A stretch of DNA of 64,000 bases, taken from contig JBJLGN010000030.1 in assembly GCA_045564835.1 (NCBI GenBank), positions 37,545 to 101,544 of the forward strand, in the 5' to 3' direction. Source of the DNA: Dehalococcoidia bacterium. Lineage in GTDB: Bacteria > Chloroflexota > Dehalococcoidia > Lucifugimonadales > GCA-002694895. The notes beneath the pieces were generated by a model. It was not told where the DNA came from and made no database searches. It was given only the letters and a program-made list of their open reading frames with translations. Positions 1 through 64,000 of the stretch are shown in pieces. Both the position numbers and the translations under genes were made by a program. Numbering within the stretch: position 1 is the stretch's first letter; every line of letters starts with the position of its first letter.

Positions 1-1
1 A

Positions 2-796
2 AGCAATAATAATGTTTTTTATATACATAAATCTAATATTAATTTTTATTTGTCTAAAATTAACATTTCTGATGTTTGGGGCATAGGGCCAAATTATTCT
101 AAATTGTTAAAAAAAAACAATATTTTTACTCCGCTTGATTTGATACAAAAAAATGATAAATGGATTATTAATAATCTTTCTATCAATGGACTTAAAATTG
201 CTCATGAATTAAGAGGAGAAAAATGTTTTGATGTTAAATTTCATACGTCACCAAAAAAAAATATAAGAGTTTCCAGAACTTTTAGTAATGAAACTAATGA
301 TTATTTAAAATTACAACAAATTATTAGCACTTTTGCTTCTAAAGCTTCAGAAAAACTAAGACTTCAAAATAGCTTGGCTTCATCAATTTATATTTTTATT
401 AAATCAAATCGATTTAAATTTAATGACACTAATTATAAATTGTCTGGTAAATTAAATTTTGATTATCCTACTAACGATAATTCTATGATTGTAAAAAAAT
501 CATTGAAAATTTTATCTGAAATTTTCTCATCTGAACAATCTTATAAACAAGCAGGTGTAATGTTGGGAGATTTTGTATATTCAAACAAATTTCAAAGAGG
601 TCTTTTTGAAGATTTTAAACAAAAAAACAAACGATTACTATTGATGAAAACTTTTGATAATATCAACTTAACTTTTGGTAGTGAAACAATAAAACTTGCA
701 TCTGAAGAATTTCATGATAATTGGAGAACAAAAAGAAATAAACTTTCACCTTCTTATACAACTAAATGGAATGACATTTTGGTTGTTAACATATGA
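2..796 (+). CDS. umuC: Y-family DNA polymerase (UmuC-like), 5'-truncated by window edge
   Basis: DVWGIG HhH motif, SRTF little-finger motif, YKQAGV, C-terminal DUF4113-like WRTKRNKLSPSYTTKW; frame is open back to position 2. Confidence 0.85.
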   Translation, partial: SNNNVFYIHKSNINFYLSKINISDVWGIGPNYSKLLKKNNIFTPLDLIQKNDKWIINNLSINGLKIAHELRGEKCFDVKFHTSPKKNIRVSRTFSNETNDYLKLQQIISTFASKASEKLRLQNSLASSIYIFIKSNRFKFNDTNYKLSGKLNFDYPTNDNSMIVKKSLKILSEIFSSEQSYKQAGVMLGDFVYSNKFQRGLFEDFKQKNKRLLLMKTFDNINLTFGSETIKLASEEFHDNWRTKRNKLSPSYTTKWNDILVVNI

Positions 797-798
797 GA

Positions 799-927
799 TT
801 ATGGATCTGAACAATCTCTTGTATACCCACAGTTTGTGCACCTTAGTTTGCAATGAACTTCAATAATCATTACAGCGTTACATATATCACAATACTCATT
901 TTGATTTTTCATAAATTTCATTTTCAT
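799..927 (-). CDS. Small zinc-finger microprotein (37-42 aa), not in ORF track
   Basis: Manual translation MKMKFMKNQNEYCDICNAVMIIEVHCKLRCTNCGYTRDCSDP*; two CxxC motifs plus HCK and DCSDP end; alternative ATGs at 921 and 912. Confidence 0.75.
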   Translation of the reverse strand: MKMKFMKNQNEYCDICNAVMIIEVHCKLRCTNCGYTRDCSDP

Positions 928-990
928 AATACATATTCTACTAATAACTATTATAATTAAAATTGATTAATTTATTCTCCCTGTGGAACA

Positions 991-1512
991 ATGATTAGAA
1001 ATAGAAACATAATTTTTTTACTAGTTAATATTGTATTAGGATCAAGCGTGATTTTTTCTTATATATGGGGATTACAGTATGTAGATGATCCTGATCGCCT
1101 ATGGGGAAATATTAGAAGTAATTATATTCCATATATAGTTTTTTCAATGCTTCTTGGAGCAATAGGGTATATGGCTTTTTCATATTTTTTTCTTTTTGTA
1201 AAAAAATTGTCAAACTTTGATACGAAAAATTTTAAAAAATTGATCAATTTATATATTTCAATTTTATTTTTTTCATCTTTATGGATGCCATTATCGATTT
1301 TGTATGTAGAAAACAATAATAAAATGATTTTGTTACTAGTATTATTAGTTTTATATATTGTTGCGTTTAGTTCATTATTACTTCTTAAATTTATTGTCGA
1401 AAACAAAAAAAATAATTCTTTGACATGGAAGCTGTCAGTAGTTGGCGGAATGCAATTTGTTTTTCATACACTTATAATTGATGCAGTATACTGGGGTTGG
1501 AATTTTGTTTAA
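991..1512 (+). CDS. Hypothetical membrane protein (about 5 TM)
   Basis: 173-aa ORF with several hydrophobic segments. Confidence 0.7.
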   Translation: MIRNRNIIFLLVNIVLGSSVIFSYIWGLQYVDDPDRLWGNIRSNYIPYIVFSMLLGAIGYMAFSYFFLFVKKLSNFDTKNFKKLINLYISILFFSSLWMPLSILYVENNNKMILLLVLLVLYIVAFSSLLLLKFIVENKKNNSLTWKLSVVGGMQFVFHTLIIDAVYWGWNFV

Positions 1513-1523
1513 AATTTGTCAGA

Positions 1524-1808
1524 TTAGTATATATCTATTTTAAAACTAGGCATATTGTCTACTACTATAAAATCCAAAGCTGCTTTTTCAACAGTTTCTG
1601 ATATATGAGCATCAACTGATAAAAGCTCTGATCCACTATCATCTTTTATTATCACATCTGTGTCAAATCTTTCCTGTATTACGATCCCAAAATCTCCTTC
1701 ACCTTGCCAAAGTGGAAATGTTACTATTTTCAAAGTTTTTGTAGGGTCTTTTAGTCTGTCTGTTCTTATTTTAAGTAATTCTTGTTTTGCTTTGTCTGAA
1801 ATTTTCAT
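1524..1808 (-). CDS. HesB/IscA-fold-like small protein without cysteines
   Basis: MKISDKAK start, D-x-I/LSVD segment and LDF...F C-terminus resemble the HesB fold; no Cys. Confidence 0.45.
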   Translation of the reverse strand: MKISDKAKQELLKIRTDRLKDPTKTLKIVTFPLWQGEGDFGIVIQERFDTDVIIKDDSGSELLSVDAHISETVEKAALDFIVVDNMPSFKIDIY

Positions 1809-1888
1809 TTGTTTGTATGTAAATTAAAAATAGAATAAGATTAATTTATATAATATCTTTTTTTTACAATTAATGGTAGGAGGCTTAT

Positions 1889-2074
1889 ATGGCAACATAT
1901 AATTGCAATGATTGTTCAATGGAAGTTAAAGGATTAACATGTGGCAAATGTGAATCTGAGTTAGTTTATGCAGAGATAGGAGACGATTCTATAGGAGTTT
2001 CGCAATGTCCTAATGGATGTGGGAAAATAAAATCTCCCATGTGCTGTGGAACTGATATGAATCCATCAAATTAA
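1889..2074 (+). CDS. Cys-rich 61-aa metal-binding protein (desulforedoxin-like termini)
   Basis: AGGAGG RBS; 8 Cys in YNCNDC, CGKC, CPNGC, CCGTDM. Confidence 0.75.
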   Translation: MATYNCNDCSMEVKGLTCGKCESELVYAEIGDDSIGVSQCPNGCGKIKSPMCCGTDMNPSN

Positions 2075-2113
2075 ATTTTTTTGAATAAAGGCATATAATT
2101 CTTAATTTTCGAT

Positions 2114-2920
2114 ATGACAAGTAAAACACCTGAAAAAATTTTGTTAATTTTTGCTCATCCAGATGATGAAACATCTTCTTGTGGAGGAACAATATCAAAA
2201 TATTCAAAACTTGGATCAGAAATTTTTGTTTGTACAGCTACAAATGGAAATAAAGGAGATTTAGGCACTGGTGATTTGGTTTTAAAAAGAGAAGAACTAG
2301 GCTCATTTAGGGAAAATGAAGAAAAAGCAGTCTTGAAATTTTTAGGAGCAAAAGACGTCATACAATTGGGATATGATGATCAAGGATTAGAATTATTGGA
2401 TGTACCAATATTAGAAAATCAATTTTTTGATATTTTAATGGACATTAAACCAAATATTGTTATAACTTTCGGTGAAAGAGGATTCTCAGGTCATACAGAT
2501 CATATTCAAGCTCATATAAATGCTAAAAATGCTTTTGGTAAATATGCGAAATTTTCACCAAATGCAAAATTGCTATACACTGCCATGCCCAGATTTTTTG
2601 CAGAATTCAGGAAGATGGATTTAAGTGAAAACGAAAAGTCTCCAACAATTGCAATTAATATTTCTTCAACATGGACAAAAAAAGTTAAGGCGCTAAGAAT
2701 GTATAAAAGCCAAAACGATGCCCAGGAAATTGCAAAAATGTTTGAACAAATGTATTCATCAGATAATTTTGATAATTTTGGTGATTCAAAAGAAACGTTT
2801 ATAAGCTTATTTGATTCTATGAAAAAATTTGGTTATACCAATAATCCTACAGAATATTTTCATCAAGCACACCCAAAATTAAAAAATTATTCAGATATAA
2901 TTCTTTCCCAAAATTTCTAG
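2114..2920 (+). CDS. PIG-L/LmbE family deacetylase
   Basis: AHPDDE and GHTDH motifs. Confidence 0.88.
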   Translation: MTSKTPEKILLIFAHPDDETSSCGGTISKYSKLGSEIFVCTATNGNKGDLGTGDLVLKREELGSFRENEEKAVLKFLGAKDVIQLGYDDQGLELLDVPILENQFFDILMDIKPNIVITFGERGFSGHTDHIQAHINAKNAFGKYAKFSPNAKLLYTAMPRFFAEFRKMDLSENEKSPTIAINISSTWTKKVKALRMYKSQNDAQEIAKMFEQMYSSDNFDNFGDSKETFISLFDSMKKFGYTNNPTEYFHQAHPKLKNYSDIILSQNF

Positions 2921-3252
2921 TTTGAAAAAGGATTTTTATCTGTAAATGTATCCCCGTAATATTGGAAGAAATCTATTTTGCTTTCTTCTACATATTGGTA
3001 TAAATTTTGAAATAAATCTCTTAATCCTTCGATAGATGTGTTTTCTTCTCGATATGGGTTCTCCAATTTTTCTTCAACCCAATCCATATAAATAGTATCT
3101 GAAGGGCCAGGTGTTGTTGGACCACTTATATAAATCCATACAGGAGTTCTTTGTCCTTCTCCTTTGTATTTTTCACTAATCTGCTTAGCTGCTTCAGCAG
3201 CATCACGTGTTTTCCCTTTTTGAATTTTAAAAGTTCTTCTTATAAGATACAT
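2917..3252 (-). CDS. Hypothetical protein (possible dimeric alpha/beta barrel)
   Basis: 111-aa ORF with upstream GGAG; MYLIRRTFKIQKG start. Confidence 0.6.
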   Translation of the reverse strand: MYLIRRTFKIQKGKTRDAAEAAKQISEKYKGEGQRTPVWIYISGPTTPGPSDTIYMDWVEEKLENPYREENTSIEGLRDLFQNLYQYVEESKIDFFQYYGDTFTDKNPFSN

Positions 3253-3293
3253 ATTTTCTCCATTTGTGTGTTTTATAACTTAAATATAGTAAA

Positions 3294-4151
3294 TTATTTT
3301 ATCCCTATTGTAATAATTATAATACCTATAAATATTACAATACTTCCGGTTGCTCTTATTTTACTAAATTTTTCGTTTAAATAAACAAAACCAATGATAG
3401 AGCTTATAACTATACCACTGTTTCTCATTGGAGCAATGTAACTGACTTCCGTAAAAGTTAAACTATATAAAATTAACAGATATGAAATAGTATCTGACAA
3501 TCCTACAAATGAGTATTCAAATAAGTTTTTTTTGTTAAGAAAATTAGTATATAAAGTTTCTTTTTTTATTAGAGCAATAAAATTGTATATAACAAATGTT
3601 ATAAGCGTATATGAATAAAAATATTGAATTGGATTTAATTCATCTACTCCTAATTTATCTATGTACGAATATGCTGTAATAGTTATCCCGGTAATAATTG
3701 AAAAAACTGTACCTCTATTAATTTTTTTTGGATTTTCTGTTTTTCTTGTGTTTAATAAAAGTAACCCAAATAAATTAACTAAAATTCCTACCATTGAAAT
3801 TTGGCTGATTGTTTCTTTTATTAATGTAACTCCTAAAATTGGAGTTAAAAGATTTCCCAACCCTCTTGATAAAGGATAAACTTTTGAGAAATCTTCATTG
3901 TTATACATCAATATTAAGAAATAGAAATAAAAATAATGCACTAATCCGGAAGCAGACACATAAATCCATGCTTTTAGAGTAATAGGTTCGTACATATATA
4001 CACAAAAAGGAAGCAGATAGATTAAATTAAGAACTCTAGTACCAGCGAATAATTGATTAGGATTTTTTGAGATTTTATATCGGGAGTTCCATACCATATG
4101 TATAAAACCTGATGTGATTACTAATGATAAAGCTGCTAAATTATTATTCAT
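3294..4151 (-). CDS. EamA/DMT family transporter
   Basis: About 10 TM; HMVWN, FSKVYPLSRG, YSYIDK, YIAPMR motifs. Confidence 0.85.
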   Translation of the reverse strand: MNNNLAALSLVITSGFIHMVWNSRYKISKNPNQLFAGTRVLNLIYLLPFCVYMYEPITLKAWIYVSASGLVHYFYFYFLILMYNNEDFSKVYPLSRGLGNLLTPILGVTLIKETISQISMVGILVNLFGLLLLNTRKTENPKKINRGTVFSIITGITITAYSYIDKLGVDELNPIQYFYSYTLITFVIYNFIALIKKETLYTNFLNKKNLFEYSFVGLSDTISYLLILYSLTFTEVSYIAPMRNSGIVISSIIGFVYLNEKFSKIRATGSIVIFIGIIIITIGIK

Positions 4152-4254
4152 ATGATAATTATAGATTAGTTTGTCTATGTAAATTATATTGAAAAATTAA
4201 AAATATTCTTGTGATGTTAAAATATAAGTATTACCAGTGAAAAGGTTCACTCTA

Positions 4255-5553
4255 ATGACAAATCAAAAATCATTGTTTGACAATAATATTCCTCCATTAC
4301 CTGAAAGAATGAGGCCTAATAATATAGAAGATTATATTGGGCAATCACATTTAATTGAAGATAAAAAAATTCTTAAATCTTTTATTGATGGCGATACTTT
4401 ATTTTCAGTAATTTTATGGGGCCCCCCTGGCTCTGGGAAGACTACTCTTGCGAGAATTTTAATTCACAAATCTGGTTATGAATTTTTTCAACTATCTGCT
4501 ATTTCAAGTGGAATTAAAGATTTAAGAGAAGTTATTGATAAATCTCAGATAAATAGAAGCATGGGTAAAAAATCTGTTTTATTTATAGACGAGATTCATC
4601 GTTTTAATAAAACACAGCAAGATTCGCTATTAAATGCTGTAGAAAACGGAACTTTGATTTTGATTGGCGCTACAACTGAAAATCCATCTTTTGAAATAAT
4701 TTCACCTTTATTATCCCGAACTAGAGTTTTAAAACTCAATTCTTTAGATTCAACTAATATGGATAAAATTATTGATAATGCTTTTAATAATGATATTGTT
4801 CTATCTAAACTAGATTTAAAACTATCTGAAAGATCTAGAAAATTTTTGATTTCACAATCTGGTGGTGATGCAAGAAAATTATTAAATACACTCGAAATTG
4901 CTACTCTTATATTGAATGGATCTAGTGATATTTCTATAGAAATACTAAAAGAGGCTTCGCAAAACAAATCATTACTATATGATAAAGATGCAGATTATCA
5001 TTACGATACTGTTAGTGCATTTATCAAATCAATGAGAGGAAGTGATGTTGATGCTTCTATATATTGGCTGACAGTAATGATCGAAGGTGGTGAAAAATTA
5101 GAATTTATTGCAAGAAGATTAATAATATTTGCGTCAGAAGATATTGGTAATGCTGATCCGCAAGCATTAGATCTTGCTGTTTCGGGATTTAATGCTGCGC
5201 ATATTGTTGGATATCCTGAGGCTGCAATCAATTTAGCTCATGTCACTACTTATTTAGCTTCTGCACCCAAATCAAATGCATCATACATAGCTTTAAATAA
5301 AGCAAAAGATATTATTAAAAACAATGAAATGCCTGTTGTTCCATTGCATTTAAGAAATGCCCCCACTGATTTAATGAAAAATGAAGGTTATTCTAAAAAT
5401 TATAAATATCCACATGATTATAAAAATAATTTTGTAAGTGATAATTATTTCCCTTTGGAAAAGACAAATGTATTTTATAAGCCAACAAATAATGGACATG
5501 AAAAATATATAAAAGAAAGACTTAAATTTTTATGGAAAGATAGATATGAATAA
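4255..5553 (+). CDS. rarA: Replication-associated recombination protein A (MgsA/RarA AAA+ ATPase)
   Basis: PLPERMRP, GPPGSGKTT, FIDEIHRFNK, GATTENP, SAFIKSMRGSD, ASEDIGNADP. Confidence 0.95.
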   Translation: MTNQKSLFDNNIPPLPERMRPNNIEDYIGQSHLIEDKKILKSFIDGDTLFSVILWGPPGSGKTTLARILIHKSGYEFFQLSAISSGIKDLREVIDKSQINRSMGKKSVLFIDEIHRFNKTQQDSLLNAVENGTLILIGATTENPSFEIISPLLSRTRVLKLNSLDSTNMDKIIDNAFNNDIVLSKLDLKLSERSRKFLISQSGGDARKLLNTLEIATLILNGSSDISIEILKEASQNKSLLYDKDADYHYDTVSAFIKSMRGSDVDASIYWLTVMIEGGEKLEFIARRLIIFASEDIGNADPQALDLAVSGFNAAHIVGYPEAAINLAHVTTYLASAPKSNASYIALNKAKDIIKNNEMPVVPLHLRNAPTDLMKNEGYSKNYKYPHDYKNNFVSDNYFPLEKTNVFYKPTNNGHEKYIKERLKFLWKDRYE

Positions 5554-6295
5554 TAATTTTACTGATACTAAGATATTAACTTTTGATATATTTGGAACCT
5601 TGTTAAATTTAAAAGATAGTATGGAGCCATTTCTAAAAAAATATTTATCTGATTTAAATGACTATTTTGAAGTTTCAGAAATATGGGATACATGGAGAGA
5701 CAGGCAACGCATTGAGCAATATCAAGATAACATATTAATGCTTGGTCATAGTGGGTATCTAAACACATGTGAGATTGCTCTTAAGTATAGCTTGGATAAA
5801 CATAAGTTGAAATATAGTAGTAAAGTTATTGATAATATTATGAATGGATGGAATTATTTAATACCATTTGATGATGTTGTTAATAATTTAATTAAATTAC
5901 AAAAAAAATTTAAATTAGTCGCTTTATCTAATGGGGAACAATGGTATTTAGAACATCTTGCTGAAAAGCAATTACAATTTAAATTTGACAATATCATATC
6001 AGTTGAATTAGCTGGACAATTCAAACCAAGCCCATCTGTTTATAGAAAAGCTGCACAAATTTTAGATTCTCACCCTGGGAATCTAATGATGGTAGCTTCT
6101 CATTCATTTGATGTTATTGGTGCAAAGGCTTGTGGGTATAAATCAGCTTATATTGATAGATATGATCTTCCGATTGAAGATAAAGGATATAGTGTAGATA
6201 TACACGTGCAAAATTTCTTACAATTTAAGAATTTGATTTTAAATAATAAAATTTCTGATATTAGTGACAATATAAGTGAAAAAAATATAGAATAA
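5546..6295 (+). CDS. Haloacid dehalogenase type II
   Basis: FDIFGTL, LSNG, FKP..VY, VASHSFDVIGA. Confidence 0.85.
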   Translation: MNNNFTDTKILTFDIFGTLLNLKDSMEPFLKKYLSDLNDYFEVSEIWDTWRDRQRIEQYQDNILMLGHSGYLNTCEIALKYSLDKHKLKYSSKVIDNIMNGWNYLIPFDDVVNNLIKLQKKFKLVALSNGEQWYLEHLAEKQLQFKFDNIISVELAGQFKPSPSVYRKAAQILDSHPGNLMMVASHSFDVIGAKACGYKSAYIDRYDLPIEDKGYSVDIHVQNFLQFKNLILNNKISDISDNISEKNIE

Positions 6296-6315
6296 TATTT
6301 TATAAATAAGGGTGT

Positions 6316-7383
6316 ATGTATATGAAAGTATTAGTAATTGGTGGAACTAGATATATGGGTAAGATTCTAGTTCAGAGTTTATTAAATGATGAACATGATG
6401 TGTCTGTATTATCCAGAGGTAACGAAAAGCCGGATTGGTGGGACAAAATAACTCACATTAAAGCAGATCGTAACAACGTGAAGGAACTTAAAGAAGCATT
6501 GAAAAATTATAATTTTGATTGGGTTTTTGATTTTCAAGCTTTTAGAAAAGAGCATGTTGAATCTTTTGGAAATATAATGGAAGGAAGAGTAGGAAAGTAT
6601 TTATTTGTTAGTACAGGTTCTGTTTATAGTAAATGGGATTACGGACCAACAGAAGAAGCTTTATTAGATTTTGAACTTAACATTCCTTTTAGAGAAAACC
6701 AAGTAAACTGGGATGATTTAAGTTATGACTATGATCCCAAAGAATTAGAATACGGTGCAAGAAAAAGACATTGTGAAAAATGGATAATCGAAAATTATAA
6801 TATTCCTTATACAATTGTGAGGATTCCTGCAATTATGGGCGAAGATGACCCTACTGGTAGGATTTGGTGGTGGATACAAAGAATAAAAGATGGAAGAGGT
6901 ATTGTTGTTCCAGAAAATGTAAATAACCCATTTAGAACTTTGTATTCGGGAGATGCTGCCCAAGCTTTTTATGATTCAATAAAATCTGAAAAAACTACAA
7001 ACCAAATCTATCATGTTGCCTCTCATGAAATTTTCACTCCTATGAGTTGGATAAGACTATTATCAGAACTCCTTGATTCCGATATAAATATGTATTTAGT
7101 ACCAAATTCTGTCACTGATAGATATTTGAAAGATGCTAATGAAGAATATGCACCACCTTTATTAAGAAATTACCCATATATTAGTGATTTAAGTAAATCT
7201 GATAATGATTTTGGATTTACTACTACTAATCCTAAGATATGGATTGAAAACACTATAAATTATTATTTGACAGAAAATAAAATTGAAAATTCTAAAGGTT
7301 ATGAAAACAGAGAAAATGAAATCAAAGTAGGCTTAGCATGGAAAAACAGCCTTCAAAAATTAAATAATGAATTTAAATTATAA
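6316..7383 (+). CDS. NAD-dependent epimerase/dehydratase (atypical SDR)
   Basis: IGGTRYMG, STGSVY, YGARK. Confidence 0.85.
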   Translation: MYMKVLVIGGTRYMGKILVQSLLNDEHDVSVLSRGNEKPDWWDKITHIKADRNNVKELKEALKNYNFDWVFDFQAFRKEHVESFGNIMEGRVGKYLFVSTGSVYSKWDYGPTEEALLDFELNIPFRENQVNWDDLSYDYDPKELEYGARKRHCEKWIIENYNIPYTIVRIPAIMGEDDPTGRIWWWIQRIKDGRGIVVPENVNNPFRTLYSGDAAQAFYDSIKSEKTTNQIYHVASHEIFTPMSWIRLLSELLDSDINMYLVPNSVTDRYLKDANEEYAPPLLRNYPYISDLSKSDNDFGFTTTNPKIWIENTINYYLTENKIENSKGYENRENEIKVGLAWKNSLQKLNNEFKL

Positions 7384-7387
7384 TTTA

Positions 7388-8215
7388 TTAGTATGATATT
7401 CCTGCAAGTAAAATAGCAGCATACATACATTTCCAAGCTTCAATATAATCTTTTGATTCATAGGAAATCACTTGTCTTGTTTCTCTTTTTACGCCTGGGA
7501 TCATAGAAACAACATCAGCCATTAAATCACTTGAAAATTCAATTCCCATTTTAACTGTACTGTTATATTTTACTGGTTTAAATTGATCTCGATTTGCCAC
7601 TGTTTCGGCAGCATTTCTTTTAATTAATTTGAATGCATCATTTCCTGATAAATTTTTAGCAGAAAATTTGTTTATAGCTTCTTTAACAGGAGATCCTATT
7701 ATATTTGGTACCAAATTTTTAGCATCTTCAACTATGTCTGTATCGCCTGCAATCATTCCTATAGGAACATTGTAATAACCGGCGATTCCTGCATTAATTT
7801 CGAATTCAGATGAGGGTTTTTCATTAATCAAATAATTTTGAACTACATTTGATCCTCTTATAGTGTGACTTAAAATTCCTTTTTCTCCTGGTCTAGAATG
7901 ATAACCAATGCACATTGATATATTTGGATTGCCTTCTACTCCTTGCATCATTCCAAGTGGTTTAGGAGATCCGCTAATTAATTCAGCTCGCTGATCTAAC
8001 ATATAAGGTAATAAATTTCTCATTGACCCATGACTATCATTAACTATTACTGATGTTGCACCTCCATCAAAACTACCTTCAATAGCAGCGTTAGCTTCGA
8101 GAGTCATAGCTTTCCTCATCATTTCATAATCATTACCTGATTGTGATGCTTGATCTGTATGGACAACTCCTGCTACCCCTTCCATGTCTATTGATATATG
8201 TACTGAAATACTCAT
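7388..8215 (-). CDS. M55 family D-aminopeptidase (DppA-like)
   Basis: SIDMEG, VNDSHG, IGYHS, LSHT, AGD. Confidence 0.9.
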   Translation of the reverse strand: MSISVHISIDMEGVAGVVHTDQASQSGNDYEMMRKAMTLEANAAIEGSFDGGATSVIVNDSHGSMRNLLPYMLDQRAELISGSPKPLGMMQGVEGNPNISMCIGYHSRPGEKGILSHTIRGSNVVQNYLINEKPSSEFEINAGIAGYYNVPIGMIAGDTDIVEDAKNLVPNIIGSPVKEAINKFSAKNLSGNDAFKLIKRNAAETVANRDQFKPVKYNSTVKMGIEFSSDLMADVVSMIPGVKRETRQVISYESKDYIEAWKCMYAAILLAGISY

Positions 8216-8224
8216 AATGCCTCC

Positions 8225-9679
8225 TTAATTTTTGAATGAATAATAATTAGGTTCGTTTTTATGTTTTCTCGATACGCCTTCTTTTACTGCTTGAGACGCA
8301 ATATTTTTCGATACTTCTTCCACTACATTTTTATCAAAAACACTAGGTATAATAAAATCAGGACTAAGTAAATTCTTAGGAATTACTGATGCTATTGCTT
8401 TTGCAGCAGAAATTTTCATTCCGTTACTTATTGTTTTTGATCTTACATCAAGCAATCCTTTGAATATTCCAGGAAATGCTAGAGAATTGTTTACTTGATT
8501 AGGATAATCAGATCTTCCTGTAGCCATAATTAATATATTGTCAGGGATTAATTCTGGCATAATTTCAGGAGTGGGATTTGCTAATGCAAAAACTATACTA
8601 TTTTTCTTCATTTTTTTTAACATGTTAGTATTTACTATTCCCGGACCAGCCAACCCAATAAAACAATCTGCATTGTTAAGTGCTTTTGATAAATCTCCAG
8701 TTATATTTTCAGGATTTGTATTTTCTGCAAAAATAGATTTGTATTTGTTGTTATCATAATTTCTATCTTTTGATACAATTCCTTTAGAGTCAACTCCGAT
8801 GATATTTTTAACTCCATAATCCATTAAAATATTTCCGCACGCAATTCCTGCAGCTCCGACACCTGCTATTACTACTTTTAAGTCCTTGGGTTTTTTATTC
8901 ACAATTTTAAGTGAATTAATTAAAGCCGCTAGTACAACAATTGCTGTTCCATGTTGATCATCATGAAATACTGGAATATCTAATTCTTGATTTAATCTTT
9001 GTTCTATATAAAAACACCTAGGTGCGCTTATATCTTCTAAATTAATTCCTCCAAACCCTGGTGCAATAGATTTTACAATATCCACTATTTCATCAGGATC
9101 TTTTGTATTTAGACATATCGGCCACGCATTAACGCCAGCAAAATTTTTTAGTATCATAGCTTTGCCTTCCATAACTGGTAATGCAGCCTCTGGTCCAATA
9201 TCACCTAAACCTAAAACTGCAGATCCGTCTGTGACAACTGCGATTGTATGACTTTTTCCTGTTAAAGACCAAACTGATTCGGGAGTTTTATGTATATAGG
9301 ATGAAACTCGACCTACGCCTGGAGTGTATGCTTTTGACATATCATCTCTTGTAGTAATTTCAAATGTACTATTTACTTCAATTTTCCCGCCTAAGTGCAT
9401 AAGAAAAGTTTGATCAGATACATTTTGAATTTTCACATGCTCAATTTGCTTAAGTTTTGTAATGATTTTTTCAGCATGATCATTGCCTGATGTGTTTATA
9501 GTTAGGTCTCTTACAATGTTATTTCCTTCTATAGATACAACGTCAATAGCTGACATATCACCTTTGTTTTTGCTTATCGTATTTAGGATTTCAGCTAACA
9601 TTCCGGGTAAATTTGGATATTGAGCGCGGATTGTTATACTATTTGCAACTCCAGGTTTTATATTTTTTTTGTTAGTCAC
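8225..9679 (-). CDS. Malic enzyme with N-terminal ACT domain
   Basis: AYTPGVG, VTDGSAVLGLG, VMEGK, INLEDI, HDDQHGT, GVGAAG; N-terminal PGMLA ACT motif; GTG start. Confidence 0.92.
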   Translation of the reverse strand: MTNKKNIKPGVANSITIRAQYPNLPGMLAEILNTISKNKGDMSAIDVVSIEGNNIVRDLTINTSGNDHAEKIITKLKQIEHVKIQNVSDQTFLMHLGGKIEVNSTFEITTRDDMSKAYTPGVGRVSSYIHKTPESVWSLTGKSHTIAVVTDGSAVLGLGDIGPEAALPVMEGKAMILKNFAGVNAWPICLNTKDPDEIVDIVKSIAPGFGGINLEDISAPRCFYIEQRLNQELDIPVFHDDQHGTAIVVLAALINSLKIVNKKPKDLKVVIAGVGAAGIACGNILMDYGVKNIIGVDSKGIVSKDRNYDNNKYKSIFAENTNPENITGDLSKALNNADCFIGLAGPGIVNTNMLKKMKKNSIVFALANPTPEIMPELIPDNILIMATGRSDYPNQVNNSLAFPGIFKGLLDVRSKTISNGMKISAAKAIASVIPKNLLSPDFIIPSVFDKNVVEEVSKNIASQAVKEGVSRKHKNEPNYYSFKN

Positions 9680-10447
9680 CTATATTCCTATATTTCTGGC
9701 TATAATTAATTTCATTTTTTGAGATGAGCTTGTATTTGAAATTTTATGATTTGAATTCTTGTCAATGTATATAAAATCTTCTTTTTGAATATTTTGATGG
9801 AAATCTAGTTGTTTATTTGATATGTATATACCTTCACCATGAGATATAAAAACACCTGTTTCGTGACCAGGATGAGAATGTGGCATTGTTGTTTGCCCCG
9901 GATTAATAATTAAACTTGTTAGTGATATGTTTTTTATATTTGCTGTTATTTTTGAGATTCCATTAAGAGCTATGCCATAATCTCGTTCTTCTAAGTTAAC
10001 ATCTTTTGAATTTATTACTGAGCAGTTCTTAGGATCAATGATTTGGTTCAATTGATCTTCATCTGAAATTTCTTCAACAATCTCAGTTGGTTGATTTCTT
10101 GAAACCATTAATACCAATGGTTTTTCACTATTACTGTTAACAGGCTTGTGAGGAGCATTTGGTGGGACGTATATAAAATCACCTTCATTTATTGTGTTAT
10201 GATTATCTAGCTTTTCTCCTGCAATGAATATTCCTTCTCCTGATAGTACATAAATGGCACTTTCACAATTAATATGATAATGAGCAGACGAAGATTTTCC
10301 AGCAGGGATTGTTGCTATAGCTAAATGTATATTATTTGAATTTATTGTTTCTTTTGATACTCCTGCTATTCTTGTCATATCTCCAGAAGATATTTCAGTG
10401 TATCTTTCTTTTGCTTTAATTACTGATTTAATATTATTTTGTTCCAT
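9680..10447 (-). CDS. Bicupin (two cupin domains)
   Basis: HYH..ESAIY..G.G and HSH..ETGVF..G.G, each followed by a downstream His. Confidence 0.8.
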   Translation of the reverse strand: MEQNNIKSVIKAKERYTEISSGDMTRIAGVSKETINSNNIHLAIATIPAGKSSSAHYHINCESAIYVLSGEGIFIAGEKLDNHNTINEGDFIYVPPNAPHKPVNSNSEKPLVLMVSRNQPTEIVEEISDEDQLNQIIDPKNCSVINSKDVNLEERDYGIALNGISKITANIKNISLTSLIINPGQTTMPHSHPGHETGVFISHGEGIYISNKQLDFHQNIQKEDFIYIDKNSNHKISNTSSSQKMKLIIARNIGI

Positions 10448-10509
10448 CTTTTATCCTAATCGCAATATTAACAAATGATTTGTTTATTATATATAAATAA
10501 TATTAAAAA

Positions 10510-11898
10510 TTAATTTTCTTTTTTGGAATTTATAGTAAATATTAGTGTAATTAATGATAATATTACAGGCAGTACAAACGATTTACTAATTGCAGATATA
10601 TATGATTCTGGATCTATGTTTTGTGTCGTAGCATCACTAACGAAATCAGGTAAAAATAATAGAACAAACGCAGTTGACAATGAAATTCCAATTATATTTC
10701 CTGATGTTCTAATCAAAGTTAGCAATGCATTAACTGAGCCATAATCTTTCTCTTTTATTCCAGAAAATATGTAACTAGTATTTGCTGACCCAAATATTCC
10801 CATCCCTAATCCTTGAAAAGCATAAGCAATCATTACAAATTCTTTATTGAAAATATTTGCAAATAAAAATAAAGTTACAGAAATCAATAAACTTGTTGCA
10901 CCTATTATTCTTGGATAATAACTTCCTAATTTATCAGAAATTCTTCCTGCAATTGGTCCTGATGTTGCCATCATTATTGGGCCTGGAAGTATGTATAGCC
11001 CTGTCTGAGATGAAGATAATCCATAGCCATTGATTAATAAAAATGGTGATAAGTAATATATAGGAGAATTTGAAATAAACGATGTGAATCTTACTAAGTT
11101 ACCAAATTTAAAACTTTTATTTTTAAATAAACTAATTTGTATTAATGAATTATTTGATTTATTCTTTTTTTCATAAATTACAAAAATAATAAGACAACTT
11201 ATTGAAATAGGAATCCCAATTAAAATCCAATATATATTCCATCCTGAAGAAGAAAACATAGATATACTTATTATTAGACTAGATATCGTAAAAATTGAAA
11301 ATATAGTTCCTTTCATATCGAAGTTAAATTTAGTATTTTTTTTATTACTTTTAATATTTATAAATGTTGCGAAAAATATTGCTATTAAAGTTAAGAATGT
11401 AACAAAATTAAAAATTCCTCTCCAGCCGTAATTATCTATTATGTACCCACCAATAATCGGACTTGTAATTGATCCGATTCCTATAATTGACATAAATATT
11501 CCTAGGGCTTTCCCTCTATCTTTGATGTCGAACAATTGAATTATCATTGCCATTCCATTAGATTGAATAGCTGCTGATCCTATTCCTTGAATAGATTTAA
11601 ACAAAATTAGTATCATTACAAATTCAGCTTTACCAGTTATAAATACTGCACCACAAAAAATAATTAACCCAAATATATAAATCTTTTTTCTTCCATATAA
11701 ATCAGCAATTTTAGCAGAGGGCATTAAAAACGAACTTGTCACAAGCACAAAAGTGATGGGAATCCATTGCGTTGTTGATAATGATATTTCCAAATCATTA
11801 CTAATAGTTGGCAGAGCTAGATTAAGCATAGTATTGTCAACTACTTCTACAAATTGCCCAAGTGCTACCCCTAATAGGGATGAAAAGAAATCAAGCAT
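10510..11898 (-). CDS. MFS transporter, DHA2 (14-TM) type
   Basis: DNTMLNLALPTI, ADLYGRKK, GWRGIF. Confidence 0.88.
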   Translation of the reverse strand: MLDFFSSLLGVALGQFVEVVDNTMLNLALPTISNDLEISLSTTQWIPITFVLVTSSFLMPSAKIADLYGRKKIYIFGLIIFCGAVFITGKAEFVMILILFKSIQGIGSAAIQSNGMAMIIQLFDIKDRGKALGIFMSIIGIGSITSPIIGGYIIDNYGWRGIFNFVTFLTLIAIFFATFINIKSNKKNTKFNFDMKGTIFSIFTISSLIISISMFSSSGWNIYWILIGIPISISCLIIFVIYEKKNKSNNSLIQISLFKNKSFKFGNLVRFTSFISNSPIYYLSPFLLINGYGLSSSQTGLYILPGPIMMATSGPIAGRISDKLGSYYPRIIGATSLLISVTLFLFANIFNKEFVMIAYAFQGLGMGIFGSANTSYIFSGIKEKDYGSVNALLTLIRTSGNIIGISLSTAFVLLFLPDFVSDATTQNIDPESYISAISKSFVLPVILSLITLIFTINSKKEN

Positions 11899-12598
11899 CT
11901 AAAATATGTGGATCTATTACTTTTTCGTTAATTTTGTTATCTTCTAAATCTAGAAGATAACCTTTGGATCCTTTTTTAGGTGTTACTAATTTATGCAATT
12001 TTTCATTAATGTAATGAGCTGCCACATAATCATCTAATGCTATTCCTGGAGGTAATGTTTTGGATTTAATGAGATTTTCATAAATGGGTCTTCGATGTAT
12101 TTCTCCGTCAAAGTGCGGACAAGCACTTCCTTTAAGAAAACCAAGTCCAGTCTTTAATTCTTTTAAAGGTCCATAAGAGTCAGTTACACTACTTTCAAAC
12201 CAACAAATCATTCCTGCGCTAGCACCTGTTAATATTATTCCCTGATCCCAAGCTTTTTCTAAGATTTTATCTATACCGTGGTTTTCCCATATTGATAGCA
12301 TATTTAATGTATTTCCGCCTGATACTTCGATTATATCTTGATCAAGTAAATAGTTTTCCAAATTTCTTTCATCTCTGTTAAATAGTGGAAGATGGCTAGG
12401 CTCAGCTATATTATTGTTAAACGCTCTATAAAATCTTTCTATAGCAAAAGCTGAATCTCCAACTGCTGTTGGAATAAAAGCTATTTTAGGTTTTGTTTTA
12501 CCAGAAGCCTGTAATTTATACTTATCTAATGCTGTATTTAAATTGTCTGTTCCTACTCCACCACCACCTAAAGCTATGATTTGTTTTTTTATATCCAT
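11891..12598 (-). CDS. Peptidase E (S51 family)
   Basis: FIPTA, VSGGNT, GASAG, CPHFD; start re-assigned to MDIKK. Confidence 0.88.
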   Translation of the reverse strand: MDIKKQIIALGGGGVGTDNLNTALDKYKLQASGKTKPKIAFIPTAVGDSAFAIERFYRAFNNNIAEPSHLPLFNRDERNLENYLLDQDIIEVSGGNTLNMLSIWENHGIDKILEKAWDQGIILTGASAGMICWFESSVTDSYGPLKELKTGLGFLKGSACPHFDGEIHRRPIYENLIKSKTLPPGIALDDYVAAHYINEKLHKLVTPKKGSKGYLLDLEDNKINEKVIDPHILDA

Positions 12599-12608
12599 AA
12601 TTTTACCT

Positions 12609-12800
12609 TTATCTTTTTGGTTCTCTGGTCCAAAACTCGCAGCTATTATCTTCACATTTTAGCCATTTGAATTTTTCGGGTTCTACGACATTTTCATTTA
12701 TTTTTTCACTTAATTCCGAAAACATAACTTCGATTAAATCACTGCTTTTATTTATAGAACACAGAGGACATTTGTTTGATTGATCTATATTTTCATTCAT
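12609..12800 (-). CDS. Small putative zinc-binding protein (63 aa)
   Basis: CPLC and CEDNSC Cys pairs. Confidence 0.55.
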   Translation of the reverse strand: MNENIDQSNKCPLCSINKSSDLIEVMFSELSEKINENVVEPEKFKWLKCEDNSCEFWTREPKR

Positions 12801-12881
12801 GAATTTTAAACTAACAGAAGACAGTCAATAAATCAATTTATTGCTTGTATTTAAATTAAAATTAATGCAAAATATTTTTAT

Positions 12882-12964
12882 TAATGGGGAGCACATGCTG
12901 AGAGGATGAAACGCCATCGACCCAAAAACTGATCTGGATAATGCCAGCGTAGACTCTCTCATTA
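12882..12964 (+). ncRNA. TPP riboswitch (variant)
   Basis: GGGG..GC..GCTGAGA..ACCC..CTGATCTGGATAATGCCAGCGTAG core, directly upstream of a symporter gene. Confidence 0.9.
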
Positions 12965-12978
12965 GTAAAAATAATTTA

Positions 12979-14397
12979 ATGGAGAGTGTTGTGGAATTTT
13001 ATTCTTACTTATCAATTGTTTTAGTTTCAATAATCTTTTTTATAATTGTATATAGAAAATTTAGTAAATCAAAATTATCGTTTGAAAATTATATTATTGA
13101 TCGTAATAATATTGATACGTCTAATTCTGTAAACACACTTACATCTTCTGTTTTAGGTGCATGGATTTTATTCAGTCCTGCAGAGGCGGGCACATGGTCT
13201 GGAATTAATGGTATATTTGGTTATTCAATAGGACAAGCGTTACCTTTTTTAGCATTTGTATTTATAGGTCCTAAATTAAGAAGTTTATTTCCCAAAGGTT
13301 TTTCAGTTACAGAATTTGTCAATTTTAGATATGGTAATTTTGCAAATATTATTGTTGGAATTATATCTGTTTTCTACATGGTTGTTTTTCTTTGTGCTGA
13401 ATTAACTGGAATTTCATCTGCTGCTAACTTAATCAGTAATATCCCAACTTGGTTTACAGCTTTAGTTATTGGATTAAGTGTAGCCACATATGTTTCGTTT
13501 GCTGGAATTAAAGCATCAATTCTTACTGATAAGTATCAATTCAGATTTATTTTCCCATTGATACTAGCAGCAGTTTTAATGGTATTTTTAGATATTGATT
13601 TATCCAAAATATTTACAGAACAAGAAAATAATTTGTTATCTCTTTCTAATTTGACGGGAGCAAAATTTGGTTTAACTTTAATTATTGCTGTTTTTTCAGC
13701 TAACATGTTTCATCAAGGATTATGGCAACGAATTTATAGTGTAAAAAATTCTAAGTCTTTAATAACTTCATTTACAATCACTTCAGTAATAGTAATTCCA
13801 GTGATATTTATATTTGGTTTTATCGGAATAATCGCTACTGGAGTAAATACAGCTGAAAATCCATCTATAGCTTTGTTCGATACAATCTTAAAATATTCGT
13901 CTGAGTGGACAATTTTTGCATTTTTACTATTAGCTATTTTGTTAGTAAGCAGCAGTTTAGATACACTTTTTAATTCGGTATCTAGCATTGTAGGAACTGA
14001 CTTAATGAAAATAATTCCTCATAAAGAAAATTATGTTAAACTTGCAATGAAAATTACACCTTATATATGTTTGATTCCTGCTATCTTTGTTGTGACTCAA
14101 GGGTATAGTGTGTTGTATCTATTTTTAATAGCTGACATGGTTTGTGCAGCTATTTTATTCCCTGTGTTTTTTGGACTTTATACCTCTAACTTTAACGGAA
14201 GAGATTCTGTAATTTCTATGATAATTGGTCTTTTTGTTGGTAGTGTTTTGTTTGCAAAGCCTGATATGTCTCCATTAATTAAATCCATTCCATACTCAGG
14301 GGATTTATTTGTGTCGTTTTATATGGCTTTTATTACTTCTACTTTAACTGCATTATTATTATATTTAAAAAATAAAAAAATTATTTCTTTTAAATAA
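12979..14397 (+). CDS. Sodium:solute symporter, probable thiamin-precursor transporter (ThiV-like)
   Basis: LGAWILFSPAE, SILTD..Q, FHQGLWQR, SSLDT; TPP riboswitch upstream; alternative GTG start at 12991. Confidence 0.82.
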   Translation: MESVVEFYSYLSIVLVSIIFFIIVYRKFSKSKLSFENYIIDRNNIDTSNSVNTLTSSVLGAWILFSPAEAGTWSGINGIFGYSIGQALPFLAFVFIGPKLRSLFPKGFSVTEFVNFRYGNFANIIVGIISVFYMVVFLCAELTGISSAANLISNIPTWFTALVIGLSVATYVSFAGIKASILTDKYQFRFIFPLILAAVLMVFLDIDLSKIFTEQENNLLSLSNLTGAKFGLTLIIAVFSANMFHQGLWQRIYSVKNSKSLITSFTITSVIVIPVIFIFGFIGIIATGVNTAENPSIALFDTILKYSSEWTIFAFLLLAILLVSSSLDTLFNSVSSIVGTDLMKIIPHKENYVKLAMKITPYICLIPAIFVVTQGYSVLYLFLIADMVCAAILFPVFFGLYTSNFNGRDSVISMIIGLFVGSVLFAKPDMSPLIKSIPYSGDLFVSFYMAFITSTLTALLLYLKNKKIISFK

Positions 14398-14479
14398 ATA
14401 AATGACAGATCAATGAATTTCGTCATGATTAATACTTTAACATGATTATATATTCTTTTATTATAAATACAGAATAGGA

Positions 14480-15523
14480 GTGTTATTTAGTATGGATCGA
14501 TCAATAAATAAAAAAATTGGAACTAATTATCTGCAACTTGATACCCCAAGTTTAGTATTAGACATTGATGCTTTCAAATTTAATTTAGATACTATAAATT
14601 TCAAATTGAACGCAATTGATTTAAGTGTAAGAATTGACGTGAATTCTCATTTGTCTAAAGATATACTAAACCTCCAATTAAATGGCTTTTCAAATGCTTT
14701 GGGTATTTCTTCTTCTAACATTGGACAAGCTTCTGTTTTCTCACAGATGACTGATGACATTCTGGTAGATAGCCCTATTTTATCTAGCGATAAACTGGAT
14801 TCTCTTATCAACATTAATGCTAAATGTGCTTATAACTCATTGGTTCAATTACAATCAATTGACCAAAGCAAACTATCAGGTGTGTATATAAAAATTTTCG
14901 AACAAGAAATTAATGAATTTGACAGAAATATTTTATCTTTCGTTACTGAAAATAAAATTAAAATTAATGGGGTTATTTTTGAATTTTCAAATTATAAATC
15001 TAAAAAAAACAATATTGTAAGCCAATTTTTAGAATCGTATCCTGAATTAAGTAAAATCACAAATAACTTTATTGCCTCAGGGAAAATTGCTATTTCTGAT
15101 TATGAATTACTTGATTCTAATTTCACAGAAATTATAATATCTAAGCTACCATTAATTGACAATGAAATAATAAAAAATAATGAAGAAGAATTACAAGAAT
15201 CAATTAAAATCATTTCTTCTGTTTTAAGTATCCCTGACAATGATCGAATGGTATTAGATACTGGTCAAAAAGCAATTAACATTGATTACGGATTTCCCAA
15301 AATTAAAGGTATTAAATCCGCAGAAGTTCAATATCTAAGTGCAGAACACACAAATATTTTTGTTGAAAAAAATGAACTAAAAGAATTTAATTTGCAAGAT
15401 AAAATTGAAATTATTCCAAATGATATTTCATCAGTCTTAAATCAATTTGATTCTATAGCAATAATTAGAAATGATAAGTTATTATCTGTTTTTGAAATTT
15501 CTGCAAGAGGTGTATACAAATGA
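14480..15523 (+). CDS. Degenerate DSD1/D-threonine aldolase-like (alanine racemase fold) protein
   Basis: LDTPSLVLD, LDTGQKA, LSAEH, ISARG; PLP-lysine motif appears lost. Confidence 0.7.
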   Translation: MLFSMDRSINKKIGTNYLQLDTPSLVLDIDAFKFNLDTINFKLNAIDLSVRIDVNSHLSKDILNLQLNGFSNALGISSSNIGQASVFSQMTDDILVDSPILSSDKLDSLININAKCAYNSLVQLQSIDQSKLSGVYIKIFEQEINEFDRNILSFVTENKIKINGVIFEFSNYKSKKNNIVSQFLESYPELSKITNNFIASGKIAISDYELLDSNFTEIIISKLPLIDNEIIKNNEEELQESIKIISSVLSIPDNDRMVLDTGQKAINIDYGFPKIKGIKSAEVQYLSAEHTNIFVEKNELKEFNLQDKIEIIPNDISSVLNQFDSIAIIRNDKLLSVFEISARGVYK

Positions 15524-16608
15524 CAACAATTGGACAAAATATAAACGATCTATCTACTCCTGAATTAATAGTTGATCTTAATATTGTTGATAAAAATTAC
15601 AAAACAGTTTCAGATGCCTATTCAAATTCTCACTTAAAAATGAGGACTCATACAAAAAATTTAAAGAGTCCATTTTTAGCTAGAAGACAAGTTGAAGCAG
15701 GAGGTAGTAATGGCGGAGTTTGTACAGCAAAAGTTTCTGAAGCTGAAGTTATGATTGAAGGTGGGTTTAATAATATATTAATTGCAAACCAAGTTGTTTC
15801 TGACGATAAAATTGAAAGATTATGTAGTCTTGCAAAAAATGCTGATATGAAAGTAGGAATCGATAATGTAGAAAACCTAAATAATTTATCTAAATTTGCC
15901 GTAAAACATGATGTGAATTTAGGTGTATTGATTGAAATCAACACATCAATGTTTAGATGTGGAGTAAGAAGCACTGAACATGCAGTTGATTTAGCTAAAG
16001 CTGCTTCTTCTTTGCCTAATATAAATTTCAAGGGTGTAATGAGTCATCAAAGTATAAAAGAGCCCGATCCATCTAAAAAAGAGAGATGGGATATTGGTGA
16101 AAGTTATATTGATACTTTTTTAGATGCTAAAAGAGCAATAGAGGAAGCAGGAATTGATGTTGAGATTGTATCAACAGGTGAAACTTTTACTTTTGATATA
16201 GTTTTAAAATACCCGGAAATAACCGAAGTTCAAGGTGGAACTTATGCTCTAATGGATGTTAATTATCCCTATATGCCTTTTGATATAGCAGCTAAAGTAA
16301 TGTGTTCGATTATTGATATTAATTTAGATAAAAATCTAATCACTATAGATTCTGGTAGTAAGTGTATAGCTGCTCCTAATTTTGCTAAACCAATATTAGA
16401 AGATACAGAATCGGAATTACAATCAATGAAATTAGATTATTCAATATACAAAGTGCCTAATGCAAACAAATTTAATTTAGGTCAGAAGCTTTTTCTACTT
16501 ACTACTCATCAAGATGGATTAATTAATAGATGGGACCAATTTGTTGGTACTCGTGGGCAAATTGTTGAAGGCGTATGGGATATACTAGGTAGAGGTTGTT
16601 ATCACTAA
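15520..16608 (+). CDS. DSD1/D-threonine aldolase family PLP enzyme
   Basis: TPELIVD, RTHTK, CTAKVSEAE, RCGV, EVQGGTYALMD, GRG. Confidence 0.85.
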   Translation: MTTIGQNINDLSTPELIVDLNIVDKNYKTVSDAYSNSHLKMRTHTKNLKSPFLARRQVEAGGSNGGVCTAKVSEAEVMIEGGFNNILIANQVVSDDKIERLCSLAKNADMKVGIDNVENLNNLSKFAVKHDVNLGVLIEINTSMFRCGVRSTEHAVDLAKAASSLPNINFKGVMSHQSIKEPDPSKKERWDIGESYIDTFLDAKRAIEEAGIDVEIVSTGETFTFDIVLKYPEITEVQGGTYALMDVNYPYMPFDIAAKVMCSIIDINLDKNLITIDSGSKCIAAPNFAKPILEDTESELQSMKLDYSIYKVPNANKFNLGQKLFLLTTHQDGLINRWDQFVGTRGQIVEGVWDILGRGCYH

Positions 16609-16612
16609 GTAA

Positions 16613-17488
16613 TTATTTATTTCTTTGTCTTAACTTGCTAGTTCCATATATTATTCCTGCTATTAAAATCCATACTGGAGTGAAAACAAATAAGAATATT
16701 ATTATTTGAATTAAAAATTGTCCAAAGCTGGACAATGCTTTAATAGCATCTAGGGCAATATCTCTAGTATTCCATGAAGGATCATCTATTGATATTGGGT
16801 TTGGTATTTCTTCTATATATATATCAACTAAGGATGTTATGACAGAATTTTGTACGATATTGAATCTGCTTTTTAAGCTATCAATTTCTGATCTAAGTCT
16901 AGATAATTCTTTTTCAATATCAATTATTTCTTTGACTGAATCAGTTTGATTCAGAAGCTTTGTGAGTCTTTGTTCAGATGATTCTAGGCTTTCAATCTTA
17001 GCTTTGACATCAACATATTGCTCTGTAATATCTTGGGTATAAACACTTTTTCTAACTGTTTCATTTGCGTGGCCGGTGATAGTATCTAAAAAATTATCAA
17101 GAGAATCGGAAGGTATTCTAACTGACATTCTCGCCCATTTGTTTTCATAGCCTGTGTTTGGAGTATATGATGACGAAGATACAATGTATCCGTTAATATC
17201 TTCTACGTTTTTATTAATATATTCAGTTGATTCCTTTAAAGATTTTACTGAAATATCTAATTGCGCATTTTTTGAAACTTTTCGTTCTGTAATATTTAAT
17301 ATTGAGTCATTAAATTCAGATTGACTTATTTCTTGTGAATTAGAAATACTTGTATTAGATACCCCCATTGATTGAGCTGATCTATCGTACTCTGATTGGT
17401 AATTATTTCTATCATCATTATCATCGCACGCAATAATAATTAATAATAATGCTCCGATTGATACAAATTTTACAATTAACTTAACCAT
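16613..17488 (-). CDS. DUF4349-like lipoprotein
   Basis: Lipobox IIAC, VRIP, DITEQYVD, coiled coil IEKELSRLRSEID, C-terminal TM. Confidence 0.8.
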   Translation of the reverse strand: MVKLIVKFVSIGALLLIIIACDDNDDRNNYQSEYDRSAQSMGVSNTSISNSQEISQSEFNDSILNITERKVSKNAQLDISVKSLKESTEYINKNVEDINGYIVSSSSYTPNTGYENKWARMSVRIPSDSLDNFLDTITGHANETVRKSVYTQDITEQYVDVKAKIESLESSEQRLTKLLNQTDSVKEIIDIEKELSRLRSEIDSLKSRFNIVQNSVITSLVDIYIEEIPNPISIDDPSWNTRDIALDAIKALSSFGQFLIQIIIFLFVFTPVWILIAGIIYGTSKLRQRNK

Positions 17489-17591
17489 CTCAAAATTATC
17501 ACATTAAATTTCTATATATAAAATAGGTAAATAGTCTCTTTTTAGATAATTTATTAAATTTATTATAATTTGTAATTCTTGTTAATTTTGG

Positions 17592-17636
17592 CACTATATG
17601 TTGTAGGTATACCAATTTGCACTACAAAAAGTAGTG
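17592..17636. promoter_or_regulatory. Tandem NrdR-box-like motifs
   Basis: CACTATATGTTGTA (17592) and TACAAAAAGTAGTG (17623), starts 31 bp apart, just upstream of TTGACA at 17651. Confidence 0.4.
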
Positions 17637-17736
17637 TATTTGTAATGAAATTGACAAATTAATGTTGCGATTTGTATTTTAATATAATATTTTCAAATAA
17701 TTGCATGTCATTAGTCACTTTTAAGGAGGTAATAAT

Positions 17737-18501
17737 ATGGCAGATAAAATTAAAAAAGGAGATTGGTCCGCTAATACAACGGGTATTTTACTCATAATTG
17801 GACCTATTTTAGTAATATTATTTAATAGCTTAAACCCTGTTAATGCAGCCAACGCTTTTAGCTTTTCATTTAGCCCTGATAAAATTGAAGGTGTTATATC
17901 TGCTTTGTCTGGAAATGAATCAAATAGCCAATTATATGGCTTGTTGCTAACTTTAAGCTTATTGTTGTTACCATTAGCAATTGGTGGAATAGCTCGCATT
18001 TGCCAAGATGACCCTGGAAGAAAGTGGGCATCTTTTGGCTTTGTTTTAAGTATTGTTGCAGTTGCGATATGGGCTGTATCCAATGGTGTGGGATTAGCTT
18101 TAGCTACCGCAGTATCTAATTGGGGAGATGCCATGTCTGCTACCGCAATGGCTACTCAAGCAGGAAATGCTGCAGGAGCTGCACAAGCGCAACAAACTGC
18201 AGGAGCCTTAGCTATATCAGCTGGTGTTATGAATGCCATCGTATTAGGAGCGCATCAAATGGCGACTACTATATTTATGGTAGGAACTTTAAGTGTAGGT
18301 ATAGGAATGACTATGAGTGGCGCTTTTAATTCAATAATTTCTAGGTTAATAGCTTTAGGTGGATTAGTAGGACTAGTATTAGTACTACTTTACCCTGTTA
18401 GTTCTGACCCAGGATTTGGTATTGTTGGAATAATATTCTTGGTACTTGCGATAAAATTTGTTGTTGCAGGAGTTACTATAATTAGAGCTTCAAAAAAATA
18501 A
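17737..18501 (+). CDS. Membrane protein (DUF4386-like) with Ala-rich insertion
   Basis: TAAGGAGGT RBS, about 6 TM, segment ATAMATQAGNAAGAAQAQQTAGA. Confidence 0.7.
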   Translation: MADKIKKGDWSANTTGILLIIGPILVILFNSLNPVNAANAFSFSFSPDKIEGVISALSGNESNSQLYGLLLTLSLLLLPLAIGGIARICQDDPGRKWASFGFVLSIVAVAIWAVSNGVGLALATAVSNWGDAMSATAMATQAGNAAGAAQAQQTAGALAISAGVMNAIVLGAHQMATTIFMVGTLSVGIGMTMSGAFNSIISRLIALGGLVGLVLVLLYPVSSDPGFGIVGIIFLVLAIKFVVAGVTIIRASKK

Positions 18502-18507
18502 TTTTTA

Positions 18508-18545
18508 TTTTTGGCTACATGTGACAACTTACATGTAGCCAAAAA
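18508..18545. terminator. 15-bp perfect stem-loop after the membrane protein gene (atypical terminator or stabiliser)
   Basis: TTTTTGGCTACATGT-gacaactt-ACATGTAGCCAAAAA. Confidence 0.6.
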
Positions 18546-18557
18546 AATTATAAAATA

Positions 18558-18914
18558 ATGTATTACATCCAAAAAAATAAAGAAACAAAAATAAAATCAG
18601 AAAATATGCATGCTGGGAAAGGTATTATTCATCGCAAGCCTATATTTCGAGATGTTTCCAAATTAAAAGTTGAAATTGAAGAATGGATTTTAGAACCAAA
18701 TGTCAGTGAAGGTGATCATACACATTCAGATAACAGACCTTTAGAAGAAATCTATTATGTTCTTGAAGGTGAAGGAGATTTTGTTATTAATGATGAAAAA
18801 GTACATTTGATTCCAGGTGAATCAATTATGGTTCCACCTAATGTTCCTCATTCTGTTGAGAATAACAGTGATAAAAATTTAAGATTTATAATTGTTTGGG
18901 GAATATCAAAATAG
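18558..18914 (+). CDS. Cupin domain protein
   Basis: HTH..EEIYYVLEGEG..PHSVEN. Confidence 0.85.
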   Translation: MYYIQKNKETKIKSENMHAGKGIIHRKPIFRDVSKLKVEIEEWILEPNVSEGDHTHSDNRPLEEIYYVLEGEGDFVINDEKVHLIPGESIMVPPNVPHSVENNSDKNLRFIIVWGISK

Positions 18915-18918
18915 TTAT

Positions 18919-20067
18919 TTAAATTTCAAACTCATGTATATTTGCTAGCAGACTAGCTAGGATTGAAATTTTTTCATGAAACATATCTATTTCTATATAT
19001 TCGTGTTCTGCATGAGCACCGTCTCCAACTCCGCCTAATCCGTCTAGCACAGGTGTACCAGTAGAAGCTGCAAAATTTCCATCTGATCCTCCTCCAACAG
19101 GAAACCCTGTTTCAGTAAATGTTACGTCCATGTCACTAACAGTATTTTTAGCCCACTCATACAAGTTAACAATTTTTTCAGTTCTTTCCATTGGAGGTCT
19201 ATTCATTCCTCCAGTAACTTCTAATTTACTTCCTCCTAATACTGGTTCTAAAGACTTTATTTTGTCATCTAGAATTTTTGCCTCTTCATTAGTAACAACT
19301 CGTAAATCTATTAAGGCTTCTGATTTAGCAGGAACTTGATTTCTTACTACACCACCTTCTGCTCTTCCTATATTTACTGTGGTTCCCGTACTTTTATCAT
19401 TGAATGAATTTAATTTAAGTATTTGATGAGCCAATTCAACATTTGCGCTAATTCCATTCTCAGGTTCACTGCCTGCATGCGCAGCTTTCCCATCAATAGA
19501 AATATAATACATTCCTACACCTTTTCTTGCGGTTTTGATCATACCTTTGAAACTAGACTCAAGACAAAAAGTCACATCACTTTTTAAAGCCTCTTCTTTA
19601 ATTAAATCCATGGAATTTTCACTTCCAAGTTCCTCGTCCGAATTAAATAAAATTTTTATTTTATTTTTTGGAGTGATATTTAATTCACTTAAAATACGAA
19701 GAGCTTCAAGAGCTATTGTTATGCCAACTTTCATGTCAAATATACCAGGACCTGTTGCAATATTATCTTTTACAGTAAAAGGTCTTTCTTTCAATGTTCC
19801 TATTGGCCAAACTGTATCCATGTGACATAAAATCAACGTGGTTTTATCACCGGAATGGAATTCAGATGTAAAATTATCTCCCAGATCGTCCTGAGGATAA
19901 AATGTATTACTACCTCCTAATGATGTGCATACTTCTGATAAATATTTACTCAATTGATCTACTGATTTTTTAGAGCCTGAAAATGATTCCAAATTTACTA
20001 TGTTTTCTAATAATTTAAGACTTTGGTTTTTTTCATTTTGAACTTTTTTATATATTTCATTATTCAT
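18919..20067 (-). CDS. M20 metallopeptidase (carboxypeptidase G2-like)
   Basis: HMDTVW, GPGIFDMK, SDEELGS, HAG, GGSDGNF, GAH; start re-assigned to MNNEI after AGGAGG. Confidence 0.9.
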   Translation of the reverse strand: MNNEIYKKVQNEKNQSLKLLENIVNLESFSGSKKSVDQLSKYLSEVCTSLGGSNTFYPQDDLGDNFTSEFHSGDKTTLILCHMDTVWPIGTLKERPFTVKDNIATGPGIFDMKVGITIALEALRILSELNITPKNKIKILFNSDEELGSENSMDLIKEEALKSDVTFCLESSFKGMIKTARKGVGMYYISIDGKAAHAGSEPENGISANVELAHQILKLNSFNDKSTGTTVNIGRAEGGVVRNQVPAKSEALIDLRVVTNEEAKILDDKIKSLEPVLGGSKLEVTGGMNRPPMERTEKIVNLYEWAKNTVSDMDVTFTETGFPVGGGSDGNFAASTGTPVLDGLGGVGDGAHAEHEYIEIDMFHEKISILASLLANIHEFEI

Positions 20068-20134
20068 GGTTATGCCTCCTAATAATTTCATGGTATATTT
20101 TATTTGAGATATTTTTATAACACATATTAGGTAA

Positions 20135-20914
20135 ATGATGCTAGACAAATTTGAAAAAATATTTATAGAAACTAATAATGAATGGGGATATATTATTTTA
20201 CCCAATGATGTTGATGAAAATATTCCTTTAGTTTTACATTTTCATGGGAACGGAGGATATGTTAATGAACAAGGATCTGATTGGATAGATGAACCTCGAA
20301 AACAAAAATTTTTCCTCCCAGTATTGGAATCTGGTTTTGCTATAGCTGGTTGTCATGCAACCGGGAACCATTGGGGAAGACAATCAGCACTAGATGCGAA
20401 TTATAAATTTTTTGAAGAATTAAAAAATATTGAAAAATTAAACTTAAACGGAATAACTACCTGGGGTTGTGGTCTTGGTGCGTCAGCAGCTTGGCTATCT
20501 ACTATAAATGAATTGAATGATCATGTTAGCAATTTTATTTCACAACAAGGAGTATTGAATTATGAAAGTATTATCAAGCATGAGAAATTTAAAGATGATT
20601 TAGTTGAATCTCATGGATTTGATGTAAATATATCAGTAAATGATGCGATAGATATTTTTCAAAAAATTAATCCCATTAATATTACTGAAAATGCTGTAAA
20701 AAATAAAAATACAAAGATACCCAATAGTTTATTTATTCACGGAGACTCGGACGAAAATGTTGATTTTCAAGAAAATCCAATTATGTTACATCAAATATTG
20801 GATAATAATGGATTTAATTCGGAAATACATGCACTGAGCGGAGTAGGGCACGCAACTTACGAACACGGAGAGGCTTTAGGAATTTTAATAGCTAATTTTA
20901 TTTCTAAATCTTGA
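20135..20914 (+). CDS. Alpha/beta hydrolase-fold protein
   Basis: LVLHFHGNG, HGDSDENV, GVGH; nucleophile elbow reads GCGLG. Confidence 0.7.
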   Translation: MMLDKFEKIFIETNNEWGYIILPNDVDENIPLVLHFHGNGGYVNEQGSDWIDEPRKQKFFLPVLESGFAIAGCHATGNHWGRQSALDANYKFFEELKNIEKLNLNGITTWGCGLGASAAWLSTINELNDHVSNFISQQGVLNYESIIKHEKFKDDLVESHGFDVNISVNDAIDIFQKINPINITENAVKNKNTKIPNSLFIHGDSDENVDFQENPIMLHQILDNNGFNSEIHALSGVGHATYEHGEALGILIANFISKS

Positions 20915-20916
20915 GT

Positions 20917-21591
20917 TTACCAAGATATACTGTCGCCCTTATAATCAATAAAAGTTCCAGAATTATCCTGATTAGCATCTGATATAACATTAATTATCCC
21001 TTTTGCAGAGACTTGCGCAGATATATCAGCATTTTCACCACCCATATCAGTTTGCACCCATCCTGGATGAATAAGAAGGATTATTGATTTTTGTTTTTTA
21101 AATTCCATGTGTAAATTTCTTCCTGCCATGTTAACTGCTGCTTTGCTGATCCTATAAGACAAATCTCCTGACATGGTCTTTTTTATTGATCCCATACCTG
21201 AGGTGATAATAGCAATTTTTGATTTTTCCAGAATTGATTTCAATGATTTTATTAGAATAGTTGGACCTATAGCATTAGTATTAATTGTATCTAACATTAC
21301 TTTCTGGTTAGGGACTTCAATTCTTCCTTTTTCGCCACGAGATCCGGCATTATTTATAAATATGTCTATTTTTGATTTGGTTTTTTTGATAATTGAATCA
21401 CAAAATTCTTCAATTGAATTACTGTCTGAAATATCTAAAGGCAAAATATTTTCTAATCCTATTTCTTCTTGCAATGAAATTGATGACAACGGATTTCTGG
21501 ATGTTCCGATTACATTGAAGTTTAAGTTTTTATACTCTTTTGCTAATTCTAATCCTATTCCTCTGTTTGCTCCGATTATTACTACATTCAT
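20917..21591 (-). CDS. Short-chain dehydrogenase (C-factor/CsgA-like)
   Basis: GANRGIG, INNAG, YRISK, HPGWVQTDMGG. Confidence 0.9.
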   Translation of the reverse strand: MNVVIIGANRGIGLELAKEYKNLNFNVIGTSRNPLSSISLQEEIGLENILPLDISDSNSIEEFCDSIIKKTKSKIDIFINNAGSRGEKGRIEVPNQKVMLDTINTNAIGPTILIKSLKSILEKSKIAIITSGMGSIKKTMSGDLSYRISKAAVNMAGRNLHMEFKKQKSIILLIHPGWVQTDMGGENADISAQVSAKGIINVISDANQDNSGTFIDYKGDSISW

Positions 21592-21636
21592 AATTATTGT
21601 TATAATTTAAATAATTAATATTATATATAAATTTGT

Positions 21637-22068
21637 ATGAAAAATAAAAAAACAATATTATTTGTGTGTACAGGAAACAGCTGTCGTTCTCAAATGGCTG
21701 AAGGATTAATGAGGAAATATATTAAAAAAGATTTTTGTGTTATAAGTGCAGGATTAAAACCTTCCAAAGTGAATCCACAAGCAATTAAAGCAATGAATGA
21801 AATCAATATTGACATTTCAGATCAAAAATCAAATCATGTAGAAGAATACCTCAACCAAACCCATGAATATGTTATCACAGTGTGTGATAGAGCTAAGGAA
21901 TCTTGTCCTGCTGGCTTAGTGGGTAATAAAAATATCCACTGGAGTATTTCAGATCCATACGTTGATGGGAAAGATAACGATCTATATCTTCCTAGATACA
22001 GATCAGCCAGAGATTTGTTATATGATAAAATTTTAATTTTAGTAAAAGAAATAAATGATGGAGAATAA
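21637..22068 (+). CDS. arsC: Arsenate reductase (thioredoxin/LMW-PTP type)
   Basis: CTGNSCRSQMAE, TVCD..ESCP, HW..DP. Confidence 0.85.
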   Translation: MKNKKTILFVCTGNSCRSQMAEGLMRKYIKKDFCVISAGLKPSKVNPQAIKAMNEINIDISDQKSNHVEEYLNQTHEYVITVCDRAKESCPAGLVGNKNIHWSISDPYVDGKDNDLYLPRYRSARDLLYDKILILVKEINDGE

Positions 22069-22070
22069 GT

Positions 22071-23075
22071 ATGCCAGATTTACATGATGAAGAATTACAT
22101 CCAAGTTATATAGGACTTCCTACATATTTAGGTTCTCCTTTTGCAGTTGATTCTAAAGAACTAAAATCAATGAAGCCTGATATTGCTATACTAGGCGCTC
22201 CCGTAGATATGGGAGTTGGTAACAGGCCTGGTGCGAGATTTGGCCCTAGAGCTATAAGACAGGCGGATTATTGGCCTAAACCCGGAAAGGCTGCCAATCT
22301 ATATCACTTAAATCTTGAAGTATCTCCTTTAGCTGAATTAAATGTTGTTGATTTTGGTGATGCAAACTGTCCCCCAATGTCACTAGAAAAATCTCACGAA
22401 GCTGTTGAGAAAAAAGTAACTCAGGCTTTAGATGCAGGAGCTGTTCCAATAGTACTGGGAGGGGACCATTCAATAACTTGGCCGAGTGCTACTGCTGTAG
22501 CTAAAAAATATGGATATGGCAAAGTTGGAATGGTTCATTTTGATGCCCATGCAGATACCAGAGATGCATCTTATGGTGATGTACTTGCTGGTCACGGTAG
22601 TCCTATGAGAAGATTAATTGAAAGTGGCGCAATTCCAGGAAAGAATTTTATACAAATAGGATTAAGAGGCCCTTGGCCAGGCCCGGTAGATTTAAAATGG
22701 ATGAAAGAACAAGGAATGAGATGGCATTTGATGGCTGAAATTGAAGAAAAAGGTTTTGATTCAGTATTAGAAATGGCTGTTAAAGAAGCATTAGATGGCC
22801 CTGACAAACTTTATATTTCTGTTGATGTTGATGTTATGGATCCTGCCTATGCACCAGGAACTGGGACTCCTGAACCAGGAGGAATTTCTTCTTTAGAACT
22901 ATTAAGAGCTATAAGAAATATTGTATTAAGTAAAGGAATGGTTGGAATGGATGTAGTTGAAGTCTCTCCTGTATACGATCAACCAGGAGATATAACAGCA
23001 CAAGCAGCTCATAGATGTGTGTATGAAGCTATAAGTGCTTTAGCTAAAATTAAAAGTATGAAAAATGAAATTTGA
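22071..23075 (+). CDS. speB: Agmatinase/ureohydrolase family
   Basis: GARFGP, GGDH, DAHAD, SVDVDVMDP..APGTGTPEPGG. Confidence 0.85.
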   Translation: MPDLHDEELHPSYIGLPTYLGSPFAVDSKELKSMKPDIAILGAPVDMGVGNRPGARFGPRAIRQADYWPKPGKAANLYHLNLEVSPLAELNVVDFGDANCPPMSLEKSHEAVEKKVTQALDAGAVPIVLGGDHSITWPSATAVAKKYGYGKVGMVHFDAHADTRDASYGDVLAGHGSPMRRLIESGAIPGKNFIQIGLRGPWPGPVDLKWMKEQGMRWHLMAEIEEKGFDSVLEMAVKEALDGPDKLYISVDVDVMDPAYAPGTGTPEPGGISSLELLRAIRNIVLSKGMVGMDVVEVSPVYDQPGDITAQAAHRCVYEAISALAKIKSMKNEI

Positions 23076-24309
23076 TAAACAAATAAAATCTGTATACAAA
23101 TTGATTGATGATGATTATTTGATTAAATTGATTTGTGAATTTTCGAGCATTAAAAGTGTATGGGATCCAGATAATAATTATAGTGAGTTTGAAGCTGCAA
23201 AATGGTTTGATAATCAAGCTAAAATATTTGGTTTTGATCCTGATTTTTATATTGTTACTGATAATAGACCAAATGTTATTATCGAAATGAATTCTTCTAC
23301 CAATTCAAATGATCACAAAACTCTTTTACTTGAAGGCCACACTGATGTCGTCACCGAAGGAGATATTTCCTTATGGTCTTCTGATCCATTTAACCCTGTG
23401 ATAAAAGATGGAAGAATTATAGGACGAGGTGTTAATGATATGAAATCAGGATTATTATGCGCATTGTATGCAATGTATTTAATTAGCAAATCAAACATTA
23501 AACTTAATGGAAATATTATTTGTGCAGCCTTATGTGATGAAGAAGGAGCTATGATAGGAGTTAAGGATTTTGTTCAGACATCTTATGCTAAAAATTTAAC
23601 TTCTGCGATAGTTTGTGAACCTGAAGAAAACCGAATATGTATAGAACAAAAAGGTGTCGCTTGGGTTAAAGTTAAACTTGTTGGTAAAATGTCACACGGT
23701 GCTATGCCTTATTCAGGTATTAATACTTCTTACCCCATGGGAATGATGTTAACTGAATTAGAAAAATTAAATGATAAATATAAAGAATTTTCTTCAGACT
23801 ATTTGGGAACACCCTCTGTTACTCCAACTATTGTTCAATCACCATCAATAGAAGGCGGAGTCCCTCAAAATAATGTTATGCCTGGTGATTCAGAATTAGT
23901 TTTGGATATCAGATTAACTCCAGAAATTGATTATGTTAATTTTAAAAAATCACTTGATTTTATTATTAGTGAAATAAAAGCAAAGTATAAAATTAATATA
24001 GATATTGAACTTATTGAAACTCGTCCTCCTGTAAAAGTTAATGAAAATAGTGATATTGTTCGAATATTGAAAAACTCTTATAAATACGTAACAGGAAAAT
24101 CTGCTGTTTTGGGAGGAGTTCCGGGATCTACTGATGGTACTATAATTTCTGAAAAATTAAATATACCTGTTGTAGTCTGTGGCCCTGGATCAATAACTGC
24201 TCCTCATCAAATAGATGAATTTATTGATATATTTGAAATAAAGGAAAGTATCCGAATATATATTGCTGCAATTATAAATTATTTAGGAATTTTAAACTTT
24301 GATGAGTAA
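23065..24309 (+). CDS. M20 peptidase, ArgE/DapE-like
   Basis: EGHTDVV, GRGVNDMK, DEE, EP, GSTDG, PHQIDE. Confidence 0.88.
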   Translation: MKFDKQIKSVYKLIDDDYLIKLICEFSSIKSVWDPDNNYSEFEAAKWFDNQAKIFGFDPDFYIVTDNRPNVIIEMNSSTNSNDHKTLLLEGHTDVVTEGDISLWSSDPFNPVIKDGRIIGRGVNDMKSGLLCALYAMYLISKSNIKLNGNIICAALCDEEGAMIGVKDFVQTSYAKNLTSAIVCEPEENRICIEQKGVAWVKVKLVGKMSHGAMPYSGINTSYPMGMMLTELEKLNDKYKEFSSDYLGTPSVTPTIVQSPSIEGGVPQNNVMPGDSELVLDIRLTPEIDYVNFKKSLDFIISEIKAKYKINIDIELIETRPPVKVNENSDIVRILKNSYKYVTGKSAVLGGVPGSTDGTIISEKLNIPVVVCGPGSITAPHQIDEFIDIFEIKESIRIYIAAIINYLGILNFDE

Positions 24310-24607
24310 ATTATTGATTTTTGTATTAATATTTGTTTTGTTAATTTCATGTTCTTCTAGTGAAACTAACGAGTTGTATCCCAAGGAAGTCACAAGTGAA
24401 ATGTACAGCTTATGTTTACAAACTTTTAGATATGGTTATTGTAAATGCTATGTCGATAATTGGCAAAAAAAGATATCCTACGATGAATATATTGTGCTTA
24501 AACCTCAAATAGATTCTGGGAATATAATTGATGAAGAAATTAATCTTTTGTTAGAAAATTTACATAAAGATTGTGGTAGATTGCCTACTTCTTCTGAGGG
24601 TTTTTAG
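24302..24607 (+). CDS. Small lipoprotein
   Basis: Lipobox LISC; additional Cys including YCKC. Confidence 0.65.
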   Translation: MSKLLIFVLIFVLLISCSSSETNELYPKEVTSEMYSLCLQTFRYGYCKCYVDNWQKKISYDEYIVLKPQIDSGNIIDEEINLLLENLHKDCGRLPTSSEGF

Positions 24608-24617
24608 TACAAATTCC

Positions 24618-25145
24618 ATGTTAAATTTTAACCTAGAAGAATTAATTGTTATCTTAATAAGAATAATAGGCTCATTACCTGTTATATTCTTTCCATTTAT
24701 TGGCTCCATATTTGCAATTGTTATTGACCTTTCTGATTTATTTATAATTAATTATATTAATTTAGGAGGAGTTCAAGATTACCAAAAATTAGATAAATTT
24801 TTAGATCTTTTTTATATGGCAGCATTTTTATTTGTATCATTAAAATGGAATAAGACAGAAAAAATTATTTCTATTACTTTGTTCTCATATAGAATTATTG
24901 GAGTATTATTATTTTTATTATTCGATTTAAGAATTCTTCTTTTGTATTTTCCTAATGTATTTGAATTTTGGTTCGTTGGTATTTCTGCATATAAATTTTA
25001 TTTTAAGTCTAAAACTTCTAATTTAACTTTAGCTAAAATATTATCATTATCTGCAATTCTTAAAATTTCACACGAAATATTTATCCATAAAATTAAAATT
25101 CTTGATAATTATTCAGTAGACGAATTTATTAACCTTTTTATTTAA
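24618..25145 (+). CDS. Hypothetical membrane protein
   Basis: Hydrophobic; YQKLDKFLD and FPNVFE motifs; start re-assigned to ATG 24618. Confidence 0.65.
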   Translation: MLNFNLEELIVILIRIIGSLPVIFFPFIGSIFAIVIDLSDLFIINYINLGGVQDYQKLDKFLDLFYMAAFLFVSLKWNKTEKIISITLFSYRIIGVLLFLLFDLRILLLYFPNVFEFWFVGISAYKFYFKSKTSNLTLAKILSLSAILKISHEIFIHKIKILDNYSVDEFINLFI

Positions 25146-25154
25146 GGACATATA

Positions 25155-25436
25155 ATGAAAAATTTAGCTTCATCTGAGATTTTGATTGATAACAATAGAA
25201 TAAGAGTAATTAAATGGCACTTTCGTTCTAATGAAACAACTGCCAAACATGAACATGAGTATGACTATGTAGTTGTTCCAACTAAAACAGGAACTTTATC
25301 TATAATTGATGATAATGACATATCTAACTTTGATTTGAAATTAAACCAACCATATTATAGAAATAAAGGTATAGTTCATGAAATCTTTTACGAGGGAAAT
25401 GATTACATGGAATTTATTGAAATTGAAATTAAATAA
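25155..25436 (+). CDS. Small cupin protein
   Basis: HEHEYDYVVVP, GIVH, FIEIEIK. Confidence 0.8.
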   Translation: MKNLASSEILIDNNRIRVIKWHFRSNETTAKHEHEYDYVVVPTKTGTLSIIDDNDISNFDLKLNQPYYRNKGIVHEIFYEGNDYMEFIEIEIK

Positions 25437-25505
25437 TACCTTTCATTATATTTCTTAGCCTATATAATTAATTCTAAGCTATGAATTTAATTCAAAGGTA
25501 GAATT

Positions 25506-26573
25506 ATGAGAGCAAGAGACTTAATCACTTTTAAAGGCACCCCAGGTAAATTTAACTCTATCACCGATATTGATGATGTTGAAGTTGGCCATTCTACAGT
25601 AATTAGTGGTGACGGTAAACTTATTGTCGGTGAAGGTCCTGTTAGAACTGGTGTAACTGTTATATTTCCTAGGGGCAAATCTAATTCTCATCTCCCAGTG
25701 TTTGCTGCACATGATGTTTTAAATGGAAATGGAGAAATGACAGGTACTATTTGGGTAGAAGAATCAGGTTTTTTAGAGACCCCTATTGCTATAACTAATA
25801 CACATAGTGTTGGCATCGTTAGAGATACATTAATTAAATGGATTACGAATAATTCCAAATTCAAAGATTCAAAATTCAGCCTTCCTTTAATTGCTGAAAC
25901 CTATGATGGAGTGTTGAATGATATCAATGGCCATCATGTTAAAGAAAAACATCTTTTTGAAGCCATTTCTAATTCTAATCAATCCTCAATTCTTGAAGGT
26001 AACGTTGGAGGTGGAACAGGAATGATTTGCCATCAATTCAAAGGAGGCATAGGCACTTCATCAAGAGAAGTAGTATTGAATAACTCTTCATATTTAGTTG
26101 GAACTTTGGTTCAGGCAAATTATGGTAGAAGAGAAGATTTAACTATTAATGGAATTAATGTAGGTGAGCAATTAATTGATCAATTACCTGAAGTTAATAC
26201 TGATTATATTGCTGGAGATGGCTCAATTATTGTAATTGTTGCAACAAATGCTCCACTTTTACCAACCCAATTAAAAAGATTAGCAAAAAGAGCTAGTTTA
26301 GGAATTGGCAGAGTAGGTGGAATAGGATCTAATGGTTCTGGTGACATATTTCTTGCATTTTCAACTTCAAATTTGAATTCTTTTGATAGAAAAGAAATAA
26401 CTAACGTTCAAATGATTAGTAATGAGACAATTGATCCACTATTACGAGGAGTTGTTGAAAGTACAGAAGAATCTATTATTAATGCTTTGTTTGCTGCTAA
26501 TACTATGTCGGGAATTAATAATAATACCGTATATGAATTACCTATTAACAAATTAAAAGAGATAGTAAATTAA
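25506..26573 (+). CDS. DmpA/P1 (S58) L-aminopeptidase/D-esterase
   Basis: NSITD, RTGVT, NGNGEMTG, EGNVGGGTGM, GSII autocleavage site, SGDIFLAFST. Confidence 0.92.
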   Translation: MRARDLITFKGTPGKFNSITDIDDVEVGHSTVISGDGKLIVGEGPVRTGVTVIFPRGKSNSHLPVFAAHDVLNGNGEMTGTIWVEESGFLETPIAITNTHSVGIVRDTLIKWITNNSKFKDSKFSLPLIAETYDGVLNDINGHHVKEKHLFEAISNSNQSSILEGNVGGGTGMICHQFKGGIGTSSREVVLNNSSYLVGTLVQANYGRREDLTINGINVGEQLIDQLPEVNTDYIAGDGSIIVIVATNAPLLPTQLKRLAKRASLGIGRVGGIGSNGSGDIFLAFSTSNLNSFDRKEITNVQMISNETIDPLLRGVVESTEESIINALFAANTMSGINNNTVYELPINKLKEIVN

Positions 26574-26917
26574 TTATTTCTTTTTTTCAGCCCTATCATT
26601 TCTAAAAATGATTTTTTAGGCTTAGGTAGAGCGAGTGTTTGTTCTCTTACTATTGATATTAATTCACCAACTTGAAACTCTTTATTTTTAATTTCTTTTT
26701 TTAAATTCGTATTTTCTTTTAAAAGATTATCATACTCAATGTTTGATGTTGATCTATAGTAATTTAGTGCAGTTGGTTTTATTTCAACGTATCTTTTTTT
26801 TCCAATTATTTTAGATTTAAATTTTGTTCCACTTTTATCGCTATTCATTAAATCTTCAACAGATTTTAATGACATTCCCAGAACATCTGAAGTTTCTTTT
26901 ATCGTCAACAAAGCCAT
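26570..26917 (-). CDS. Excisionase/MerR-like HTH plus coiled-coil protein
   Basis: LTIKETSDVLGMS HTH, coiled coil, LPKPKKSFLEMIG tail. Confidence 0.6.
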   Translation of the reverse strand: MALLTIKETSDVLGMSLKSVEDLMNSDKSGTKFKSKIIGKKRYVEIKPTALNYYRSTSNIEYDNLLKENTNLKKEIKNKEFQVGELISIVREQTLALPKPKKSFLEMIGLKKRNN

Positions 26918-26999
26918 AATTTTACCCAAACAATTTTATGAAATAAAAATAAAACTAACATACTACTTTTATTTTTATAATCTGTTACCAGGTCATTTT

Positions 27000-27368
27000 T
27001 TATAATACTTTATTTGATATTAACCCTATGTATGCAAATAATAAACATAAAGTAAAACTTAACAAAATATTTGTTACAGCTCTTACATAATTCCCATCTT
27101 GAATTAATATTACGGAAGCATAGCTAAATGTAGAAAATGTTGTGAATGATCCTAATAAACCTATTGGTAAAAACAATTTCATCTCATTCATTATTATATT
27201 TTTTTCATTTATATATCCATATAACAATCCTATTAAAAATGAACCAATTATGTTTACAAGTAATGTCCCAATCATTTCATGATAGTATTTACTTACAAGC
27301 AAACCTAATATATACCTCAAATTTGCTCCTACAAATCCACCTAAGCCCACATATATAATATTTATCAT
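27000..27368 (-). CDS. crcB: Fluoride efflux channel CrcB/FluC
   Basis: GGFVGANLRY, GTLLVNIIGSF, GLLGSFTTFSTF. Confidence 0.93.
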   Translation of the reverse strand: MINIIYVGLGGFVGANLRYILGLLVSKYYHEMIGTLLVNIIGSFLIGLLYGYINEKNIIMNEMKLFLPIGLLGSFTTFSTFSYASVILIQDGNYVRAVTNILLSFTLCLLFAYIGLISNKVL

Positions 27369-27377
27369 AGGATTAAC

Positions 27378-27539
27378 TCAACTTTTATTGTTTTTGTTTA
27401 GTTCTGGATACAGTTCGAATAATAATGTAGTTAAGTAATCATTATTTTCTTTTTCAGTATCAATTTCTTTAGATACTTTGCTTTCATCCACAACAAATCC
27501 TAATAACGATTTATTGTTTTCATGTTTATTTTCATCCAT
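27378..27539 (-). CDS. Small acidic protein (53 aa), not in ORF track
   Basis: AGGAG RBS overlapping the upstream TAA; MDENKHENNKSLLGFVVDESKVSKEIDTEKENNDYLTTLLFELYPELNKNNKS*. Confidence 0.6.
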   Translation of the reverse strand: MDENKHENNKSLLGFVVDESKVSKEIDTEKENNDYLTTLLFELYPELNKNNKS

Positions 27540-27549
27540 ATAATTCTCC

Positions 27550-28329
27550 TTATGGTAGCAAAAATAATTTTAATAAAATTAATGTCAGTGGCGTTTTCTT
27601 ATACCTACTAACTGATAAATTTTTGTTATTTTGATCCAGGTCAGGAAGCCTGGATTCTATTTCGAGTAATAACCCGTATTTACTATTTAAAAAATTATTA
27701 ATTTCTTCGGTAGAGCCACTGATTTTTAAGTTTGAGATATAAATATGCTTCTCAAATTCACTGCTTATTTTTTTTTCTGATTCGATTTGTAAAAAATCAT
27801 CATCTGAAAAATCAGATATATCAAATAATCCTATTAACTCAAATCTCAGATCGGGAACAATATGATTTATTCTTCTCTTGTATTTCTTTCTGTCAATATT
27901 TACATCAAAAGGCTTTTCTGAATTTATAATATTTTTAATTTCTTTAAACTTTGCTACTCCAGTTAAATCTGACAACAAACCAAAACCTGAAATTGCTGCA
28001 AGCCATGGTTCGGAAATTTTTGTTATAGATTTGTAACAACTTTCTATATTATTTAAAAATGAAACAGTTAAAGGTAAATTATTTTTGTACCCCATAGAAA
28101 TACAAAACATAATCTGAGCAACTACATCTTTTGAAAATAAATAATTTAATTTATTGAAATCAAATTCTATTTCCTTTGTTTTTTCAATTTTCAAATTTGG
28201 CAAACTTGTATCAGAAAACCATCTTCTAACTGTTCTTTCCCCACATCCCAGTTGAGTAGCAATTTCTTTTTGTGTAAATCCTTGATTACGGAGATCTACA
28301 GCTTTTGATATTGTATTAGTGTCGTACAT
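27550..28329 (-). CDS. N-terminal HTH DNA-binding protein with unknown C-terminal domain
   Basis: GFTQKEIATQLGCGERTVRRWF. Confidence 0.7.
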   Translation of the reverse strand: MYDTNTISKAVDLRNQGFTQKEIATQLGCGERTVRRWFSDTSLPNLKIEKTKEIEFDFNKLNYLFSKDVVAQIMFCISMGYKNNLPLTVSFLNNIESCYKSITKISEPWLAAISGFGLLSDLTGVAKFKEIKNIINSEKPFDVNIDRKKYKRRINHIVPDLRFELIGLFDISDFSDDDFLQIESEKKISSEFEKHIYISNLKISGSTEEINNFLNSKYGLLLEIESRLPDLDQNNKNLSVSRYKKTPLTLILLKLFLLP

Positions 28330-28530
28330 TGGCCTAATATATTTATTATATGGCCTATTTAATCAAAATAAATGGCCGTTGTCAAGTTATAAAAAATACA
28401 CTGTATGCAATGTTTTAGTTTTATATATAAGTAAGAGAGAATGTAAGGGTAATGTAAAAAAATTTAAGAATATAATGATTGTATTATTTTTTTTATTTAA
28501 GCGGCCATTGTATTTTTAATAACGGCCATA
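28330..28530. repeat. Phased GGCC-core repeats in two inverted clusters
   Basis: GGCC at 28331, 28352, 28374, 28503 and 28524; AATGGCCGTT versus AACGGCCATA inverted. Confidence 0.65.
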
Positions 28531-28866
28531 TTATGCATTTTTATTCCCATGTCGATATTCACGTGTTTCGTTGTACTTTAATTTTGATTCTAAAGCTTCA
28601 TTGAGATCTAATCCATATTTACCAGACAGATCAAAAATTCTTATTAAAGCATCTGCTAATTCAACAACAAAACCTTCAGGCTTCTTTTTTTCATATCTCA
28701 TATCTAAATTTTCATTTACTCTATATTCTTCAAGCGCTTCACTTAATTCACTATGTATAAGTGCTATTAATTCGGGGATTTTTCTTTCTTTATCCCACCA
28801 TCCTTTAGTAATAGCTATATTATGAGATTTTTCTATTAATGTATTTATATCCATTTTTTTCTCCAT
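28531..28866 (-). CDS. MazG-like NTP pyrophosphohydrolase
   Basis: LIHSELSEALEEYR, ELADALIRIFD, KLKYN..R. Confidence 0.8.
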   Translation of the reverse strand: MEKKMDINTLIEKSHNIAITKGWWDKERKIPELIALIHSELSEALEEYRVNENLDMRYEKKKPEGFVVELADALIRIFDLSGKYGLDLNEALESKLKYNETREYRHGNKNA

Positions 28867-30102
28867 TTAATCTACATTCCTTATTTTTTCTTGCGTAAAT
28901 AAAAATATAACACTAAAAATTAAAAGAATAATTGATAAAATCATTATAGTTCTTGGAGCACCAATTACATCAGCTAATATTCCTGATGGCAATGCTCCTA
29001 ATGGAATTAATCCCCAGTTAAGCATGTATATACTCATAACTCGTCCTCTTAAGTCTGGCCGCGATTTTTCCATAACTATACTCATTGAAAGTGTTCTTCT
29101 TATTGAATCAGAAGCACCTAGGAAAACCATGAATATCATAGATAAATAATAAGATTCTATTAGTGATAATGCAAATAATGATAATGATGTCAAAAATCCT
29201 CCAAAAATATATAACAACCCTCTTTTATTAGCATCATTTCCTGCAATAAAAATGGAAGTGATTACAGAACCTAATCCCATTAATGTTGTTAAAATTCCCA
29301 TAGCTTGTGGACCTTGTAAGTATATATCTTTAACAAAAATTGGTAATAAAAATCGAAATGGTTCAGCAAACAAGCTATATATCAAAGAAGTCATGAGAAT
29401 TGAAAATAGTAATCTCTCTTTATACATGTATACTATTCCAATTTTAATTTCAGATAAAATTTTATTTTTTTTATTGTTATTACTTTCGCTAACTTCTTGT
29501 TTAAATCTCATTTCGTTCGTTATTAAGAAAGTAAACATAACCCCTACAAGGGCTAGACATCCAATAGTTATATAAACTACACCCGGTCCAAACAATCCAT
29601 ATACAATCCCAGCTATAGAGGGTGCTATTAGATTAGAAACATTAAATCCAGCTGAATTTAATGCAATTGACTTACTTAAATGCTTACCTGGTACCAATTC
29701 AGCTATAAATGAATGCCTTGAGGGAACCATAAAAGCCCATATTCCTCCCTGTACAAATGAAACCATTAATAAATGTGTCCAATCTATAAGCCCAGATAGA
29801 ATCAGGGTTGCTATTATAAATGCCATTAAACTTGCTCCTATTTGAGCGACTTCTATTATTCTTTGCTTGTCTAATCTATCTGATAATGCACCACCAAAAA
29901 GAGACAAGGTCAGCATAGGAAAAGCAAATGCTACGTTCACGTAAGTGAGCTTTGATGCAGAATTAGTTAGATCATACGCAAGATAACCTCTAGCGGTCAT
30001 TTGCATCATTGTAGCTATCCCTACAGTTACCATACCTAGCCATAAATATAGATAACCTTTGAAATATAAGGGCTTAATAGAATTAGATAAAAAATTGAAC
30101 AT
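28867..30102 (-). CDS. MFS transporter (DHA3-like)
   Basis: GGALSDR, LNS..FN, RGRVMS. Confidence 0.85.
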   Translation of the reverse strand: MFNFLSNSIKPLYFKGYLYLWLGMVTVGIATMMQMTARGYLAYDLTNSASKLTYVNVAFAFPMLTLSLFGGALSDRLDKQRIIEVAQIGASLMAFIIATLILSGLIDWTHLLMVSFVQGGIWAFMVPSRHSFIAELVPGKHLSKSIALNSAGFNVSNLIAPSIAGIVYGLFGPGVVYITIGCLALVGVMFTFLITNEMRFKQEVSESNNNKKNKILSEIKIGIVYMYKERLLFSILMTSLIYSLFAEPFRFLLPIFVKDIYLQGPQAMGILTTLMGLGSVITSIFIAGNDANKRGLLYIFGGFLTSLSLFALSLIESYYLSMIFMVFLGASDSIRRTLSMSIVMEKSRPDLRGRVMSIYMLNWGLIPLGALPSGILADVIGAPRTIMILSIILLIFSVIFLFTQEKIRNVD

Positions 30103-30209
30103 TATTGAAGATTAGACTAGTTATTTCAAAATTAATAGTGAATTTTAAACATTAATAGAAAAATATCAAATAAAACAATATAATGAAATAATATTTATAA
30201 GAGGAAAAT

Positions 30210-31112
30210 TTGGATAAAAATATAAATACTTTTTTACCACAAACTGAAATCGCTGTTATATTCGATTTTGATATAACATTAACACCTAAGTACATGCAAT
30301 CTATTATATTCGACAAATTTAGTATTAATGAACTCAACTTTTGGTCAGAGACTGAGCAACTTAAATTGCAGGGATATGATAATGAACATGCTTATATAAA
30401 AAATCTAATTAATTATATAAAATCAGGTAAAATTGATAAATTATCCAATCAAGATTTAATTCAAATGGGTTCTGAATTAGAATTTCACAAAGGGTTCCCC
30501 GAAATAATTGATAATTTAAAAAAAATTCCAGAACAAAACAATCAAATAAATCCTGAAGTATGTTTTTATGTTATTAGTGCTGGATTTGAAGATATGATTA
30601 AGGGATCAAAAGTTTATCCCAAATTAAAAAGGTTGTGGGGATGCACATTTGATGAAAATGAAAACGGGAACATAGACTTTCCCAAGGAAACAATCTCTTC
30701 TACTACTAAAACACAAAAATTATTTTTGATTAACAAAGGATTACTACAAAATGAAGATAGTTTACGTGTTAATGATTTTATGCCTTACGAGACTAGACCT
30801 GTGCCATTTAAAAATATGATATATGTAGGCGATGGGCCAACGGATGTCCCGTGTTTTTCTTTGTTAATGCAGAATGGTGGACAATCGGTTGCAGTATATG
30901 AACCCAAAGACAAGAAAGCTTTTGATGAATGTTATAGATTGGTAGTCGAATCAAAGCGCGCTGATGTTATGTGTCCTGCTGACTATTCTAATGGAAGTCA
31001 ATTAGAATTAGCATTGTCAAAAATGGTAGAGAAAATATCTGAAAATATAAATTCTGATTTAGAGCAAGCAAAGAATAAAGGTTTAATTAAAAGCCCGGAG
31101 CATTTAAATTAA
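30210..31112 (+). CDS. HAD-superfamily hydrolase
   Basis: FDFDITL, ISAG, YVGDGPTDVPC; TTG start. Confidence 0.82.
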   Translation: MDKNINTFLPQTEIAVIFDFDITLTPKYMQSIIFDKFSINELNFWSETEQLKLQGYDNEHAYIKNLINYIKSGKIDKLSNQDLIQMGSELEFHKGFPEIIDNLKKIPEQNNQINPEVCFYVISAGFEDMIKGSKVYPKLKRLWGCTFDENENGNIDFPKETISSTTKTQKLFLINKGLLQNEDSLRVNDFMPYETRPVPFKNMIYVGDGPTDVPCFSLLMQNGGQSVAVYEPKDKKAFDECYRLVVESKRADVMCPADYSNGSQLELALSKMVEKISENINSDLEQAKNKGLIKSPEHLN

Positions 31113-32464
31113 TTACATCTTTTATTTATACAAGATGCTACTTTTAACGCACCTATTTTCGAATCATAATAGGAAATGTAAAGTTTACCGTCATCATTAC
31201 TAATTAATGATGCATAAGTACCTAAATCTCCTACTTTATCAATATAAATTATTTCTTTTTCAGTACATAATTTATTTTCACAATAAACAATTCCTAAATG
31301 GCTTGTAGACATATCATAAAATGAGATTATTGTGTTACCTAAATCATTGATTGTGATTGAATTCCAACTATAAAATATCCCTGGTAAGTTTCTTGCTTCT
31401 ACTAAATTTACTGCTGATTTAGAGTTTTCACAATCAGTGTTTGTGCATATAGCTAATTTTAAATAATTATTTTTGAAATCATAATAACTTATGTATAAAT
31501 CGTTACTAGAATTTTGATAGATTGAAATATCTCCTCCTTCAGCAGACACATCATCTATATCATAAGAATTGAATTTTTGACACAATTCATCTTCACATAG
31601 TAATAATTTCACTTTTTGATTTGTTCTATCTTGATAAGCAATAATTGGATAGTCTGTTAATTCACTTAGTATCATATCAGCGTATTCTCCTACCATCCCC
31701 TCTGTTACTACAGATCGATTGGTAAAAGATGTACATTCATTATCATCACAGCTAGCAATTTTCAGATCATTTTTACTAGAGTCAAAATATGAAATTATTG
31801 GGCGACCATCTTTTGTTATTGCTAATGAATTGTATTCTCCAACATATCCTCCCTGTCCTTCTCCTCTATCTATAACATTTATTTGAGCCCTCCCGCATTT
31901 GGAGTCTAGGCATCTTATTACCCTTAAATCGCCTTTTTTTCGATCTATATAACTAACATAAATTTTGCCACTGTTTGAACTTGCTATGTCAGTGTAATAA
32001 CCAAAATCTCCAGCCCAGTCAAGTAAATGAATCTTTGCTTTAGAGCAATCAGTATCTTGGCAGTAAGCTAATTTAAGATCACCTGCATTTAAGTGGTGAT
32101 AACTTATAACAGGGAACCCTTCTTTACTGATAGCTACTGAATTTGCATACCCTACTAATCCGTCTTTATCTAATTCTGATATATATATATTTTTATTTTG
32201 AGATTTATTCAGGCTGTATATTTGACCTTCTATTCCGTCGTATTTGTTGTCGCTTGAAATTTCTGTTTCTAGTTCACCAACTATACCTTTATGTCCAAAT
32301 TCGCCTTTTTCTGGAGCAGCTTTTCCTCCTTCGGAAAGAAAATTAATATCATAATTGTAAATTATTCCTACAACCAAAACTCCTGCAATTAACCAATACG
32401 CAAAAAAGGTGCTTGTAAATATAGCTTTTAAGAAATGTAGAATATTAAGTATTTGTTTTTTCAT
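31109..32464 (-). CDS. Membrane-anchored seven-repeat (beta-propeller-like) Cys-rich protein
   Basis: N-terminal TM; seven ISY-x6-L(K/R)-x3-CxxxxC-like repeats. Confidence 0.7.
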   Translation of the reverse strand: MKKQILNILHFLKAIFTSTFFAYWLIAGVLVVGIIYNYDINFLSEGGKAAPEKGEFGHKGIVGELETEISSDNKYDGIEGQIYSLNKSQNKNIYISELDKDGLVGYANSVAISKEGFPVISYHHLNAGDLKLAYCQDTDCSKAKIHLLDWAGDFGYYTDIASSNSGKIYVSYIDRKKGDLRVIRCLDSKCGRAQINVIDRGEGQGGYVGEYNSLAITKDGRPIISYFDSSKNDLKIASCDDNECTSFTNRSVVTEGMVGEYADMILSELTDYPIIAYQDRTNQKVKLLLCEDELCQKFNSYDIDDVSAEGGDISIYQNSSNDLYISYYDFKNNYLKLAICTNTDCENSKSAVNLVEARNLPGIFYSWNSITINDLGNTIISFYDMSTSHLGIVYCENKLCTEKEIIYIDKVGDLGTYASLISNDDGKLYISYYDSKIGALKVASCINKRCN

Positions 32465-32517
32465 ATAAAAAGGTAAAATGGATTGGTGTTAAATTATATC
32501 ACCATTAAATAGATTTT

Positions 32518-33714
32518 ATGCCAATATTTAGCTTATTAAAACAAAAAGATTTTAGAATTTATATAATTGCAAACTCTGTTAATGAATTTGCATTTATGTC
32601 AAGATTAACAGCTATAGGTTGGTTGTCTTACGAAATTAGTGATTCACCAACATTTGTAGGACTAGTTGCTGCAGTATCTGGTTTATCTATGTCTATACTT
32701 TCTATTTTTGGTGGAGTATTAGCTGATAAATACTCAAAGCCAAAAATAATGTTTGCTTCTAAGCTTGGAGAAAGCTTATTTATGCTGACTATTGCTCTTC
32801 TATTGGAAACAGATAATCTTAATAAATCAAATTTATTAATTTTAATGTTTTTAAATGGAATTATGGCAGCTCCATATATTCCTAGTCGAATGGGATTCAT
32901 TAAAGAATTAATTGGAGGCAAATCACTTTTGTCAGGAAATGCTGTTGATTTTGGATTCATGACTTTAGTAGGAGCTTTTACTCCGGCAATCGCAGGAATA
33001 ATTATTGAAAATTTTTCGATTCAACTAAGTTTATATGCGGCTTTTGTAGCATATAGTATTCATAACGTATTAATTCTATTATTACGAAACAAAGGAACTG
33101 TTTATAGAACCAATAATAAATTAAAGATAGTTAATTCAATTAAATTTCTTTTAAGATTACATATAGTTCAATATCTTCTTTTTACAATGCTAGCAATTGC
33201 TCTTTTAGTATGGAATATGGAAACATTATCTCCAGTTTTTGCTAAAGATATATTCAATTTAGGTCCTTCAGGTTTTGGAGTATTATTATCCTTAGGAAGT
33301 TTTGGGGCTGCTGTTTCAAGCTTTACCATTGCTGGTTTTAATAATGTAAATATAAATAAATTATTAGGGATAAGCTTAGTATGTGCAGGAATCTTTATAA
33401 TAATTTTTTCTTTTGTTAATAATTATATGATTGGGATGATATTGTATAGTGTTATCTTTGCATTTGGGGCAGCTTCTGAAAATGCTCTTTCAACATTATT
33501 GCAGAACTCTGTTCCTGATACCATGAGAGGAAGAGCTATTTCTCTGCAGGCACTAATTTGGGGATTTTCAGGATTTTCAGGTTTACTTGGAGGCTATTTG
33601 TCAGAAATATATGGTATTCAGATTGTCATTTTAATTTCAGGAATTGTTTTAATTTTAATTAGCCCAATAATAAAACCAATATCTAGTAATAGTCAAAGAA
33701 TGCAAATAATGTGA
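32518..33714 (+). CDS. MFS transporter
   Basis: GGVLADK, MRGRAIS, about 12 TM. Confidence 0.85.
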   Translation: MPIFSLLKQKDFRIYIIANSVNEFAFMSRLTAIGWLSYEISDSPTFVGLVAAVSGLSMSILSIFGGVLADKYSKPKIMFASKLGESLFMLTIALLLETDNLNKSNLLILMFLNGIMAAPYIPSRMGFIKELIGGKSLLSGNAVDFGFMTLVGAFTPAIAGIIIENFSIQLSLYAAFVAYSIHNVLILLLRNKGTVYRTNNKLKIVNSIKFLLRLHIVQYLLFTMLAIALLVWNMETLSPVFAKDIFNLGPSGFGVLLSLGSFGAAVSSFTIAGFNNVNINKLLGISLVCAGIFIIIFSFVNNYMIGMILYSVIFAFGAASENALSTLLQNSVPDTMRGRAISLQALIWGFSGFSGLLGGYLSEIYGIQIVILISGIVLILISPIIKPISSNSQRMQIM

Positions 33715-33743
33715 TAATATATTAAAAAATTATAGGTGTAACC

Positions 33744-35162
33744 ATGCATGAATTAATTAAATTATCTGCTACAGAAATAAGAAATAAACTTTTACAAAAA
33801 GAAATTAAACCTACCGAATTAGTGCAAATTAGTATAGATAGGATCAATGAAGTTGAACCTATAATTAACGCTATGCCAACAATATGCCTTGAAAGAGCTA
33901 TGGAACATGCGAAAAAAATAGAAAACAATGATTTTTCCAAAGGCCAAAGTGATCCAAGCTTTTTAGCTGGTATTCCTATTTCAATTAAAGATTTGGTTCC
34001 TGTTGAAGGAGTAAGGACAACATGGGGATCTCCTTTGTTTAAAGATCATATTCCTACAAAATCTGATTTTCTTGTGGAACGATTAGAAAAAAATGGCGGA
34101 ATTGTTGTTGGCAAATCTAATACACCTGAATTTGGAGCAGGAGCAAATACTTTTAACGATGTTTTTGGACCTTCTCTTAGCCCTTGGAATACAAAAAAAA
34201 CTGTTGGTGGTTCATCAGGTGGTGCCGCATCTTCTTTACTGAGTGGAGAAGTATGGCTTGCTTCAGGTAGTGATACTGGAGGAAGTTTAAGGATACCAGG
34301 AAGCTTTTGTTCCGTAGTTGGATTTAGGCCTTCTCCTGGAACTGTGCCTACTGGACCAGGAAACTCTCCTTTTGATTCTTTGTCCGTTTCAGGCCCAATG
34401 GCAAGAAATGTTGAGGATACTGCATTAATGCTTAATGCTATGACTGGTTATTATGAATTTGATCCTTATAGTAAAAAAGCTATTCCAGACTATTTACAAG
34501 CTGTTAATAAACCTAAGGTACCTAAAAAAGTTGCTTATTCTTTTGACTTAGGAGGAGAACCGTTAGACCCAAGAGTAAGGAAAAGTTTTGAGGAAGGACT
34601 AAAAGTATTTGAATCTATGGGATCTGAGTTAGTTGAAGATTGTATAGATTTCAGTGAAGCTCATTATTTAATCAGAATTTTAAGATCTCTTAAATTTGCT
34701 GCACAGGCAGATAGATTGAAAAATCATAGAGACCAACTTAAACCTGAAATAATTTGGAATATAGAAACCGGATTAAAACTAACAGGTGAAGAAATAGCAA
34801 AAGCAGAATTGATTCGAGCAAAACTTTATAATGATACTGCTGAATTTTTCAATAAATATGATTTGTTTATCTGCCCGACAGTAATGGTTCCTCCCTTTGA
34901 TGTGGAAATTAGATATTTAGACGAGGTTGAAGGTGTTAAATTCGATGATTACATAACATGGTTATATTACACGCATTCTTTGACTCTAACATCATCTCCA
35001 AGTGTGTCCTTGCCATGTAGTTTTACCGACGACGGGTTACCTATAGGGATACAACTTGTCACAGAGTGTAATAATGAATATGATCTGTTGTCATTTAGCC
35101 AATCTTTTGAAAATCATAACAACAATACTATTCAAACACCAATTGATCCAATAGTTAAATAA
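33744..35162 (+). CDS. Amidase signature family enzyme
   Basis: SIKDL, GKSNTPEFG, GGSSGG, GSDTGGSLRIP. Confidence 0.92.
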   Translation: MHELIKLSATEIRNKLLQKEIKPTELVQISIDRINEVEPIINAMPTICLERAMEHAKKIENNDFSKGQSDPSFLAGIPISIKDLVPVEGVRTTWGSPLFKDHIPTKSDFLVERLEKNGGIVVGKSNTPEFGAGANTFNDVFGPSLSPWNTKKTVGGSSGGAASSLLSGEVWLASGSDTGGSLRIPGSFCSVVGFRPSPGTVPTGPGNSPFDSLSVSGPMARNVEDTALMLNAMTGYYEFDPYSKKAIPDYLQAVNKPKVPKKVAYSFDLGGEPLDPRVRKSFEEGLKVFESMGSELVEDCIDFSEAHYLIRILRSLKFAAQADRLKNHRDQLKPEIIWNIETGLKLTGEEIAKAELIRAKLYNDTAEFFNKYDLFICPTVMVPPFDVEIRYLDEVEGVKFDDYITWLYYTHSLTLTSSPSVSLPCSFTDDGLPIGIQLVTECNNEYDLLSFSQSFENHNNNTIQTPIDPIVK

Positions 35163-35163
35163 A

Positions 35164-36048
35164 TCATTTTCTAAGTATTGGTCTTGTAATACATGTGGGT
35201 CCACCAGACCCCTTGTAACAGATTTCACTTGCTTCAAATTCGATTGTTTCTATTCCGCTTCTATCTATTACTGATCTTGTTTTATCATTTCCACTAACTA
35301 TAAGACATTTGTTCTCTGATAAAGGAAGTACATTGCATGCCAATGTATCATACTCTGATTCATCTATATTTAAAAACTTTATATTTTTAGCTTTTAAAAA
35401 ATTTAAAAATCCAACTGGAATAAGTTTTTCATATATTAAAAATAGCTTTTCTTGCAACGGACTTATTAAAGACATTAAATGTAAAACGTTATTTGGACCA
35501 TCCCAATGAGGTAAATCTACTTTAATTAAATTCACACCTATTTTAGATAGTATATTTTCAAGTTGATTAATTCCTTCTGCATTTGTTCTATAAGTTAATC
35601 CTACAGCAACTGTAGATTTGTCTACCCATATAACATCACCGCCTTCAAGAGATCCTTTGTCTTTAATTTTTCCTAATATAGGAAGATTGTTTTTTATAAA
35701 ATATTCTTCCATCATTAATGTTTCATATTTTCTTAATTCTTTTCCCATATTCCCAAATATTGCTCCTTGCTGAGTCATAAACATAGGGTCATGTGTATAG
35801 ATAGAATCTAAATATGTTTGATCATCAGATGGTAAATAATGTATATCAACGTTATTGTCATTTAATATTTTAATTAAGTTTTCATATTGTAGAATCGCTT
35901 TGTTATATTTTGGTTTTGAAATAAAATTAAGAGATTCCCAGTGATCATCAATAAACTTTTGTGATTTAAATGCATCTTTTGGGTGTTTTAATATAACACT
36001 TTTTAATGTTTTTACGTTTGAATTTAATCCTATTTTATTTTTCAACAT
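35164..36048 (-). CDS. Amidinotransferase/dimethylarginine dimethylaminohydrolase family
   Basis: YTHDP, LEGGD, RTN, HLMS, GGPTCIT; start re-assigned to MLKNK. Confidence 0.85.
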   Translation of the reverse strand: MLKNKIGLNSNVKTLKSVILKHPKDAFKSQKFIDDHWESLNFISKPKYNKAILQYENLIKILNDNNVDIHYLPSDDQTYLDSIYTHDPMFMTQQGAIFGNMGKELRKYETLMMEEYFIKNNLPILGKIKDKGSLEGGDVIWVDKSTVAVGLTYRTNAEGINQLENILSKIGVNLIKVDLPHWDGPNNVLHLMSLISPLQEKLFLIYEKLIPVGFLNFLKAKNIKFLNIDESEYDTLACNVLPLSENKCLIVSGNDKTRSVIDRSGIETIEFEASEICYKGSGGPTCITRPILRK

Positions 36049-37417
36049 ATCCATAATCCAAATATTTATAATTATTGTACAATGACATTTGAATTTCTTG
36101 CATGTATTCTCCACTGGGTGTTTTAGATGTCAATGGTATTTTTAAAACGTCATAATCTTCACTAATCTTTTCTGTAAATGATTCTTTTAATACTCTTCCT
36201 TCTATATAAGAGGGAAGGGCGATGTTTAAAAAATATAATATTGTTGGTAACACATCCACATTACCAGAAGGTAATTCTGTGCCGTTGCCATTATTTATGT
36301 CTGGTCCGTTTAAAATAAGTGTATTATTAATTTCCTGAGGACTTATCGATCCATGATTTCCATTTCCTGCTTTTAAATTAGTAGAAAATATTTCACCTTT
36401 TATATTATTTGAATTATTTAATTCTTTCCAATTCATTGATACAAACAAATCAGGATTTCTTACCCCAGATTTAAAAAACAAATCATAATTGTGAATTCCG
36501 CTGTAATTTATATTACTATTTCCTAAAATCATGGGTCCTGCCCAAGGTTTTGATATGATTTCATTTATTAATATTGGATCAAAAATTTGATTTTCTTTTG
36601 CATAAACCATAAATGATCCTCCATTCTCAGCAAATAAATAACCGGGGAAATTAATAGCTAATTCGTTTGCTAAATTTATAGTTTTAGAAATTTTTGAGTA
36701 CCCATGGTCAGATATTAAGAATATGTAGGGATCAAAATCATTTTGATTTATTAAATCTAATATATTTTTAAATAGATTATCAACATGATTTATTGCTTTT
36801 ATACTTTCTATAGAGTCTATGCCAAAGTTATGCTGACTTTTGTCTGGCTCATCAAACCAAATAATACTTATATCAGCAAATCTTTCTGGTTCTAATTTTT
36901 CTAGTATATTTATCATATGAGTATTAGAATTAAGATCTGGAATTTCAGGTTTTGGCCAATCATGATTTGACTTGTTTTGTGAACGAATATCTCTATGGAA
37001 AGTATGATGTTTATTATTTAAGACTCCTGTGTTTTGAATTAACGCATTTCCGCTTGTTCCAGAATTTAAAACCATCAAATCTAAGTTATTTTCACTTGCA
37101 ATATCACTTAAAGTAGGAGTTAATACTATTTTATTTCCAGACAAATAAATATTTTTCATTTCAGGATACATAACATTTAAAACTTGATTTTTATCATACT
37201 CAGGGAAAACCATATTATTACCAAGAATTCCATGAGTACCAGGATTAACACCTGTAACTATAGTAGATACGTTTGTTCGAGTAACAGTAGGAAATGAAGC
37301 GTGATGATTTTCAAAACTGAATCCATTACTTTTAAATTTTGAGACATTTGGCATGTTTTTATCATCTACTTGACTCATTTGCAGACCATCCATACCAATA
37401 ATTAAAATTTTTTTCAT
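36035..37417 (-). CDS. Alkaline phosphatase superfamily (NPP/phosphodiesterase-like)
   Basis: GMDGL, FPTVT, EPD..H, SDHG, HGS, NVDVLPT. Confidence 0.85.
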   Translation of the reverse strand: MKKILIIGMDGLQMSQVDDKNMPNVSKFKSNGFSFENHHASFPTVTRTNVSTIVTGVNPGTHGILGNNMVFPEYDKNQVLNVMYPEMKNIYLSGNKIVLTPTLSDIASENNLDLMVLNSGTSGNALIQNTGVLNNKHHTFHRDIRSQNKSNHDWPKPEIPDLNSNTHMINILEKLEPERFADISIIWFDEPDKSQHNFGIDSIESIKAINHVDNLFKNILDLINQNDFDPYIFLISDHGYSKISKTINLANELAINFPGYLFAENGGSFMVYAKENQIFDPILINEIISKPWAGPMILGNSNINYSGIHNYDLFFKSGVRNPDLFVSMNWKELNNSNNIKGEIFSTNLKAGNGNHGSISPQEINNTLILNGPDINNGNGTELPSGNVDVLPTILYFLNIALPSYIEGRVLKESFTEKISEDYDVLKIPLTSKTPSGEYMQEIQMSLYNNYKYLDYGYVEK

Positions 37418-37491
37418 AACTAAAATTTATTTTTTTTATATTACTAATATTGTAATATAAAATTACAATTATTAATTTCAAACACTTTTTA

Positions 37492-38670
37492 ATGCTACAC
37501 TACAAACCTGTTTCAATAATAATGTTTAACGTTTTGCTTGCGATTTTTGGTATTTTAACCACTACTTTTGAAGCTTATTTCCCAGATTTATTATTACCAA
37601 TAATATATGGTTTTGCTATATTTGGAGCTGCAATATTAATTTCATGGGGAGCAGAAGCTAGTGAAAAAGATATTTCTGGAGCATTTGTCATTGCATTGAT
37701 AGCTCTAATTGCTGTTTTACCAGAATATTCAATTGAATCAATATTGGCGTACACTGCTGGGAAATCATATAAAAATAATAATTTTACTTATACTGATAGA
37801 GTAGGGTATGTTTCAGCCAATGTTACTGGAGCAAATAGATTATTAGCTGGACTTGGCTGGCCATTAATTATGTTAATTAATTTGTACAAAAATAATAAAC
37901 AAATTAATATTGTTAAAAATAACAGCTTAGAAATAGTTATTATTTCTGTAGGGCTAGTTTCTATGACACTGACTTATATTCTAGATATCCAGCCTTTGAT
38001 TATATCTGCAATATTAATTTGTATTTACATTTTTTATCTTTATGTATCTTCGAAAAAAGAATCAGAAGAACCTGAATTTGTAGGCATTAGTAAATATATA
38101 ACTGAGTTCAAAAAACCACTAAGAATTTCTATTTACATTTCTTTAATTGCATTCTCAGCAATTTCGATTTTTATTGTGTCACACCCTTTTGTAGAATCAT
38201 TAATTCATGTTGGGGAGAAATTTGGTATAGATGAATATTATTTAATACAATGGCTTGCACCATTAGCTTCTGAGAGCCCGGAAATATTAATTGCAAGTTT
38301 ATTTGCTCTTAGAAATAAATCCATTGAATCAATTGCTATTATACTTTCTTCTCAGGCTAATCAAATGTCTTTATTGATTGGAAGTATGGGATGGATTTTT
38401 GCATTTGCTGCAGGAAGACTTGATAGCTTCCCTGTAAATGATACTCAAGCTATTGAATTTTTATTAACAGCTGCATTCGCATTATTACAAATTGCTATAA
38501 TCTATAAATCAAAATTTAATAAAACTATTATTATTGGTCTCATGCTTCTATTTGGTAGCCAATTAATATTTTCTAATTCTGATTTTAAATTTTACCTTTC
38601 TATATTTTTGTTTTTATTATCTGTGCCTTTGCTATCAAGCTCTATAATTCTAAATAAATTGAAAAAATAA
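37492..38670 (+). CDS. Sodium:calcium (CaCA) antiporter
   Basis: AVLPEY, ANVTGANR, APLASESPE alpha-repeats. Confidence 0.85.
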   Translation: MLHYKPVSIIMFNVLLAIFGILTTTFEAYFPDLLLPIIYGFAIFGAAILISWGAEASEKDISGAFVIALIALIAVLPEYSIESILAYTAGKSYKNNNFTYTDRVGYVSANVTGANRLLAGLGWPLIMLINLYKNNKQINIVKNNSLEIVIISVGLVSMTLTYILDIQPLIISAILICIYIFYLYVSSKKESEEPEFVGISKYITEFKKPLRISIYISLIAFSAISIFIVSHPFVESLIHVGEKFGIDEYYLIQWLAPLASESPEILIASLFALRNKSIESIAIILSSQANQMSLLIGSMGWIFAFAAGRLDSFPVNDTQAIEFLLTAAFALLQIAIIYKSKFNKTIIIGLMLLFGSQLIFSNSDFKFYLSIFLFLLSVPLLSSSIILNKLKK

Positions 38671-38675
38671 ATTCA

Positions 38676-39854
38676 ATGATCTCCCCGCATACTTTTTCAA
38701 ATATTACAGAATGGTTAGAAAATTCAATTAACTCAAAAAAATTACCTTTTGGAAAAATAACTATTTCTCAAAATAACACTGTTATATTTTCAGAATTTAA
38801 GAATAATGATTTAGGCGAGTATTCTAGTAATAATTTATACAGAATTCAATCTTTAACTAAACCAATAACATCATTGGTTGCTCTTATAATATTAGAGAAA
38901 TTTAATATAGATGTTAATGAGCCAATCAAATCTGTTGTTAATGAATTTAGTAACTTAAAAGTTCTTTCTGATGGCCTGTTAGAGAATTCGAATAATGATA
39001 TTACATTTGCACACTTATTAACGCATACTTCTGGATTAACATACGGATTTAGTCACTCCAATCAAAGCATATTAAGAGGAAATACTGAAGCTGATGAGGT
39101 TTATAGAAAAATTGGAATACTTGATAGAATTCAAAAATCTAGTATTACTTCTGATGAATTTATAGATATAACTTCATCTTTACCACTTGCTTATCATCCA
39201 GGTACAAGATGGAATTATGGAATTTCTTCAGATTTATTAGGTGTGATTTTAGAAAAAATTTGTAAGAAATCATTAAACAATATTTTTAAAGACGAACTGT
39301 TTATTCATCTAGATATGAAAGACACTTTCTTCCCAGATCAATCTACCACAAATTTAATACCTACATTTAAACTTACCATTCCATCAGGTTTTAAGATTAT
39401 AAGTGGATCTGATCAGATAAAAAATCCAAAGTATTTTCACTCAGGTGGAGGGGGATTGATTTCAAGTCCTGAAGATTATCATAAATTTTGTAATTTTATT
39501 CTTGATCCTAATCATGAATTATTACAAATTAGCCAAATTGACAAACTTAAATCAAATCAAATTTTAGGAGATCTAAATTATTTGTCAGACGGAACGAATT
39601 TTTTTGATTTCACATATGCAGGTCCTGGAATGGGATTCACATATGGATTTTCTATAATTGACAACCCTGATTTGTTAAATTATAAAAGCACTTCACAAAT
39701 TCTTAGTTGGGCTGGTTCTTCTAATACAATAGTATGGTTAGATCAAAAAAATAACTTTGTTTTCTCTATGTTTTCACAATTAATCCCATTTGGTTATCAT
39801 AGTTACAAGAAAGAATTGATGAATTTAATTTATTCAGATTCAAATTTTAATTAA
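38676..39854 (+). CDS. Serine hydrolase (beta-lactamase-related)
   Basis: SLTK, LLTHTSG, PGTRWNY, WAG. Confidence 0.88.
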   Translation: MISPHTFSNITEWLENSINSKKLPFGKITISQNNTVIFSEFKNNDLGEYSSNNLYRIQSLTKPITSLVALIILEKFNIDVNEPIKSVVNEFSNLKVLSDGLLENSNNDITFAHLLTHTSGLTYGFSHSNQSILRGNTEADEVYRKIGILDRIQKSSITSDEFIDITSSLPLAYHPGTRWNYGISSDLLGVILEKICKKSLNNIFKDELFIHLDMKDTFFPDQSTTNLIPTFKLTIPSGFKIISGSDQIKNPKYFHSGGGGLISSPEDYHKFCNFILDPNHELLQISQIDKLKSNQILGDLNYLSDGTNFFDFTYAGPGMGFTYGFSIIDNPDLLNYKSTSQILSWAGSSNTIVWLDQKNNFVFSMFSQLIPFGYHSYKKELMNLIYSDSNFN

Positions 39855-40286
39855 TTTTATCACAGGAATAATTCTTTTAGATAACTTTTGATATTCAGTA
39901 TATTTTGGATAAATTTTTATTATCTCTGACCAAATTTTTTTACGATAATTGTTTTTTAGAATTTCGTAACTACATTCAAATTCTTTTCCTGAAATATTAA
40001 TTGTTACAGTATCTTTACACATTAAATTTTTAAACCAATTTGGATCATTAGGATTACCTCCATTAGAGGCAACAATAATATAAGACTTATCTATATCAAA
40101 ATACACTAAAGGAGCAAATCTTTTTAATTTTGATTTTCTACCAATAGTTATTAAAACTAAAACTGGTATCCCAAGTAAATTATTCAAATATTTATTATTA
40201 AAGTTTTTAAGAACAAATAAATGAAACTTAGAAAAAAACCTGATTAATTTATATCGCCCAGTAAATATATCTGCAATTTTAAACAT
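39840..40286 (-). CDS. Deazaflavin (F420)-dependent nitroreductase family
   Basis: LITIGRKS, VASNGG..PNWFKNL, YQ..RIIPV. Confidence 0.88.
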   Translation of the reverse strand: MFKIADIFTGRYKLIRFFSKFHLFVLKNFNNKYLNNLLGIPVLVLITIGRKSKLKRFAPLVYFDIDKSYIIVASNGGNPNDPNWFKNLMCKDTVTINISGKEFECSYEILKNNYRKKIWSEIIKIYPKYTEYQKLSKRIIPVIKLIKI

Positions 40287-40295
40287 TAAACCTAC

Positions 40296-41288
40296 TTATA
40301 TTGAAATAACAATTTTTCCAAAAAAATTTCTACTTTCAATAATTTTATGTGCTTTTGATATTTGATCAAATGGAATTATTTCATGAATGATTGGATTTAT
40401 TGTTCCCTTTTTTAATTCTGAAACTAATGATACTATATCCTCTTTAGTCCAACTATTTGACCCTATTATTTGTAATTCTTTTCTCCAAATATATCTTATA
40501 TCCGTTTTCGGATTAAATCCTGCAGTAGCCCCACAAGTTAAAATTCTTCCGTTAGGTTTCATACACTTTAATGTCTTTATCCATGAATCTCCACCAGTGA
40601 AATTTATAGCAATATCTACTCCATCTCCGATCATTGATCTAACAATTTTATGAAAATCGGGCTCATCTGAATAGTTTATTACAATGTCTGCACCTAATTC
40701 ATACAACTTTGATTCATTAGCTTTTGAACTGGTTGCTGCGATTATAAAACAATTATTTAATTTTGCAATTTGTATTGCAGCATTTCCAACTCCACCAGAT
40801 GCCCCTAGTATCAAAATTTGCTCCCCAGGTTGAATTTTACCTCTAGTATTTAACATTCTCCATGCAGCTCCGTAAGCTATTGGTAAGCATGCAGCTTTAA
40901 AAAGGTCAATCGAGTTATCGAGTTGAATTAATCTAGAAGGTGAAAGTGCTATTTTTTCACATAAAACTCCATTTGCATCTTCACCAATGATTCCAATCCT
41001 ACCACTCTCAAGTTGAACGTTTGGATCGATCAATACTTTTTTCCCTAACATATCCTCAGATACATTGTCGCCAATTTCAATTACTTCTCCTGCCCCATCT
41101 CCTCCTGGAATTATAGGAAGATTAATTGGATGCCCTGGCATTCCTTTCCTGACAAATATATCAAGATGATTAATACTACAGGCTTTGATTTTAACTATAA
41201 CCTGATTTTGATTACAAATTGGATCAGGAATATCTTTAACTAATAAAGAATCAATATTCCCATGCTCTTCTAAAACTACTGCTCTCAT
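40296..41288 (-). CDS. Medium-chain dehydrogenase/quinone oxidoreductase
   Basis: NHLD, PGGDGAG, GASGGVG, CGATAG. Confidence 0.88.
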   Translation of the reverse strand: MRAVVLEEHGNIDSLLVKDIPDPICNQNQVIVKIKACSINHLDIFVRKGMPGHPINLPIIPGGDGAGEVIEIGDNVSEDMLGKKVLIDPNVQLESGRIGIIGEDANGVLCEKIALSPSRLIQLDNSIDLFKAACLPIAYGAAWRMLNTRGKIQPGEQILILGASGGVGNAAIQIAKLNNCFIIAATSSKANESKLYELGADIVINYSDEPDFHKIVRSMIGDGVDIAINFTGGDSWIKTLKCMKPNGRILTCGATAGFNPKTDIRYIWRKELQIIGSNSWTKEDIVSLVSELKKGTINPIIHEIIPFDQISKAHKIIESRNFFGKIVISI

Positions 41289-41370
41289 ATGAAAATTTAT
41301 ATCCAGGTTGTATTAATATAAAAAAATATATAATTAGAATACAATATATATTTAAAATAATAATATAAAA

Positions 41371-41991
41371 ATGACTAAAAACAATTCTCGAAACATTATA
41401 TTTATAGTTATAAGTACATATCTCGCATTACAAATTTTTTCTGATATAGGTTCGTTAAAAATATTGAAATTATTTTCATTTAGTATTGATGGTGGTACTT
41501 TTTTATATCCTTTTACATTTACTTTAAGAGATTTAATTCATCGCTTAACAAACAAAAGAACTTCTCAACTAATAATTTTTCAATCAGTAATTCTTAATTT
41601 GTTTATGGCTTTATTCTTTTTTATTATAGGAATATTACCTTCAGATTTAGAAGTTGGTGAGCAAAGCGAATTTTCTTATGTACTTAGTCCGGTATGGAGA
41701 TTAGTGATAGCTTCTTCTATTGCTGAATTATTGTCAGAGTTACTAGATACAGAAATTTATTCTTTTTGGGTTAAAAAATATAAAGAAAAATTGTTATGGG
41801 GTAGAGTACTTTTTAGCAATTCTTTAGCATTAATTCTTGATAGTGTTTTATTTTGTATAATAGCTTTTTATGGAGAATTGCCTAATAGTGTTTTATTATC
41901 AGTTATTATAAGTAATATTTTAATTAAGGAAATAATTACTATTATTTCTATACCTAGTATTTATTTAATTAAAATAAACAATCTAAATTAG
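41371..41991 (+). CDS. Queuosine precursor transporter (YhhQ/VUT family)
   Basis: GTFLYPFTF..D, RLVIAS, SELLD, R..SN, DS..F..IAF. Confidence 0.82.
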   Translation: MTKNNSRNIIFIVISTYLALQIFSDIGSLKILKLFSFSIDGGTFLYPFTFTLRDLIHRLTNKRTSQLIIFQSVILNLFMALFFFIIGILPSDLEVGEQSEFSYVLSPVWRLVIASSIAELLSELLDTEIYSFWVKKYKEKLLWGRVLFSNSLALILDSVLFCIIAFYGELPNSVLLSVIISNILIKEIITIISIPSIYLIKINNLN

Positions 41992-43616
41992 GCTGTTAAA
42001 TCACCTAAGATATTACCTTTAGAATCGATATCTAATTCTCTTGGAGATTTTGGCAATCCTGGCATAGTCATTACTGACCCTGCTATAGGATAAATAAAGC
42101 CTGCGCCAACTGATGCTCTTATGTCACTTATTTCAAAAGTATAATTTTTTGGAAGTGCTTTTAATCTTGGATTATGAGAAATGGACAAAGGTGTTTTTGC
42201 CATACATATTGGTAAATTACCCCAACCATTTTCTTCAAATTTTTTGATTTTCTTTCTTGCCATTGCTGACCAAGATACTTTATCGGCATTATAGATATTT
42301 GTTGCTAACTTTGATACTTTTTCCTGTATCGGGTCATTAAGATCATAAATGTAATTATTGGTAATTGGTTTTTTTGTTGATTCAATAACTGATTCAGCTA
42401 ATTCTATGTTACCTTCTCCGCCCTTCGAATAACTATCTGACTCTACAACGGAAAACGCTTTTGTACCATCAAGTAGTTTCTTAACTAAACTTATTTCTTC
42501 TTTAGAATCATCTGGGAAAATATTAAGAGCTACAACTGGCTCAATTCCAAATTTGTTTATATTATTAATATGATGAATTAGGTTTTCAATTCCTAACTCT
42601 ATTGCTTCACTATTTTGTTCTTTAAGATTAGAAAATTTAACACCACCATGAGATTTTATTGCTCTAATGGTTCCAACTATGACTGCTCCTTGAGGTTTTA
42701 AATCTGATGTTCTGGATTTAATATGCATAAATTTTTCAAAGCCTAAATCTGCACCAAAACCCGCTTCTGATAATACATAATCTCCAACCTGTGTAGCAAA
42801 AGTATCTCCAATAACGGAACTGCACCCATGAGCAATATTTCCAAATGGACCTGTATGAATTATTGCAGGATTTCCTTCTGTAGTTTGTACTATATTTGGC
42901 ATCAACGCATGTCTTAAAACAGATAGTAAAGAACCAACAATATTAAAATCTTTAACATATATAGGTTTACCTGAATTATCTGCTCCAACAACTATATTTT
43001 CTAGTCTATTTCTAAGATCATCTAAATTTTTTGATAACGCCATTATCGCCATTATTTCTGATGCTGTAACTATATCAAAACTTGTTTCTCTAAGTGGGGC
43101 ATTGTTACTTCCTCCCAGGCCAGTAACTATATTTCTTAATCCTCTATCTAGGACATCTGTTACTCTGTTCCAGGTTATTCCATCTGATGTCATATTTTCA
43201 ATTTGATTTCTTTGAACTGCATTGTCTACTAGCGCTGACAGTAAATTATGAGCCGAACCTATAGCATGAGCATCTCCAGTGAAATGGATATTGATTTCAT
43301 CCTCTGGCACTACTTTTGATTTACCACCACCTGTTCCGCCTCCCTTTATCCCAAATACAGGCCCCAATGATGGCTCTCTGAGACTTGTTATTGCAAGTTT
43401 ACCTAACTTATTAATACCTTGGGTTAAACCTATTGCTGTTGTGGTTTTACCTTCTCCAGCTTTAGTTGGAGTAATTCCTGTTACTACAATTAATTTACCA
43501 TTACCTGGTTTTTCTTTTATAAATTCAAAAGGTATTTTTGCTTTATAGTTACCGACTTGAATAATTTCTTTTTCGTCGAGGCCTAGCTTTTTAGCTATAT
43601 TAGATATATGATTCAT
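41988..43616 (-). CDS. fhs: Formate--tetrahydrofolate ligase
   Basis: TPTKAGEGKTT, REPSLGPVFGIKGG, GPFGNIAHG, EAGFGADLG, MPGLP. Confidence 0.96.
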   Translation of the reverse strand: MNHISNIAKKLGLDEKEIIQVGNYKAKIPFEFIKEKPGNGKLIVVTGITPTKAGEGKTTTAIGLTQGINKLGKLAITSLREPSLGPVFGIKGGGTGGGKSKVVPEDEINIHFTGDAHAIGSAHNLLSALVDNAVQRNQIENMTSDGITWNRVTDVLDRGLRNIVTGLGGSNNAPLRETSFDIVTASEIMAIMALSKNLDDLRNRLENIVVGADNSGKPIYVKDFNIVGSLLSVLRHALMPNIVQTTEGNPAIIHTGPFGNIAHGCSSVIGDTFATQVGDYVLSEAGFGADLGFEKFMHIKSRTSDLKPQGAVIVGTIRAIKSHGGVKFSNLKEQNSEAIELGIENLIHHINNINKFGIEPVVALNIFPDDSKEEISLVKKLLDGTKAFSVVESDSYSKGGEGNIELAESVIESTKKPITNNYIYDLNDPIQEKVSKLATNIYNADKVSWSAMARKKIKKFEENGWGNLPICMAKTPLSISHNPRLKALPKNYTFEISDIRASVGAGFIYPIAGSVMTMPGLPKSPRELDIDSKGNILGDLTA

Positions 43617-43693
43617 GGATTACTCATTTTTATAGATTTTAAATTATATCAGAAAATAGCATGAAGATTTATTATTTGTAAGTCAAGTTATAT

Positions 43694-45118
43694 ATGGGAA
43701 TAGTTATGTCAAACAAAATCGAAATGAATAAAAAGTCTATTAGAGGTTGGTATATATATGATTGGGCTCACTCAGCTCATTCAACAAGTGTAATGGTTGC
43801 AATAGCACCAGTCTACTTTGTTAATTTGTATAAAGAAGTTTTTGGATCTGGAGGATATTCGTTTTATGGGTTTGATTTTACTGGTACTAATGTTTGGAGT
43901 ATAGGAATATCGTTATCGATATTAATAATTGCTTTTTTAAATCCAATACTTGCAGTTATTGCTGATAAAACACCAACGAAAATGACTTTTTTGAAAATAT
44001 TTACTATATTTGGTTGCATCCCAACTTTACTAATGTTTTTCACTCCATACATGGGTACAGGATGGTTGTTTTTATTACTAATGATTGTAATCTCAGTTAT
44101 GGGTTTTTCTGGTGCGTGGACATTTGCAAATAGTTTCTTACCTCATTTAGCACCTAAAAAACACTTGGATGAAATTAGTAGTAAAGGTTTTGCTTATGGT
44201 TATCTTGGTGGTGGTATTTTACTTACAATTCATTTAGCTATTATTACTATTACTGACTCATCTGAATTATTTATTCAGTTATCACTTGCATCAGTTGCTA
44301 TATGGTGGGGTGGTTTTTCATTAATAACTTTTTCAACATTAAAAGAACCTTATATAGACCCCAAAGAAAAAGTAAATATTGATTTGAAAATTATAACTAT
44401 CGCATTTAAACAGATTAGAACTACTTTATCTAATGTTGGCGAATATAAAACTTTATTTATCTATTTAATAGTTTATCTACTATTTAATGATGGAATTCAA
44501 ACTGTTCTTAGTATTGCAGGAGCATATGGAGCAGATACTCTAGGAGTAGATCTTATATTCAATATGGCAACGATTGTTATAGTACAATTTATAGCTGCTC
44601 CTGGATCAATGTTATTTAATACTTTTGCAAGAATTTATTCTTCAAAGAAATCCCTTATGATTTCATTGGTGGGATGGATAATTATAGTATTTTTAGCTAT
44701 GGGATTCGCGCCTCTAGAAGATAGTGGTGAATATGCAATAAAAGATGGACTGTTTTCATGGTGGCCTAAATTAATACGTACATATCTATGGGAACCTTTA
44801 GGATTGAATGTTAATTTTCAATGGCTGATTTTAGGTACTTTTGTCGGAATAGTCATGGGTGGAAGCCAGGCTATAGCAAGAAGTATTTTTGCGGCAATGA
44901 CACCTCTTAAACAAAGTGCTGAATTTTTCTCTTTTCTTGGCTTCATGTCTAGAGGAGCCTCGATTTTCGGACCGCTGCTTTATGCTTTAGTTGCAGGATT
45001 CCTAGGAGCTAGAACAGCAATATTTAGTGTCTCAATATTTTTAATTGCTGGAACTATAGGCATGCAATTACTTGTGGATGTTGAAAAAGGGAAGAAAGAA
45101 GCTATGAAAACTAAATAA
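43694..45118 (+). CDS. MFS transporter (UMF1/ATG22-like)
   Basis: WYIYDWA, GFAYGYLGG, NDG, GGSQAIARS, AEFF. Confidence 0.87.
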   Translation: MGIVMSNKIEMNKKSIRGWYIYDWAHSAHSTSVMVAIAPVYFVNLYKEVFGSGGYSFYGFDFTGTNVWSIGISLSILIIAFLNPILAVIADKTPTKMTFLKIFTIFGCIPTLLMFFTPYMGTGWLFLLLMIVISVMGFSGAWTFANSFLPHLAPKKHLDEISSKGFAYGYLGGGILLTIHLAIITITDSSELFIQLSLASVAIWWGGFSLITFSTLKEPYIDPKEKVNIDLKIITIAFKQIRTTLSNVGEYKTLFIYLIVYLLFNDGIQTVLSIAGAYGADTLGVDLIFNMATIVIVQFIAAPGSMLFNTFARIYSSKKSLMISLVGWIIIVFLAMGFAPLEDSGEYAIKDGLFSWWPKLIRTYLWEPLGLNVNFQWLILGTFVGIVMGGSQAIARSIFAAMTPLKQSAEFFSFLGFMSRGASIFGPLLYALVAGFLGARTAIFSVSIFLIAGTIGMQLLVDVEKGKKEAMKTK

Positions 45119-45145
45119 TTTATATAGATATAGATTTTCGTTTAA

Positions 45146-46423
45146 TTAACTATTCTTGCCTTCTGTACTTACATCAGTATTCTTACCGTCTGTACTTACA
45201 TCACTAATATGATCATTTATTTTGTCGGGCCAATCTGATGTTACCGCTGAAACCCCAATTTTTCTTAACATGACTACATCTTCCGGATTTTCTATTCCCC
45301 ATACTCCTACAAATAGCCCTTTTTCTTTTGCATATTTAACTGAATGTTCCGAGGTCATCTTGGCGTAAGGGAATATTCCTTGAATGCCTAATTTGCTTGC
45401 TATATCTATGTCAGTGTCTGTTAATTCACCTACTAACCATCCATGTCTAACTACTGGTAATAATTCAATAGATCTTAATACTTGCTCTAAATGAAATGAA
45501 ATAATTGTTAGCCCAGGTATTTGTGACATAGGGTTCCCCGCAATTTTATCCCAATTTTCATTTTCTATCAAAGCAGAAACCTGATTGGTAAGATTTGATT
45601 GATCAGATTTCAATTCTAGAACTAGGTGAATTTGATTAGAGTATTTTTTTAACAATTCAGAAAGTGTTGGAATTTTTTCATCTTTGAATTCCTTATTAAA
45701 CCAACTTCCAAAATCTAAAGATTTGATTTCATTTAATTTCATTTCTCTGACTAGTCCTTTGCCATTAGAAGTTCTGTCTACTTTATCGTCATGTATTATT
45801 ACTGGAATATTATCTGCTGTTAACTGAACATCAGTTTCTATAAAATTAAAGTTATTTTTTATTGCCGAATCAAAAGCTGCGAAAGTATTCTCAGGCGCTT
45901 TTGAGGAATAACCTCTATGTGCAATTGATCCAAATTCGTTAGGTAATTGGTTATTTTCTTTTGAAGTTTGGATATCACTGGTAAATCCATTAAATTTTGA
46001 CTCTACTTCTTTTAAAAAATCTGAATTCAATGGTACATAATTTAATGGGACAATATTATATTCGATAGTATCTAATAACAATGTTGTATAGCCCAATGTT
46101 TTACCAAACATTCCAACTTTAGATTCAACTCGAGTAATTTTAGTTATAGGTATTTCATATCTTTGTGAACCTAGTAATGATCCTTGAATGATTTCTATTT
46201 GATTTAATGTGATAGAGTATTTTGTTCTATAAGTAGAGATTATTCTTGGTACAACAACGATTAACGCGAATATTATTAATGGGCTTTCTAATATAGCAAC
46301 ATCACCACTTATCAAAGGATATACAATGATTACTACGATCCATGGAACTAAAAACCATAGCCAGCCCCAATAGGAAGGTTTTATTGAAATTAGATCATTA
46401 TTTTGTTGATTGTTTGATTCCAT
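45146..46423 (-). CDS. bPH-domain membrane protein fused to glycerophosphodiester phosphodiesterase
   Basis: Two N-terminal TM plus YSIT..IEI..G PH-like segment; AHRG, PENT, ETDV, HD..DRT, ELK. Confidence 0.85.
   Translation of the reverse strand: MESNNQQNNDLISIKPSYWGWLWFLVPWIVVIIVYPLISGDVAILESPLIIFALIVVVPRIISTYRTKYSITLNQIEIIQGSLLGSQRYEIPITKITRVESKVGMFGKTLGYTTLLLDTIEYNIVPLNYVPLNSDFLKEVESKFNGFTSDIQTSKENNQLPNEFGSIAHRGYSSKAPENTFAAFDSAIKNNFNFIETDVQLTADNIPVIIHDDKVDRTSNGKGLVREMKLNEIKSLDFGSWFNKEFKDEKIPTLSELLKKYSNQIHLVLELKSDQSNLTNQVSALIENENWDKIAGNPMSQIPGLTIISFHLEQVLRSIELLPVVRHGWLVGELTDTDIDIASKLGIQGIFPYAKMTSEHSVKYAKEKGLFVGVWGIENPEDVVMLRKIGVSAVTSDWPDKINDHISDVSTDGKNTDVSTEGKNS
45151..45204. repeat. 27-bp imperfect tandem duplication at the 3' end of the GDPD gene
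   Basis: tattcttgccttctgtacttacatcag / tattcttaccgtctgtacttacatcac encoding DVSTDGKNT/DVSTEGKNS. Confidence 0.8.
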
Positions 46424-46435
46424 TATTTTTTATTG

Positions 46436-47461
46436 TTATTTATTTTTTATTAATTCTTTGGCATAGGTAAATAAATTAGGAGTACCGCCACTATGAATAA
46501 ATATTATATTATCTTTATCAGAAAATTTGTTGTTTTTTATATGCTCTAAAAGAGCATTCATGCATTTTGATGTGTAAATTGGGTCAAGAAAGATAGATTC
46601 ATATTTGGCTAACAATTTAATTGCTTCTATTCCACCATGAGTAGATATTCCATATTTTTTACCCACAAAATCAAAATTATAATTTATATCTGAGATTTCT
46701 AATTCCATATTTATATCAAGAAATTTTGCTAATTTATTTGCACTTAAAATTCCTTCATTTTGCATACCTTTATGAGTGTCATATGAATATGGAGATATTG
46801 CATTAATTTCCCATCCTAAATCACAATATTTGTTAACCATAGCTAGACCAACAACAGAATTGCCAGCTACTTGATATATTTTTACATTATTTAATTCTAA
46901 CTCACAGATTTGTTTATATAATTCAATAGCACCAGAAATGTAACCAATAATTGAAGATTGTTTTACGAAAATTTGTTCGGATCTCAAATAAGGTTTGAAT
47001 CCTTGTTTACTCAATTTAATGGATAATTCTTTACAATAATCATTTATTTCTTTTGAATCATCTGTGTCAATTTCATGAATTTCAACATTCATTAATTTTT
47101 GTAATAAATAATTACCTTGGTTTTCTTTATTGGCACTTTTACTTAAAACAGCAATATATTTAATTCCAGCTTTAGTGCACGCCGCCGCATTTATTCGAGA
47201 ATTGTTTGAAACTTTTTGGTCGCTATTGATAAATGCATCATATTTTTTATCGATCATATCTCCTATACGAAACTCTAAATGTCTTACTTTATTACCTCCA
47301 AAAGCTAATCCTGACAAATCATCTCTTTTTATAAATAAATTTTTGCTATCAAGATGTTTTTCAAGATTACTACATTTATATAAAGGAGTAGGGAAATAAC
47401 CTAATTTAAATTTTGGTAATTTATTAATTTGGCTTTCAAGTGATATTATTTTTTTATTCAC
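46436..47461 (-). CDS. D-cysteine desulfhydrase/cysteate sulfo-lyase/ACC deaminase family PLP enzyme
   Basis: PTPL, IKRDD, GGNKVR, LDPIYTSK, FIHSGG; GTG start. Confidence 0.85.
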   Translation of the reverse strand: MNKKIISLESQINKLPKFKLGYFPTPLYKCSNLEKHLDSKNLFIKRDDLSGLAFGGNKVRHLEFRIGDMIDKKYDAFINSDQKVSNNSRINAAACTKAGIKYIAVLSKSANKENQGNYLLQKLMNVEIHEIDTDDSKEINDYCKELSIKLSKQGFKPYLRSEQIFVKQSSIIGYISGAIELYKQICELELNNVKIYQVAGNSVVGLAMVNKYCDLGWEINAISPYSYDTHKGMQNEGILSANKLAKFLDINMELEISDINYNFDFVGKKYGISTHGGIEAIKLLAKYESIFLDPIYTSKCMNALLEHIKNNKFSDKDNIIFIHSGGTPNLFTYAKELIKNK

Positions 47462-48601
47462 TTATTTAGCCCACCATGTTTTAGGTTTTTTTCTCTTTCC
47501 AAAAAACCTATCAAAATAAATTAATATTTTTCTCAAAGGTGTATTAGCTAATTTGATTCCTATTTTATGAATTAATTTATCAAAATCTTTATTGTAAGGG
47601 CAAACTCTGATACAAATTGTACAATCACTACTTTGAGACGCCCAGAACTTGAAGCATTTTTCTGCATTCACTGACCATTTTTTCACACCTTTGATATTAG
47701 ATATATTTATTTGCTTATATGAAGGCTGATCATTTGGGATTGCTCTAGGAGGGCATTCGTTTGCGCATCTTTGGCATATTGAACAATAATTTTTGACTCC
47801 AAATGATATGGGACTATCATGTTCTAGTGGTAAATCTGTAAAGATTTTTGAAATTCTAACTCTTGGACCAAATTTCTTTGTTATTAACAGTCCGTTTCTT
47901 GCATATTCTCCTAACCCAGCTTCTATGGCTAAAGGTATGGATAAAGCTGTGTCATTTTGACTAGCAACAGCTTTATATCCTAAATTAATAATATATTGAG
48001 CTAAAGATAAAGCTGATGATAAATCATTAGAATAACCTAACCCTGTTGCTGCTCCACTAAGTGCTGATGGGGCGGTATCAATTAGGTCTTTGTCCATTTC
48101 ATTTGCAATAACAATAACATTTTTAAGTGATTCGTCTAAGTTGTTTTCTGAAGTATTATTCTTATCTCTATTATATTTATGTGAATAGACCCATTTAGGA
48201 TTAAATTTAGTTACTCCTACTAAATCAGCTCCTAATTTTTTTGCTACAACTTTTATTTCTTTTGTTAATTGTTTTGAAGAATCTATTTTATATTTTGTAT
48301 AAGTTCCTTTTTTTTGGACTGAAAAATAGTCAGTAAAACCTTCGGATCTTCCATTGTTTTTATTAGAATTAGAGAAGAAATCAGACATAAACCAACCAGC
48401 ATTTCTAAACGCATAATCTTTATGACTAAACCCTTCAGGTCTTTTTTTATCTTCCGGAGGTTTGATATAGTCTTGATAAAATTTTTCTGTTTTATCGCTT
48501 CTAATAGATTCATCCCATAGGGATCTGTTGAATATATCATTCTTTTGATTGAATTTCTCAAATTTTTGTTCATTTATTTTTTTAGTATTATTCTTTTTCA
48601 T
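47462..48601 (-). CDS. Reductive dehalogenase-like cobalamin/2x[4Fe-4S] protein
   Basis: GADLVG, AGLGEYARNG, GPRVR..IFTDLPL, CSICQRCANECP, C..FW..CTICIRVCP; start re-assigned to MKKNN. Confidence 0.85.
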   Translation of the reverse strand: MKKNNTKKINEQKFEKFNQKNDIFNRSLWDESIRSDKTEKFYQDYIKPPEDKKRPEGFSHKDYAFRNAGWFMSDFFSNSNKNNGRSEGFTDYFSVQKKGTYTKYKIDSSKQLTKEIKVVAKKLGADLVGVTKFNPKWVYSHKYNRDKNNTSENNLDESLKNVIVIANEMDKDLIDTAPSALSGAATGLGYSNDLSSALSLAQYIINLGYKAVASQNDTALSIPLAIEAGLGEYARNGLLITKKFGPRVRISKIFTDLPLEHDSPISFGVKNYCSICQRCANECPPRAIPNDQPSYKQINISNIKGVKKWSVNAEKCFKFWASQSSDCTICIRVCPYNKDFDKLIHKIGIKLANTPLRKILIYFDRFFGKRKKPKTWWAK

Positions 48602-48603
48602 AC

Positions 48604-49689
48604 TCACATAAATAATGTTATAAATAACAAACTGCATGCTCCAACAATAGTAGCAATTAATATCCCCACTAAAAAGGGCTTTAAACCTAATCCTTTTATA
48701 GATTTTATATCAGTTGTCATTCCTACGGATCCCATTGCTATTATAAGTAAAAATTTTGAAACAGATGTTAATTGATTAGTTATTTCTGTCCATGAACTTT
48801 CACTTATAAATGTTGTGGAACTGAATGACAAATCTCCCAAAGTTCTTATAATACTCATTAAAAAGAATCCTAAAATAAACATAGGGATTAGTTTGGAAAT
48901 TTCTTTTAAATTTAATATTTGAAGATTTTGTTCTGAAGACTTTTTGTATAATATTGTCATTATTGGTATTACAAAAACCATACTTAAGTTTCTAACTAAT
49001 TTTACTGTTATTGCATATTTGCCTACATTTTCTTTGTCAAATGTTTCATCATAAATAAATCCGGCACCAGTTACTTGAGCAGTTTCATGAATAGAAGTTC
49101 CCAAAAATAAACCAGCATTTTTTTCTGAAAATTCGAGAAGATTTGCTAGAAATGGGTACAATATCATTGCAAGTAACCCAAATATTGTTATTACTGTTAT
49201 CGAGTAAGCTATTTCTTCTTTTTTCGCATTAATTCCTGGAGCAGTTGCAACTATAGCTGATGCTCCACATATACTTGTCCCTACTGCTATTAAAACACCT
49301 AATTTACTTGGCAAGTTTAAAAGCTTTGTTAATAGGTAGCCTGTTACTAATCCGGCTAGAATGCAAACTATTATTATTGGTATTCCACTCATTCCAAGCG
49401 AGAAAATTTCAGAAATACTAAGTCTGATTCCTAAAATTATTATCCCTATTCTTAGTATTTTTTTTACATTAAAATCCAAGCCTTCATCAAATCGTTTATT
49501 TATTCCTATGAACGTTTTTACTATTATCCCAAGAATTATAGCTAACAATATTGAGCTTATTAAAGATTTATATCCGATTAGATTATTTAAGTACTTTGCA
49601 GAATAATAAGATAATACAGCAATAATCACTCCAAGTACTATTCCAGGTAATATTTCGTTGATTGTATTTTTATATAAACTTTTATTCAT
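48604..49689 (-). CDS. YeiH family putative sulfite/sulfate exporter
   Basis: LRIGIIILG, GTSICGASAI, GTSIHETAQV, VKLVRN. Confidence 0.9.
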   Translation of the reverse strand: MNKSLYKNTINEILPGIVLGVIIAVLSYYSAKYLNNLIGYKSLISSILLAIILGIIVKTFIGINKRFDEGLDFNVKKILRIGIIILGIRLSISEIFSLGMSGIPIIIVCILAGLVTGYLLTKLLNLPSKLGVLIAVGTSICGASAIVATAPGINAKKEEIAYSITVITIFGLLAMILYPFLANLLEFSEKNAGLFLGTSIHETAQVTGAGFIYDETFDKENVGKYAITVKLVRNLSMVFVIPIMTILYKKSSEQNLQILNLKEISKLIPMFILGFFLMSIIRTLGDLSFSSTTFISESSWTEITNQLTSVSKFLLIIAMGSVGMTTDIKSIKGLGLKPFLVGILIATIVGACSLLFITLFM

Positions 49690-50718
49690 TTAACTGTGTA
49701 AAAAATTAATTATATCTCCGTCTTTCACTATGTATTCTTTTCCGTTACCTTTAACTTTACCTTCTTTCTTACATTGATTCCAAGACCCTAATTCTAAAAA
49801 TATATTGAAATCAATTACTTCTGCTCTTATAAATCCTTTTGAAATATCTGAATGTATTTTGGAAGACGAAACCAATGCAGAATCTCCATTTTGTATTTCC
49901 CATGCTTTGATTTCTTGATCTCCTGCTGTAATAAATATAATCTTACCCATTCCTTTATACAGCTCTTGTATTAAATTATATTTCAAATGTTTTTCTATAT
50001 TTAAGCTTTTTCTGAACTCATTTGATTCATCTTCAGATAACTCAGACAATTCCATTTCTAGTTTGGCAGGATATAAAAAATGATTAATATCACTCATTAA
50101 ATTAACATTATCATCCATTTCCATTATCTCTGTATCAGAATTTAATAAAACAAATATTGGTTTGAGTGTAACCAAATTATACCCACCAAGTTTTCTTGTG
50201 TCTCCTTCATTTAACTTGTACGAGTTTAAAGCTTTACCTGATTCAAGATGTTCTTTTAAATTGTTTAGTAATTCTATTTCAGAATTAATTAATTCTATTT
50301 CTTGCTTGGTCTTACCTTTGGAGGATTTCAATCTTCTCTCAATGACACTTTCTATTATTATTGTGTCTGATACTATTAATTCGGTTATTATCTCATTTAT
50401 ATCATTTTGAATTTTAGAAGTGTCCTTTATATCAAAGCATTTAATAACCAGTATAATCCCATAAGATTTTTGCAATGAATCTATTCCTTTTAATTCTGTA
50501 CTTTTAGAATTAAGAGACAATATATCTAATTCTGAAAAAGAAATTTCTGGGAATGTTAAATTATTGTGACCAAGAAGTTTACCAACTTCATTAAGCCTAT
50601 TATCTTTTACTTTTACTGTACAATACTCAGGAAGAGGATCATTTTCTGAAATGTCTAGGAGTGATTTCAAGAAAGTAGATTTTCCTGATTGAGGCAATCC
50701 TAATATCGAAATATTCAT
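49690..50718 (-). CDS. YchF-like Obg-family ATPase (divergent)
   Basis: GLPQSGKST; C-terminal AW..IHSD..GFIRAEV..GKEYIVKDGD. Confidence 0.8.
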   Translation of the reverse strand: MNISILGLPQSGKSTFLKSLLDISENDPLPEYCTVKVKDNRLNEVGKLLGHNNLTFPEISFSELDILSLNSKSTELKGIDSLQKSYGIILVIKCFDIKDTSKIQNDINEIITELIVSDTIIIESVIERRLKSSKGKTKQEIELINSEIELLNNLKEHLESGKALNSYKLNEGDTRKLGGYNLVTLKPIFVLLNSDTEIMEMDDNVNLMSDINHFLYPAKLEMELSELSEDESNEFRKSLNIEKHLKYNLIQELYKGMGKIIFITAGDQEIKAWEIQNGDSALVSSSKIHSDISKGFIRAEVIDFNIFLELGSWNQCKKEGKVKGNGKEYIVKDGDIINFLHS

Positions 50719-50725
50719 TAAATTA

Positions 50726-51901
50726 TTATTTTAAAATGTTAGCTATTTTTTCACCAACGATTTTATCTTCCCCATCATTTAATGCCCACGGAACGAGTTT
50801 GATTGTATTTTCTTCATGATTTTGACCGTTTCGTGTCCATATTGGGGTATCTAATTCCTGTAGTTTTACAACTAATTCAGCGGCAGACATTCCCGCTTTA
50901 CTTGGGTCAATTTCTAATTTAACACCAAAAGGTTGATTTCCTATTATGTTATCAATTATTTCAGCATTTACACCGTCTATATTTTGGAGTGGTGCTAGCA
51001 TAGCTCTAGATTGATCTTCAGCTATTGCTAATCTTTCTTCATGGTTCATGGTAACCCATTCGTGTACTGCAACAGTAACGCCAATAATTTCTTGTCTATC
51101 AACTTTCATAGGCCTTCCAATACCTCGAATTCTTCTACCTTCATATCCTGTGAATGATTGATTGGCTATTTTCTCTATCATTTCAGTTGTCCCCAAAGCT
51201 AGGCCAACAGACTGTGATGCTCCCATATATTTTGCAGCAATAACCTGGGCATCTGCACCCATTCTTACATATTTACCTAGGATATCTAATGGATATATCT
51301 GAGCAGCAGCATCTACTAATACGTATATACCGTGCTTTTTCGCAATTTCAATTACTTTTTCTAAACTCAAGGGGTTTGTTTGTATATTGTTACCAACTAC
51401 TGTACCTGGAGAGAGTTCATTTGCTACCCACAATACACCTGCAGTGTTTTCAGTAATTGCATTTTCAAAATCAGATTCACTTGCTGATAATTCTTCACCA
51501 AATTCTACAAGTTTTGCGCCAGATCCTTCAACGCATCTGTCATACCAATATCTTTGGCATTTTTGAATAAGAATTTCTCCTTTCATACCAGTTGTGTCGG
51601 GTAGCTGTTCTATTAAATTATCATTATTACCAGCCATAAATGCTGCTCCAGTTAGTGCTAATGCTGCACCAGCTCCTGAAGTAACAAATCCTGCTGGCAC
51701 ATTACAATAGTCTGCAATTTTTTTACCAACAACTTCTTGAAGATGAGGTAAATTCACATATGCAGCATCTGCTCGATCCATAGCTTCTTTCACTACTTTT
51801 GTAGGAGTAGATCCTCCTAACAATGTGACACTACCAATTGCATTTATTATAGGCTTTGCACCCATTTCTTTGTAAATTTCTCCAAAAATATCGCCTGCCA
51901 T
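50726..51901 (-). CDS. SelA-like PLP enzyme (DgaE-type)
   Basis: INAIGSVTLLGGS, VTSGAGAAL, VDAAAQ, AAK, IGRPMKV. Confidence 0.82.
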   Translation of the reverse strand: MAGDIFGEIYKEMGAKPIINAIGSVTLLGGSTPTKVVKEAMDRADAAYVNLPHLQEVVGKKIADYCNVPAGFVTSGAGAALALTGAAFMAGNNDNLIEQLPDTTGMKGEILIQKCQRYWYDRCVEGSGAKLVEFGEELSASESDFENAITENTAGVLWVANELSPGTVVGNNIQTNPLSLEKVIEIAKKHGIYVLVDAAAQIYPLDILGKYVRMGADAQVIAAKYMGASQSVGLALGTTEMIEKIANQSFTGYEGRRIRGIGRPMKVDRQEIIGVTVAVHEWVTMNHEERLAIAEDQSRAMLAPLQNIDGVNAEIIDNIIGNQPFGVKLEIDPSKAGMSAAELVVKLQELDTPIWTRNGQNHEENTIKLVPWALNDGEDKIVGEKIANILK

Positions 51902-52037
51902 TTTTATCTCTCTATTATGATATATATATATAAGATTATTTATTTAATTTAGTAAGAAGTAAAAGTATAGTAAAATATTTTAACTAAATCTCAATTTATA
52001 TTTAAATACATATTCCTAATATGTTTTAAAATTTACT

Positions 52038-52895
52038 TCAAATATTGATATTATTAATAACTTCTTTAACTGATCTTGATTTATTCAGTGAATAAAAATG
52101 TATCCCATTAACATTATTATCTAATAATTCTTTTATTTGATTGGTTGCAAATTCTATTCCAAATTTAGTTGTTTCTTCATCGTTGTTAATTGACGTCTCT
52201 AGCTTTTTATTTAATGAATCAGGAATGGATGCTCCGCACATGTCAGTGAATTTTCTTATTTGTTTTGTACTGGTTATAGGCATGATTGCAGGAATTATGG
52301 GTATCTTAACTCCTGATTTTATTGCCATATCTCTAAAATTGAAAAAATCATTGTTATTAAAAAACAATTGAGTTATCAAAAAATCAGCTCCTTTTGATTG
52401 TTTTAATTTTATGCTATTTAGATCATTATCCTTTGACGATGATTCTGGATGGGATTCAGGGTAGCAAGCTGCAGCTATACAAAAATTATTAGAATGATTT
52501 TTGATAATTTCAATTAAATCAGTCGCATGTGGAAGATGATTTTTTACTTCATCAGAGTTTTTTGGTAAATCTCCTCTTAAAGCTATTATGTTTTCTATAT
52601 TTGATTGTTCGTAATTATTTAGTATTTCAATAATTTCATTTTCTGTATGAGTAATACATGTTAAATGTGACATAACTTCAGATGAAAAATTAGAGTTTTT
52701 AGTCTTGGCAGATATTTCTAAAGTGAGTTTTCTCGTACTGCCTCCAGCACCGTAGGTAAATGATACAAAATCAGGATTAAATTTTGATAAATCATCAATT
52801 GTTTTGTTTAGGGTCCCTATATTAGATTGGTCTTTTGGAGGAAAAAATTCAAAAGATAGTGTTTGTTTTTTATTTATAATGTCTATAATTTTCAT
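52038..52895 (-). CDS. metF: 5,10-methylenetetrahydrofolate reductase
   Basis: SFEFFPPK, TYGAGGS, HLTC, ALRGD, YPE.H, ITQLFF, HFYSLN. Confidence 0.95.
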   Translation of the reverse strand: MKIIDIINKKQTLSFEFFPPKDQSNIGTLNKTIDDLSKFNPDFVSFTYGAGGSTRKLTLEISAKTKNSNFSSEVMSHLTCITHTENEIIEILNNYEQSNIENIIALRGDLPKNSDEVKNHLPHATDLIEIIKNHSNNFCIAAACYPESHPESSSKDNDLNSIKLKQSKGADFLITQLFFNNNDFFNFRDMAIKSGVKIPIIPAIMPITSTKQIRKFTDMCGASIPDSLNKKLETSINNDEETTKFGIEFATNQIKELLDNNVNGIHFYSLNKSRSVKEVINNINI

Positions 52896-52912
52896 AAATA
52901 CATTAACTTTAT

Positions 52913-54394
52913 TTATATTTTAGGCGTTTTGTTTTGCCATGGTCTTTCAATTTCAATTACTCTAGAAGCCTGCAATACCCCTTCTTCATTTTCTTTTGCC
53001 CCAACAATCTGAAGACCTACTGGCATTTTGTTTTTAGTGAATCCACTAGGTATACTTGCTCCTGGATTTCCTGTCCAATTAAATAGAGCAGTGTACTGCT
53101 TGTAAGCAAAATTCCAAGATGAATAGTCCATTTCGTTATGAACTTTTTTATCTTCATCAGTCATGTGAATAATGTTTAATTTATTATTTTCAATAATATG
53201 CTTTTCGTCACATTTGTTTGCAGTGAATCCTACTGTAGGAGTTGCGATAAAATCAAATTTCTTAAATATTGAATTAACATAAGACCTTAGCTCGTAAAGT
53301 TTTGTAAGTGCATTTATATATTCGTCTGAGCTTATATTTTTACCTCTTTCTATTGAATTCCTAACATGGGGCATCAATTTAGAAGCATTTTCTTCATAAT
53401 AAATTTTATTATTTGTATAATTTAGAGCAAGTGTTAATATTGAATCAAGTTCTTCATAATCATCTAGTTTTATTTTTATATCTAGGTCTTCAACTATAGC
53501 ACCATGTTTTTCAAATATGCTCATGGCATTTTTATTGATTTCTAATACTTCATCATCTACTATTCTGGAATTAAGATCCGAAGACCATCCAATTTTTTTA
53601 CCCTTGATGCCTTTATCAATATTAGTAAGGAAATTTGGTGCAGATTGATTAATTGTTCCAGGCTCAGCTTCGATATGATATCCTGACATAGCTTGTAATA
53701 GGATGGCACTATCTTTTACGTACCAACTCATTGGTCCCATACAAGAATAATTAACAGGATGCCAACTCATTTTTCCAGAATGTCTTCTTGGAACTCTTCC
53801 TTGTGTTCCTTTTATGCCATAAATTCCTGAAAATGAAGAAGGAATTCTAATCGACCCACCACCATCAGACCCTTGTCCAAATGGATGAACTCCAGATGCA
53901 ACTGCAGCAGCAGTACCTCCACTAGATCCACCAGAAGTATAGTTTAAGTTCCAAGGATTTCTACAATCGTCACCTAATTTATTTTCAGTTCCACCACTTG
54001 CTCCAAATTCTGGAACATTTGTTTTTCCAAGAATAATTCCGTCTTCATTTTTTATTCTTTCAACACCTAATTGATCAATTTTTGAGACACTATTTTCTAA
54101 AAATAACGAACCTTTTGTAGTTCTATAACCTTTAACGGGTTCTAAATCTTTGATAGATGTTGGTACTCCTCCAAGTAATCCGATCGGCTGTTTTGTTTGG
54201 ATTTTTTTATCAACATTTTTAGCAGAATTTATAGCCAATTCTTCTGTCACTGTTATGAACGCATTTGTTTTTGAGTTTGTATCAGTTATTCGTTCGAGGG
54301 CTAAGTTTGTTAACTCTAAACAAGATATTTCTTTATTATTAATTAGAGATTTAAGCTCTAATGCAGATTTATATAGTAAGTCAAATTTCCCCAT
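52913..54394 (-). CDS. Amidase signature family enzyme
   Basis: SIKDL, GKTNVPEFG, GGSSGG, GSDGGGSIRIP; start re-assigned to MGKF. Confidence 0.9.
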   Translation of the reverse strand: MGKFDLLYKSALELKSLINNKEISCLELTNLALERITDTNSKTNAFITVTEELAINSAKNVDKKIQTKQPIGLLGGVPTSIKDLEPVKGYRTTKGSLFLENSVSKIDQLGVERIKNEDGIILGKTNVPEFGASGGTENKLGDDCRNPWNLNYTSGGSSGGTAAAVASGVHPFGQGSDGGGSIRIPSSFSGIYGIKGTQGRVPRRHSGKMSWHPVNYSCMGPMSWYVKDSAILLQAMSGYHIEAEPGTINQSAPNFLTNIDKGIKGKKIGWSSDLNSRIVDDEVLEINKNAMSIFEKHGAIVEDLDIKIKLDDYEELDSILTLALNYTNNKIYYEENASKLMPHVRNSIERGKNISSDEYINALTKLYELRSYVNSIFKKFDFIATPTVGFTANKCDEKHIIENNKLNIIHMTDEDKKVHNEMDYSSWNFAYKQYTALFNWTGNPGASIPSGFTKNKMPVGLQIVGAKENEEGVLQASRVIEIERPWQNKTPKI

Positions 54395-54401
54395 ATAACT
54401 A

Positions 54402-54866
54402 TTATATACTCCCTTCAAAATTTAATTGCTTCCAAGATTCATAAATTATAATAGCTGTGGCATTTGATAAGTTTAGACTTCTATTATTAGGTACCATTGG
54501 TAATTTGAATATGTTTTCTTTTGGAATTTTATTAATAGTTTCTTCATCTAATCCTAGTGATTCACTGCCAAATAAAATTGCATCGTTTTTTTTAAAATTA
54601 ATTTTTGTGTAAATTTTCTTACCCTTTGCAGTAGCTCCTAAAATTCGATTTGGTTGAATTAAAGTCATAAATTTATTTAATGAATCATGAACTTGTAACT
54701 TTGTTAAGTCATGATAATCCAAGCCTGCTCTTATTAGATTGCGATCTGACAAATCAAATCCCAAAGGTTTAACTAAATGCAGATGATATCCTGTGTTTGC
54801 ACAAAGTCTTATTATATTGCCAGTATTTGGCGGAATTTCAGGTTTTATTAAAACTATATGTATCAT
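54402..54866 (-). CDS. trmL: tRNA (cytidine(34)-2'-O)-methyltransferase
   Basis: PEIPPNTGNIIR, RAGLDY, FGSES.GL, RSLNLS. Confidence 0.93.
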   Translation of the reverse strand: MIHIVLIKPEIPPNTGNIIRLCANTGYHLHLVKPLGFDLSDRNLIRAGLDYHDLTKLQVHDSLNKFMTLIQPNRILGATAKGKKIYTKINFKKNDAILFGSESLGLDEETINKIPKENIFKLPMVPNNRSLNLSNATAIIIYESWKQLNFEGSI

Positions 54867-54984
54867 AAGAAAATTTTAATTGATGCTGTTAAAAATAAAA
54901 AAAATGTAATAATTGAAGATATACAACCGTATGGTTTGAACAATTCTTATTTCTCCTATAATATGAAATTTAGGGGGTAAAGTT

Positions 54985-56460
54985 ATGAATAAAAAATACT
55001 TGTTAAAAAATGCTACGATATATGATGGTGCGGGGTCAAATCCATTTAATGGGAATGTTTTAATAGAAGATGGGAAAATAATAGAAGTTGGCCAAATTGA
55101 TAACGTAGAAGCAGAAATAATTGATATAAAAGGAAAGGCACTGGCACCAGGATTCATTGATATGCATTCTCATGATGATATTGCTATGTTTGTTTATCCT
55201 GATATGGATTTTAAATTAATGCAAGGTGTGACCACTAATGTAAATGGTAATTGTGGTTCAGGAGTTATTCCTTACTCTAATGCAGATATTATTAAATGGT
55301 ATCCTAATTTACCTGAAATCCCTAAATGGGATTCGTATGGAGAGTATTCTGAATTAGTTAACAAATCCCAAACTAGTATTCATTCAGCTTTTTTAGTAGG
55401 TCATGGCCCAATAAGAAAGGCTACAGTAGGTAATGAAGAAAGAATGCCTACTGAAAAAGAATTTGATTTAATGAAGGGATGGATAAAAGAAGGTATGGAA
55501 GAGGGAGCTGTGGGCTTGTCTACTGGATTAATTTATGAACCAGGTAGATATTCTAATACAGATGAAATTATAGAATTAAGTAAAATCATTTCACCCTATA
55601 ATGGTGTGTATTTTAGTCATATGAGAAATGAAGCAGGACACCTTATAGAATCTGTAGAAGAGACAATAAAAATTGGAGAAGAAGCTGAGTGCTCAATAGA
55701 AATTTCTCACCATAAAGTATCCGGAGAAGAAAATTGGGGAAAATCTGTTAAATCACTGGAAACAATAGAAGAAGCTAGAAATAGAGGATTAAATGTTCAC
55801 TCAGATCAGTATCCTTACAATGCAGGGAGCACTTCTTTATTTGCAATTGTACAAAATAATGCATTCACAACAGGTGATGGAGGTATGGGCTCGGCAACCG
55901 GAGATAAAGTTATGATTTCTAGTTCTAGTAAAGATCCATCCTTAGAAGGTAAAACTATAGGCGATATTTGTGATGAATATGATCTGCCAGAGCAAGAAGC
56001 TGCTCAAAAGTTATTGAGTAGTGATCCTGATATATTTATTGTTATTGAAGGAATGGTAGAAGATGATATTGCTAGAATATTAGCTCACCCAACAACTATG
56101 ATAGGATCAGATGGAGTACCTTTACCAGGAAAACCACACCCAAGATTGTACGGTTGTTTTCCTAGAGTACTTGGTAAATATTCCAGAGAGGATGGCGTTA
56201 TAAGTATGCAAGATGCAATTTATAAAATGACTGGTCTTTCTGCCACTAAATCAAATTTAAATGATCGAGGTTTTATTAAAAAAGGATTAAATGCTGATAT
56301 AGTTATATTTGATGAAAGTACTATAATTGATAAAGCTACTTACGATAATCCAAGAGTTTATCCAGAAGGAATAATACATGTTTTTGTTGATGGTGATTTT
56401 GCTGTCAAAGATGGTAAACAAACCGATTTAAGAGCGGGCAAAGTGGCCAGAAGATCTTAA
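54985..56460 (+). CDS. N-acyl-D-amino acid deacylase (D-aminoacylase)
   Basis: PGFIDMHSH, GNCG, GLSTGLIY, SHMR, SHHK, YPY, IGSD, HPR. Confidence 0.92.
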   Translation: MNKKYLLKNATIYDGAGSNPFNGNVLIEDGKIIEVGQIDNVEAEIIDIKGKALAPGFIDMHSHDDIAMFVYPDMDFKLMQGVTTNVNGNCGSGVIPYSNADIIKWYPNLPEIPKWDSYGEYSELVNKSQTSIHSAFLVGHGPIRKATVGNEERMPTEKEFDLMKGWIKEGMEEGAVGLSTGLIYEPGRYSNTDEIIELSKIISPYNGVYFSHMRNEAGHLIESVEETIKIGEEAECSIEISHHKVSGEENWGKSVKSLETIEEARNRGLNVHSDQYPYNAGSTSLFAIVQNNAFTTGDGGMGSATGDKVMISSSSKDPSLEGKTIGDICDEYDLPEQEAAQKLLSSDPDIFIVIEGMVEDDIARILAHPTTMIGSDGVPLPGKPHPRLYGCFPRVLGKYSREDGVISMQDAIYKMTGLSATKSNLNDRGFIKKGLNADIVIFDESTIIDKATYDNPRVYPEGIIHVFVDGDFAVKDGKQTDLRAGKVARRS

Positions 56461-57026
56461 TTAGTTATAGTTATTTCTACTGCTTTTAGCTTTGTTCCAT
56501 CATTAGAGCCTGAAATAGATATATTTTTGTCTATTCCCAACTCGGATTTTTCAATGTTTACAAGCGATTTTATATTTGTTTCCTCGTCCATAGTTACTTG
56601 AATGTTCCCCATTTGAGTTTCAACATATAGCGTATTGTTTTGAATATCAGTAATGGTTCCAGTCATTGTTCGCAGACCCATATTTCCAAGTTGATTTTTT
56701 GATGAATTATTTATAGAAGGTTTATTTTCTGAAACAAAACCAGTTCTTATTTTATTTCTAAGATCTTCAGGAACTTCATCCATACTCATTTCCCCAGATT
56801 TTACTTTTTGGATAATTACTTTTTCTTCATCAGTTAATTCAGAACCAGAATCGGTTTTCTTTTTTTGACTACTACCATCTGGAGGGTAGATTTTCATGAA
56901 TTCTTTTCCCCCACTTATTGCAATATCAACTTTTTTATTTGCATTATTATTACCATTGTAGAATCCAATTGAATAAGTACCTCCAATTAGAATTATTATT
57001 GCAATTAAAAATAAAAATGATTTCAT
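56457..57026 (-). CDS. Membrane-anchored accessory protein of the MacAB-like operon
   Basis: N-terminal TM, C-terminal OB-like GTITDI..V segment; operon position. Confidence 0.6.
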   Translation of the reverse strand: MKSFLFLIAIIILIGGTYSIGFYNGNNNANKKVDIAISGGKEFMKIYPPDGSSQKKKTDSGSELTDEEKVIIQKVKSGEMSMDEVPEDLRNKIRTGFVSENKPSINNSSKNQLGNMGLRTMTGTITDIQNNTLYVETQMGNIQVTMDEETNIKSLVNIEKSELGIDKNISISGSNDGTKLKAVEITITN

Positions 57027-57038
57027 ACGTAAAGCTCC

Positions 57039-58274
57039 TTATTGATATCTTAATGCTTCTACAGGCTGTAATTTCGAAGCTCTGAGTGCAGGGAAAATGC
57101 CAAAAAACAATCCTGTTGCAGCAGATACTCCAAAAGCGAGCATAGCTATGTCTAGTGTAAATTCAGTTCTGAAAGGATCATCTCCTATCTCAATTTGGCC
57201 TATAAAATATAATGAAAGCCATCCCAAAAATATTCCTACCATTCCTCCTATAGTACTTAGTACAACAGATTCAGAAACAAATTGTAGCAGAATATCTTTT
57301 CTTTTTGCACCAAGGCTTTTCCTTATTCCAATTTCCCTTGTTCTTTCTGTTACTGATACCAACATAATATTCATTACCCCTATACCTCCAACTAGTAAAG
57401 AGATTCCTGCTATTGCTCCTAAAAATATAGTTATTCCTTGGGTAACTGTTTTAAATGTATCTAGTACTTCTTGTTGATTGATTATCTCAAAATCATCATC
57501 TTCGTCTGACGCAATTTTATGATTAAATCTTAATACACTTGTAGCCTCAAGAAGAGCTTTGTTAACTTCTTCTGCACTATTAGCTTCTACCACAATAGAA
57601 GCGAGTGCTACAGTTCCTGGGGTATTACTTGAATTAGATAATCTGTAGTGAGCTGTAGTAACTGGTATCAATGCTCTATCGTCAATACTTACACCCCCAA
57701 AGCCACCACCTTTTTCTTCTAGTACCCCAATAACTTGCATACTTCTTCCATTTATTCTAATGAATTGACCTACAGGATTACGATTGCCCAATAATTCATT
57801 AGCTGCATTAATACCTAGCACGGCTACTTCAGACATGTTTTCAACATGCAAATCAGAAATGAATGAGCCATGTTTCATATCTAAATTCCGTACAGTTTTA
57901 TAGTTTTGAGTAATCCCGTATACTTGAGTATATTTCCAGTTATTACTAAAGTTAATTTTACCCATTTGTACTAACTCAGGAGTAACAGATTTTATAGCAC
58001 TATTTTCACGTTTTGCAGCAAGTATTTCAGAATCTTTCAAGGATATTATAGATGAAGCTCCAGACTTCGAATCTCTTGAAGATGTTATATATATTAAGTT
58101 TGATCCAAGGGATTCTATCGTGTCAGTAACTGATTTTTCAAATCCTTTACCCATACCCATCAGAGATATAACTGATAGAATACCTATCACAATTCCAAGT
58201 AGAGTAAGTCCCGAGCGAAGCTTGTTTGTGCTTAGAGAATTTAGCGATGTTTTTAATATTGAAAAAATACTCAT
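57039..58274 (-). CDS. MacB/FtsX-family ABC permease
   Basis: RSGLTLLGIVIG, SLLVGGIGVMNIMLVSVTERTREIG, PVEALR. Confidence 0.93.
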   Translation of the reverse strand: MSIFSILKTSLNSLSTNKLRSGLTLLGIVIGILSVISLMGMGKGFEKSVTDTIESLGSNLIYITSSRDSKSGASSIISLKDSEILAAKRENSAIKSVTPELVQMGKINFSNNWKYTQVYGITQNYKTVRNLDMKHGSFISDLHVENMSEVAVLGINAANELLGNRNPVGQFIRINGRSMQVIGVLEEKGGGFGGVSIDDRALIPVTTAHYRLSNSSNTPGTVALASIVVEANSAEEVNKALLEATSVLRFNHKIASDEDDDFEIINQQEVLDTFKTVTQGITIFLGAIAGISLLVGGIGVMNIMLVSVTERTREIGIRKSLGAKRKDILLQFVSESVVLSTIGGMVGIFLGWLSLYFIGQIEIGDDPFRTEFTLDIAMLAFGVSAATGLFFGIFPALRASKLQPVEALRYQ

Positions 58275-58945
58275 TTATTCCTCTCATCATTAATTATTTC
58301 ACCATCTCTAAATGAAATAATTCTTTTCGTTAATTTTGCAACATCTGGTTCATGAGTAACTATTAAAACAGTTATTTTTGACTCTGTATTTAAATTTGTT
58401 AAGATTTCCATTATTTCACTTCCAGTTTTAGTATCTAATGCACCAGTTGGTTCATCTGCTAAAACTATTCTAGGATTTTTTACTAAAGCCCTAGCTATTG
58501 AAACTCTTTGTTGCTCACCTCCAGACATTTCAACCGGTTTGTGTTTCATTCTGTCTTTTAACCCAACTTTTTCAAGAGCGGATATAGCTTTTTCTTTAAT
58601 TTCTTTATTGCTTATATAAGATAACCCCATCATTACATTTTCGATTGCACTTATGCGTGGAAGTAAATTATAAGTCTGGAAAATAAAACCAACTTTTTCT
58701 CCTCTGATCTCAGCTAGTTCATTGTCATTTAATTTCCCCACTTCAATACCATCAAGCATGTATTCTCCTGTAGAAGGAATATCTAAACATCCAAGTATAT
58801 TCATCATTGTTGATTTACCAGATCCTGAAGGCCCCATTATAGAAGCAAATTCGCCTTGCTCTATGTCTAAGTTTACTGATTTAACAGCATTAACTTGAAC
58901 GCCGGATAATTGATATGTTTTTGAAACATCTAGTAATTTGATCAT
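58271..58945 (-). CDS. ABC transporter ATP-binding protein (MacB/LolD-like)
   Basis: GPSGSGKS, MSGGEQQR, LADEPTGALD. Confidence 0.95.
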   Translation of the reverse strand: MIKLLDVSKTYQLSGVQVNAVKSVNLDIEQGEFASIMGPSGSGKSTMMNILGCLDIPSTGEYMLDGIEVGKLNDNELAEIRGEKVGFIFQTYNLLPRISAIENVMMGLSYISNKEIKEKAISALEKVGLKDRMKHKPVEMSGGEQQRVSIARALVKNPRIVLADEPTGALDTKTGSEIMEILTNLNTESKITVLIVTHEPDVAKLTKRIISFRDGEIINDERNK

Positions 58946-58947
58946 TT

Positions 58948-61011
58948 TTACTTACGCTGTCTCGAATTGTCGGACCTTGGTTCAGATGATGGAGGACCTC
59001 CTCTAATATCAGTTGTTGGTATATCAGGAACCTCCATTACTATCATGTCTTCTGAATTCATTCCAGAAATTACTTCTACCCAATTAGAATCTGAATCTCC
59101 AATTTTTATACTTTTTTCTGTGACTTGGCCGTCATTAATTACTTTTACTGTTGGAGAATCGAAAGTCCCATATAAGCTTTGTATAGGAATTAAATTTATA
59201 CCATATTTAGCTTTTGTTATTACTTGGGCGGTAGCACTTAATCCATCTTTAAGAGTTGTATTATCAGGAATAATCACATCGATTTTTGCTGAAAATGTTG
59301 TCACCCCACCTGAAGAATTACTTGCAGACGCGATAGAATTCAAAGTCCCTTCTAGCTCTGTGTTTCTTAATGCATCGGTTTGTATTTTTGCTTCTAAGCC
59401 ACTTGATAAATACAAGATATCAACTTCATCAACATCACCAATAAATTCTAGTGTTTGTGGATTGGCTATAGTAATTATATTTTGTGCAGTGGTAATTGTA
59501 TCTCCTTCAGCTTTTAAGATTTGTGTTATAACACCATCATATGGAGCAAATATTTTTGCGCCAATTAAAATATTTTCAGCATTTCTCAAAAGTGCTTCTG
59601 CATTTTTAAGTTCAGATTCTCTTAATTTAACTATTTGTTGAAATTTTGATACATTTAGCTCTAGAATTGATATGTCTAATTCAGTTGGATTTTTTAGATC
59701 TTTAAGTTCATCTTCTAATTTTTTCAGAGATTCTTTATGTACTGATAGCTGATCACCAAGTTGTTGTTCTTTATCAGTTTGAGATCTTGAGAGAATCTCT
59801 TCATATGTTTGTTTGGCTGTTCTATACAAGGATAATTTGTTTGTATATGTACTCAGAGCTGTATCTATGGCTTTGTTTTTTTCAAGCGTTTTTTCACTTA
59901 GTGTTTTTATAGATTGCTGGTAATCATCCCAAGAATCTATAAGATTTTTTTCAATGCATGTTTTATTTATTGAAGACGTACCAATTGTTTGTGTTGGCAT
60001 TACAGATGTATTTTTACAATCTATCCAAATATCAGCTGAAGAGTCCTCTTTGCCTATACTTGAGGGGCTTAGATGGAGCCATCCATAGATAGTTAGTTCA
60101 TCAAGCTGAGTGTTTTTGTCGTCGACAGGCCTAAGATAAACATCTCTGCGAACAGTAGATTCGCTGAATATTGTATGTAAATTAGTATTCCATTTTTTAA
60201 GTATATCTTTATGGTCTATTAAATATTCTTCTTTATTTGATAGACCAAACCATTTATTTAATTCTTTAAAATATAATTCTTTTTGTGCTTCAATGCTTTC
60301 TTCGTGAGGCTTGATATTTGTATCCCACTGAGACTTAGTGATGTCTAGAGTTTTCTGCGCATTATTCTTAGTGAAGAGTGCTACATCATAGTTTGATTTT
60401 GCATTGTCTAAATCAACTTTTTTCCCTGATTTGAGATAAAAAGACAAGTCGAATTCTGATCTTGAAATAGTAATTTTAGTATCAGAAATAGCTTTTTCTT
60501 TATTTGCTATAAGTACTGTATCACCTTTAGAAGCTGTATCGAGCGTTTCTTTTGCTTCAACTAAATTTGATTCACTTACTTTAAGTGAATATTTTGCAGT
60601 CGCAACATCTGACTTAGCTTTGGCTACATTTTTTGCTAATTCTGTAACTTTTATGTCATCTAATTCTGCAAGAGTAGTCCCCGATGTAACAAGTTGATTT
60701 TCTTCTACGTAGATTTTAGCAATTTTCCCAACACTTAAAAATTTCATGTCGTCTTTGTCTGAAAATTTGATTTGACCAGTAATTGTCACATCTGATACCA
60801 AATCACCTTTTTGCATGGTTATTATTTGTTGCGATTCAGTGACAATCGTATTATCAGTACCTACATAGCTTTTGAAGAAATATACTGATAACAAGGTTCC
60901 AATTATTAAAGTGAGTGATATTGAAGTTAATTTACCAATTTTACTTAACTTTAAATTACTTAGGAGTTTTAATGGTTTTTTTAGTGTTCCCAAAATAGAC
61001 GATAGATTCAT
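58948..61011 (-). CDS. Periplasmic adaptor (MFP/HlyD) with long insert
   Basis: N-terminal TM, GKIAKIYV..G, coiled coils, IFAPYDG, VDEVD, EVISG. Confidence 0.85.
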   Translation of the reverse strand: MNLSSILGTLKKPLKLLSNLKLSKIGKLTSISLTLIIGTLLSVYFFKSYVGTDNTIVTESQQIITMQKGDLVSDVTITGQIKFSDKDDMKFLSVGKIAKIYVEENQLVTSGTTLAELDDIKVTELAKNVAKAKSDVATAKYSLKVSESNLVEAKETLDTASKGDTVLIANKEKAISDTKITISRSEFDLSFYLKSGKKVDLDNAKSNYDVALFTKNNAQKTLDITKSQWDTNIKPHEESIEAQKELYFKELNKWFGLSNKEEYLIDHKDILKKWNTNLHTIFSESTVRRDVYLRPVDDKNTQLDELTIYGWLHLSPSSIGKEDSSADIWIDCKNTSVMPTQTIGTSSINKTCIEKNLIDSWDDYQQSIKTLSEKTLEKNKAIDTALSTYTNKLSLYRTAKQTYEEILSRSQTDKEQQLGDQLSVHKESLKKLEDELKDLKNPTELDISILELNVSKFQQIVKLRESELKNAEALLRNAENILIGAKIFAPYDGVITQILKAEGDTITTAQNIITIANPQTLEFIGDVDEVDILYLSSGLEAKIQTDALRNTELEGTLNSIASASNSSGGVTTFSAKIDVIIPDNTTLKDGLSATAQVITKAKYGINLIPIQSLYGTFDSPTVKVINDGQVTEKSIKIGDSDSNWVEVISGMNSEDMIVMEVPDIPTTDIRGGPPSSEPRSDNSRQRK

Positions 61012-61059
61012 TTTTCCTCGGATGTTTACTTAATAATCTAATTATAGAACAAATTTTAT

Positions 61060-61260
61060 TTAACTTGCTTTGTTTAGTTTACGTAAATTAACTTTCAATT
61101 TATTTTTTTTACGTTTAGATTCTGAATACGCATAATCTACCCATCCACATATTACACAAGTTGGTTCAAAACTGTCCATGGATACGATAGAACTACATTT
61201 AGGACACTTATTACTTGTGTAGTTTTTATTTGTACTACCTGCGCCTTTTTTATTGTTCAT
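61060..61260 (-). CDS. Small zinc-ribbon protein with basic tail
   Basis: CPKC..CVICG; GAGGT RBS before MNNKK. Confidence 0.65.
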   Translation of the reverse strand: MNNKKGAGSTNKNYTSNKCPKCSSIVSMDSFEPTCVICGWVDYAYSESKRKKNKLKVNLRKLNKAS

Positions 61261-61331
61261 TATGTACCTCATATATATAATTATTAAACTCACCATATAA
61301 TAGTAATGTTAAGAAATGTTGAAGGTTAAAA

Positions 61332-61568
61332 ATGAATGAAATTCCTAAGCTTGATTTACACAGAATAAAACATGAGGAAGCAGAAATTCTTGTTGATAGA
61401 TTTATTAATGAGAATTGGGGTAAAAATATTGAAACACAAATAATCACAGGAAATTCAAAAAAAATGAAAGATATTGTTATATCAAAGTTAAACTTTTACA
61501 AATTAGAATTTTCTGTGGGTGATAGATGGAATCCTACTAACTCAGGATATATTAGTGTAATTATTTGA
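61332..61568 (+). CDS. Stand-alone Smr domain protein
   Basis: LDLH, IITG, N.G. Confidence 0.8.
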   Translation: MNEIPKLDLHRIKHEEAEILVDRFINENWGKNIETQIITGNSKKMKDIVISKLNFYKLEFSVGDRWNPTNSGYISVII

Positions 61569-62229
61569 TGTGGGTACTTAAAAATTCTATATTTCTTTTG
61601 TATGACAATTCAGCCGCTTCCTTATTGTATATCTCAGATCTTTCATCATTAAAAAATGCATGTTCTGTACCAGGATAAATATGAAATTTGAAGTTGGCTT
61701 TTGTTTTTATTAACTCTAATTCAATACTATTTAGAGCTTCAGTTGCCTTGTCGTGCTCAGCGTAATGGCCTAAGATAGGGCAATTAATTTTACTCCAATC
61801 AGGTTTGATATTAACTAATACCCCGTAATAGGGTATAGCAGCATCAATTATATTTTGAGTTGCCATATAAAGAGCCAAACCACCACCCATGCAATAACCT
61901 ATACATGCAACTTTATTATTTGAAACAAAGTTTTCTTCTTTGATATATTTTATTGCGTTCGATATTTTGTACGAAGCTTCTTTAGCTTTAAGTTCTAACA
62001 TTAATTTTTGTGCTTCGTTAGGTTCTGTTGTTTTTTGACCGTCATATAAATCAGGCGCGAGTACTACATAGCCTTCTTTTGCATATCTGTCAGCAACATG
62101 TTTGATGTGATCAACTAATCCCCACCATTCTTGTAAAATTACCAATCCTGGGCCTGTTTTATTTTGAGGGAGTGACAAATATCCTTGATAATTATTCTCT
62201 GGGCCAAATGTTACTGTTTTTCCATTCAT
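61561..62229 (-). CDS. Dienelactone hydrolase family
   Basis: QEWWGL, APDLY, GYCMGG, YPGTEHAF. Confidence 0.92.
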   Translation of the reverse strand: MNGKTVTFGPENNYQGYLSLPQNKTGPGLVILQEWWGLVDHIKHVADRYAKEGYVVLAPDLYDGQKTTEPNEAQKLMLELKAKEASYKISNAIKYIKEENFVSNNKVACIGYCMGGGLALYMATQNIIDAAIPYYGVLVNIKPDWSKINCPILGHYAEHDKATEALNSIELELIKTKANFKFHIYPGTEHAFFNDERSEIYNKEAAELSYKRNIEFLSTHIK

Positions 62230-62242
62230 TATGAATCCTATC

Positions 62243-62815
62243 CTATTCTTTTACTAATATAACTTTTGTGTTTGCTATCATATCGTGAATACATCTTCTG
62301 TCTTCTCTAAATATAAATAATTTGTCGATAGTTACAATAATAATTCCAACTATAGGAAAAATGCCAATAATTCCTATTATCCATTCTCTTAAAACAACAT
62401 TTGTTAGGAATCCTCCTGAATTTCCATTTTTATCTATTATCATAATATTCATGAATTTTTTTCCCAAAGTTTGAGATATGGTTGCTAATAGATAGTATTG
62501 GTATACAGCAAAGGATATTCCTCCAATAATTGCTCCAATTAGAGCTTCTCCTGCCCCTGAAATTATAGCTATAACAGTAGCAGGGATAACAATTGCAACG
62601 ACACCTAAAAACCCATCTATTATTCTTGCTATTAGTCTTTTTGATCTACTTGCAAGTATTGGATTGTTATTATCACTAGGATCGTCTGTTTTAGTTAAAC
62701 TAGGATTAGGATCAAATTCATTTGATTTGATTAATTCTATTCCACAATGATTACAAAATTTATCAATATTATTGATAGCTTTTCCGCACTCTTTACAAAA
62801 TGATGATTCTTGCAT
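62243..62815 (-). CDS. Zinc-ribbon plus RDD family membrane protein
   Basis: CKECG..FCNHCG; RLIARIID, TLGK, HDMIANT. Confidence 0.88.
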   Translation of the reverse strand: MQESSFCKECGKAINNIDKFCNHCGIELIKSNEFDPNPSLTKTDDPSDNNNPILASRSKRLIARIIDGFLGVVAIVIPATVIAIISGAGEALIGAIIGGISFAVYQYYLLATISQTLGKKFMNIMIIDKNGNSGGFLTNVVLREWIIGIIGIFPIVGIIIVTIDKLFIFREDRRCIHDMIANTKVILVKE

Positions 62816-62829
62816 TTTATTCTATAAAT

Positions 62830-63402
62830 CTAGTTGGTAATTTTTTTTAATAATTCCAAAGTTTTTGCTAATAAATAATCAGTAGGAGGTCTATCAGATG
62901 GAGTAGAACCTATATGAGACCATAATATTTCCTTATTTTTTCCAACAATAAAAGCTGCAGGTGCTGCCACGCCATCACCTAATACATTAAATACCTTCCA
63001 TTCCTGTGAAATTGTGTATGTATTATCTGAAATCATACTAAAATTTGCATTAACATCAGTTCTCATTGCATCTGTATTTTCTTGGTCGTCAGTACTAACT
63101 GTAATGACATCAATACCAAATCTTTTAAATAATTCATGATTTTGTGACAACTCACCTAGTTGTGCTCTGCAAATACCTCAGAAATATCCTCTGTAGAAAA
63201 CAATTATTACAGATTGATAATTTGACAATGATTTATCAATGGCAGTATCTAAACTAGGATCTAGTGAAATATTTTCAGTAGAAGTTATTGTTTCTGTTGG
63301 CTTTGAATCTACTTCTGAAGAACAGCTTAAAATAGTTAATATACTAACTAAGGTAAAAATATAAATGGGCAATTTGGAAAATTTTGTAAAACTTTTCATC
63401 AT
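62830..63402 (-). CDS. Peroxiredoxin-like (AhpC/TSA) lipoprotein selenoprotein, Sec at codon 75
   Basis: In-frame join of two ORFs: VFYRGYF-TGA-GICRAQLGEL; redoxin motifs VSTD, ISD, PAAFIV; lipobox ILSC. Confidence 0.88.
63147..63163 (-). promoter_or_regulatory. Bacterial SECIS-like hairpin
   Basis: ACAACU-AGGUG-AGUUGU after a 14-nt spacer following the UGA (63178-63180); G at loop position 2. Confidence 0.65.
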
Positions 63403-63409
63403 TAATAAT

Positions 63410-64000
63410 TTAAACTAAATCTTTGTATTTAAAAGATATAAAACTTAATACCATCAATATTATACATAATAGCAGCATAATAAATATATCAAAGAAGTCT
63501 GCTCCATTTACAATAGGATTTGAATTTTTATAATAATGAAAAACAGAAATATATTTCATGTTTTTAGCTCCGTCTATCAAAGGGCTAATAGCATTAACGA
63601 AATGTGAAAGTATTGCGATAATTGTTGATATTCCTAAAGTTTTAGTTTTATTTCCAGTTATGGAACCAATTAATAAAGATAGACTGCCAAAAATCAGACC
63701 TAAGAAAAAGAGATGAGTAGTTGTCCCGATTAATTTAATTACATCTAAATTTAGAGTAAATATGGTAGAAAAAAACATAAATGAAAACCATATAAATAAA
63801 GATATGAAAAATATTTTAGTTATCATTACTAATATTTGTTGAAATAAATAATTATTTCTACCAACTGGAGTAGACATTACTAATTCCAAAGTTTTGTTAT
63901 TCAATTCACCAGCAACTATGTGAGTACCGGCATTAATTCCAACAACAATTACCATTATAGGTCCCATAACACCAAATATTTCCAAATTTAAAAATCCTGC
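63410..64000 (-). CDS. ABC-2 type permease, truncated by window edge
   Basis: AGELNNKTLELVMSTPVGR, SVFHYY; frame is open to position 64000. Confidence 0.8.
   Translation of the reverse strand, partial: AGFLNLEIFGVMGPIMVIVVGINAGTHIVAGELNNKTLELVMSTPVGRNNYLFQQILVMITKIFFISLFIWFSFMFFSTIFTLNLDVIKLIGTTTHLFFLGLIFGSLSLLIGSITGNKTKTLGISTIIAILSHFVNAISPLIDGAKNMKYISVFHYYKNSNPIVNGADFFDIFIMLLLCIILMVLSFISFKYKDLV

Follow-up and report, generated by a model that had tools for sequence, protein, structure and literature searches.

Judging from the accessible parts of the sources, both the Prx-like UxxC family and exported selenolipoproteins are already known. The former comprises Prx-like thiol:disulfide oxidoreductase selenoproteins with a PF00578 domain and a UxxC or UxxU motif, represented by WP_010940744.1 in Table 1 of PMC13188914, and 22 Prx-like UxxC sequences were reported in the Sargasso Sea set (PMC1088965). 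The latter include SaoX and SaoC (10.1101/2022.07.06.499078). A redoxin group with Cys instead of Sec, PRX_like2 of the CDD (cd02970), is described as having a CxxC motif with the second Cys at the peroxidatic position and the other catalytic residues absent (PMC3514251). Furthermore, TlpA is reported to reduce CoxB and Sco before metalation (PMC6669012). A selenoprotein call as such is ordinary in this class, since Dehalococcoidia already count among the bacteria listed as richest in selenoproteins (PMC13326102).

The window analysed here is a stretch of 64,000 nucleotides from a 1.15-Mb, 76%-complete assembly, and the sequencing runs containing it are marine or aquatic. On the minus strand, positions 63402-62830 form one frame of 190 codons plus a stop, with a single internal TGA. 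The preliminary description had reported two ORFs in one frame (63402-63178 and 63150-62830) and the peptide VIIVFYRGYF-TGA-GICRAQLGELSQN around codon 75 (motif FYRGYF-U-GIC). Both were recovered, the TGA is the sole internal stop between the two ORFs, and the strand, left unstated there, is minus. The features are as follows.

62830-63402, minus strand: coding sequence of 190 aa with the TGA read as Sec, a predicted peroxiredoxin-fold UxxC selenolipoprotein.
63322-63402, minus strand: predicted lipoprotein signal peptide (residues 1-26) and lipid-anchor Cys27 (63324-63322), from the sequence and the lipobox pattern.
63265-63321, minus strand: Ser/Thr-rich linker spanning residues 28-46, with predicted disorder (residues 31-46 have a pLDDT under 50).
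63178-63180, minus strand: in-frame TGA, codon 75, predicted selenocysteine at position 1 of UxxC, aligned with the Thr of the peroxiredoxin PxxxTxxC motif.
63169-63171, minus strand: Cys78, the second residue of UxxC, invariant in 41 of 41 aligned sequences.
63147-63163, minus strand: SECIS-like hairpin ACAACT-AGGUG-AGUUGU with a perfect 6-bp stem, from geometry and comparative conservation.
62959-62961, minus strand: Pro148, aligned at the catalytic Arg position and at least 90% conserved (the thioredoxin-type cis-Pro site by position, not geometry).

Besides Sec75, Cys27 and Cys78 are the only Cys residues of the predicted protein. The PF00578 (AhpC-TSA) profile scored 72.5 bits with read-through versus 43.3 bits for the C-terminal half alone (cut-off 26), and the protein combines this domain with a UxxC (UGIC), the combination by which Prx-like UxxC selenoproteins are recognised. 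As far as these are covered by the accessible descriptions, it shares with them PF00578, a thioredoxin-like UxxC as opposed to TxxU, an in-frame UGA with a G-loop hairpin, and a marine origin. It is set apart from them, by description and not by the sequence of WP_010940744.1, by its lipoprotein signal and linker, its N-terminal helix and the copper-module context of its relatives. The words 'lipoprotein' and 'signal peptide' are absent from the accessible text of PMC13188914, and 'lipoprotein' from that of PMC9312934. The exported form and the copper-module link of the UxxC family were not found in the open-access literature; BSepDB may already list the gene or its relatives. With SaoX and SaoC, as far as their accessible account goes, the protein shares Sec in a protein with a lipoprotein signal, whereas their folds (ABC substrate-binding, CC-COOH) and pathway are unrelated. 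Like PRX_like2 as described in the accessible part of PMC3514251, it has the second motif Cys at the peroxidatic position and lacks the catalytic set, but unlike that group, by the same description, it has Sec at the first position and is predicted to be exported.

The TGA letters were unchanged in contigs of three runs from different studies, one a DNA run and two RNA-library runs (4 of the 24 listed runs were compared, the fourth of which had no coverage of the codon). A sequencing error, for which TGC or TGT had been named as the sign, found no support in the three runs that cover the codon, as none has another letter. RNA-library contigs span the gene in two studies, which bears on the letters and not on transcription. 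Sequencing or assembly error was ruled out by these independent runs together with the TGA in 71 of 73 copies. An alternative code with TGA as Trp or Gly was also ruled out: TGA terminates 87 of the 543 long ORFs, and the tRNA-Trp is CCA, which reads only UGG. Standard gene callers had been expected to split the gene, and databases indeed carry either C-terminal halves of 106-114 aa or full-length proteins with Trp at the TGA codon, the latter being gene-caller read-throughs and not true Trp. The present reading repairs this annotation, in which the fragment lacks active site and anchor, or Trp stands for Sec. A promoter and terminator scan of the gene remained at chance level.

The same frame with a single TGA occurs in six of the seven same-genus genomes, at 65-96% identity; the match in G003 also includes a TAA located ahead of its start. 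Among the 73 copies parsed, which come from genomes and metagenomes, include duplicates and comprise 45 distinct downstream sequences (locus L071 did not parse), the Sec codon is TGA in 71 and TAA in two. Throughout the order, at GC contents of 28% to 70%, the TGA is retained, and the halves on either side of it are intact and share a frame. Relatives occur in 22 named genome records, all Dehalococcoidia or Chloroflexota, one of which is labelled SAR202. Distant homologues (95 parsable among the 150 best representatives) have CxxC in 85 cases, SxxC in five, WxxC in four and another motif in one, which bears out the proposed position of the UGA at the first Cys of the redoxin motif. In two metagenome contigs (L118:1385-1387 and L119), TAA replaces TGA while the module is otherwise intact and the hairpin is kept; these represent either a recent pseudogene or an unexplained read-through. 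At L038:1306-2721 (+) in G038, a lipoprotein contains the domain twice in tandem, and each copy has a TGA and a hairpin of its own; the lipoprotein is therefore a predicted two-Sec exported protein.

The preliminary description had pointed to a search for the Sec machinery. In the genome we found selA (502 bits), selB (269 bits) and selC, a tRNA-Sec(UCA), but no selD in this 76%-complete assembly; selD is present in 5 of 7 same-genus genomes and in 35 of the 41 genomes searched. A scan for in-frame TGA codons outside other genes revealed five more convincing selenoprotein candidates in this genome. On read-through they belong to rhodanese, AhpD-like, PrdB-like, deiodinase-like and thioredoxin-like families (most below curated cut-offs), and in each a G-loop hairpin follows the TGA at a distance of 16-18 nt. 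L129, L130, L131 and L132 (G000 contigs C1, C3, C15 and C21) hold a rhodanese UxxG, an AhpD-like CxxU, a PrdB-like UxxC and a deiodinase-like UxxC. L133:760-1338 (-), on G000 contig C21, encodes a second predicted exported selenoprotein, with a lipobox-like IIAC, a thioredoxin-like UGHC and a 7-bp hairpin at +16.

The bSECIS model, as given in the accessible part of PMC13188914, has a loop of 3-9 nt, a stem of 4-16 bp, a G in the first two loop positions, a spacing of 16-37 nt and an energy of -7.5 kcal/mol or lower. The hairpin of this gene begins after a 14-nt spacer from the TGA, its loop starts 20 nt after the UGA, and it has the model's geometry (a 5-nt loop with G at position 2, a stem of 6 bp and a spacing of 20 nt). 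Its folding energy was no better than chance (z +0.4 to +2.0). It missed the threshold in windows of 45 and 60 nt because it is absent from their minimum-energy fold (-4.9 kcal/mol). Window energies ranged from -4.9 to -6.4 kcal/mol for 42-62 nt and reached -8.1 kcal/mol for 82 nt, and the hairpin is the weakest among the six selenoprotein-candidate hairpins of the genome. A lower stem near the UGA was not recovered by the consensus fold. Folding energy, being not significant, was dropped as proof of a SECIS.

The case for the hairpin is comparative. Its conserved core consists of 5 bp at +16 to +30 with a G at loop position 2. This core pairs in 99.5% of the cells of 43 sequences, versus 6-44% when slid, and the loop G is invariant (45/45) while the encoded amino acid varies among Gly, Val and Asp. 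The scans that collected homologous copies were seeded with the QLGE peptide, and therefore only synonymous positions count as evidence for the hairpin. Among 23 distinct same-genus genes, synonymous differences amounted to 0.079 in codons +1 to +13 versus 0.347 elsewhere (permutation p 2e-5, the genes being kin and not independent); codons -2 to +2 and +11 to +14 are likewise nearly invariant within the genus. The rare codons GAG and TTG are used 23 out of 23 times at the hairpin, versus a genome use of 13% and 17%, and none of the nine other QLxEL sites in the genome allows the stem (expected 12%). In GC-rich loci, 9 of 14 control QLxEL sites also permit the stem; since such sites often allow it, the case weighs on the low-GC genus. 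Covariation was dropped as independent proof, because the only pair that changes on both sides (A-U to G-C) tracks GC content and these GC-rich controls allow the stem. Hence, the 6-bp hairpin with AGGUG loop and 14-nt spacer of the preliminary description is present and, to judge from these comparisons, under clear synonymous-site selection, yet it is thermodynamically weak, with an energy at chance level.

It is extremely improbable that the TGA is an error or a true stop that leaves a pseudogene or two short proteins. The absence of selD from this assembly, the energetic weakness of the hairpin and the TAA in one lineage (L118, L119) would fit such a stop, but the order-wide TGA lies at a catalytic Cys column between intact halves, the hairpin is under selection, and independent runs confirm the letters. 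We conclude that the gene almost certainly encodes a selenocysteine enzyme. SelB is predicted, with very high confidence, to bind the hairpin and to insert Sec at codon 75.

The structure model (pLDDT 90.4) has a peroxiredoxin fold. The nearest solved folds were all peroxiredoxins (Foldseek TM about 0.7; VIA Z 19.2 to a Prx6, with an rmsd of 2.0 over 140 residues), and fold comparison gave Z 17-19 for peroxiredoxins versus 12-14 for ResA and DsbE. With the classical peroxiredoxins (AhpC, BCP/PrxQ, AhpE, Prx6) the protein shares this fold and the alignment of Cys78 with their peroxidatic Cys. Unlike them, however, it has Arg71 in place of the motif Pro and Sec75 in place of the Thr, its Pro148 falls on the catalytic Arg, it reads RGYF-U-GIC where the PxxxT/SxxC motif would stand, and it belongs to a family in which only 1 of 150 relatives has the catalytic Arg by pattern. 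Because the catalytic Pro, Thr and Arg are replaced, it has a peroxiredoxin fold but is not a true peroxiredoxin; of the peroxiredoxin-like identity proposed earlier, only the fold was retained. The active site is, by alignment, a predicted thioredoxin-type arrangement of UxxC plus Pro. A separate, true BCP-type gene is present in the genome.

None of the NCBIfam models reached its cut-off. Peroxiredoxin models were all far under, the selenoredoxins SelL_rel_redox (NF040769), redoxin_TUGYCR (NF053656) and PrxU (NF040737) scored 58.7/120, 16.9/100 and 30.2/270, and the ResA model NF002854 gave 23.7 bits versus a cut-off of 170. At 63217-63264 of the window, a helix (residues 50-61) replaces the fold's N-terminal beta-hairpin in this genus, whereas other lineages keep the usual segment.

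This fold raises the alternative of a surface peroxidase, in which the Sec selenolate would reduce H2O2 or lipid hydroperoxides and Cys78 would resolve, guarding the envelope, also against copper-driven oxidation. Sec needs less activation than Cys, the residues Arg71 and Arg171, invariant in the alignment, could replace the lost Arg, and a general antioxidant has no need of one fixed operon. We nevertheless consider a peroxidase unlikely: the closest solved folds are all peroxiredoxins, but the canonical Pro, Thr and Arg are all replaced, and a peroxidase likewise needs a reductant, of which none was identified. Moreover, Sec occupies the nucleophile position of thioredoxins and not the peroxidatic position of the TxxU peroxiredoxin selenoproteins, as far as these are described in the accessible part of PMC1088965.

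The N-terminus consists of three Lys, a hydrophobic stretch and the ILS-C27 lipobox already pointed out in the preliminary description. By our own pattern, a hydrophobic stretch with a lipobox-like Cys is conserved in 63 of the 73 copies (the 10 misses include a second tandem domain), and a lipobox occurs in 34 of the 85 CxxC distant homologues. In GC-rich relatives the linker is Pro/Thr-rich and reaches up to about 250 aa. Neither lgt nor lspA was found in this 76%-complete assembly; of the seven same-genus genomes, five have lgt and all have lspA, which rules out a lineage-wide loss. Lgt and LspA would very probably anchor the predicted protein through Cys27 on the outer face of the membrane. 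The earlier proposal of a 190-aa membrane-tethered selenoprotein is thus supported by the Sec machinery, the conserved TGA, the selection on the hairpin and the conserved lipobox.

Within this genus, the gene lies after an ABC-2 transporter gene and ahead of genes for an RDD protein and a dienelactone hydrolase, a context that is little informative. The neighbours in the window at 56457-61011 (-) and 61332-62815 are ordinary: an HlyD-type membrane-fusion protein accompanied by an ABC ATPase and a permease, a Smr-like ORF of 78 aa, an RDD/zinc-ribbon protein and a dienelactone hydrolase. In other genera the context differs, and new here is the placement of the redoxin inside a putative copper module, on the same strand, in 11 of 26 genomes. 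Of the remainder, 13 have no adjacent module gene and two are uninformative, their contigs being too short. The module contains a small His-rich protein, a CopC-CopD-cytochrome c fusion, a cupredoxin-like lipoprotein, a membrane protein of 500 aa, and one or two uncharacterised exported membrane proteins that gave no Pfam hit. The 11 module-linked redoxins occupy four unjoined branches of an unresolved tree, with different gene orders; depending on the lineage, the CopCD fusion is preceded or followed by the redoxin. Because the backbone of the tree is unresolved and the genus sits on a long branch, loss from the module here and repeated recruitment elsewhere are both possible.

The genome itself has three module genes on contig C26, without the redoxin, behind trpB and a Lit-like gene; only 47 bp are left where L073, L077 and L080, which have the Lit gene at the same place, have the redoxin. 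CopD was found in none of the eight genomes of the genus. Furthermore, no thioredoxin-fold gene lies near 17 of 18 further module loci, and the redoxin is therefore optional to the module. G019 is without this redoxin; there, a selenolipoprotein with a DsbA fold and a UxxC motif (L232:7692-8402, +) follows the membrane protein of the module, about 2 kb upstream of the oxidase operon.

The module's 500-aa membrane protein occurs in 27 of the 41 genomes, where it is auto-named 'fenitrothion hydrolase family', and it almost always adjoins the cupredoxin-like lipoprotein or the CopCD fusion. Its profile matched seven of the PF12801 proteins taken from 30 loci, with E values of 1e-18 to 1e-77, and hhalign gave 99.9-100%, versus 52% or less for controls. 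By these profile matches, the 'fenitrothion hydrolase family' is assigned to the NapH/CcoG superfamily, as a degenerate, full-length NapH/CcoG-type (PF12801) homologue in which both CxxxCP motifs are lost. CcoG is a cupric reductase according to the accessible part of PMC7558416. The confident model of the membrane protein had no Foldseek match among solved folds at E 0.001 (best Z 6.1), and the sequence search gave none. In this genome the protein is encoded as follows.

L161:3859-5292, G000 contig C26, minus strand: membrane protein with invariant His26, His371, His427 and His435.

A central Cys cluster is kept in 59 of 106 homologues and deleted in this genus, which rules out the membrane protein as an Fe-S electron conduit here.

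The predicted mechanism starts from the UxxC pair. By analogy with thioredoxin-type CxxC enzymes, Sec75 would probably be the attacking nucleophile, and Cys78 would resolve to a selenenylsulfide. The protein resembles TlpA, ResA and CcmG in being, by prediction, a thioredoxin-fold dithiol that faces outward and is tethered to the membrane, and in having a Pro at the cis-Pro site and plausible clients in the genome; it differs from them in having FYRGxF-U-xxC instead of WCxxC, in its lower fold scores against them (Z 12-14) and in that no CcdA/DsbD partner was found. The genome encodes a caa3-type oxidase with Sco and CtaG, and two PF01578 cytochrome c assembly genes. Following the TlpA/ResA analogy, the clients might be copper or cytochrome maturation sites, for example Sco, the CuA cysteines in subunit II of the oxidase, or CxxCH heme motifs, a suggestion we make with some hesitation. 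The cupredoxin-like module protein has no Cys beyond its lipobox and is therefore not a thiol client. Because relatives often sit in the putative copper module, we tentatively read the protein as an outward-facing thiol reductase of the thioredoxin type. Its role would be to maintain surface-protein cysteines in the reduced state, most likely the ones required for copper and heme loading. This reading offers a functional lead for an uncharacterised selenoprotein family, namely surface thiol upkeep linked to copper genes. The fold scores, which favour peroxiredoxins over ResA/DsbE, speak against a reductase, and the position of the gene outside the copper module in this genome and genus speaks against copper clients.

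The redoxin inside the copper module of 11 genomes would also suit a Sco-like Cu(I) carrier, in which Sec75 and Cys78 would bind Cu(I) and hand it on among the cupredoxin-like lipoprotein, the membrane protein and the CopC-CopD fusion. Sco proteins are themselves membrane-anchored thioredoxin folds, according to the accessible part of PMC6669012. A carrier is nonetheless very unlikely, as the UxxC spacing is not Sco's CxxxC, the alignment has no conserved His, and a separate Sco is encoded in the oxidase operon.

A thiol reductase would require a donor, and CcdA/DsbD over cut-off was found in none of the eight genomes of the genus (65-89% complete), nor in several carriers that are 94-100% complete; the PF13386 matches inspected are without the CcdA cysteines. 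Across 41 genomes, DsbB occurs in one, VKOR in three and CcdA/DsbD over cut-off in eight, none of which belongs to this genus. CcdA, DsbB and VKOR were thus not found as partners, although a divergent donor may exist. As there is no CcdA/DsbD over cut-off, a reductase would lack its usual donor. Moreover, the need for a Sec reductase is weakened by an ordinary Cys TlpA-like protein with WCPPC in the genome. In G000-G007, G009, G011, G027, G028 and G029 no CcdA/DsbD, DsbB or VKOR was detected despite exported thioredoxin-fold proteins, and cytochrome c assembly genes are present in the five checked. This exposes a gap: these aerobes have no recognisable trans-membrane disulfide conduit, although they possess cytochrome c assembly genes as well as exported proteins with UxxC and CxxC.

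No membrane partner would be needed if the protein were a DsbA/DsbC-like disulfide-forming or isomerising catalyst, with its selenol re-oxidised directly by O2 or Cu(II). The scarcity of DsbB, VKOR and CcdA/DsbD and the lack of hits in the genus are consistent with such a catalyst, as is the DsbA-fold Sec lipoprotein in the module of G019. It is still quite unlikely: the fold does not resemble DsbA, a UxxC site should be more reducing than a CxxC one, and the TlpA-like protein and cytochrome c assembly genes imply some unrecognised reducing route.

Taking the thiol-reductase reading one step further, SAR202-type Dehalococcoidia might run an undescribed surface copper-acquisition module with a lipid-anchored Sec oxidoreductase (Prx-fold; DsbA-fold in one lineage), the CopC-CopD-cytochrome c fusion, the cupredoxin-like lipoprotein and the NapH/CcoG-type protein. 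The Sec enzyme would be recycled without CcdA/DsbD, DsbB or VKOR, and selenium use would be tied to the copper of the terminal oxidase. We regard this scenario as speculative and, on present evidence, rather doubtful. Elsewhere in the order, L044, L045, L047 and L050-L054 are signal-less Prx-like TGA paralogues with UxxC, UxxS or TxxU.
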